DNA from: a virus
DNA: 20,233 nucleotides
Reading direction: 5' to 3' (one strand)
Virus genome (UHGV): UHGV-0876955
Shown here in pieces: positions 1 through 20,233 of this stretch. The position numbers and the translations under genes are program-made. How positions within the stretch are numbered: the stretch's first letter is position 1; each line of letters starts with the position of its first letter. The notes under the pieces were generated by a model, which did no database searches, was not told where the DNA came from, and saw nothing but the letters and a program-made list of their open reading frames with translations.

Positions 1-72
1 CCTATCCCCTGTGTGCCTTGAGAGACGCCGACCACTCCGTCTCTAAATTCAGAAAGTAACTCATTGGATTGA

Positions 73-2322
73 TACAGGCTTTCCACCGTTAACAAAGCTA
101 TTTCTGGTCGTTACGATGGCGGCTTCCCATGTGGTCGTATCGTCGAAGTATTCGGTCCTCCAAGTGCAGGGAAATGTGTTACCGCAGACACCATGCTGCT
201 GACGGAGCGTGGAATGGTAACAGTGAAAGAGTTGTTTGAGATTGAAGGGTACAAAGCGACATGCACTACTCGCGATGTAGAGCATAACGTTGGACTCATC
301 AATGAAAATGGCGTGATAGAGAAGACCTCACACCTGACATGGAACAACCGTCGCAAATTCAAGCGTATTAAGCTGGCATCAGGCGGTTATATCGAGGCTA
401 CGTTCCGTCACCCAATCCGTGTGGTTGACGACTTAGGTAATGTCGTCTGGCGACATGCTGAAAAAATCAGTGTAGGCGACACGATTCCTTCAATGGTTGG
501 CACACATCAATTCGGCGATCAGCACCTGGATGCCAATATCGCAAAACTGATGGGCTATTTAATTGCTGACGGATACGTCGCCTCTGAAAATTCAGTGAAT
601 TTTTCTAACACAGATCCTTTCATCAAGGATGAGTACTACCGCCTCATTTCGCTGGTATCAGACAAGATGCCAGTTACGAGAAAACATAACGGCTCGGAAG
701 ACCATGTGCTGTTTAGCAAAGAGGTGCGTTCGCTGCTTTTTAAAGAATATGGTCTGGAGTATGAGAAAGCTGCTGGCAAGCAGGTTCCGTTGAGTGTGCG
801 TCGCGCCAATAGCGAGGCTCAAATTGCATTCCTTCGCGGCTACTTTGAGCTGGAATGCCACGTCAATGATGGTCGCTGCATTGAGGTTGTGAGCGCGAGT
901 GGGCTGCTGCTACAGCAAATTCGCCTCATGCTCCTGAATCTGGGGATTACGTCAACTATCTCTGAAAAACACGTCGCGGGTTATGAAAATACATATTACC
1001 GGCTGTCATTCAGTGGCTCTAATTACGACCTTTTTCTGTCAACGATTGGTTTCGAATCTCCGGCACGTTTATCAGTGGCAACCAAACGGGACATTGGTTT
1101 TGACCGCACTTACTCAGGCTATGTTCCGCACATCAGCGGCTTAGTGAAATCACTCTACGAGTCGCTCACCAAGACCACCCGTGAAGACTACGCTCTGGTA
1201 GACCACGTTATTGGCCGCGGCGATCGTGTCGGAATAGACAAACTGCGAGAAATCTATGTCTCCTTCATTGGCAGAAAGAATCGTTTTAACGAGCATCTGT
1301 TTGCACAACTGGCAGCGGTAATTGGCTCTAACTTGTTCTACGACGAAGTCGTGGCTATTGAGGAAGGTGAAGCACCAACGTTCGACGTAGCGATGCCGGA
1401 AACACACTCTTTCTGGTCTAACGGGATTATCAGCCACAACACATTCCTTGCAACAGCAGCGATGATCTCCGCTCAAAAACAAGATGGTCTGGCGGTATTC
1501 CTCGATCATGAAAACAGTTTTGACGTTGGCCTGGCTGTAGCCAATGGCCTGAACGCAGATGAGGATGACGGTCAGTGGGTCTACAAACAGCCGGATACCT
1601 TCGAAGACTCCGTAGAGCTGATCGGCACAATCCTCAAGCTGGTGCGCGACGAAGAGCTTATTCCGGAAACAGCCCCTATCTGCATCGTAGCCGACTCTCT
1701 GGCGTCGATGGTTCCGAACTCGAAGGCTGAGAAGTTCGACAAGATGGCAGAAGGCACTGCGAAAGACAAAGATCAGCTGAACATGAACGACAACACGGCG
1801 CTGGCGCGCGCGACAAGTGCGAACTTCCCTACTCTGGCGCTTTGGGCGCGTAAGTACAACGCGTGCATCATCTTCTTGAACCAGGTGCGTACCAAAATTG
1901 GTGTGATGTTTGGCGATCCGACTACGTCTCCGGGTGGCGACTCTCCGAAGTTCTACGCGTCGGTGCGCATCCGTCTGGGTGCATCCGTCATGAAGGATGG
2001 CAAAGAGAAGATCGGCCAGGACGTAGGCGCAGAATGCATCAAAAACAAAGTTGCACCACCGTATGGCAAATGCACCTGGAAATTCTACTTCGATCCTACT
2101 CGTGGCCTCGACGTTATCGAATCGCTCGTCGAGTACATGCTGGAAGAAGGATACCTGCCAAAGAACGCCAGCGGGCGAGTTGAAATTGGTGACAAGAAAT
2201 ACACCAAATCGCAGATCGTCGAGATGTATCGGGAGAAGCCACTGGCTGAAATCATTGCGGCTTTGCAGGCAATCGACGACCGAAGAGCAAAAGACAACCC
2301 CACCGAGTCAGTAGAAGAGTAA
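73..2322 (+). CDS. recA: RecA-family recombinase precursor containing an intein; 5' end unresolved (frame opens at 73 after an in-frame TGA at 70-72, no start codon before the conserved core)
   Basis: Extein reads ...GGFPCGRIVEVFGPPSAGK | TFLATAAMISAQ...ICIVADSLASM...FLNQVRTKIGVMFGDPTTSPGGDSPKFYASVRIRLG..., matching RecA Walker A and the [25 protein letters not shown] core as I recall it from E. coli RecA. Stop TAA at 2320-2322. Confidence 0.8.
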   Translation, partial: YRLSTVNKAISGRYDGGFPCGRIVEVFGPPSAGKCVTADTMLLTERGMVTVKELFEIEGYKATCTTRDVEHNVGLINENGVIEKTSHLTWNNRRKFKRIKLASGGYIEATFRHPIRVVDDLGNVVWRHAEKISVGDTIPSMVGTHQFGDQHLDANIAKLMGYLIADGYVASENSVNFSNTDPFIKDEYYRLISLVSDKMPVTRKHNGSEDHVLFSKEVRSLLFKEYGLEYEKAAGKQVPLSVRRANSEAQIAFLRGYFELECHVNDGRCIEVVSASGLLLQQIRLMLLNLGITSTISEKHVAGYENTYYRLSFSGSNYDLFLSTIGFESPARLSVATKRDIGFDRTYSGYVPHISGLVKSLYESLTKTTREDYALVDHVIGRGDRVGIDKLREIYVSFIGRKNRFNEHLFAQLAAVIGSNLFYDEVVAIEEGEAPTFDVAMPETHSFWSNGIISHNTFLATAAMISAQKQDGLAVFLDHENSFDVGLAVANGLNADEDDGQWVYKQPDTFEDSVELIGTILKLVRDEELIPETAPICIVADSLASMVPNSKAEKFDKMAEGTAKDKDQLNMNDNTALARATSANFPTLALWARKYNACIIFLNQVRTKIGVMFGDPTTSPGGDSPKFYASVRIRLGASVMKDGKEKIGQDVGAECIKNKVAPPYGKCTWKFYFDPTRGLDVIESLVEYMLEEGYLPKNASGRVEIGDKKYTKSQIVEMYREKPLAEIIAALQAIDDRRAKDNPTESVEE
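175..1440 (+). mobile_element. Intein (422 codons) with LAGLIDADG homing-endonuclease domain, inserted between Lys and Thr of the RecA P-loop
   Basis: Begins with Cys (TGT 175-177) in CVTADTMLL (intein block A-like); two LAGLIDADG-type motifs LMGYLIADGY (547-576) and FLRGYFELECHVNDG (829-873); ends ...GIISHN (Asn AAC 1438-1440) followed by Thr +1, after which RecA sequence resumes in frame. Confidence 0.8.
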
Positions 2323-2328
2323 ACACAA

Positions 2329-2352
2329 GGCGTCCACAGGACGCCTTTTTTA
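2329..2352 (+). terminator. Rho-independent terminator after recA
   Basis: GGCGTCC-aca-GGACGCC stem followed by TTTTTTA. Confidence 0.6.
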
Positions 2353-2363
2353 TCTCTTGAAAA

Positions 2364-2382
2364 TATATAAGTACTTACTTAT
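2364..2382 (+). promoter_or_regulatory. Copy of recurring promoter-like motif TATATA-N-ACTTACYTAT
   Basis: tatataagtacttacttat; related copies at 4312-4334, 7825-7843, 19306-19324, each upstream of a + strand gene start. Confidence 0.35.
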
Positions 2383-2414
2383 TATTTTCGCATAACAACC
2401 ACATAGGAAAACAC

Positions 2415-2615
2415 ATGATCAAAATCTATCTATTGGCAGTATCCACAGGCCTTTCAGTGGCTCTCATCTACGGTTTACTAGTTCCGTCGCTGATTTCTAC
2501 CAAGAGTGATTTAGCCGTCATGTTTGGAGTTATCGTTGGTTTTGGTGCTCCTGTAATCGGTCTTATTGCTGGTCGTAAGTTTATCAACTCATTAATCAAA
2601 GCAAAGGGGAAATAA
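2415..2615 (+). CDS. Small hydrophobic membrane protein (66 aa), probably two TM segments
   Basis: ORF preceded by conserved start element aaccacataggaaaacacATG; hydrophobic sequence LLAVSTGLSVALIYGLLVPSLI ... VMFGVIVGFGAPVIGLIAG; stop overlaps SD of next gene. Confidence 0.5.
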   Translation: MIKIYLLAVSTGLSVALIYGLLVPSLISTKSDLAVMFGVIVGFGAPVIGLIAGRKFINSLIKAKGK

Positions 2616-2618
2616 GTA

Positions 2619-3449
2619 ATGAAGAAAGGTTTACTTGCAGTTGCTCTGGCGGCTATTTGCACAATGGGTCTTACTGGCTGCGATCGCGTGGAGCCTGGAT
2701 ACGTTGGCATCAAAGTAAACAAATTAGGTGAAGACAAAGGGATTGGTGAAGTGGTTGGCGTTGGTCGCCAATGGACAGGTCTTAATACCGAACTTTACGT
2801 ATTCCCGACCTTCAAACAAATGAAGACCTACGACGAGCCGTTCACATTCCAGATGAGTGACGGTACTGCTATTGGTCACAAAATTGGCGTTGCGTATCTG
2901 GTTAATCGTGACAAGGTAACGACGGTGTTCCAGACCTATCGCAAAGGCGTAGACGATATCACCGAATCAGATCTGCGTCAGAAAATTGCCGACTCTCTAA
3001 ACCGTTTGGCCAGCCGTATGACCACTGACTCATTTATCGACGGTGGTAAGGCACAATTGCTGGACAACGCACTGAAAGATATTCAGAAAGAGATGTCTCC
3101 GGTTGGTATTGAGGTACTGAGCCTGTCATGGGTTGGAAAGCCTGATTACCCAAAAACCGTCATTGAATCTATTAACGCCAAAGTAACGGCTAACCAGCGT
3201 ACTCTGCAACGTCAGCAGGAAGTTGAACAACGTAAAGCTGAGGCGAATATGCTACGTGAACAGGCTAATGGTGAAGCTGATGCTATCCGTGCTCGTGCGC
3301 AAGCAGAAGCAGACGCCATTCGTCTGCGCGGTGAAGCTCTGCGTCAAAACCCGAACGTTATGGAGCTGGAAGCCATCAATAAATGGAATGGCCAGTTACC
3401 GCAGTACATGACTCAAGGGGCTAACACTCCTTTCATTACAGTGAAATAA
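2619..3449 (+). CDS. SPFH/band-7 (prohibitin/HflC-like) lipoprotein
   Basis: Signal peptide with lipobox MKKGLLAVALAAICTMGLTGC; SPFH-like core and C-terminal Ala/Glu/Arg-rich helix (EADAIRARAQAEADAIRLRGEALRQNP) typical of band-7 proteins; SD aagggga upstream. Confidence 0.65.
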   Translation: MKKGLLAVALAAICTMGLTGCDRVEPGYVGIKVNKLGEDKGIGEVVGVGRQWTGLNTELYVFPTFKQMKTYDEPFTFQMSDGTAIGHKIGVAYLVNRDKVTTVFQTYRKGVDDITESDLRQKIADSLNRLASRMTTDSFIDGGKAQLLDNALKDIQKEMSPVGIEVLSLSWVGKPDYPKTVIESINAKVTANQRTLQRQQEVEQRKAEANMLREQANGEADAIRARAQAEADAIRLRGEALRQNPNVMELEAINKWNGQLPQYMTQGANTPFITVK

Positions 3450-3466
3450 CTCCCCTAAAAAGTTCA

Positions 3467-3491
3467 GGCGTCCAGTTGGACGCCTTTTTTA
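3467..3491 (+). terminator. Rho-independent terminator
   Basis: GGCGTCC-agtt-GGACGCC followed by TTTTTTAT; near-duplicate of the stem at 2329-2345. Confidence 0.6.
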
Positions 3492-3540
3492 TCGCAATTA
3501 TCTTATTAAGAAAACAATTTGTTTGAAAGGATAAGAAAAC

Positions 3541-3966
3541 ATGACAGCTATTAAGAAACTCTACGATGCTGCAAACGTGGCTCTGGATGTTATTGATGAT
3601 GAAGTAGCAAAAGGCTTTCCTGAACCTGATTGGGCGCATCAGCTACGAAACGCTATCGCAGAAATGACCCCACCAGATCCAACCCCCGACGAGACAGACT
3701 GGCAGCGATTCATCCGTATGTACGCTCAGGAAATAGGTCCAACGCCAACGGCAGAGCAGGCAATGCTGCTGAAATACTTCAAAGAGGCGGGAGAGGATTT
3801 ACCAATTGATGACTCAGCATATTGGTTCCACTGCGCATGGCGTAAGTATGACGTGATATTCACACAAGGCATGGGAAGCAAAGATATGGTTGTGTGGCAT
3901 CTACTCCATATAGACACAGCCGTTGACAGAGTTATTGAACAGTTTTTCCCTAAACAAGAAGATTGA
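3541..3966 (+). CDS. Hypothetical acidic protein (141 aa)
   Basis: ORF with SD gaaagga 8 nt upstream; strongly Asp/Glu/Pro-rich. Confidence 0.5.
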   Translation: MTAIKKLYDAANVALDVIDDEVAKGFPEPDWAHQLRNAIAEMTPPDPTPDETDWQRFIRMYAQEIGPTPTAEQAMLLKYFKEAGEDLPIDDSAYWFHCAWRKYDVIFTQGMGSKDMVVWHLLHIDTAVDRVIEQFFPKQED

Positions 3967-4020
3967 TCGCCTATTCATAACTAACAAAATAAGTAAACAC
4001 TAACCACAAAAGGAAAACAC

Positions 4021-4296
4021 ATGAGAGTTTTAGTTCGAATCGTTACCAGCACTGTCTATGACGTGTTTCCGCTTTTTATGGTCAAAGCCGATGGCCTTAA
4101 CGACGAAGAAACTGACGCGCTGATCCAGCGTATTCTCGTTGAATATACAGGTCATGACGCTGATTCAGTGATGATTGATGATGATGGTGTTTGTTGGCAT
4201 AACGGCAACTGTTGGTACGTAGAAGAGACTCAACAAATCAGTGATGAAGATGCCGCACATCTTGAGCGTATTTTAAGCATCAGCACTTTTGAGTGA
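4021..4296 (+). CDS. Hypothetical acidic protein (91 aa)
   Basis: ORF preceded by conserved start element accacaaaaggaaaacacATG. Confidence 0.5.
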   Translation: MRVLVRIVTSTVYDVFPLFMVKADGLNDEETDALIQRILVEYTGHDADSVMIDDDGVCWHNGNCWYVEETQQISDEDAAHLERILSISTFE

Positions 4297-4335
4297 GTTT
4301 ACAGTAAAATTTATATAAGTTAGTATCTACCTATC

Positions 4336-4515
4336 ATGAAGATTTTTATTGAATACTTGTTACTCATCGTGTCAATAGCTTTTGTCATCGACTGCATTTT
4401 CACTGGTGTCATTCGTAAAGTCTTTTCCCCGGTGAACGACGTAGTCATAAACGCTTTGGCTATCGTGCTCGTATTTAATTCAGCATTTGATGTAATCAAA
4501 GAGGTGGCAGCATGA
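4336..4515 (+). CDS. Small hydrophobic protein (59 aa), not in the supplied ORF track
   Basis: ATG 4336 to TGA 4513-4515, which overlaps the ATG of the next gene (ATGA); translation MKIFIEYLLLIVSIAFVIDCIFTGVIRKVFSPVNDVVINALAIVLVFNSAFDVIKEVAA is membrane-like. Confidence 0.35.
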   Translation: MKIFIEYLLLIVSIAFVIDCIFTGVIRKVFSPVNDVVINALAIVLVFNSAFDVIKEVAA

Positions 4516-4847
4516 AGGCCATCCCATTCGCGCTGTTGTTCCTTTCTTCGATCGTTGTGGCCGACACCACTGTTTATCAGTGTGAAATGTCTGTAGCCGA
4601 CGTTAAGAATGGCGCTCTTACCGACGTCATAAAAGCACCATATGGCGCGATGGTCGTAGACAGCGGCGACCAGTTCTATGTTGTGCGAGACGATCGAGTA
4701 TTGTCATCCCCATATCTCACAAACCGTAATGGCAAATTAACCGGCGTCGGAGAAGACCACTTCGTATACAACAAATACAAGGGCTTCTATGGCGTTCACG
4801 CTTCTCAGCAAAGCTACCTTTTCGATGACTGCAAGGAGGTTGGATAA
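4512..4847 (+). CDS. Secreted/periplasmic hypothetical protein (111 aa) with N-terminal signal peptide
   Basis: MKAIPFALLFLSSIVVA signal-like N-terminus; SD gaggtgg upstream. Confidence 0.5.
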   Translation: MKAIPFALLFLSSIVVADTTVYQCEMSVADVKNGALTDVIKAPYGAMVVDSGDQFYVVRDDRVLSSPYLTNRNGKLTGVGEDHFVYNKYKGFYGVHASQQSYLFDDCKEVG

Positions 4848-5059
4848 TGGCATTAACACTGGCAGGTCTGGAAATCGAGAAAACAAGCGGATACTGGCGT
4901 GCTAAGGGTTTCAAGCAGCCTGGCATTCTTGAGCGTCTGGAACGTGAAGATGGGTATATCGTCCACCAGCGGCGTGAATGGCGTATGTACGATCCAGAAA
5001 CAGGAAAACTGACTACAAAAGCCGGAACACTTTGGGGTCTGTTGAAGAAAATACACTAA
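4847..5059 (+). CDS. Hypothetical protein (70 aa)
   Basis: SD aaggagg upstream; start overlaps upstream stop (TAATG). Confidence 0.45.
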   Translation: MALTLAGLEIEKTSGYWRAKGFKQPGILERLEREDGYIVHQRREWRMYDPETGKLTTKAGTLWGLLKKIH

Positions 5060-5067
5060 ATGCAAAC

Positions 5068-5091
5068 TGACTGCGGCACGTGCCGCAGTCA
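5068..5091. repeat. 24-bp perfect palindrome centred on CACGTG
   Basis: tgactgcggcacgtgccgcagtca, followed by T-rich tatttcat; terminator or protein-binding site at the edge of the iteron array. Confidence 0.5.
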
Positions 5092-5106
5092 TATTTCATA
5101 GTCGTC

Positions 5107-5640
5107 ACCGCTGACAGCATACACAATCAACTGCCGCTGATAGCATATCGAGAGTCTATCTCACCGCTCACAGCATACTTTACTCGATTTTTTACCGCTG
5201 ACAGCATACTTAAGACATTGCATGAATAATATGTCCCGGTATGGGTATAACCAGAACAAAATTACCGCTGGCAGCATACGAAGGTCTGACATATACCATT
5301 AATTACCGCTGATAGCATATCCAAACAAAAATTCCTCAATAAAACACCGCTGACAGCATACGTTCTATCAGAGAGCAGCAGGCAATAAATGCCTTTCACT
5401 ACAAGCAATCAGCGCAATGGCAATAGAATGTTAGTGAGCGCAAACCTTTATGGAATGCACTCTTCGAGGTTAGTAACCACTGGGGAGGTATGACAGAGCA
5501 TTGAGTGGTGATAGATGATTAACCGCTCACAGCATACGTTTATCTCACTATACCGCTGGTAGCATATCTTTTAACCGTTCACAGCATACTTTTCAGGAAA
5601 ATAGCCGCTGATAGCATACATTTCACCGCTGACAGCATAT
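5107..5640 (+). repeat. Iteron array downstream of repA (incA-like): 12 direct copies of ~16-bp ACCGCTGRYAGCATAY
   Basis: Copies start at 5107, 5133, 5163, 5194, 5264, 5305, 5346, 5522, 5552, 5574, 5604, 5625; the last overlaps the repA stop. Confidence 0.85.
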
Positions 5641-6734
5641 CAAAGCAGTTTGAGACTATTGGAAAGGATCTCAATCATCTTGATATTTTCAGGCGTCAAA
5701 TTCTGCGAAAGTTCAGTTATCTTGTTGATAATGTTCTGTTTAGCATCAATTTCCCCGGCTTTCTCATCTGGTTTTTTGGGTTCGATGTCTTCAGGTTTTG
5801 GCGGTGCGACTTTGAGTTTTGGATTGCGGCTGTGAATCTGGATATAGATCGACCGCCCCCGCTTAATCTCGCTATATTCGAGATAGCCCAAATCTTGGAG
5901 AGCTTTTAAGCCGTTACGTATAGTCTGATTCTGCGAGCTGACATTCCTGCTACTCAAATTGAGTCGCGCACGCAATCGAGCAAGCGATACCGGCGCAGGC
6001 TTGGTTGGAAGACTTTCGATGAAGGTGTACAGAGCCTGTGCTGTTTCTTTGCGTGGTAGCTTATTGATAACCTTTAACTGCAAAAGAACCTTATGGTCAA
6101 AGCGATATAGTTCGGCCAGCTTCGGTTCTGCATAGAACACCACCGTATCTTTCTGCTCGTTGTAGTCCACGCTATTGATGAGGTGCACCATCAGAAGCGA
6201 GATCTTGTTAGAGCCGTCGACGTTCTTTTCTTCATACGTTCTCTGGAAAGACAGAGTTGTACGCATGATCTTCAAAAGACTGTTTGTAAGCCGGTCGCGG
6301 AGTGTTTTGCGGATCTGTGACGATGGATAGCCACAAAACTTCGCAAATTTCGTGATGCTTAACTCGACACGACCGTTAGGTTCGCCGTATTCTGCCAGCG
6401 AACGCACAACGCCCACCCACGTTTTGAAATCATGATCCATGTCGAGACGAGGACCGGTTATCTTGATATCGGAATAGCCTTCAGAACGGGCTACTTCGAG
6501 CTGAACAAGCTCCTTTGAAGCATCGATCTCATTTGGCTTGTTACGCTTGCTGTATTTTGTCCCCTTGAGCGTGGGCACGAACAACCCCAGCCGCATCAAC
6601 GCAATTGGTTGGACTGTATTGTTGCTATTAGGGACAAGTTCCCCTGTGTACAATTCAAGGGAACCTTCTTCAAAGTTGTCGAGATTATCTTCTACTTCTT
6701 TGTTATTTTTACCTTTTTTATTTTTTGTGGACAT
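5640..6734 (-). CDS. repA: Replication initiator RepA (RepFIB / P1 RepA family), 364 aa
   Basis: Motifs NSNNTVQPIALMRLGLFVP, KITGPRLDMDHDFKTWVG, LYTFIESLPTKPAPVSLARLRARLNL, HSRNPKLK match my recollection of RepFIB/P1 RepA. Start taken at ATG 6734-6732 (MSTKNKKGK); the track's longer N-terminus (to 6854) is just translated iterons. Confidence 0.85.
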   Translation of the reverse strand: MSTKNKKGKNNKEVEDNLDNFEEGSLELYTGELVPNSNNTVQPIALMRLGLFVPTLKGTKYSKRNKPNEIDASKELVQLEVARSEGYSDIKITGPRLDMDHDFKTWVGVVRSLAEYGEPNGRVELSITKFAKFCGYPSSQIRKTLRDRLTNSLLKIMRTTLSFQRTYEEKNVDGSNKISLLMVHLINSVDYNEQKDTVVFYAEPKLAELYRFDHKVLLQLKVINKLPRKETAQALYTFIESLPTKPAPVSLARLRARLNLSSRNVSSQNQTIRNGLKALQDLGYLEYSEIKRGRSIYIQIHSRNPKLKVAPPKPEDIEPKKPDEKAGEIDAKQNIINKITELSQNLTPENIKMIEILSNSLKLL

Positions 6735-6754
6735 GTGGACACCTTTGTCATTCA

Positions 6755-6856
6755 ACCGCTGACAGCATACTTGATTTGCCGCTGGCAGCATACCAAAAAC
6801 AGTTGGCAGCATACGGCGAACCGTTGACAGACTATCAATTACCGCTGGCAGCATAC
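6755..6856 (+). repeat. Origin iterons upstream of repA (incC-like): 5 copies at ~21-bp spacing, two degenerate
   Basis: Same consensus as the downstream array; copies at 6755, 6778, 6801 (partial), 6820 (degenerate), 6841. Confidence 0.8.
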
Positions 6857-6903
6857 ATGAACATGGCTTCAGACCAGTCGTGGCGCGGCTTACAGCGATC
6901 GGG

Positions 6904-6969
6904 GATCTTATTTGATCTATACAAGGATCTATCTATGGATCTCTTTATTAGGATCTATCCTGTGGATAT
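6904..6969. promoter_or_regulatory. Origin-associated GATC cluster (5 sites in ~52 bp) plus DnaA-box-like TGTGGATAT
   Basis: GATC at 6904, 6914, 6926, 6938, 6952 within repeated gGATCTat units; tgtggatat at 6961-6969 matches the DnaA box complement TGTGGATAA at 8 of 9. Confidence 0.55.
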
Positions 6970-7055
6970 GTGAATAATTAAAACAGGCATTTACTACCTT
7001 CGGCGCACCTGGTGAGTTATCGTTGCCTCGGCTAACAATCACAGAAAAATGACAT

Positions 7056-7700
7056 ATGGATCTAAAACGCACGCGCTGGGTTCGTCGTCTTGAAAACGGC
7101 TCCTACACTATCGAATCAAATTCCAACCTGAATAAGCAGAAGTTGCTTTGTGACATCTGCGGTATAGCGGCGAAGTGCCCGATCTACGAAACCAGAATTA
7201 AACTTGATAAGGCTGGTGTGAACTTTCATTTAAACAGTTGCATCAGGTACGTTCCATTGCTCGCATTTCGTAAACCGATCATCGGATTGGATGCACCCTA
7301 CTTCAACACACTCCGTTCAGGTGTGACGTGGCGAGATCGTTTATCACCAGACAAGCTGATTTGCCTTGTATCCGCAGACACAGGGAAAATCATCCGTTTT
7401 GGGAAAGTAGACAAGGTTTACTCAGGCCCAGTAGACGAAATGTTGCGGAAACACAGCCGGTTTAATCATCTCTGTATGGGTGGTGAGAAAATCGAGAAGG
7501 TAGAAGAAGTGATCCGCAAATCCTACGGACACTTTCTGACCAAAGATAGCCTGCTCACCGCAATCTACATCAGACATGTAAAACGTGAGTTCGACCTCGA
7601 ATACCACAGCGAAGAAGAGCTTAACCTTGTTGACCCACGTCCAAAAGCTGGCGTCATAAGCATAAACGCAGCGCGTAAAAAGCCCACTGACGCGCTGTAA
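7056..7700 (+). CDS. Hypothetical protein (214 aa) with Cys pair CDICG...C
   Basis: Long ORF with protein-like composition; no recognisable family; no clear SD. Confidence 0.45.
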   Translation: MDLKRTRWVRRLENGSYTIESNSNLNKQKLLCDICGIAAKCPIYETRIKLDKAGVNFHLNSCIRYVPLLAFRKPIIGLDAPYFNTLRSGVTWRDRLSPDKLICLVSADTGKIIRFGKVDKVYSGPVDEMLRKHSRFNHLCMGGEKIEKVEEVIRKSYGHFLTKDSLLTAIYIRHVKREFDLEYHSEEELNLVDPRPKAGVISINAARKKPTDAL

Positions 7701-7824
7701 CCCTCCAGATCGTATATTGGCGTAGATAGAATCTACGCCTCCTCAAAATAGCTCTCATAGCGTTCTACAGTGATCCTGTCTTATTTTTAGTTATACAGAC
7801 AAGCAAAGTTGCGTCACAACAAAT

Positions 7825-7843
7825 AGGTATATACTTACTTATA
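7825..7843 (+). promoter_or_regulatory. Copy of recurring promoter-like motif
   Basis: taggtatatacttacttat, nearly identical to the copy at 19306-19324. Confidence 0.35.
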
Positions 7844-7928
7844 AATTTTGTATATTAAGACGTTCGTTTCATTCCTAACATACCGTTATGCATAGTTGTT
7901 TACCTTCTCATTGCTCTTAAAATTTGTA

Positions 7929-16494: not shown

Positions 16495-17138
16495 TGGATT
16501 ACCGGATTGGGATCACTGGTGCTCAGGGCAGTGGGAAAACAACCCTGGCTAAATATATCGACAAACATTACGGAATCCCTTACGTGGATGCTGGTGTCGG
16601 AAGTTTGATGAGCCGCCTCGGTGTTCGAGTAGGTGATTCTATGCCTCTATATGAGCGGCTTCAGATTCAAATGGAAATAGCAAAGCATATAGAGCTACTT
16701 ACGCGTGGTGCTGAAGGCTTTGTTATCGATCGCACACCTGCTGATGTTATGGCCTACACGTTGGATTTGGTCGGCCATACAAATGAAGATCGGTGTATTG
16801 AGTTAGCCCTCGATATCGAAAAGTTTTGCCACAAAACTGCTATTTCAAACTTTAACGCCATTGCTGGCCTACGCCCGGGGGTCGCTCTCTCAGAGCGAGA
16901 TTACTTGCGGTCACAACGAGCATCATTAGACCGTCTGTATGTCGCTCGTATTGATGCGTTGATGTGCGGGGAACTGACAAAAATTCACCTGCATCCGCAA
17001 AGGGGAGATCTGCAAACCTTCGTCGTTTCCAACCGGTATCGCACAGTTGAAGCAAGAGCCAGATCAGTGATGAGAATGCTAGATAACGCGGTAGAAAAGA
17101 TAGAAAACCGGTTCTGTGGCCGAGTGACCGTTCATTAG
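16494..17138 (+). CDS. P-loop nucleotide kinase (putative dNMP kinase-like)
   Basis: Walker A IGITGAQGSGKTT at N-terminus; start overlaps DHFR stop (TAATG); specific substrate not determinable. Confidence 0.55.
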   Translation: MDYRIGITGAQGSGKTTLAKYIDKHYGIPYVDAGVGSLMSRLGVRVGDSMPLYERLQIQMEIAKHIELLTRGAEGFVIDRTPADVMAYTLDLVGHTNEDRCIELALDIEKFCHKTAISNFNAIAGLRPGVALSERDYLRSQRASLDRLYVARIDALMCGELTKIHLHPQRGDLQTFVVSNRYRTVEARARSVMRMLDNAVEKIENRFCGRVTVH

Positions 17139-17199
17139 AAATTGTTCGCCTCTTCGACATTGCGACAATAAAACTCTCAAAATGGGTTAAGGATAAAAA

Positions 17200-17619
17200 A
17201 TGTTTAGTGAAATGTTGCTTGAAGATGAACTGGATCGGAAAACAACAGAGGCTTTGATTCGTGTAGCGGACGAACATTCCCGGTCGCTTATGAGCGATCG
17301 AGAGGCTCGTCTGGCTATTCGTGCCATATTCGAAACTGCGCAGGGGCTTGTTGGTGCACAAGTGGGTGAAGCCATTAACATCGCCATGTCTCAGTTCAGT
17401 GAAGGCAGTAAAAAGTCTCTGTTTCCTATGCATTTGATGCTGGCTGGTGGCACGGTGCTTTATATCTCTGTTTGTCTGGATAGCAACCAAATCAATATTC
17501 TCAACACTGTGTCAGGTAAGTGGAAAGATCCGATTGTCTGTGAAACCAGTGAAGAAACTTTGAAAAAAGCGGCTCAATTTGTACGTAGCGCACTACTTAA
17601 GGGCGCTAAGAAGTTGTAA
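17200..17619 (+). CDS. Hypothetical protein (139 aa)
   Basis: SD aaggat upstream; no recognisable motif. Confidence 0.5.
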   Translation: MFSEMLLEDELDRKTTEALIRVADEHSRSLMSDREARLAIRAIFETAQGLVGAQVGEAINIAMSQFSEGSKKSLFPMHLMLAGGTVLYISVCLDSNQINILNTVSGKWKDPIVCETSEETLKKAAQFVRSALLKGAKKL

Positions 17620-17628
17620 GGAGTTCTG

Positions 17629-18186
17629 ATGACAACGATTGTTGCAGGCATCGATATCGAGTCTACGGGACTGGATTTCCTTGCTGGTCATAAAATTATT
17701 GAAATCGCAATTACCCGCTATGAACTGGAGACACAGAGACATATTGATAGTCTGGAGATGCGTTTTAACCCTCGCAGAAACATAGATCCGAAAGCTCAAG
17801 CCGTTCATGGCATTTCATTGGAACAGCTCGCAGCTGAACCTTTGTTGTCAAATCATGCCAGCGAAATTGGCGCTTATATGGGGGCATGTAGTGTGTGGGT
17901 TGCTCATAACGGCGAAGCATTTGATATACCATTTATTCGACACGAGTTTTCAGGGTATGGAGTAAGACTGCCAGAAGTTCCTGTTATAGATACTATGTTA
18001 TCGGGATTGTGGGCCACAGAAGACGGTAAACGTCCCCGCCTTGAAGAGTTGGCCTTCTCTCTTGGCTTTATATACGATCATGCCAAAGCACATAGTGCCT
18101 TATATGACACAAACTTAATGATGCAATGCTTCTTTAAGGCACGTAATAAGTACGGATTTTTTAAATTACCCTCTGAAATTGTGTAA
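17629..18186 (+). CDS. DEDDh 3'-5' exonuclease (DnaQ/epsilon-like)
   Basis: Exo I GIDIESTGLD, Exo II HNGEAFDIPF, Exo III HSALYDT; SD taaggag upstream. Confidence 0.8.
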   Translation: MTTIVAGIDIESTGLDFLAGHKIIEIAITRYELETQRHIDSLEMRFNPRRNIDPKAQAVHGISLEQLAAEPLLSNHASEIGAYMGACSVWVAHNGEAFDIPFIRHEFSGYGVRLPEVPVIDTMLSGLWATEDGKRPRLEELAFSLGFIYDHAKAHSALYDTNLMMQCFFKARNKYGFFKLPSEIV

Positions 18187-18192
18187 AACAAA

Positions 18193-18228
18193 AGCCTACT
18201 TTAAAAAGTTTAAAGTAGGCTTTTTTTA
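18193..18228 (+). terminator. Rho-independent terminator
   Basis: AGCCTACTTTA-aaaagtt-TAAAGTAGGCT followed by TTTTTTT. Confidence 0.7.
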
Positions 18229-18343
18229 AAGAACAGTCGCCTTTCAATCATTTTCTGCCTGTATTTAATACTTTTCCGCCTGATAGGTTTAGTCAAAATG
18301 CAGCCATCGAAACGCAAATGTAACCAAACAGAAGGAGACTTAC

Positions 18344-19152
18344 ATGAGTTCGGTTGAAAATGTAATGACAAATGATGATCTGGACGAGCTGACAGCCATG
18401 TTGCAATCACTTGATGAACCAGTAAAAAAGCTGCACAGGTTGAAAATACTGATGATATTGACGATCTGCTGCTCGGCCTAGATGCTGGCGTAGCCATGAG
18501 TTCTGATGATGTTGCCGAAGAACTTTTCAATGAAGAAAAAGCAGGTGATTTCAGCTCTGCTTTAAATGAGTTGGAGTTAGCGCATGAGCCTATAAACGTA
18601 ATTAACGCTGAAAGTGTTGAAGCTGCCGAAAACGAGCCAGAACAATTGGGATTTATTGAGGTTGAAGAGTGTGTTGAGGTTAATGATGAATTAAAAGTTC
18701 AACAGTCAAATGATAGCAATACAAATAAAAAAGCTCGTACTGCAAGAGGTCCTCGTTTTACTTTAAGTGATAAAGATGATTCGTTTTTCAATAAAGCGGG
18801 CTTAGAAAAAGATATTTTCTTAGACGCTTACGATAACGCGCCTGTCAAAGCAAAGGATAAGATATTAAACCTTCTTAATTGGTTTAGCGGAGGTCCAGAT
18901 ATTAGTGTTTACACGGTAATTTCCATGAGACACCTTCTCACAGAAAAGAAGGCTACAAGTAATAGTATTAAGATTGCTTTAATGAGCAATCCAGAAAAAC
19001 CGTATCCGCTTAACACTGCGTCAACTCAGGCTGGGCAAATGATGGCTGTATTTCCAGCGACAGGAATTGCCGTTAGAGACGGTGGAAATCTAACATTGAA
19101 CGAAGAATCACCGATCGTTAAGAAGTTTGTCGCGGAGTACACTATTGGATGA
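18344..19152 (+). CDS. Acidic hypothetical protein, apparently needing a -1 frame change at A_AAA_AAG (18424-18430) to join 18344-18481 with 18496-19152
   Basis: Strong SD aaggaga before ATG 18344; zero frame stops at 18479-18481 after 45 codons; the -1 frame is open from 18418 and continues into the 218-aa ORF; the ATG at 18496 has no SD. Confidence 0.45.
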
Positions 19153-19229
19153 CGTTCCCCTACTTAAAATAAAGCCCATAGAGAGCTTTATAGTACTGGG
19201 TAAGCCAATCACATACCCAGCACCACAAA

Positions 19230-19276
19230 AACGCGCCAGAGAGCTTCTCGTTTGCATTTCTGGCGCGTTTTATTTG
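19230..19276 (+). terminator. Rho-independent terminator
   Basis: AACGCGCCAGA / TCTGGCGCGTT 11-bp stem with 18-nt loop, followed by ttatttg. Confidence 0.55.
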
Positions 19277-19305
19277 ATTGCCAGACATAAAATCAAATGC
19301 AAAAA

Positions 19306-19324
19306 TAGGTATATACTTACCTAT
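19306..19324 (+). promoter_or_regulatory. Copy of recurring promoter-like motif
   Basis: taggtatatacttacctat, 11 nt before ATG 19336. Confidence 0.35.
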
Positions 19325-19335
19325 CGAGAAAGAAG

Positions 19336-19929
19336 ATGATTGCAGCCGAAAAAATCAAACAGCGAAAGCGCGACAACTCTCTTCGTGACCTCTGGAGAAC
19401 ACCTGACTGGCTGTTTTCTGCCATTCAACGTTATCTTGGAGTGACATTTGATGTTGACGTTGCCTGCAACAAGGACAATGCAAAGCTGCCTAATTTCATA
19501 GGCGTTGAGCGTGATGCTTTGAAATCTGAATGGGGACAGCCAGGTACAATTGCCTTCCTCAATCCACCCTACTCCAAAATCTACCCCTGGATTGATGCGG
19601 CTATACGTGAGCAGGCTCGCGGAGTTACAACAGTGATGCTAATTCCTCAATCCCTAGATACAAAGTGGTATGAGCGTGCAACAGAGTGTGCGAATGAGAC
19701 GATTATTCTGTCTGGTGGCCGCGTAGCGTTTGTCGAGCCTGACGTAAATCTGGGTCAGGTAGAAGTAAACATCAACCCAGGTGGCAGTATGCTCGTTGTT
19801 TTTCGAGGATTCTGTCAGGACGCTGGGCACTCTATAAGCAAGATCCCTTTGGACGTCATGAAAAGTCTGGGAGGGTATGATCCTGCGAATGTGATCAGGA
19901 AAAAAAGACCATCAAAGAAGGCTGCTTAG
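19336..19929 (+). CDS. Phage-type DNA N6-adenine methyltransferase
   Basis: WRTPDWLF, FDVDVAC and the catalytic-type FLNPPYS motif are typical of the small phage Dam-like methyltransferase family. Confidence 0.75.
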   Translation: MIAAEKIKQRKRDNSLRDLWRTPDWLFSAIQRYLGVTFDVDVACNKDNAKLPNFIGVERDALKSEWGQPGTIAFLNPPYSKIYPWIDAAIREQARGVTTVMLIPQSLDTKWYERATECANETIILSGGRVAFVEPDVNLGQVEVNINPGGSMLVVFRGFCQDAGHSISKIPLDVMKSLGGYDPANVIRKKRPSKKAA

Positions 19930-19950
19930 GTTGTTCTGGCGTCTGTAATT

Positions 19951-20016
19951 AGCCTGCTTCTGTATATATAAATAACTACATATTAATTATTAATATACGG
20001 AAGCAGGCTGTTTTGT
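19951..20016 (+). terminator. Long hairpin with AT-rich loop after the methyltransferase gene
   Basis: AGCCTGCTTC ... GAAGCAGGCT stem enclosing a ~35-nt AT-rich, partly palindromic loop; followed by gttttgt. Confidence 0.45.
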
Positions 20017-20233
20017 ATCAGAGACTCCAGACCTGAACATCACTACAGAATCCACTAGAACCCCTTCCCAGACGCTTTAAAATCGATTTTATGAACCACT
20101 TTAAGGAACCTAACATGTGCTTTCCTTTTATTATTTGTCAAAACAAGTTGTTTTCTAATTGCATAAATTGCTTACGCAGAGATGGTCAATGCATATGCAC
20201 TAACAGCCGTCAGAAATAACCAAGTACCGAACC

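What the first reader, a model, noticed from the sequence alone, without database searches (positions are those of the whole stretch)
2364..19324. Recurring promoter-like motif TATATA-N-ACTTACYTAT upstream of four transcription units
Copies at 2364-2382, 4312-4334, 7825-7843 and 19306-19324 each follow a terminator or intergenic gap and precede a plus-strand gene at variable distance (1 to 110 nt), which fits a promoter or operator rather than a ribosome site. It does not look like a textbook sigma70 -35/-10 pair, so it could be read by an element-encoded factor.
Basis: seen in the sequence. Interest (0 to 1): 0.4.

Follow-up and report, generated by a model that had tools for sequence, protein, structure and literature searches.

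The report
Dispersed palindromic operator of a phage-plasmid
The "promoter-like motif" is a 20-base palindromic protein-binding site that sits on the promoters of about 25 lytic gene blocks of an SSU5/pHCM2-type phage-plasmid, most likely the operator through which one repressor keeps the virus silent while it lives as a plasmid; its consensus also fits the binding rule of the host cell-division protein SlmA.

Summary
The motif is one half plus the centre of a 20-bp imperfect palindrome, ATARGTAAGT|ACTTACYTAT. The window has six copies, against 0.14 expected. The two new ones lie before nrdA and thyX. The window belongs to an SSU5-like phage-plasmid, 97.5% identical to Escherichia phage Cyrano. 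Cyrano carries 24 copies, against 0.17 expected, almost all in short gaps between same-strand lytic genes. SSU5, Klebsiella pJN2-26 and Yersinia pMT1 keep them at orthologous gaps. An Acinetobacter relative keeps the 12-bp core. The two half-sites vary independently, so this is a protein-DNA site and not an RNA hairpin. Sigma70-like hexamer pairs overlap the sites preferentially on the gene strand (24 of 58 against 7 of 58), in several registers. That pattern fits a repressor operator better than a fixed-geometry activator site. A perfect core copy covers the predicted start site of the conserved promoter of the element's XRE repressor gene in four lineages. Best reading: a multi-operator repressor regulon that works like P1 C1. 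The binder is inferred, not shown. The consensus also satisfies the published SlmA binding rule and equals the operator of a SlmA-related TetR subfamily. None of the four elements examined encodes a TetR of its own, so host SlmA is a serious rival.

The parts
2363..2382 (.). Operator copy 1, ATATATAAGTACTTACTTAT. It fills the 17-bp spacer of a sigma70-like promoter, TTGAAA 2357-2362 and TATTAT 2380-2385. An intrinsic terminator lies upstream at 2327-2347 and a small membrane-protein gene starts at 2415.
   Evidence: The same architecture occurs in Cyrano, SSU5 and pMT1.
4315..4334 (.). Operator copy 2, ATAAGTTAGTATCTACCTAT. It ends 1 nt before the ATG at 4336. It is overlapped by TTTACA-17-TAGTAT (4298-4326) and TTTATA-16-TATCAT (4310-4337).
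   Evidence: Orthologous copies occur in Cyrano, SSU5, pJN2-26 and pMT1.
7823..7842 (.). Operator copy 3, ATAGGTATATACTTACTTAT. It lies 112 nt before the sbcD start codon at 7955. In this window sbcD is only a remnant. A TATATT hexamer lies about 8 nt downstream (7851-7856).
   Evidence: Relatives carry TGnCATAAT at the same offset.
9758..9777 (.). It lies between the ruvC-like stop (9749) and nrdA (9823). It is overlapped by TTGATA-17-TAACAT (9755-9783). A terminator-like hairpin follows directly at 9784-9805.
   Evidence: It is conserved in Cyrano, SSU5 and pJN2-26 while the upstream flank diverges.
14468..14487 (.). It lies 14 nt before thyX (14502) and downstream of the terminator at 14400-14418.
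19305..19324 (.). Operator copy 6, ATAGGTATATACTTACCTAT. It lies 11 nt before the Dam-type methyltransferase gene (19336). A TTGCCA-17-AAAAAT pair (19278-19306, with TG) ends at its left edge, so the palindrome would cover the start-site region.
19964..19983 (.). Doubtful copy, ATATATAAATAACTACATAT (18.9 bits). It lies in the AT-rich loop of a long hairpin, CCTGCTTCTGT...ACGGAAGCAGG, followed by a T run. It is probably a terminator and not an operator.

Best explanation
The motif is the operator of an element-wide repressor regulon. It is a 20-bp dyad-symmetric DNA site, ATARGTAAGT|ACTTACYTAT, with two independently varying half-sites. About 25 copies lie on or next to the sigma70 promoters of the lytic transcription units: recombination, nucleotide metabolism, replication, packaging, head, tail and lysis. 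A symmetric DNA-binding protein bound there blocks RNA polymerase, or stops read-through from upstream units. This keeps the many same-strand lytic operons silent while the element replicates as a plasmid prophage. The most likely binder is the element's own XRE-family helix-turn-helix repressor (CYRAN_45 in phage Cyrano, encoded outside this window next to the integrase). Its conserved promoter carries a perfect core copy over the predicted transcription start, which would give negative autoregulation. Shown here: the palindrome, its excess over chance, its conservation at orthologous gaps, the independence of its half-sites, its directional overlap with promoter-like hexamers, and the copy at the repressor promoter. 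Inferred: that it represses, and which protein binds it.
For: There are 6 copies in the window against 0.14 expected. Cyrano has 24 non-overlapping copies of at least 15 bits against 0.17 in shuffles. At lower cut-offs (14 and 12 bits) SSU5 gives 22 and pJN2-26 gives 21, at orthologous intergenic positions with diverged flanks. Five copies lie in 13 kb of Y. pestis pMT1. The Acinetobacter relative ZW85p2 has 28 copies of the same 12-bp core with different flanks, and a distant relative has copies at orthologous gaps. The half-sites do not covary: 369 Watson-Crick pairs observed against 377 expected, and 48 G:T against 42 A:C mismatches. Sigma70-like pairs overlap 24 of 58 sites on the gene strand against 7 of 58 on the mirror strand, with the -10 in several registers (-3, 7, 12, 18, 21). 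The best promoter match of the window has the palindrome as its spacer. A perfect core lies 1-2 nt after a conserved TTTACA-16-TAATAT promoter, just upstream of the XRE repressor gene, in Cyrano, pJN2-26, pHCM2 and pMT1. Repressor homologues occur in 865 plasmids with the same host distribution as the element. In an LF82 lysogen, CYRAN_45 is expressed. None of the 14 genes expressed more than 5-fold above background follows a site of at least 15 bits (PMC9928086 read, compared).
Against: No binding data exist. The copy at the repressor promoter has the inner 14 bp but lacks the otherwise invariant outer TA/TA. Phage SSU5 has no repressor homologue yet keeps 22 good sites; this is explicable only if the deletion is recent. 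The motif is unchanged across lineages whose repressors are only 56-66% identical, whereas immunity specificities usually drift. Continuous conservation over 20 bp is more typical of a TetR dimer-of-dimers operator than of an XRE dimer. The consensus matches the SlmA/TetR operator type, which would be a coincidence under this reading. Only about 40% of sites have a recognisable sigma70 pair. Several sites lie 1-12 nt from a start codon, leaving no room for a leader.
Confidence: 0.5

Rival explanations
1. The sites are bound by the host nucleoid-occlusion factor SlmA, a TetR-family protein that binds as a dimer of dimers. The element would carry about as many SlmA sites as the whole chromosome. 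Possible consequences are repression of the promoters they overlap and loading of activated, FtsZ-antagonising SlmA onto the plasmid or onto replicating phage DNA.
For: The published SlmA rule is G,T,purine,A,G,pyrimidine per half-site, and G-to-A at position 3 leaves the affinity unchanged (about 60 nM against 50 nM; PMC3020112). The motif core GTAAGT|ACTTAC fits this rule. The extended consensus AAGTAAGTGAGCGCTCACTTACGT (PMC4423959) shares the flanking TAA/TTA with motif positions 2-4 and 17-19. In 66 of 120 bacterial loci the exact 18-mer lies just upstream of a TetR-family gene; where legible it sits between the -35 and -10. E. coli SlmA matches that subfamily profile at E=8e-27 and shares the GVSEAxxxRHF recognition helix. 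None of the four elements examined encodes such a TetR; the only TetR found is the resistance-island TetR(B) of ZW85p2, which served as the positive control. A synthetic promoter with an SlmA site between -35 and -10 is repressed by SlmA, and a multicopy plasmid with two sites makes SlmA toxic (PMC3573117). The 20-bp continuous conservation fits a dimer of dimers.
Against: G, the SlmA consensus base at motif position 7, occurs in 1 of 116 half-sites. The positions critical for SlmA (A8, G9) are less conserved than T2 and A3 outside its 12-bp core (the site selection is somewhat circular). Only 1 Cyrano site and none in the window is a perfect 12-mer by the rule, although native SBS17 and SBS12 also have two violations. 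Chromosomal SlmA sites are reported not to lie in promoters. An Acinetobacter relative keeps the core, and to my recollection, not checked here, that genus lacks SlmA. A constitutive host protein gives no obvious route to SOS induction, which Cyrano shows.
Confidence: 0.17
2. Another element-encoded protein binds the sites as a global regulator. Examples are one of the two ParB-like proteins encoded just upstream of the terminase genes (a KorB-like arrangement), or a Cro-like or lytic-phase regulator.
For: Two ParB-family genes are conserved from Cyrano to the Acinetobacter relative. Their operon is itself preceded by a site in all four genomes. KorB of IncP plasmids is a ParB-family repressor with a dozen dispersed palindromic operators (general knowledge, not checked here).
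Against: Nothing specific links these proteins to the sequence. The site upstream of their operon is one of about 25. The conserved copy on the repressor promoter points to the immunity circuit instead.
Confidence: 0.13
3. The palindrome is the binding site of a transcription activator that replaces the -35 element, as in the P1 late promoters served by Lpa.
For: Most sites lack a good -35. The P1 late-promoter box AAGTTACTT resembles the motif centre AAGTACTT.
Against: No Lpa homologue is detectable. The distance from the palindrome to the -10 is not fixed: registers are -3, 7, 12, 18 and 21, against 14 bp from box centre to -10 in P1 LPhot. At three orthologous sites the palindrome lies between a consensus-like TTGAAA and a -10, a repressive position. 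At the repressor promoter it covers the start site.
Confidence: 0.08
4. The palindrome acts in the transcript as an RNA hairpin: a processing site, translational operator or antitermination signal.
For: Many copies lie 1-20 nt from a start codon, and several lie directly upstream of terminator-like hairpins.
Against: There is no compensatory variation between the arms, and A:C mismatches are as common as G:U. The stem would be only 7-10 AU-rich pairs.
Confidence: 0.04

Closest known systems
Phage P1 C1 repressor and its dispersed operators
   Same: Both are temperate phage-plasmids whose many lytic transcription units each carry a copy of one operator overlapping a sigma70 promoter. Both have copies at the repressor gene's own promoter. 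The P1 record annotates C1 operators over -35/-10 boxes.
   Different: No C1 homologue is present. P1 operators are, from my recollection, 17-bp and asymmetric; here the site is a 20-bp palindrome. P1 late genes depend on the activator Lpa, whereas here the same site also precedes head, tail and lysis genes.
Mycobacteriophage L5 gp71 'stoperators'
   Same: About 25-30 repressor sites lie in short intergenic gaps of both early and late same-strand operons. They could silence by blocking elongation as well as initiation (general knowledge, not checked here).
   Different: Stoperators are 13-bp, asymmetric and orientation-dependent. These sites are symmetric, and about 40% overlap recognisable promoters.
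SlmA-binding sites of the E. coli chromosome and operators of the SlmA-related TetR subfamily
   Same: The core consensus, the flanking TAA/TTA, the 20-bp extent and the placement between -35 and -10 are shared.
   Different: The element encodes no TetR protein. G at core position 3 is avoided. The sites are promoter-associated, whereas chromosomal SlmA sites are mostly intragenic. Binding is untested.
KorB operators (OB) of IncP plasmids
   Same: One palindrome is dispersed over a plasmid genome at or near many promoters, and ParB-family genes are present in the element.
   Different: The sequence differs, and nothing here ties the ParB-like proteins to the motif.

Membership tests
Dyad-symmetric protein-binding operator (generic) | Two inverted half-sites that vary independently, with no pressure to keep base pairing | tested here: met
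   51 distinct sites gave 369 Watson-Crick pairs against 377 expected under independence, and 48 G:T against 42 A:C mismatches.
Dyad-symmetric protein-binding operator (generic) | Overlap with core promoter elements on the strand of the regulated gene | tested here: met
   24 of 58 sites on the gene strand against 7 of 58 on the mirror strand, and 4 of 6 window sites. Orthologous sites are not independent; there are about 12 independent groups.
Prophage master-repressor regulon (P1 C1-like in function) | Operator copies at many lytic transcription units and at the repressor gene's own promoter | tested here: met
   24 sites in Cyrano. The core lies just downstream of a conserved promoter-like -35/-10 pair upstream of the XRE repressor gene in four lineages.
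Prophage master-repressor regulon (P1 C1-like in function) | The repressor protein binds the operator | not testable with these tools
   This needs a gel shift, footprint or ChIP.
P1 C1/operator family (homology) | A C1 homologue encoded by the element | tested here: not met
   tblastn of P1 C1 against three genomes gave no hit better than E=1.6.
P1 late promoter (Lpa-dependent) | An Lpa homologue and a fixed distance between the inverted repeat and the -10 | tested here: not met
   No Lpa hit was found. The registers are variable.
SlmA-binding site (SBS) | A 12-bp palindrome with G,T,R,A,G,Y in each half | tested here: inconclusive
   The consensus fits. Perfect 12-mers number 0 in the window, 1 in Cyrano, 3 in SSU5, 6 in pJN2-26 and 10 in ZW85p2, against 0.1-0.2 expected. 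Most other sites have 1-2 violations, like native SBS17 and SBS12.
SlmA-binding site (SBS) | Base use at core position 3 reflects SlmA tolerance (G or A) | tested here: not met
   A in 105 and G in 1 of 116 half-sites.
SlmA-binding site (SBS) | Occupancy by SlmA in vivo or in vitro | not testable with these tools
   ChIP-seq or a gel shift is required.
TetR-family autoregulatory operator | A TetR-family gene in cis or in the element | tested here: not met
   A profile of 66 TetRs found only TetR(B) of a resistance island, the positive control, in four elements.
Phage-specific promoter for an element-encoded polymerase or sigma factor | An asymmetric conserved sequence at a fixed distance from the start, and a polymerase or sigma gene in the element | tested here: not met
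   The motif and its flanks are symmetric. The sigma-70 family gene of the Acinetobacter relative has no homologue in Cyrano, SSU5 or pJN2-26.
Structured RNA element or intrinsic terminator | Compensatory changes that keep the stem, or a G+C-rich stem with a T run | tested here: not met
   No covariation was found. The motif is AU-rich and has no T run. The terminators are separate hairpins.

The most novel reading that the evidence does not exclude
The roughly 25 palindromes are genuine high-affinity SlmA sites. The SSU5/pHCM2/pMT1 phage-plasmids would have recruited the host nucleoid-occlusion protein. It could serve as a copy-number-sensitive silencer of lytic promoters that is titrated away once the DNA amplifies. 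It could also make the plasmid or the replicating phage DNA a portable division inhibitor, perhaps in competition with the element's own repressor for the same sequence.
Probability: 0.15. Interest if true: 0.85.

Novelty: new member of a known kind. Interest (0 to 1): 0.5.

Why it matters
SSU5-like phage-plasmids are common in Escherichia, Klebsiella, Salmonella, Enterobacter and Yersinia; the window matched 813 plasmid records. They include pHCM2 of S. Typhi and pMT1 of Y. pestis, and members carry resistance genes. I found no description of their lysis-lysogeny control in the searchable literature. One 20-bp operator marking essentially every lytic transcription unit gives a ready map of their promoters. 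It also gives a single testable switch: one protein and one site. It offers a handle for curing or inducing these elements. The fit to the SlmA binding rule makes a concrete prediction that a host cell-division regulator sits on these plasmids, which can be tested with existing ChIP protocols.

Tried and rejected
- **RNA hairpin or processing site.** Rejected for lack of covariation.
- **The -10-like TAnnnT at motif positions 18-23 as a directional promoter element.** It is equally frequent on the mirror side, 37 against 33 of 58, so it is part of the symmetric flank.
- **P1 Lpa or C1 homologues.** None found.
- **An element-encoded TetR.** None found, with a working positive control.
- **Phage-encoded SlmA homologues.** The phage collection gave only contaminant or host-derived records.
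- **An early conclusion that no copy lies near the repressor gene.** This was wrong. The matrix over-weighted the flanks, and a core-only scan found the copy.
- **The absence of the repressor from SSU5 as evidence against it.** Weakened, because homologues are present in 865 plasmid relatives including pHCM2.
- **Structure databases for the repressor.** No hit. Pfam and PHROGs give only a generic XRE-type regulator.
- **More distant XRE homologues (Thauera, Klebsiella pFF979_1).** Thauera showed nothing. pFF979_1 has two direct repeats containing TTACTTACTAAAAT upstream of the gene, which is suggestive but not a palindrome.
- **Literature.** Key papers could not be read: Cho 2011, Tonthat 2013, Bernhardt 2005 and Lobocka 2004 are not held.


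Full report
**What the window is.** The 20,233-bp window is 97.5% identical over 87% of its length to Escherichia phage Cyrano (OV696614, the plasmid prophage of E. coli LF82). It is about 77% identical to Salmonella phage SSU5. It matches 813 plasmid records from Klebsiella, Escherichia, Enterobacter, Yersinia and Salmonella. It covers the recombination, replication-initiator and nucleotide-metabolism part of an SSU5-like phage-plasmid. The genes are recA with an intein, a small membrane protein, an SPFH protein, repA on the minus strand, an sbcCD remnant, ruvC-like, nrdAB, mazG-like, thyX, pnk, dhfr, an exonuclease and dam.

**The observation.** The four copies are present at the stated places, but the repeated unit is a 20-bp imperfect palindrome, ATARGTAAGT|ACTTACYTAT. 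The copy at 4315-4334 matches better when inverted, as expected for a palindrome.

- The pattern ATARGTA-N6-TACYTAT with up to two mismatches finds six sites against 0.14 expected. They are 2363-2382, 4315-4334, 7823-7842, 9758-9777, 14468-14487 and 19305-19324.
- A weaker hit at 19964-19983 lies in the loop of a long terminator-like hairpin and is probably unrelated.
- All six sites lie in gaps after a stop codon or terminator, 1-112 nt upstream of a plus-strand start codon.

**Element-wide and comparative picture.**

- A matrix built from the six sites finds 24 non-overlapping sites of at least 15 bits in the 108-kb Cyrano genome, against 0.17 in shuffles.
- Nearly all lie in short gaps between same-strand genes of the lytic programme. 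These include terminase/portal, capsid, tail, lysis, helicase/primase, ligase, SSB, recA, sbcD, nrdA, thyX, dam and RNase H.
- No site of at least 15 bits lies between about 85 and 105 kb. Plasmid-maintenance and toxin-antitoxin genes also lack them.
- At lower cut-offs (14 and 12 bits) SSU5 gives 22 sites and Klebsiella pJN2-26 gives 21, at orthologous gaps, although the flanking intergenic sequence has diverged.
- Yersinia pestis pMT1 keeps five sites in a 13-kb stretch.
- A distant relative with 30-55% protein identity carries TTAAGTAAGTACTTACTTAA at orthologous gaps.
- The syntenic Acinetobacter baumannii phage-plasmid ZW85p2 has 28 copies of ATTAGTAAGYGCTTACTAAT. The 12-bp core GTAAGYRCTTAC is the same and the flanks differ.

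The site system is therefore old and under selection.

**DNA site, not RNA.** Across 51 distinct 20-mers the two arms vary independently. Watson-Crick pairs number 369 observed against 377 expected when the arms are shuffled. G:T mismatches (48) are no commoner than A:C (42). That pattern fits two half-sites read by a symmetric protein. It does not fit a hairpin that must be kept paired.

**Relation to promoters.** The best sigma70-type match in the window, TTGAAA-17-TATTAT at 2357-2385, has the palindrome as its spacer, directly after a terminator. Three further window sites are overlapped by plus-strand hexamer pairs. The TTGAAA-17-TATNAT design recurs at the orthologous site in SSU5 and pMT1, and at a site inside the end of the portal gene in three genomes.

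The TAnnnT formed by the last three bases of the palindrome plus three more is not a directional signal. It is as frequent on the mirror side (37 against 33 of 58), so the symmetry extends into the flanks. Complete -35/-10 pairs are directional, however. They overlap 24 of 58 sites on the gene strand and 7 of 58 on the other strand. The -10 falls in several registers relative to the palindrome (-3, 7, 12, 18, 21). Orthologous sites are not independent, so this amounts to about 12 independent groups. A variable register with overlap of the -35, the spacer, the -10 or the start site is the signature of a repressor operator. An activator site would keep a fixed geometry.

At site 4 the predicted start would fall in the 5' arm of the terminator hairpin that follows (9784-9805). 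Read-through transcripts would then be stopped while transcripts from this promoter escape. This is an inference.

**Who binds: the element's repressor.** My first matrix scan showed no copy near the element's XRE-type repressor gene, CYRAN_45. This protein has 128 aa and gives only weak generic HTH matches (HTH_19 below the Pfam cut-off; phrog_8). It is expressed in the LF82 lysogen (PMC9928086). That scan over-weighted the flanks.

A core-only scan finds a perfect core at Cyrano 42607-42618 (TCTG|GTAAGTGCTTAC|CGAT) and at the same place in pJN2-26. An alignment of the immunity regions of Cyrano, pJN2-26, pHCM2 and pMT1 shows which block is best conserved. It is a promoter, TTTACA-16-TAATAT, followed within 1-2 nt by [G/A]GTAAG[C/T]ACTTACC and then the repressor gene. 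The operator core therefore covers the predicted start site of the repressor promoter, the classic arrangement for autoregulation.

Repressor homologues sit next to the integrase in 865 plasmids, with the same host distribution as the element. These include pHCM2, pMT1 and Acinetobacter plasmids. Phage SSU5 itself lacks the gene. It is most simply a recent immunity-deletion derivative of a pHCM2-like plasmid, so the persistence of its sites does not argue against the repressor. In the lysogen transcriptome, none of the 14 Cyrano genes expressed more than 5-fold above background follows a site of at least 15 bits. About 2.7 would be expected by chance, so this is only weakly informative.

**The unexpected resemblance to SlmA.** The exact 18-mer TARGTAAGTACTTACYTA occurs once per locus in at least 120 loci from very diverse bacteria. 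In 66 of them it lies just upstream of a roughly 200-aa TetR-family gene. Where legible it sits between a TTGACA -35 and a -10. It is therefore the autoregulatory operator of a widespread TetR subfamily.

E. coli SlmA, the TetR-family nucleoid-occlusion factor, matches the profile of these proteins at E=8e-27 and shares their recognition helix GVSEAxxxRHF. Three published results bear on this:

- The SlmA site is the palindrome GTGAGTACTCAC. G, T, A and G at positions 1, 2, 4 and 5 are required. Any purine is accepted at position 3, and G-to-A leaves the Kd at about 60 nM against 50 nM. Any pyrimidine is accepted at position 6 (PMC3020112). The phage core GTAAGT|ACTTAC obeys this rule.
- The extended consensus AAGTAAGTGAGCGCTCACTTACGT (quoted in PMC4423959) shares the flanking TAA/TTA with the phage motif.
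- A synthetic promoter with an SlmA site between -35 and -10 is repressed by SlmA, and a multicopy plasmid with two sites makes SlmA toxic (PMC3573117).

None of the four phage-plasmids encodes such a TetR protein. The search did detect the resistance-island TetR(B) of ZW85p2, the positive control. Host SlmA is therefore a real candidate binder.

Several findings count against SlmA:

- G at motif position 7, the SlmA consensus base, occurs in 1 of 116 half-sites.
- The positions critical for SlmA (A8, G9) are less conserved than T2 and A3 outside its 12-bp core. The site selection makes this comparison somewhat circular.
- The window has no perfect 12-mer and Cyrano has one, although native SBS17 and SBS12 also break the rule twice.
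- Chromosomal SlmA sites are reported to avoid promoters.
- The core persists in Acinetobacter. To my recollection, unverified, that genus lacks SlmA.
- A constitutive host protein does not explain the SOS inducibility of Cyrano.

Finding some transcription-factor family with the same 18-mer in 596 Gb of sequence is not in itself very surprising. That the family contains a host protein with a matching rule is the part that remains unexplained under the repressor reading.

**Weighing.**

| Reading | Probability |
|---|---|
| Protein-binding operator that represses, whatever the binder | about 0.8 |
| Bound by the element's XRE repressor | about 0.5 |
| Bound by host SlmA, alone or in competition | about 0.15-0.2 |
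| Bound by another element protein, such as the ParB-like pair | about 0.13 |
| Activator site of the P1 Lpa kind | under 0.1 |
| RNA element | about 0.04 |

For the activator reading there is no Lpa homologue and the geometry is variable. This is so even though the P1 box AAGTTACTT resembles the motif centre.

**Comparison and novelty.** Functionally this is the P1 C1 or L5 stoperator kind of arrangement: one repressor and many operators spread over all lytic units of a prophage. It is not a homologous member of either. There is no C1 homologue, and the site is palindromic, not asymmetric. Searches of the held literature returned no description of this operator, or of any regulatory motif of SSU5, pHCM2 or pMT1 elements. 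I class it as a new member of a known kind, with a low-probability but interesting reading in which host SlmA is recruited.

Noticed in passing
window 193-2322: The recA-like gene (709 aa) is interrupted by an intein with a LAGLIDADG homing-endonuclease domain (Pfam RecA, LAGLIDADG_3 and Intein_splicing). SSU5 and pMT1 have a 358-aa recombinase without it.
   Followed up: partly
window 7958-8647, 5077-6867, 1-44 and 20100-20233: Relative to Cyrano, the window carries a 690-bp sbcC fragment in inverted orientation and lacks the rest of sbcCD, so the gene after operator copy 3 is only a remnant. The repA region is a different allele. Both ends of the window are rearranged: 1-44 resembles the start of phage HK140, and 20100-20233 is inverted.
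   Followed up: partly
window 9784-9805, with similar cases at Cyrano 5469-5489, 15557-15579 and 22469-22489: A terminator-like hairpin starts 1-9 nt after several operator copies. A start site from the overlapping promoter would fall at or inside the 5' arm. This could let the promoter escape a terminator that stops upstream transcripts.
   Followed up: no
window 19952-20005 and Cyrano 31160-31215: Two long hairpins, CTGCTTCTGT...ACAGAAGCAG, have AT-rich loops that weakly resemble the operator and are followed by T runs. This may be a second repeated intergenic element.
   Followed up: no
loci L012-L131: The perfect palindrome TAAGTAAGTACTTACTTA lies just upstream of a TetR-family gene in 66 loci from Acidobacteria, Verrucomicrobia, Planctomycetes, Firmicutes, Bifidobacterium and others. 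Where legible it sits between TTGACA and a -10. It is an unusually invariant operator for a TetR subfamily to which SlmA is related.
   Followed up: partly
L210:1455-1466 (E. coli K-12, about 30 nt upstream of slmA): GCAAGTGCTTAT, an SlmA-site-like palindrome with two deviations, lies just upstream of the slmA start codon. It may be a vestige of the autoregulatory operator of the TetR subfamily.
   Followed up: no
loci L134-L206, non-SSU5 viral contigs: The 20-mer GTAAGTAAGTACTTACTTAC occurs once each in several groups of unrelated viral contigs. The surrounding contexts are conserved, and no TetR or XRE gene lies nearby. This is unexplained.
   Followed up: no
L208:42323-42988 (A. baumannii ZW85p2): The Acinetobacter relative encodes a sigma-70 family sigma factor next to the CobS/CobT-like genes. 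It has no homologue in Cyrano, SSU5 or pJN2-26.
   Followed up: partly
L004:780-1301 (Cyrano CYRAN_114, outside the window): A FljA-like protein (Pfam Flag1_repress, E=1e-80) is conserved in SSU5 and pJN2-26. In Salmonella, FljA is, from my recollection, a post-transcriptional repressor of flagellin.
   Followed up: no
L216:2405-2470 (Klebsiella pFF979_1): A different phage-plasmid lineage has a 48%-identical XRE repressor. Upstream of that gene lie two direct repeats of about 27 bp containing TTACTTACTAAAAT, which resembles the operator half-site.
   Followed up: no

What the first reader, a model, noticed from the sequence alone, without database searches (positions are those of the whole stretch)
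2415..3449. Small membrane protein plus SPFH/band-7 lipoprotein two-gene module
A 66-aa two-TM protein is coupled to a lipobox-bearing SPFH protein, framed by a promoter-like motif and a terminator. Band-7 proteins usually pair with NfeD-like membrane partners. In a mobile element such a module could act in membrane-level exclusion of superinfecting phage or in abortive-infection-type membrane control. The function is not determinable from sequence.
Basis: inference. Interest (0 to 1): 0.4.

Follow-up and report, generated by a model that had tools for sequence, protein, structure and literature searches.

The report
Phage membrane hairpin plus SPFH lipoprotein pair
The two genes are real and form a conserved, uncharacterised module (a tiny two-helix membrane protein plus a lipid-anchored SPFH "cage" protein, the same pair as phage N4 gp19-gp20) found in many unrelated phages, sometimes fused into one protein, and also as a fixed chromosomal pair in one bacterial family; its function has not been tested.

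Summary
Window 2415-2615 encodes a 66-aa N-in/C-in two-helix hairpin. Window 2619-3449 encodes a 276-aa lipobox (LTGC, +2 Asp) SPFH protein. A promoter-like site and two terminators bracket the pair. The window is an SSU5/pHCM2-like phage-plasmid. The new result is that the pair is an ancient unit. A hairpin with the loop motif P-x-L-x-S sits just upstream of this SPFH subfamily in every close viral locus examined (80/80). It is also there in most distant phages, temperate and virulent, including N4 gp19-gp20, rV5-like, T7-like, crAss-like and Lak phages. About 12% of family representatives are in-frame fusions of the two proteins. The partner is not NfeD, and the SPFH protein is not HflK/C by curated thresholds, although its predicted fold (pLDDT 93) matches full-length cage-forming SPFH subunits. 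In virulent phages the pair lies among early or replication genes, never in a lysis cassette. A vertically inherited copy sits at a syntenic site in Dyella genomes. The best reading is an autonomous SPFH scaffold on the periplasmic face of the inner membrane with a dedicated membrane partner. Exclusion of superinfecting phage remains possible but is unproven.

The parts
2327..2347 (+). Intrinsic-terminator-like hairpin (9-bp stem AAGGCGTCC/GGACGCCTT plus T-run) ending the upstream recA/intein gene. It insulates the module from read-through.
   Evidence: sequence
2357..2385 (+). Sigma-70-type promoter-like site, TTGAAA-17 nt-TATTAT (10/12), ending 29 nt upstream of the small gene's ATG.
   Evidence: The class is not enriched over shuffles, so support is positional only. 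No equivalent site precedes the pair in P88 or phiP27.
2415..2615 (+). Small gene: a 66-aa N-in/C-in two-TM hairpin. It carries the conserved periplasmic-side motif P24-x-L-x-S28 and G38, and a basic cytoplasmic tail (GRKFINSLIKAKGK). It belongs to PHROG 1130 and is the homologue of phage N4 gp19.
   Evidence: dN/dS 0.1-0.25; no Pfam or PDB match
2604..2609 (+). Shine-Dalgarno-like AAGGGG for the SPFH gene, inside the 3' end of the small gene. The small gene's stop is at 2613-2615 and the next ATG at 2619. Homologues overlap by 4-8 nt, which suggests translational coupling.
   Evidence: sequence; overlaps in P88, phiP27, Moo19 and N4
2619..2681 (+). Signal peptide and lipobox of the SPFH protein (MKKGLLAVALAAICTMGLTG|C). 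Cys21 is the predicted lipidated residue. Asp at +2 is the E. coli inner-membrane retention signal (my own knowledge of the +2 rule).
   Evidence: Cys at least 90% conserved; +2/+3 = DR in 96 of 120 close homologues
2619..3449 (+). SPFH/Band-7 lipoprotein gene (276 aa). SPFH domain at residues about 21-176, a long helix 179-243, a helix 245-255, and a conserved C-terminal K-W-x-G-x-L-P motif. It belongs to PHROG 200 and is the homologue of N4 gp20 (64% identity).
3466..3485 (+). Intrinsic-terminator-like hairpin (AGGCGTCC-agtt-GGACGCCT plus T-run) closing the module. Its stem is nearly the same as that of the upstream terminator.

Best explanation
The two genes form one functional unit: a 'hairpin plus SPFH lipoprotein' membrane-scaffold module.

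Shown by the analyses: (a) The small protein is a two-TM hairpin with both ends in the cytoplasm. Its only strongly conserved residues (P24, S28, G38) lie at the periplasmic end of the hairpin. (b) The large protein has a signal peptide and a lipobox. Its predicted fold is that of full-length cage-forming SPFH subunits (HflK/C, prohibitin, erlin, stomatin, flotillin, QmcA). (c) The two genes travel together across unrelated phage types and are fused in-frame in about 12% of family representatives.

Inferred: the SPFH protein is exported, lipidated at Cys21 and, because of Asp+2, kept on the outer leaflet of the inner membrane. There it oligomerises into a ring or cage over a membrane patch, in the same orientation as HflK/C. 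The hairpin is its integral-membrane partner and contacts it through the short periplasmic loop. It would take the place of the NfeD partner or the N-terminal TM 'fence' of other SPFH systems.

Biological role (the weakest step): an autonomous device that organises or protects the inner membrane. Phages express it early in infection. This phage-plasmid would express it from its own promoter during carriage, to keep the host membrane functional and insulated. Blocking entry of a superinfecting phage could be one consequence.

My confidence by step: functional unit and architecture about 0.85; inner-membrane periplasmic cage about 0.6; membrane-conditioning role about 0.35. The overall figure of 0.4 reflects the whole chain including the role.
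For: Adjacency. A hairpin HMM built hits the ORF directly upstream of the SPFH gene in 80/80 close IMG/VR loci. It does so in 12/16 diverse GenBank phages, 26 of the 28 Paxi-like loci whose SPFH match is full-length and at least 40% identical (26 of all 40 loci scored), and 53/74 bacterial loci, including nearly every locus at 40% SPFH identity or more; the exceptions are four gut-metagenome loci at 46-51%. crAss-like and phiEa104 loci carry diverged hairpins, read by eye. The backbones include SSU5-like, P2-like (P88), lambdoid (phiP27), N4 and N4-like, rV5-like, T7-like, Lak and crAss-like phages.

Fusions. 18 of 150 representative clusters are hairpin + linker + signal peptide with Cys + SPFH. 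Two were confirmed on phage-like contigs.

Topology. K/R counts in 18 hairpins are 87 in the C-tail, 18 at the N-terminus and 10 in the loop. The fused forms have three TM segments, which places the SPFH domain in the periplasm.

Inner-membrane location. The window protein has Asp at +2, as do 96/120 close homologues. Several family representatives have no lipobox Cys and instead look like uncleaved N-terminal TM anchors.

Fold. The model has pLDDT 93.1. Foldseek matches HflK 7vhq_E at E=7.5e-14, and also HflC, prohibitin, erlin, stomatin, flotillin and QmcA over 240-300 aligned columns.

Expression context. In virulent phages the pair lies next to DNA polymerase, RNA polymerase or exonuclease genes and never next to an endolysin.

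Autonomous cellular function. A syntenic chromosomal pair occurs across at least 11 Dyella species, next to a BlaR1/BlaI-like sensor-repressor pair.

Selection. Both genes are under purifying selection.
Against: No experiment exists for any member. The papers found only speculate (PMC13239085, PMC10269572). Cage formation is inferred from a monomer model, and I could not compute a hetero-oligomer model or a contact prediction. Most family members have S, T, G, E or Y at +2. In E. coli hosts (N4 gp20 has Tyr, 4MG has Glu) that predicts outer-membrane sorting, which would separate the SPFH protein from an inner-membrane hairpin. A prophage-encoded SPFH protein of P. multocida was found in outer-membrane vesicles (PMC9872710), though I did not verify that it is homologous to this family. 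The lipobox Cys is kept in the fused forms, so a fusion does not prove inner-membrane tethering. 'Membrane conditioning' is a broad role with only contextual support. The BlaI-type boxes in Dyella lie about 350 nt from the pair and may regulate only blaI itself.
Confidence: 0.4

Rival explanations
1. Superinfection exclusion. The module is made early in infection or during carriage. It blocks genome entry, or the periplasmic steps, of a second phage. This would be functionally analogous to T4 Imm (a small membrane protein) plus Sp (a periplasmic protein), or to the lipoproteins Llp and Cor.
For: The placement is early/middle, among replication genes, as for T4 imm and sp (the T4 comparison is from my own knowledge). 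The window copy has its own promoter and terminators, which would allow expression in the plasmid state. In N4 and Moo19 the gene immediately upstream is annotated 'superinfection exclusion, similar to P22 gp17'. The N4 exclusion system is explicitly uncharacterised (PMC12642591). Both proteins sit at the membrane or periplasm, where entry takes place.
Against: Known exclusion proteins are narrow in specificity and evolve fast. This SPFH protein is conserved from Proteobacteria phages to crAss-like and Lak phages, with dN/dS about 0.03. A vertically inherited chromosomal copy in Dyella implies a function that does not depend on phage competition. No PADLOC match. No gp19/gp20 mutants appeared among more than 60 N4 rapid-lysis isolates (PMC12642591), although that screen did not select for loss of exclusion.
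Confidence: 0.2
2. An HflK/C mimic. The periplasmic SPFH cage corrals or modulates the universal membrane protease FtsH (or another membrane protease). This would alter turnover of phage or host proteins, for example CII-type regulators, LpxC or membrane proteins, and so affect the lysis-lysogeny choice or host takeover.
For: HflK is the only PDB sequence hit (E=0.007) and the best Foldseek hit. Sub-threshold NCBIfam hits are to HflC and HflK. The orientation is the same as HflK/C: an N-terminal anchor and a periplasmic SPFH domain. That phages target FtsH (lambda CIII) is from my own knowledge. Genome papers have proposed this role (PMC10269572).
Against: HflC and HflK scores are 30 and 19 bits against cut-offs of 134 and 159. 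Structural similarity to eukaryotic prohibitin and erlin is just as high, so the resemblance is to the superfamily in general. There is one SPFH gene rather than a K/C pair. A dedicated hairpin partner has no counterpart in the HflKC-FtsH complex. Virulent phages with no lysogeny decision also carry the module.
Confidence: 0.15
3. A lysis-timing device. The hairpin is a pinholin- or antiholin-like membrane protein, and the SPFH cage sequesters it. Together they would control when the membrane is depolarised, for example in the lysis inhibition seen in N4.
For: The hairpin has the size, topology and basic C-tail of class II holins (the holin comparison is from my own knowledge). N4, which shows lysis inhibition, carries the module.
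Against: The pair was never adjacent to an endolysin or spanin in the loci examined. No holin Pfam family matches; there was one weak hit in 18 sequences. The N4 lysis genes are gp60-63, and rapid-lysis mutants map elsewhere (PMC12642591). The chromosomal Dyella copies have no lysis context.
Confidence: 0.07
4. A lysogenic-conversion surface or vesicle lipoprotein that benefits the bacterial host (virulence, capsule or biofilm effects, TLR2 stimulation) rather than the phage.
For: A prophage-encoded SPFH 'HflK/C-like' protein, PM0222 of P. multocida, is released in outer-membrane vesicles and its deletion attenuates virulence (PMC9872710). PHROG 1130 is filed under 'moron, auxiliary metabolic gene and host takeover'. 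The window copy has a moron-like promoter and terminator frame.
Against: I did not verify that PM0222 is homologous to this family. Virulent phages, and phages of non-pathogens, carry the pair. In P88 and phiP27 it sits inside early lytic operons without a promoter of its own. Asp at +2 predicts inner-membrane retention for the window protein.
Confidence: 0.05

Closest known systems
Phage N4 gp19 (membrane protein) and gp20 (lipoprotein); the N4-like Moo19 gp30/gp31
   Same: Same two-gene module in the same order, with overlapping or near-abutting genes. gp20 is 64% identical over 274 aa and gp19 is 39% identical over 49 aa, including the Y-G-x-L-x-P-S-x-x-S loop. Both pairs fall in PHROG 200 and PHROG 1130.
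   Different: N4 is strictly virulent, and there the pair lies in the middle-gene region without the promoter/terminator frame. gp20 has Tyr rather than Asp at +2. I found no published function for gp19 or gp20.
E. coli HflK/HflC-FtsH complex (PDB 7VHQ, 7WI3, 9CZ2)
   Same: An SPFH domain, a long coiled-coil helix and a C-terminal cap segment. The anchor is N-terminal and the bulk of the protein is periplasmic. HflK is the best sequence and structure hit in the PDB.
   Different: Identity is only 16-19%. The curated HflC and HflK thresholds are missed by a wide margin. The anchor is a lipid, not a TM helix. There is a single SPFH gene rather than a K/C pair. The partner is a 66-aa hairpin, not a protease. 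No link to FtsH was shown.
SPFH-NfeD operons (E. coli QmcA-YbbJ, PDB 8Z5G; YqiK-YqiJ; archaeal stomatin-STOPP)
   Same: An SPFH scaffold gene adjacent to, and co-transcribed with, a small integral-membrane partner. Fused versions of the two occur in both systems. QmcA is a significant fold match.
   Different: The partner has no NfeD/OB-fold domain: it gives no Pfam hit and is only 66 aa. QmcA faces the cytoplasm (my own knowledge), whereas this protein is exported. Gene order is partner first.
T4 Imm and Sp superinfection-exclusion proteins
   Same: Analogy only: a small inner-membrane protein plus an exported periplasmic protein, made early and encoded among replication genes (my own knowledge).
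   Different: I did not test for sequence or fold relationship. imm and sp are not adjacent in T4, and Sp is not an SPFH protein. T4 itself lacks the module, while some T4-like phages carry SPFH genes (PMC1524935).

Membership tests
SPFH / Band 7 superfamily (Pfam PF01145) | Match to the Band_7 profile above the gathering score | tested here: met
   E=2.6e-30, 106.2 bits against a cut-off of 23.6; residues 23-209 cover profile positions 2-176 of 176
SPFH / Band 7 superfamily (Pfam PF01145) | SPFH alpha/beta domain followed by a long coiled-coil helix and a C-terminal oligomerisation segment, as in cage-forming members | tested here: met
   AF2 model pLDDT 93.1 with strands 21-95 and 164-176 and helices 97-159, 179-243 and 245-255. 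Full-length Foldseek matches to HflK/C, prohibitin, erlin, stomatin, flotillin and QmcA. Oligomerisation itself was not tested.
Bacterial lipoprotein | N-terminal signal peptide ending in a lipobox [LVI][ASTVI][GAS]C | tested here: met
   MKK + hydrophobic core + LTGC (residues 18-21). The Cys is at least 90% conserved in 92 family members. Lipidation itself cannot be tested with these tools.
Bacterial lipoprotein | Inner-membrane retention signal (Asp at +2, E. coli rule) | tested here: inconclusive
   The window protein and 96/120 close homologues have C-D-R. Among the 98 of 150 distant representatives in which the lipobox pattern was found, S, T and G predominate at +2 (21, 19 and 10, against 15 with D). 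The effect of Arg at +3 is not known to me.
HflK / HflC (FtsH modulators) | Score above the NCBIfam equivalog cut-offs TIGR01932 (HflC) and TIGR01933 (HflK) | tested here: not met
   30.2 bits against 134.4, and 18.7 bits against 159.4
HflK / HflC (FtsH modulators) | Two paralogous SPFH genes (hflK and hflC) with N-terminal TM anchors | tested here: not met
   A single SPFH gene with a lipobox anchor. The neighbouring gene is a 66-aa hairpin.
HflK / HflC (FtsH modulators) | Physical association with FtsH | not testable with these tools
   Needs pull-down or cryo-EM
SPFH-NfeD operon | Partner protein carries the NfeD C-terminal OB-fold domain (Pfam PF01957) | tested here: not met
   No Pfam family at E<=0.1 for the window hairpin. 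No recurrent Pfam family among 18 family members at E<=1. At 66 aa, two TM helices fill the protein.
SPFH-NfeD operon | SPFH gene adjacent to and co-oriented with a small membrane-protein gene, with occasional fusions | tested here: met
PHROG 200 (lipoprotein) and PHROG 1130 (membrane protein) | Profile match | tested here: met
   E=3e-108 and E=1.6e-25. PHROG 1130 matches 10 of 18 hairpins.
Known or candidate anti-phage defence systems (PADLOC-DB 2.0.0) | Match of either protein to any defence-system model | tested here: not met
   0 families at E<=0.1 for both proteins
Holin / pinholin | Small TM protein encoded in a lysis cassette next to an endolysin or spanin, or a match to a holin family | tested here: not met
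   The architecture is compatible (2 TM, basic tail). No endolysin is adjacent in the loci examined. Only one weak holin Pfam hit in 18 sequences (E=0.009).

The most novel reading that the evidence does not exclude
The hairpin plus SPFH-lipoprotein pair is a previously unrecognised membrane organelle found across tailed phages of diderm bacteria. It would be a periplasm-facing SPFH cage with its own dedicated TM partner, including fused forms that may be cut apart by lipoprotein signal peptidase. Tailed phages from Proteobacteria to Bacteroidota, including model phage N4, would deploy it early to wall off part of the host inner membrane. If so, it could be the missing N4 superinfection-exclusion or membrane-protection system and a new class of SPFH partner.
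Probability: 0.3. Interest if true: 0.75.

Novelty: new variant of a known kind. Interest (0 to 1): 0.55.

Why it matters
SPFH cages (HflK/C, flotillin, stomatin, prohibitin, erlin, QmcA) have only recently been resolved. What they enclose, and why, is still an open question.

This module is a compact two-gene version with a minimal, non-NfeD partner and natural fusions. It occurs in genetically tractable systems: phage N4 gp19-gp20, E. coli phage-plasmids, and plasmids in Yersinia (a near-identical copy lies on a 108-kb Y. pestis contig). About 0.8% of GenBank phage records and about 14% of complete E. coli genomes carry a copy.

Many deposited records annotate the protein as 'serine protease' or 'transposase', and the hairpin gene is sometimes not called at all.

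Knowing what the module does would show how phages manage the host inner membrane. It could also supply the N4 exclusion function that is still uncharacterised.

Tried and rejected
(1) The word-index homology search with the 66-aa protein found only 32 close relatives. Distant relatives had to be recovered with an HMM built from neighbours and from fusion N-termini.

(2) The search for related loci with the 92-sequence alignment failed because the alignment has no conserved 7-10-mer. An 8-sequence alignment returned only close relatives, so diversity was sampled with distant single-protein queries and 19 GenBank records.

(3) The hairpin gave no meaningful match in Pfam or PDB profile searches, only transmembrane noise.

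(4) PADLOC gave nothing.

(5) Base composition: the module is not compositionally distinct from its flanks (GC 0.43-0.49), so this gives no evidence of recent foreign origin.

(6) The downstream DUF7238 gene (3541-3966) was considered as a third member and rejected. It lies beyond the terminator and is not conserved next to the pair in P88 or phiP27.

(7) A dedicated promoter in P88 and phiP27: none was found just upstream of the pair, so the promoter/terminator frame is specific to this lineage.

(8) Literature searches on SPFH with prophage, anti-phage, superinfection or phage-encoded, and on N4 gp20, found no experimental work on this family. The N4 lysis preprint does not mention gp19 or gp20.

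(9) I did not model a natural fusion with the second AF2 job. The tool returns no contacts or PAE, so the interface could not be assessed.
Full report
**1. The observation**

- The small protein has two hydrophobic stretches (about residues 4-22 and 33-51) and a basic tail.
- The large protein matches Pfam Band_7 at E=2.6e-30, 106 bits against a cut-off of 23.6.
- It begins MKKGLLAVALAAICTMGLTGC-DR. This is a signal peptide with a lipobox, and Asp follows the Cys.
- A Shine-Dalgarno-like AAGGGG lies inside the end of the small gene, and its stop codon is 3 nt from the next ATG.
- The promoter-like site TTGAAA-17-TATTAT is at 2357-2385. The terminator-like hairpins are at 2327-2347 and 3466-3485.
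- The terminators are strong and enriched over shuffles (7 found, 1.9 expected). The promoter is a good 10/12 match, but promoter-like sites are not enriched here (3 found, 4.0 expected), so only its position supports it.
- Both genes are under purifying selection in comparisons with close relatives. dN/dS is about 0.1-0.25 for the small gene and about 0.03 for the SPFH gene.

**2. Where the window comes from**

- The region is 94-99% identical to 107-109 kb Escherichia phages CMS-2020a, PhiR41_1 and Cyrano.
- It also matches 248 plasmid records, mostly non-mobilizable E. coli plasmids of about 107-113 kb, plus 62 Yersinia plasmids.
- Cyrano annotates UvsY, an SSB, an exonuclease, RecA, then 'membrane protein' and 'stomatin-like integral membrane protein', and later RepA.
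- The window itself encodes an intein-containing RecA, a Rep3-type initiator, both ribonucleotide reductase subunits and thymidylate synthase.
- Taken together, this is an SSU5/pHCM2-like phage-plasmid. That name is my own classification.
- In complete E. coli genomes, 737 of 5426 have a match and 195 carry the full window-type pair. The matches are split between chromosomes (418 places) and plasmids (414). The module is therefore accessory and mobile in E. coli.

**3. The pair is a conserved unit**

The same arrangement occurs in unrelated temperate phages.
- In P2-like P88 it is gp11 (67 aa, membrane protein) plus gp12 (lipoprotein), inside the cox-to-A early operon.
- In lambdoid Stx phage phiP27 an unannotated 62-aa ORF overlaps the start of L05 by 4 nt.

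tblastn finds the SPFH protein in 413 of 50,697 phage records. Many are strictly virulent: N4-like, rV5-like, Felix O1-like, LUZ24-like and T7-like phages, phiCbK, crAss-like phages and Lak megaphages.

I built an HMM of the hairpin from five separate hairpins and 17 fusion N-termini. Its hits on the ORF upstream of the SPFH gene, on the same strand, are:

| Set | Loci with a hairpin hit |
|---|---|
| Close IMG/VR loci | 80/80 |
| Diverse GenBank phages | 12/16 |
| Paxi-like IMG/VR loci, SPFH match full-length and at least 40% identical | 26/28 (26/40 of all loci scored) |
| Bacterial loci | 53/74 |

- Among the bacterial loci, nearly every locus with at least 40% SPFH identity has the hairpin. 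The exceptions are four gut-metagenome loci (two Sutterella, one Oscillospiraceae, one Hallella) at 46-51%.
- crAss-like loci and phiEa104 carry diverged hairpins with loops F-H/E-M-M-S and L-P-D-F-M-S. These were read by eye.
- In 4MG, SNUABM55, TL and phiEa104 one extra small gene lies between the two.
- Model phage N4 has the pair as gp19-gp20. gp20 is 64% identical and gp19 is 39% identical to the window proteins.

The strongest evidence is fusion.
- 18 of the 150 best 50%-identity cluster representatives are single ORFs of the form hairpin, basic linker, signal-peptide-like segment with the conserved Cys, then SPFH.
- Two of these were recovered on phage-like contigs and translate exactly.

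**4. Anatomy and topology**

- An 18-sequence hairpin alignment has near-invariant S28 and G38, and P24 in 14 of 18 sequences.
- K/R counts are 87 in the C-tail, 18 at the N-terminus and 10 in the loop. Both ends are therefore cytoplasmic, and the conserved residues lie at the periplasmic turn.
- The three-TM fused forms give the same topology and put the SPFH domain in the periplasm.
- The hairpin has no Pfam family and no PDB relative, so it is not NfeD.
- The AF2 model of the SPFH protein is confident (pLDDT 93.1, pTM 0.73). It shows an SPFH domain, a 65-residue helix (179-243), a short helix and an extended tail.
- Foldseek aligns the model over 240-300 columns with full-length HflK, HflC, prohibitin, erlin, stomatin, flotillin and QmcA subunits, at 13-19% identity.
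- The curated HflC and HflK models score far below their thresholds.
- The family is sizeable: 195 clusters at E<1e-30 and 902 at E<1e-10.

Which membrane holds the lipoprotein is uncertain.
- The window protein and 96 of 120 close homologues have Asp at +2. This is the E. coli inner-membrane retention rule, which I cite from my own knowledge.
- Several family members lack the Cys and look like signal-anchored TM proteins.
- Both facts point to the periplasmic face of the inner membrane.
- However, most distant members, and N4 gp20, have other residues at +2.

**5. Context and function**

- In virulent phages the pair sits among early or middle genes: next to RNA polymerase 2 in N4-like phages, DNA polymerase in ProddE, CKB-S1 and Atlee, and exonuclease or ligase genes in 4MG and phiEa104.
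- It was never next to an endolysin.
- In P88 and phiP27 it has no promoter of its own. Only the phage-plasmid lineage has the promoter/terminator frame.
- PADLOC finds nothing.
- This pattern argues against abortive infection or host defence as the general role.
- It is compatible with an early function at the envelope. That could include superinfection exclusion, which is stated to be uncharacterised for N4 (PMC12642591).

The genome scan gave an unexpected result.
- About 35 Dyella/Rhodanobacteraceae genomes among the scan's hits carry the pair.
- Flanking genes were compared in 16 of them. A BlaR1-like M56 peptidase and a BlaI-like repressor lie upstream in 11 of the 15 compared with the reference, and ribonucleotide reductase small subunit lies downstream in 10. 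A hemerythrin-like gene follows the pair in only some.
- Two perfect TACAnnTGTA palindromes lie at the blaI start.
- The module therefore also works as a vertically inherited cellular gene pair. This favours a generic membrane or envelope function that phages have borrowed.

**6. Literature**

I found no experimental study of this family. Genome papers call its presence in phages unexplained or speculate about an HflC-like role (PMC13239085, PMC10269572). A prophage SPFH protein of P. multocida is released in outer-membrane vesicles and contributes to virulence (PMC9872710). I did not verify that it is homologous to this family.

**7. Verdict**

- The module is best described as a new, phage-borne variant of the 'SPFH scaffold plus membrane partner' theme, with a novel hairpin partner.
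- Its architecture and the coupling of the two genes are well supported.
- The cage on the inner membrane is inferred.
- The biological role is open: membrane conditioning or protection (about 0.35), superinfection exclusion (about 0.2), FtsH modulation (about 0.15), lysis timing (about 0.07), or a host-benefit surface lipoprotein (about 0.05).

Noticed in passing
window 1-2322: The upstream recA gene carries a LAGLIDADG intein (Pfam RecA, LAGLIDADG_3 and Intein_splicing). Compared with phage Cyrano, the N-extein has a 1-nt deletion near window position 90, which puts a stop codon at about position 70. The first 45 nt or so of the window do not match Cyrano. So recA may be frameshifted here, or this is a homopolymer sequencing error. 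RefSeq annotates this gene as 'LAGLIDADG family homing endonuclease' on several plasmids.
   Followed up: partly
window 2327-2347 and 3466-3485: The two terminators that bracket the module share almost the same stem (AGGCGTCC...GGACGCCT followed by TTTTTTAT). They look like a repeated cassette boundary.
   Followed up: no
window 3541-3966: The downstream gene is a DUF7238 / PHROG 1451 protein of unknown function. One metagenomic protein (P0018, 303 aa) joins the SPFH N-terminal 82% to DUF7238, probably through a deletion.
   Followed up: partly
L002 4759-4947 (phage phiP27, NC_003356): The hairpin gene is not annotated in phiP27. Across GenBank the SPFH gene is variously labelled 'serine protease', 'transposase', 'transposase fusion protein', 'HflK' or 'lipoprotein'. 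These are propagated misannotations.
   Followed up: yes
L005 2329-2493, L097 1784-1957, L006 2225-2443, L007 2277-2498: Three-gene variants exist: an extra 54-73-aa gene sits between the hairpin and the SPFH gene in rV5-like, LUZ24-like and Felix O1-like phages. By eye, the rV5-like insert (MLLNLKASTWEKLQHLARVKNKSAAALVAKIV...) looks like a ribbon-helix-helix protein.
   Followed up: no
L246 1-5100 (Dyella halodurans chromosome) and about 35 related loci, L242-L283: A syntenic chromosomal copy of the pair occurs across Dyella/Rhodanobacteraceae. It is flanked by a divergent BlaR1-like M56 peptidase plus BlaI-like repressor, a hemerythrin (in some species only) and the RNR small subunit. Two perfect palindromes, TTGACTACAnnTGTAGTCAA, lie at L246 1885-1903 and 1913-1931 (2 found, 0.01 expected).
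   Followed up: partly
L031 and L052 compared with window 2415-3449: In these loci the SPFH gene is nearly identical to the window's (dS 0.02-0.12), but the hairpin gene is much more diverged (dS 0.68). This indicates recombination between the two genes. Likewise, megablast identity to phiP27 and P88 starts only after the signal peptide.
   Followed up: partly
L222 218-520: On one metagenomic phage contig, the fused hairpin-SPFH gene lies two genes downstream of an Acb2/Tad1-hairpin (anti-CBASS/anti-Thoeris sponge) gene, within a run of small early genes.
   Followed up: no
L229 and L230, 1527-2501 (Shigella flexneri and E. coli chromosomes): A roughly 770-bp IS1-like insertion separates the hairpin gene from the SPFH gene and alters the hairpin C-terminus.
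   Followed up: partly
P0157-P0273 (fusion proteins): The fused forms keep the lipobox-position Cys after an internal signal-peptide-like segment. They may therefore be cleaved by lipoprotein signal peptidase into a three-TM fragment plus a mature lipoprotein.
   Followed up: no

What the first reader, a model, noticed from the sequence alone, without database searches (positions are those of the whole stretch)
5068..6969. RepFIB/P1-type iteron replicon embedded among phage-type nucleotide-metabolism genes
A minus-strand repA is flanked by 12 downstream and 5 upstream direct copies of ACCGCTGRYAGCATAY. Upstream of the 5-iteron set are a GC-rich spacer, five GATC sites in about 52 bp, and a DnaA-box-like TGTGGATAT. 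That is the P1 oriR / RepFIB layout (DnaA boxes, Dam-methylatable GATC repeats, incC iterons, repA, incA iterons). Next to recA, nrdAB, thyA, folA, an exonuclease and a phage-type methyltransferase, it points to a phage-plasmid that is maintained as a low-copy plasmid. My recollection is that SSU5/pHCM2-like elements have this combination, but I cannot verify it here.
Basis: partly seen in the sequence, partly recalled or inferred. Interest (0 to 1): 0.5.

Follow-up and report, generated by a model that had tools for sequence, protein, structure and literature searches.

The report
P1/RepFIB-type replicon of a phage-plasmid

Summary
A minus-strand repA (5640-6734, 364 aa, Rep_3 family) is 43.5% identical to P1 RepA and about 50% identical to IncFIB RepA.

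Five direct iterons lie upstream of repA and twelve lie downstream. Beyond the upstream set come a GC-rich spacer, six GATC sites in an AT-rich stretch, and two tandem DnaA boxes (6961-6977). This layout is collinear with the annotated P1 oriR/incC-repA-incA, and the DnaA/GATC/spacer part is 69% identical to P1 at the nucleotide level.

The window belongs to an SSU5-supergroup phage-plasmid: phage Cyrano matches at 97.5% over 87% of it, and SSU5 at 77% over 65%.

- The whole replicon (5060-7055) is an exchangeable cassette. Cyrano is 97-98% identical in the flanks but carries the SSU5-type RepA (48% identity) with unrelated iterons.
- All the control iterons here are direct. P1, SSU5 and RepFIB each have some inverted copies.
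- The element encodes its own Dam-type methyltransferase.

The same replicon occurs in 120 of 5426 complete E. coli genomes, always on plasmids, so it is already known. The mechanism is inferred by homology with P1, not tested.

The parts
5060..7055 (-). Whole replicon cassette, from the stop of the 70-aa ORF (4847-5059) to the ATG of ORF 7056-7700.
   Evidence: Identity to phage Cyrano is 97-98% up to 5059 and again from 7056. It is about 70% across 6868-7055, and no DNA similarity is detectable across 5060-6867.
5068..5091 (.). Perfect 10-bp GC-rich hairpin with T-rich tails on both strands. Probably a bidirectional terminator that insulates the replicon from the upstream + strand operon.
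   Evidence: The terminator scan finds it on both strands. Folding gives -20.1 kcal/mol, z = -4.2.
5107..5361 (+). Distal block of the control (incA-like) array: 7 direct iterons at 5107, 5133, 5163, 5194, 5264, 5305 and 5346.
   Evidence: Three of these are deleted in phage PhiR41_1.
5362..5521 (.). 160-bp non-repeat spacer that splits the control array. Function unknown.
   Evidence: No iteron, no Rfam hit, weak fold signal. Not aligned with Klebsiella pJN2-26.
5522..5640 (+). Proximal block of the control array: 5 direct iterons at 5522, 5552, 5574, 5604 and 5625. The last one overlaps the repA stop codon by 1 nt, exactly as P1 incA copy 9 does.
5640..6734 (-). repA, 364 aa, a Rep_3-family iteron-binding initiator. 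The P1-homologous core is aa 32-309. The C-terminal tail of about 55 aa is shared with RepFIB and SSU5 RepA but is absent from P1 RepA.
6755..6856 (+). Five origin (incC-like) iterons at 6755, 6778, 6799, 6820 and 6841, spaced 23/21/21/21 bp. On the repA strand they read RTATGCTRYCAGCGGT.
   Evidence: The same number and spacing occur in four relatives. P1 has five with 21-22 bp spacing.
6857..6900 (.). GC-rich spacer (57% GC) with the motif GATCG..GCCGCGCCACG.CTGG shared with P1 oriR.
6897..6955 (.). Six GATC (Dam) sites, five of them in heptamer-like WAGATCC repeats within an AT-rich (35% GC) stretch. By homology with P1 this is the presumed methylation-dependent unwinding region.
6961..6977 (-). 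Two tandem DnaA boxes that overlap by one base: ATATCCACA (1 mismatch) and TTATTCACA (perfect).
   Evidence: They align with the annotated P1 DnaA site.
19336..19929 (+). Element-encoded phage-type N6-adenine (Dam-family) methyltransferase. It may methylate the origin GATC sites; this is an inference.
   Evidence: Pfam PF05869, E 2.9e-38. TIGR01712 equivalog, 113 bits against a cut-off of 97.

Best explanation
Region 5060-7055 is the plasmid-prophage maintenance replicon of an SSU5-supergroup (E. coli pSLy3-like) phage-plasmid. It is a theta-type, iteron-controlled replicon of the P1 oriR / RepFIB family.

By homology with P1, the likely mechanism is as follows:
- RepA monomers bind the five phased iterons at 6755-6856.
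- Host DnaA binds the tandem boxes at 6961-6977.
- The AT-rich GATC heptamer stretch (6897-6955) must be Dam-methylated to open. After firing it is hemimethylated and sequestered.
- The repA promoter lies in or next to the origin iterons, so RepA represses its own synthesis.
- The twelve downstream iterons (5107-5640) act as the copy-number control locus. They titrate RepA and pair with origin iterons ('handcuffing'), holding the element at about one copy per chromosome.

RepA together with both iteron sets sets the replicon's specificity, and hence its incompatibility. This module has been exchanged as a cassette between otherwise near-identical phage-plasmids.

Shown here: the parts, their order, their homology and their distribution. 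Inferred: every functional step.
For: - Iterons: 16 hits against 0.08 expected, all within 5107-6856; the fifth upstream copy is in register.
- RepA: Pfam Rep3_N. 43.5% identity to P1/P7 RepA, E 2e-64, and 47.9% to SSU5 RepA. About 50% to RepA of IncFIB-typed plasmids. PHROG 775, E 4.6e-133.
- Layout matches annotated P1 part for part: five origin iterons at about 21-bp spacing, a roughly 40-bp spacer, a GATC cluster, tandem DnaA boxes, and a control array whose last iteron touches the repA stop.
- The host-factor part aligns with P1 (69%), pJN2-26 (77%), SSU5 and Cyrano. RepFIB shows the same DnaA-box/GATC/spacer/iteron order.
- Evidence that it works as a replicon: about 100-114 kb circular, non-mobilizable plasmids have this as their only typed replicon, rep_cluster_488. 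It is in 204 PLSDB records and in 120 of 5426 complete E. coli genomes, with 0 chromosomal places.
- The origin iteron set is invariant at five, while the control array varies (12, 9, 8), as expected for a dispensable regulator.
- Cassette exchange.
- The element carries its own Dam-type methyltransferase.
- Literature: SSU5-supergroup phage-plasmids are typed IncFIB (PMC7969092; PMC11652158).
Against: - Nothing here tests function.
- No sigma-70 consensus promoter for repA was found in the iterons. The best candidate by eye is TTGATA-19 nt-TATGCT, so autoregulation is only assumed.
- There are no DnaA boxes on the repA-proximal side, unlike P1, and the leader is only 20 bp.
- No par genes adjoin the control array, whereas P1 has parAB there.
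- All control iterons are direct, whereas six of the nine in P1 are inverted, so the pairing geometry may differ.
- A 160-bp spacer of unknown role interrupts the array.
- RepA gave no match to solved structures by sequence, and the single-sequence model was unusable (pLDDT 39). The two-winged-helix fold therefore rests on Pfam and on homology to P1 RepA.
Confidence: 0.9

Rival explanations
1. The region is (also) the lytic-cycle origin of the phage, firing repeatedly after induction, and is not solely a low-copy maintenance origin.
For: It sits inside a block of phage DNA-metabolism genes: RecA, NrdAB, ThyA, DHFR, a proofreading-type exonuclease and a resolvase. No second origin was looked for outside the window.
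Against: The architecture is that of copy-limited iteron replicons. A large control array with the same repeats as the origin is a negative regulator in P1. P1 uses a separate lytic replicon (established knowledge; the screening genes repL and repA are listed separately for P1 in the 2025 preprint). The same replicon type drives ordinary IncFIB plasmids with no phage genes.
Confidence: 0.1
2. The flanking repeats are recombination (att) or partition (centromere) sites, not initiator-binding iterons.
For: The GenBank record of Klebsiella phage pJN2-26 labels two of the homologous repeats attL and attR. Arrays of direct repeats can serve as centromeres.
Against: The repeats occur 17 times. They flank a Rep_3 initiator in the exact P1 incC/incA pattern, with five in 21-bp phase next to GATC and DnaA boxes. 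No integrase or ParAB gene is adjacent. All 185 places in complete E. coli genomes are on plasmids and none is integrated.
Confidence: 0.02
3. The replicon is a decayed relic and the element is maintained by another replicon elsewhere on it.
For: Only 20 kb of an element of roughly 110 kb is visible. The window shows other signs of damage or assembly error: a split thyA and a rearranged sbcCD.
Against: repA is intact and 100% identical to that of E. coli D4 plasmid A. The cassette is 98-100% conserved across more than 100 circular plasmids for which MOB-suite reports no other replicon.
Confidence: 0.03

Closest known systems
Bacteriophage P1 plasmid replicon (oriR/incC - repA - incA)
   Same: - RepA is homologous: 43.5% identity, E 2e-64.
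- Five origin iterons at about 21-bp spacing.
- GC-rich spacer, a cluster of GATC heptamers and tandem DnaA boxes at the outer end, in the same order and 69% identical at the nucleotide level.
- The control array starts at the repA stop codon.
- The host element is a phage-plasmid that also encodes its own Dam.
   Different: - The iteron sequence differs: RTATGCTRYCAGCGGT against ATGTGTGCTGGAGGG, and no P1-type iteron is present in the window.
- There are 12 control iterons, all direct and split 5 + 7 by a 160-bp spacer. P1 has 9, six of them inverted.
- No repA-proximal DnaA box.
- No adjacent parAB-parS.
- RepA has extra N-terminal (about 30 aa) and C-terminal (about 55 aa) extensions.
- The phage backbone is SSU5-like (described as a siphophage in PMC11652158), not P1-like.
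RepFIB replicon of IncF plasmids (here represented by IncFIB-typed pRM10425-C1 and pKKo003_2)
   Same: - This is the closest of the classical plasmid RepA proteins, at about 50% identity.
- RepA shares the C-terminal tail motif.
- The order DnaA box, GATC repeats, spacer, iterons, repA, iterons is the same.
   Different: - The iteron core is different: ATAARCTGTAG.
- RepFIB has inverted iterons downstream.
- MOB-suite places this replicon in rep_cluster_488 and not in IncFIB.
- The carriers are non-mobilizable phage-plasmids, not conjugative F-type plasmids.
Replicon of Salmonella phage SSU5 / Escherichia phage Cyrano
   Same: - Same genomic slot, between the Cra-like 70-aa ORF and the 214-aa ORF.
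- Same family of RepA (47.9% identity).
- Homologous DnaA/GATC/spacer part (about 70% identity).
- Same phage backbone.
   Different: - Unrelated iterons, WWCCACTRTRGNGAG.
- SSU5 and Cyrano have a tandemly duplicated origin upstream of repA (two sets of 5-6 iterons, with the proximal GATC sites mutated) and a control array with both orientations.
- No DNA similarity across repA and the iterons.
Replicon of Klebsiella SSU5-like phage-plasmids (pJN2-26, ST13-OXA48phi12.3; pKpn group)
   Same: - Same replicon subtype: RepA is 85-87% identical.
- Same iteron consensus, five origin iterons with identical spacing, and an all-direct control array.
   Different: - 8 control iterons (4 + 4), not 12.
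- A different, shorter inter-block spacer.
- About 75% DNA identity.

Membership tests
Rep_3 (PF01051) iteron-binding initiators | N-terminal winged-helix domain (WH1) recognised by the family profile | tested here: met
   Rep3_N, E 3.9e-9, 37.5 bits against a cut-off of 22.4, residues 118-239. P1, RepFIB and SSU5 RepA hit the same model.
Rep_3 (PF01051) iteron-binding initiators | Second winged-helix domain (WH2) and the overall two-WH fold | tested here: inconclusive
   Rep3_C was not reported at E <= 0.01 for this protein. It was weak and near the cut-off for P1, RepFIB and SSU5 RepA. The region is well conserved in the alignment. PDB sequence searches found nothing. The single-sequence AlphaFold model had pLDDT 39 and could not be used.
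Rep_3 (PF01051) iteron-binding initiators | Directly repeated binding sites (iterons) next to the rep gene | tested here: met
   17 copies flank repA; 16 at <= 2 mismatches against 0.08 expected. Binding itself was not tested.
P1 oriR / RepFIB-type replicon | RepA homologous to P1 RepA | tested here: met
   43.5% identity over 76% of the protein, E 2e-64; alignment.
P1 oriR / RepFIB-type replicon | Origin order: tandem DnaA boxes, GATC heptamer cluster, GC-rich spacer, five phased iterons, repA | tested here: met
   Coordinates against the P1 annotation. The nucleotide alignment is 69% identical to P1. RepFIB shows the same order.
P1 oriR / RepFIB-type replicon | Second iteron array directly downstream of repA (incA-type control locus) | tested here: met
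   12 iterons at 5107-5640. The last overlaps the repA stop by 1 nt, as in P1.
P1 oriR / RepFIB-type replicon | Part of the control array in inverted orientation | tested here: not met
   All 12 are direct, and so are all 8 in pJN2-26. P1 has 6 of 9 inverted, and SSU5, Cyrano and RepFIB also have inverted copies. This is a variable trait of the family, not a strict criterion.
P1 oriR / RepFIB-type replicon | repA promoter embedded in the origin iterons (autoregulation) | tested here: inconclusive
   The consensus scan found no minus-strand promoter at 6735-6860. Only a weak TTGATA-19-TATGCT candidate was seen by eye.
P1 oriR / RepFIB-type replicon | Dependence on Dam methylation and DnaA | not testable with these tools
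   The sites are present and a Dam-type gene is on the element. Dependence needs dam and dnaA host tests.
P1 oriR / RepFIB-type replicon | parAB-parS partition operon adjoining incA (P1 arrangement) | tested here: not met
   The neighbours are small + strand ORFs of unknown function and a terminator. No ParA or ParB was found in the window. Partition genes presumably lie elsewhere on the element.
IncFIB incompatibility group (strict sense) | Typed IncFIB by replicon-typing schemes | tested here: not met
   For two plasmids that carry this replicon (RepA 100% identical in one, cassette DNA 98.9% identical in the other), MOB-suite gives rep_cluster_488. Plasmids with about 50%-identical RepA are typed IncFIB. 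Papers say PlasmidFinder types SSU5-supergroup elements as IncFIB, and a type named IncFIB(H89-PhagePlasmid) exists. I could not run PlasmidFinder on this sequence.
IncFIB incompatibility group (strict sense) | Actual incompatibility with RepFIB plasmids | not testable with these tools
   The different iteron sequence predicts compatibility. This needs a co-residence experiment.
SSU5-supergroup phage-plasmid (E. coli pSLy3-like) | Gene content and synteny shared with SSU5 and relatives | tested here: met
   Cyrano 97.5% over 87% of the window; SSU5 77% over 65%. Same gene order around the replicon.
SSU5-supergroup phage-plasmid (E. coli pSLy3-like) | Extrachromosomal maintenance | tested here: met
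   This applies to relatives only: 185 places in 120 complete genomes, all on plasmids. The window itself is a contig fragment.
SSU5-supergroup phage-plasmid (E. coli pSLy3-like) | Virion and lysis genes; inducibility | not testable with these tools
   None lie in this 20-kb window. Near-identical records are deposited as phages (Cyrano, PhiR41_1, CMS-2020a).

The most novel reading that the evidence does not exclude
The replicon is a self-contained, exchangeable 'incompatibility cassette'. Its ends fall exactly at the neighbouring genes' stop and start codons.

Near-identical E. coli phage-plasmids (97-98% in the flanks) carry either this RepA/iteron set or the SSU5-type set. The host-factor part of the origin (DnaA boxes, GATC heptamers, spacer) stays homologous in both.

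If the two types are compatible, swapping the cassette would let sibling phage-plasmids share a cell and escape copy-control interference. The all-direct control array, whose length varies (8, 9 or 12 iterons), would be a quickly adjustable copy-number setting.
Probability: 0.5. Interest if true: 0.35.

Novelty: already known. Interest (0 to 1): 0.15.

Why it matters
The finding confirms that this contig comes from an SSU5-supergroup phage-plasmid and locates its maintenance replicon. That helps with annotation in three ways:
- The RefSeq-style RepB start codon lies inside the iterons.
- One GenBank record labels the homologous iterons as att sites.
- It helps with replicon typing of elements that sometimes carry ESBL genes.

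The biology itself is textbook P1/RepFIB-type iteron control. The one modestly new angle is the clean cassette polymorphism of the replicon within one phage-plasmid lineage. This parallels the IncY/p0111 dimorphism already described for P1-like elements (PMC7969092).

Tried and rejected
- Sequence searches of RepA, and of a 7-sequence RepA profile, against PDB chains found nothing.
- Single-sequence AlphaFold2 gave pLDDT 39, so no fold search was run. I ran no further search on deepening the alignment, because homology to P1 RepA already settles the family.
- NCBIfam has no model that hits RepA, P1 RepA or RepFIB RepA.
- Rfam found no RNA family anywhere in the window.
- The promoter scan found no minus-strand sigma-70 site in the origin iterons.
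- I looked for relic SSU5-type or P1-type iterons in the window that might mark the recombination history. There are none in the replicon.
- I first read the right-hand junction with Cyrano as 6868, inside the origin. The base-level alignment shows that 6868-7055 is only about 70% identical and that the high-identity flank begins at 7056. The whole origin therefore belongs to the cassette.
- Co-residence of the two replicon types in one strain: no strain name occurs in both 60-row lists. The lists cover only about half of the hits, so this says little.
- The 160-bp and 54-bp gaps in the control array have no convincing ORF or structure.
- Accession HG530657 (recalled from memory as the PlasmidFinder reference for IncFIB(H89-PhagePlasmid)) is not in the collections.
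- A 2026 preprint on phage-plasmid-mediated heteroresistance that mentions pSLy3 could not be opened.
- The att-site and centromere readings of the repeats were rejected, as was the 'decayed relic' reading (see rival explanations).
Full report
**Observation**

The repeat ACCGCTGRYAGCATAY occurs 16 times with up to 2 mismatches. All copies are on the + strand and all lie between 5107 and 6856; shuffles give 0.08 expected. Twelve copies follow the 3' end of a minus-strand ORF (5107-5640). Four precede its 5' end. A fifth upstream copy at 6820 has three mismatches and sits in exact 21-bp register.

The ORF lister starts the gene at 6854 (404 aa). Its first 40 residues are simply translated iterons. 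The ATG at 6734 is preceded by AAGGTG and gives a 364-aa protein, whose homology to other RepA proteins begins near residue 30.

Upstream of the five iterons are:
- a 57% GC spacer (6857-6900);
- six GATC sites (6897-6955) in a 35% GC stretch, the densest GATC cluster in the window;
- two tandem DnaA boxes at 6961-6977, one with a single mismatch and one perfect.

Otherwise the description is accurate.

**What the protein is**

RepA hits Pfam Rep3_N (WH1 of iteron initiators; E 3.9e-9) and PHROG 775 (E 4.6e-133). By tblastn its identities are:

| Compared with | Identity |
|---|---|
| P1 and P7 RepA (aa 32-309, E 2e-64) | 43.5% |
| SSU5 and Cyrano RepA | 47.9% |
| RepA of Klebsiella SSU5-like phage-plasmids | 85-87% |
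| RepA of thousands of plasmids, including records typed IncFIB | about 50% |
| E. coli D4 plasmid A | 100% |

The alignment shows a conserved core. It also shows a C-terminal tail of about 55 aa that RepFIB and SSU5 RepA share and P1 RepA lacks.

No solved structure matches by sequence. A single-sequence structure model was unusable. The two-winged-helix fold is therefore inferred from family membership.

**Anatomy against P1**

The annotated P1 record has, in the same orientation:
- nine incA iterons, the last abutting the repA stop;
- repA;
- five incC iterons at 21-22 bp spacing that contain PrepA;
- a spacer of about 40 bp;
- five Dam sites;
- a DnaA site of two tandem boxes.

The window matches this part for part. 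The resemblance is more than analogy. The DnaA-box/GATC/spacer segment aligns with P1 oriR at 69% identity, and also with pJN2-26, SSU5 and Cyrano. An IncFIB plasmid shows the same order.

Differences from P1:
- The iteron sequence differs.
- There are twelve control iterons, not nine. All are direct, and a 160-bp unique spacer splits them 5 + 7. Six of the nine P1 incA iterons are inverted, and SSU5, Cyrano and RepFIB also have inverted copies.
- There is no repA-proximal DnaA box.
- There is no adjoining par operon.
- No consensus repA promoter was found in the iterons.

**Context**

The window is 97.5% identical to Escherichia phage Cyrano over 87% of its length. It is 98-99% identical to phages CMS-2020a and PhiR41_1 over about 60%, and 77% identical to Salmonella phage SSU5 over 65%.

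Pfam confirms the following genes:
- RecA (interrupted by an intein);
- an SPFH protein;
- NrdA and NrdB;
- a MazG-like pyrophosphohydrolase;
- ThyA and DHFR;
- a kinase-like ATPase;
- a DnaQ-like exonuclease;
- a phage Dam-type methyltransferase.

Published surveys place such E. coli elements in the SSU5 supergroup (pSLy3 group). They report that plasmid typing tools call their replicons IncFIB (PMC7969092; PMC11652158; the 2025 bioRxiv survey). The phage-plasmid reading is therefore supported.

**Cassette exchange**

Against Cyrano, identity is 97-98% up to the stop codon of the 70-aa ORF (5059) and again from the ATG of ORF 7056. Between these points, 6868-7055 is only about 70% identical. 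From 5060 to 6867 there is no detectable DNA similarity.

In that slot Cyrano and SSU5 carry a different replicon of the same family:
- RepA is 48% identical.
- The iterons are WWCCACTRTRGNGAG.
- The origin is tandemly duplicated, and the proximal copy has lost its GATC sites.
- The control array has mixed orientation.

Both replicon types are common. The window type is in 204 PLSDB records and in 120 of 5426 complete E. coli genomes. The Cyrano type is in 339 records and 129 genomes. Both are always on plasmids.

The analogous IncY/p0111 replicase dimorphism at one position in P1-like elements has been described, and the authors suggested it allows co-residence (PMC7969092). I could not test co-residence here.

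**Variation**

The origin set is always five iterons with 23/21/21/21 spacing. The control array has twelve copies in the window and in two E. coli plasmids. It has nine in phage PhiR41_1, through an 87-bp iteron-to-iteron deletion, and eight in Klebsiella pJN2-26.

**Mechanism**

Shown: the parts, their order, their homology to experimentally dissected replicons, and the fact that circular plasmids of about 100-114 kb carry this as their only typed replicon.

Inferred from P1:
- RepA binds the origin iterons.
- DnaA binds the tandem boxes.
- The Dam-methylated GATC heptamers form the opening and sequestration region.
- RepA represses its own synthesis.
- The downstream array limits copy number by titration and handcuffing.

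The element's own Dam-type enzyme could keep the origin methylated independently of the host. This is speculative.

**Verdict**

The finding is real and correctly interpreted. It is an already known, widespread replicon in a known family of phage-plasmids, so interest is low. The cassette polymorphism and the all-direct control array of variable length are minor variants worth a note.

Noticed in passing
window 1-44: The first 44 bases (CCTATCCCCTGTGTGCCTTGAGAGACGCCGACC...) do not match Cyrano, whose match starts at 45. They do match the first 44 bases of the unrelated phage HK140 record at 95.5%. From memory the start resembles a 454 sequencing adaptor, so this is probably adaptor left at a contig end.
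   Followed up: partly
window 193-2322 (+): RecA is interrupted by an intein with a LAGLIDADG homing-endonuclease domain (Intein_splicing, LAGLIDADG_3 and RecA hits). The plasmid p503440_100 has an intein-less 357-aa RecA at the same place, while PhiR41_1 has a 779-aa version. The gene's 5' end runs off the contig.
   Followed up: partly
window 14502-15606 (+): Thymidylate synthase is split into two overlapping ORFs, 14502-15119 and 15106-15606, matching profile positions 2-152 and 159-266. This is either a frameshift or a sequencing error.
   Followed up: no
window 7958-8647: Compared with Cyrano, sbcD and most of sbcC are missing. A 690-bp internal piece of sbcC is present in inverted orientation, with 8-nt and 6-nt overlaps at the junctions. 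This is either a real deletion-inversion or a mis-assembly.
   Followed up: partly
window 19336-19929 (+): The element encodes a phage-type N6-adenine methyltransferase (PF05869, E 2.9e-38; TIGR01712 above its cut-off), about 12 kb from a GATC-rich origin. Its target sequence is not known.
   Followed up: partly
window 5640-6854 (-); L001 8640-9854: RefSeq annotates the initiator as a 404-aa 'RepB family' protein that starts inside the origin iterons. The first 40 residues repeat MLP.., i.e. translated iterons. The start at 6734, with a Shine-Dalgarno sequence, gives 364 aa, as annotated in PhiR41_1.
   Followed up: yes
L006 2753-2772 and 4023-4042 (Klebsiella phage pJN2-26, MZ779062): The record labels two 20-bp repeats flanking repA as phage attachment sites attR and attL. 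They are iterons of the replicon.
   Followed up: yes
L004 2280-2900 and L005 2280-2900 (Cyrano, SSU5): The SSU5-type replicon has two tandem copies of the DnaA-box/GATC/spacer/iteron unit upstream of repA. In the repA-proximal copy the GATC sites are mutated (AGAACC, AGACCC). The downstream iterons occur in both orientations.
   Followed up: partly
window 5552-5574: The spacing between these two control iterons is 22 nt in the window and 21 nt in the three E. coli relatives checked. The window may have one extra base in the T run of 'cttttaacc', possibly a homopolymer sequencing error.
   Followed up: no
window 4847-5059 (+): The 70-aa ORF that ends at the left edge of the cassette is annotated 'P1 Cra protein' or 'Cre-associated protein' in Cyrano, SSU5 and pJN2-26. 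It belongs to PHROG 804, of unknown function. It is conserved next to both replicon types.
   Followed up: no
window 5362-5521: A 160-bp unique spacer lies inside the control iteron array. It is conserved in E. coli relatives but not aligned in the Klebsiella version. The minus-strand fold is modestly stable (z about -3 with simple shuffles) and there is no Rfam hit.
   Followed up: partly
one search hits H12, H14-H18, H20 (Escherichia albertii plasmids of about 62 kb): The same replicon (98.8% identity) also sits on much smaller (about 62 kb) E. albertii plasmids, while other E. albertii plasmids of 107-126 kb carry the Cyrano-type replicon. The small ones may be deleted phage-plasmids or ordinary plasmids that use this cassette.
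   Followed up: no

What the first reader, a model, noticed from the sequence alone, without database searches (positions are those of the whole stretch)
18344..19152. dnaX-type slippery heptamer A_AAA_AAG exactly at the junction of two ORFs of an acidic protein
The ORF starting at ATG 18344 (SD aaggaga) stops after 45 codons at 18479-18481. Its zero-frame codons GTA-AAA-AAG at 18422-18430 form the A_AAA_AAG heptamer, and the -1 frame is open from there through the 218-aa ORF ending at 19152 (...DEPVKK then KAAQVENTDDIDDLLLGLDAG...). The downstream ATG at 18496 has no Shine-Dalgarno. Either this is a programmed -1 frameshift giving a short and a long product, or a homopolymer sequencing error in one gene.
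Basis: seen in the sequence. Interest (0 to 1): 0.5.

Follow-up and report, generated by a model that had tools for sequence, protein, structure and literature searches.

The report
One-base deletion splitting a phage-plasmid gene
The "slippery" A_AAA_AAG site between two reading frames comes from a one-base-shorter A-run (A6 instead of A7) in a gene that is a single 269-codon ORF in every close relative, so it is an ordinary frameshift mutation or homopolymer miscall, not a programmed frameshift.

Summary
ATG 18344 opens a 45-codon ORF, GTA-AAA-AAG lies at 18422-18430, and the -1 frame runs on to 19152.

The window is part of an SSU5/pHCM2-like E. coli phage-plasmid.
- All 42 related loci fetched by DNA search carry A7 here, giving one uninterrupted 810-nt ORF (269 aa, WP_000099880.1, phrog_5235).
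- No exact A6 match exists in 197 complete-genome E. coli records or 171 PLSDB plasmids.
- Homologues at 54-60% identity (Enterobacter, Salmonella pHCM2, Klebsiella, Cronobacter) are single ORFs with no A-run at this site.
- There is no dnaX-like stimulator: the downstream fold has z = -0.85, there is no internal Shine-Dalgarno, and there is no Rfam match.

The heptamer exists only because A7 lost one A. A6 alleles (about 38 contigs) and A8 alleles (about 9) recur rarely in public assemblies, against at least 1000 contigs with the intact protein.

The window also has private frameshifts in thyA and a recA-intein gene, plus a rearranged sbcCD-like region. It is therefore either a decaying copy or an imperfect assembly.

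One small point: a -1 slip at this heptamer would rebuild the wild-type protein exactly, so the allele may be slightly leaky.

The parts
18332..18338 (+). Shine-Dalgarno AAGGAGA, 5 nt upstream of the gene's true start codon ATG 18344
   Evidence: Read directly from the sequence. The same start is annotated in relatives.
18344..19152 (+). The whole gene. It is the orthologue of the 269-aa hypothetical protein WP_000099880.1 (phrog_5235), disrupted here by a 1-base deletion.
   Evidence: Relatives annotate one 810-nt CDS. tblastn places aa 1-34 in frame 2 and aa 28-269 in frame 1 of the window, the latter 100% identical. PHROG hit E = 7.5e-150.
18344..18481 (+). The 45-codon ORF. Codons 1-29 are authentic; codons 30-45 (LHRLKILMILTICCSA) are an out-of-frame tail ending at TAG.
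   Evidence: the N-terminal 45 residues of homologues run continuously across the site.
18424..18430 (+). A6 tract (18424-18429) plus G, forming the heptamer A_AAA_AAG. Relatives have A7 here, read as GTA AAA AAA GCT.
   Evidence: Alignment A1. All 42 loci fetched by DNA search have A7. All 23 IMG/VR matches and all 12 metagenome matches have a 7-base gap. No exact A6 match in 197 plus 171 records.
18430..19152 (+). Remainder of the gene (aa 30-269 plus stop), lying in the -1 frame relative to ATG 18344
   Evidence: Joining 18344-18430 to 18430-19152 gives a protein identical at 269 of 269 residues to WP_000099880.1.
18496..19152 (+). The 218-codon ORF as a gene caller sees it. Its ATG is the internal Met51 of the intact protein and has no Shine-Dalgarno. 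It lies 15 nt after the TAG of the short ORF, so re-initiation is conceivable but untested.
   Evidence: This product is called in other frameshifted assemblies.
18760..19149 (+). C-terminal domain (about aa 140-269) with a winged-helix-like fold, probably DNA-binding
19228..19278 (+). GC-rich hairpin (19228-19271) followed by a U-rich tail, a probable intrinsic terminator of the gene
   Evidence: RNA fold of -26.2 kcal/mol, z = -5.54, 0 of 200 shuffles as good.

Best explanation
The two ORFs are one gene broken by loss of a single A from an A7 tract. The gene encodes a 269-aa acidic protein conserved in SSU5/pHCM2-like phage-plasmids of Enterobacteriaceae. It has conserved N-terminal helices, a disordered acidic linker and a C-terminal winged-helix-like domain. 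It sits between a DnaQ-like 3'-5' exonuclease gene and a phage Dam methylase gene.

In the intact gene the site reads GTA AAA AAA GCT (V K K A). With one A missing it reads GTA AAA AAG CTG. This shifts the frame and by accident creates the heptamer A_AAA_AAG. The site is therefore a by-product of a homopolymer indel, not an evolved recoding signal.

The indel is either a real slipped-strand frameshift mutation in this plasmid copy or a homopolymer miscall in the assembly.

Inferred, not shown: if the deletion is real, most ribosomes make the 45-aa peptide. A small fraction could slip -1 on the heptamer, or RNA polymerase could add an A, and either event would regenerate exactly the wild-type protein.
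For: - Close relatives have A7 and a single annotated 810-nt CDS.
- A7 is present in 42 of 42 loci fetched by DNA search, in all 23 IMG/VR hits and in all 12 metagenome hits.
- No exact match to the A6 version exists among 197 complete-genome E. coli records or 171 PLSDB plasmids.
- Joining the two frames at the heptamer reproduces WP_000099880.1 at 269 of 269 residues. The part after the site is 242 of 242 identical to a relative's protein, so there is no compensating change and no decay.
- 55 homologues were found. Those aligned are single proteins of about 232-295 aa whose conserved N-terminal block (DDLDELTAMLQSLDEPV.KAA...IDDLL.GLD) spans the site.
- At DNA level the distant homologues read GTG CAG AAA GCT, GAA AAA CTG GCT or GTG GCA AAA GCG, so they have no A-run and no heptamer.
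- There is no stimulator. The downstream 70 nt fold at z = -0.85, I see no SD-like sequence in CAATCACTTGATGAACCAGT upstream, and there is no Rfam frameshift element.
- Both A6 and A8 alleles turn up rarely in public assemblies, about 38 and about 9 contigs against at least 1000 for the exact intact protein. That is the symmetric pattern expected of homopolymer slippage or error.
- A control A7 tract in the neighbouring dam gene also has a rare A6 variant, on 2 contigs.
- The window carries other private lesions: an extra C in thyA at 15093 (absent from 22 of 22 loci), a frameshift in the recA-intein gene near 91, and a unique rearrangement of the sbcCD-like genes.
Against: - The heptamer is the most shift-prone one known in E. 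coli and sits in the correct zero-frame phase, so some -1 shifting probably does occur.
- A weak 7-bp hairpin starts 5 nt after the heptamer.
- A6 alleles occur in several sequence backgrounds, some in otherwise clean assemblies. The allele can therefore persist and is not necessarily a pure artefact.
- Real mutation and sequencing error cannot be separated without reads.
Confidence: 0.93

Rival explanations
1. Programmed dnaX-type -1 ribosomal frameshifting. The gene is designed to give a 45-aa zero-frame product and a 269-aa trans-frame product in a set ratio.
For: A_AAA_AAG is in the correct phase and the -1 frame is open to 19152. A weak hairpin starts 5 nt downstream. The downstream ATG has no Shine-Dalgarno.
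Against: - The layout is absent from every relative obtained by DNA search: A7 and one ORF in 42 of 42 loci, with no exact A6 in 368 complete-genome and plasmid records.
- The motif is absent in homologues at 54-60% identity.
- The downstream fold is no better than shuffles (z = -0.85). There is no internal SD and no Rfam match.
- The 16-residue zero-frame tail matches nothing conserved.
- Without stimulators, heptamers gave only 2.1-10 times a 0.055% background in E. coli (PMC4066793).
Confidence: 0.02
2. Phase-variable contingency tract. The poly-A run switches the gene ON (A7) and OFF (A6 or A8) by slipped-strand mispairing, and this is selected as a population-level switch.
For: - The tract lies in the 5' part of the gene.
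- Both A6 and A8 alleles exist in several sequence backgrounds: 8 distinct A6 products on about 38 contigs and three A8 products on about 9.
- They look somewhat commoner than indels at the A7 tract in dam, which has 2 contigs.
Against: - Variant alleles are at most a few per cent of occurrences. None was found in 197 complete-genome records, and the exact intact protein is on at least 1000 contigs.
- Seven bases is short for a high-frequency switch (my own knowledge).
- The tract is not conserved in homologues from other genera.
- About half of the A6 contigs are noisy assemblies with many other indels.
- The comparison with dam is biased, because an exact match over 45 aa is easier to find than one over 203 aa.
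Confidence: 0.04

Closest known systems
E. coli dnaX -1 programmed ribosomal frameshift site (tau/gamma)
   Same: The identical heptamer A_AAA_AAG in the same zero-frame phase (A AAA AAG), decoded by the same tRNA-Lys. The -1 frame is open.
   Different: - dnaX has an internal Shine-Dalgarno upstream and a strong stem-loop downstream, and it is conserved (my own knowledge; described in PMC5389563 and PMC6771820, listed). Here there is neither stimulator nor conservation.
- In dnaX the shifted frame ends quickly, giving the shorter product. Here the shifted frame carries 240 further codons of the real protein.
Compensatory ('corrective') frameshifting on indel alleles, e.g. the herpes simplex thymidine kinase G7 +/-1 'savior' indels and the pDEST17 C_AAA_AAA site
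   Same: A +/-1 indel in a homopolymer inactivates a gene, while low-level slippage on the same run restores some full-length product (PMC5009743; PMC1851650). Here a -1 slip would restore the exact wild-type sequence.
   Different: No evidence here that the leak occurs, matters or is selected. It is inference from the sequence only.
Homopolymer-tract phase variation (contingency loci)
   Same: A poly-A tract early in a coding region, with rare A6 and A8 length variants among isolates.
   Different: The tract has only 7 bases. Variants are rare and absent from 197 complete-genome records. The tract is not conserved beyond the E. coli lineage.
phrog_5235 / WP_000099880.1 family of SSU5/pHCM2-like phage-plasmids, with a C-terminal winged-helix fold like ArsR/MarR/PadR regulators
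   Different: - No Pfam family, and the function is unannotated everywhere.
- The long acidic N-terminal half has no counterpart in those regulators.
- DNA binding is untested.

Membership tests
dnaX-type programmed -1 ribosomal frameshift signal | Slippery heptamer X_XXY_YYZ in the zero-frame phase, with an open -1 frame downstream | tested here: met
   GTA AAA AAG lies at 18422-18430 in the frame of ATG 18344. The -1 frame is open from 18418 to 19152.
dnaX-type programmed -1 ribosomal frameshift signal | Stimulatory elements: an internal SD-like sequence about 10 nt upstream and/or a stable stem-loop or pseudoknot 5-8 nt downstream | tested here: not met
   I see no SD-like sequence in the 20 nt upstream. 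The downstream 70 nt fold at -17.4 kcal/mol against -15.2 for shuffles (z = -0.85, 35 of 200 shuffles as good). No Rfam frameshift element was found.
dnaX-type programmed -1 ribosomal frameshift signal | Conservation of the heptamer and of the two-frame layout in homologues | tested here: not met
   A7 and a single ORF in 42 of 42 loci fetched by DNA search. No A-run in Enterobacter, Salmonella, Klebsiella or Cronobacter homologues. Aligned protein homologues are continuous across the site.
dnaX-type programmed -1 ribosomal frameshift signal | Measured frameshifting that gives two products at a set ratio | not testable with these tools
   Needs a reporter assay, western blot or mass spectrometry.
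Homopolymer indel in a single gene (frameshift mutation or sequencing miscall) | Close relatives have one uninterrupted ORF, and the run length differs by one base | tested here: met
   A6 in the window against A7 in relatives, which have an 810-nt CDS.
Homopolymer indel in a single gene (frameshift mutation or sequencing miscall) | Both ORF pieces align collinearly to one protein, with no second compensating change | tested here: met
   tblastn places aa 1-34 and aa 28-269 in adjacent frames. The joined product equals WP_000099880.1 at 269 of 269 residues.
Homopolymer indel in a single gene (frameshift mutation or sequencing miscall) | Read-level evidence telling a real deletion from a consensus error | not testable with these tools
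   No reads are available. The window's own contig was not found in any collection.
Phase-variable contingency locus | Tract-length polymorphism among isolates at appreciable frequency | tested here: inconclusive
   A6 products are on about 38 contigs and A8 products on about 9, against at least 1000 for the exact intact protein. None was found in 197 complete-genome records. Part of the A6 set comes from noisy assemblies.
Phase-variable contingency locus | Tract retained across diverged homologues | tested here: not met
   Homologues at 54-68% identity have VQKA, VAKA, EKLA and similar at the site, with no A-run.
Winged-helix DNA-binding proteins (fold level, C-terminal domain only) | A helix-turn-helix core followed by a beta-hairpin wing, with structural similarity to solved members | tested here: met
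   [not shown]

The most novel reading that the evidence does not exclude
The A6 allele is a real, tolerated 'pseudo-pseudogene'. Loss of one A from the A7 tract happens to create the most shift-prone E. coli heptamer. Low-level -1 slippage, or RNA polymerase stuttering, would then rebuild the exact wild-type winged-helix protein. The tract would behave as a dimmer switch (A7 full, A6 leaky, A8 off) for a phage-plasmid replication-module protein. This would explain why A6 alleles are seen about four times as often as A8 alleles.
Probability: 0.06. Interest if true: 0.35.

Novelty: not a real feature. Interest (0 to 1): 0.08.

Why it matters
It matters mainly as a negative result. A textbook-perfect slippery heptamer at an ORF junction can arise trivially when an A7 tract followed by G loses one base, so conservation in homologues must be checked before recoding is claimed. 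For annotation, 18344-19152 should be treated as one disrupted gene (or corrected to A7), not as two genes. The other private frameshifts and the rearrangement in the same window warn that this sequence is either a decaying plasmid copy or an imperfect assembly.

Tried and rejected
- Pfam gave only sub-threshold hits. PHROGs gave only a family of unknown function.
- Rfam at a permissive threshold gave no frameshift element, only chance hits with E of 0.16 or worse.
- The pattern scan of GTDB representative genomes found nothing.
- I tried to locate the window's own contig through its private products: the 205-aa thyA fragment and the 312-aa ORF across the sbcC junction. Neither is on record. 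None of the A6-bearing contigs is the window; the best is 99.66% identical.
- Foldseek against viral models gave only uncharacterised proteins.
- The simple terminator scan missed the hairpin after the gene; a direct fold found it.
- As a control for hot-spot strength I used the dam A7 tract. The comparison is biased by product length, so I draw no rate conclusion from it.
- I considered a second-site compensating indel and rejected it, because the downstream part stays in the -1 frame to the stop at 100% identity.
- I considered whether the wild-type A7 site (A_AAA_AAA) is itself programmed. I rejected this because the tract is absent from other genera.

Full report
**Observation.**
- AAGGAGA at 18332-18338 precedes ATG 18344.
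- That ORF runs 45 codons to TAG at 18479-18481.
- Its codons 27-29 are GTA AAA AAG (18422-18430), so A_AAA_AAG lies at 18424-18430 in the phase needed for tandem -1 slippage.
- The -1 frame has a TGA at 18415-18417 and is then open to TGA at 19150-19152.
- ATG 18496 has no Shine-Dalgarno.
- The protein is acidic (pI 4.27).
- The only slip is that the trans-frame junction would read DEPVKK-AAQ, not DEPVKK-KAAQ.
- The heptamer alone is not unusual: 8 copies in the window against 5.7 expected.

**What the window is.** The 1.1 kb around the finding matches about 180 plasmids of E. coli and Shigella of roughly 110 kb (non-mobilizable, rep_cluster_488) at 95-99.9% identity. It also matches Escherichia phages Cyrano, PhiR41_1 and CMS-2020a. 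These are SSU5/pHCM2-like phage-plasmids. The wider 20 kb also matches Klebsiella, Enterobacter, Salmonella, Yersinia and Citrobacter plasmids more distantly. In every annotated relative examined, one 810-nt CDS occupies the place of the two ORFs. It encodes a 269-aa hypothetical protein (WP_000099880.1). It lies between a 3'-5' exonuclease gene (DnaQ-like) and a phage N-6-adenine methyltransferase gene.

**The A-run.** Aligning the window with four relatives shows a single difference that matters: the window has A6 where they have A7.
- All 42 loci fetched by DNA search carry AAAAAAA between the same flanks.
- A variable-gap pattern scan found 23 IMG/VR contigs and 12 metagenome contigs, all with a 7-base gap, and nothing in GTDB representative genomes.
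- A 72-nt query carrying A6 had no match at 99% or better in 197 complete-genome E. coli records or 171 PLSDB plasmids. The best hits all span 73 bases.
- With A7 the site reads GTA AAA AAA GCT. With one A fewer it reads GTA AAA AAG CTG. The slippery heptamer is therefore created by the deletion itself.
- Joining 18344-18430 to 18430-19152 gives a protein identical at 269 of 269 residues to WP_000099880.1.
- The part after the site is 242 of 242 identical to a relative's protein. There is therefore no compensating change and no sign of long-term decay.

**Distant homologues.**
- A protein search returned 55 homologues.
- The 17 I aligned with the query (16 of them full-length, 232-295 aa) have a conserved N-terminal block that runs straight across the site.
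- The KK dipeptide is not conserved; other lineages have VQKA, VAKA, TAQA, VTKA or EKLA.
- At DNA level, Enterobacter pEh17_2 and Salmonella Typhi pHCM2 read GTG CAG AAA GCT. Klebsiella reads GAA AAA CTG GCT. Cronobacter reads GTG GCA AAA GCG.
- Neither the heptamer nor the A-run nor the two-frame layout is conserved.

**Stimulators.**
- The 70 nt after the heptamer fold no better than shuffled sequence: -17.4 against -15.2 kcal/mol, z = -0.85.
- The only local feature is a weak 7-bp stem with two G-U pairs.
- I see no SD-like sequence in the 20 nt upstream.
- A permissive Rfam scan gave only chance hits.
- Sharma et al. 2014 report that in E. coli, heptamers without a stimulator give only 2.1-10 times a background of about 0.055% (PMC4066793).
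- Higher values have been seen for C_AAA_AAA under strong over-expression (PMC1851650).

**Is A6 ever seen elsewhere?** Yes, but rarely.
- The exact 45-aa product is called on 14-15 contigs. These include an NCBI draft (GCA_029456145.1, a 110,949-bp contig) and several Logan assemblies.
- Its 90% cluster holds 8 distinct A6 products on about 38 contigs, in several SNP backgrounds.
- A8 alleles, giving a 33-aa product ending ...KKSCTG or ...KKSRTG, occur on about 9 contigs.
- One assembly (GCA_000529975.1) keeps A7 but lacks a C at nt 152 of the gene.
- The exact intact protein is on at least 1000 contigs, which is the counting cap, and its cluster has 1246 member sequences.
- About half of the A6 contigs are noisy, with 3-18 gap openings in 2-3 kb relative to the window. 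The others are clean.
- A control A7 tract in the neighbouring dam gene has its A6 product on 2 contigs and its A8 product on none. This comparison is biased, because an exact match is required over 203 aa rather than 45.
- The picture is of ordinary, low-frequency +/-1 length changes at a homopolymer, by mutation or by miscall. It is not a fixed recoding arrangement.

**The rest of the window.** Compared with three relatives, the window has other private lesions.
- An extra C at 15093 splits the thymidylate synthase gene right after its PCH motif. None of 22 loci covering the site has it, and the resulting 205-aa product is not on record anywhere.
- The recA/LAGLIDADG-intein gene shifts frame near position 91 (A2 against A3).
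- The sbcCD-like region is rearranged. The Mre11-like gene is missing. Only SbcC-like residues 104-337 remain, inverted, at 7950-8651. The next gene is truncated.
- None of 243 complete-genome E. coli records has that arrangement in one piece.
- All other proteins in the window are 92-100% identical to relatives.
- Three frameshifts and one rearrangement in 20 kb of otherwise well-conserved genes mean one of two things: a recently degenerating plasmid copy or an imperfect assembly. I cannot tell which, and the window's own contig is in none of the collections searched.

**What the gene encodes.**
- There is no Pfam family. It matches phrog_5235 end to end, and that family has unknown function.
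- An AlphaFold2 model from 36 homologues gives N-terminal helices at moderate confidence, a disordered acidic linker (residues 85-133, pLDDT below 50), and a confident C-terminal domain (about 140-269, pLDDT above 90).
- I infer a DNA-binding protein of the replication and nucleotide-metabolism module. This is a fold-level inference only.
- A strong hairpin with a U tail at 19228-19278 probably terminates the gene.

**Mechanism and verdict.** Shown:
- The two ORFs are one gene.
- The window's A-run is one base shorter than in all close relatives.
- The heptamer is a by-product of that loss.
- No stimulator is present and the layout is not conserved.

Inferred:
- If the deletion is real, translation mostly ends at TAG 18479.
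- A small fraction of ribosomes slipping -1 on A_AAA_AAG, or RNA polymerase adding an A, would regenerate the exact wild-type protein.
- Re-initiation at ATG 18496, 15 nt after the stop, could give a 218-aa protein that keeps the winged-helix domain.
- This resembles the 'compensatory frameshifting on an indel' class described by Atkins et al. (PMC5009743). Nothing here shows that it is selected.

Confidence by reading:

| Reading | Confidence |
|---|---|
| Non-programmed indel | about 0.93 |
| Programmed dnaX-type frameshifting | about 0.02 |
| Selected phase-variable tract | about 0.04 |

Interest is low. The useful outcome is the correct annotation and the caution that a perfect heptamer at an ORF junction can be an accident of A7 becoming A6.

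Noticed in passing
window 14502-15606 (site at 15093): The thymidylate synthase gene is split by an extra C (GCCAC-TTT becomes GCCACCTTT) immediately after the PCH active-site motif. None of 22 related loci has it, and the 205-aa product is not on record in public assemblies.
   Followed up: yes
window 45-2319 (site near 91): The recA/LAGLIDADG-intein gene, which is cut by the left end of the window, changes frame near position 91 (A2 against A3 in two relatives). Only two loci were available for comparison.
   Followed up: partly
window 7950-9167: The sbcCD-like region is rearranged. The Mre11-like metallophosphoesterase gene is absent. Only SbcC-like residues 104-337 remain, in inverted orientation (7950-8651). 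The following gene starts at residue 73 (8643-9167). None of 243 complete-genome E. coli records has this junction in one piece. It is either a private structural variant or a misassembly.
   Followed up: partly
[not shown]
   Followed up: partly
L060, L061, L063 (A8) and L059 (GCA_000529975.1): Other public assemblies carry different frameshifts in the same gene. Some have A8 at the same tract (33-aa product ending ...KKSCTG). One keeps A7 but has a C deleted at nt 152 of the gene.
   Followed up: partly
window 19228-19278: A strong GC-rich hairpin with a U-rich tail lies just after the gene (-26.2 kcal/mol, z = -5.5). It is a probable intrinsic terminator that the simple scan missed.
   Followed up: yes
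window 4014 and 7947-7952: The same short upstream motif, CCACAAA(A)GG-AAAACACATG, occurs before two different genes. In both places the window has A4 where relatives have A5. It may be a repeated promoter or RBS element with a length-variable A-run.
   Followed up: no
window 14351-14503: The intergenic region upstream of thyA is locally divergent, with several single-base indels relative to relatives. The thyA start codon is ATG here but GTG in relatives.
   Followed up: no
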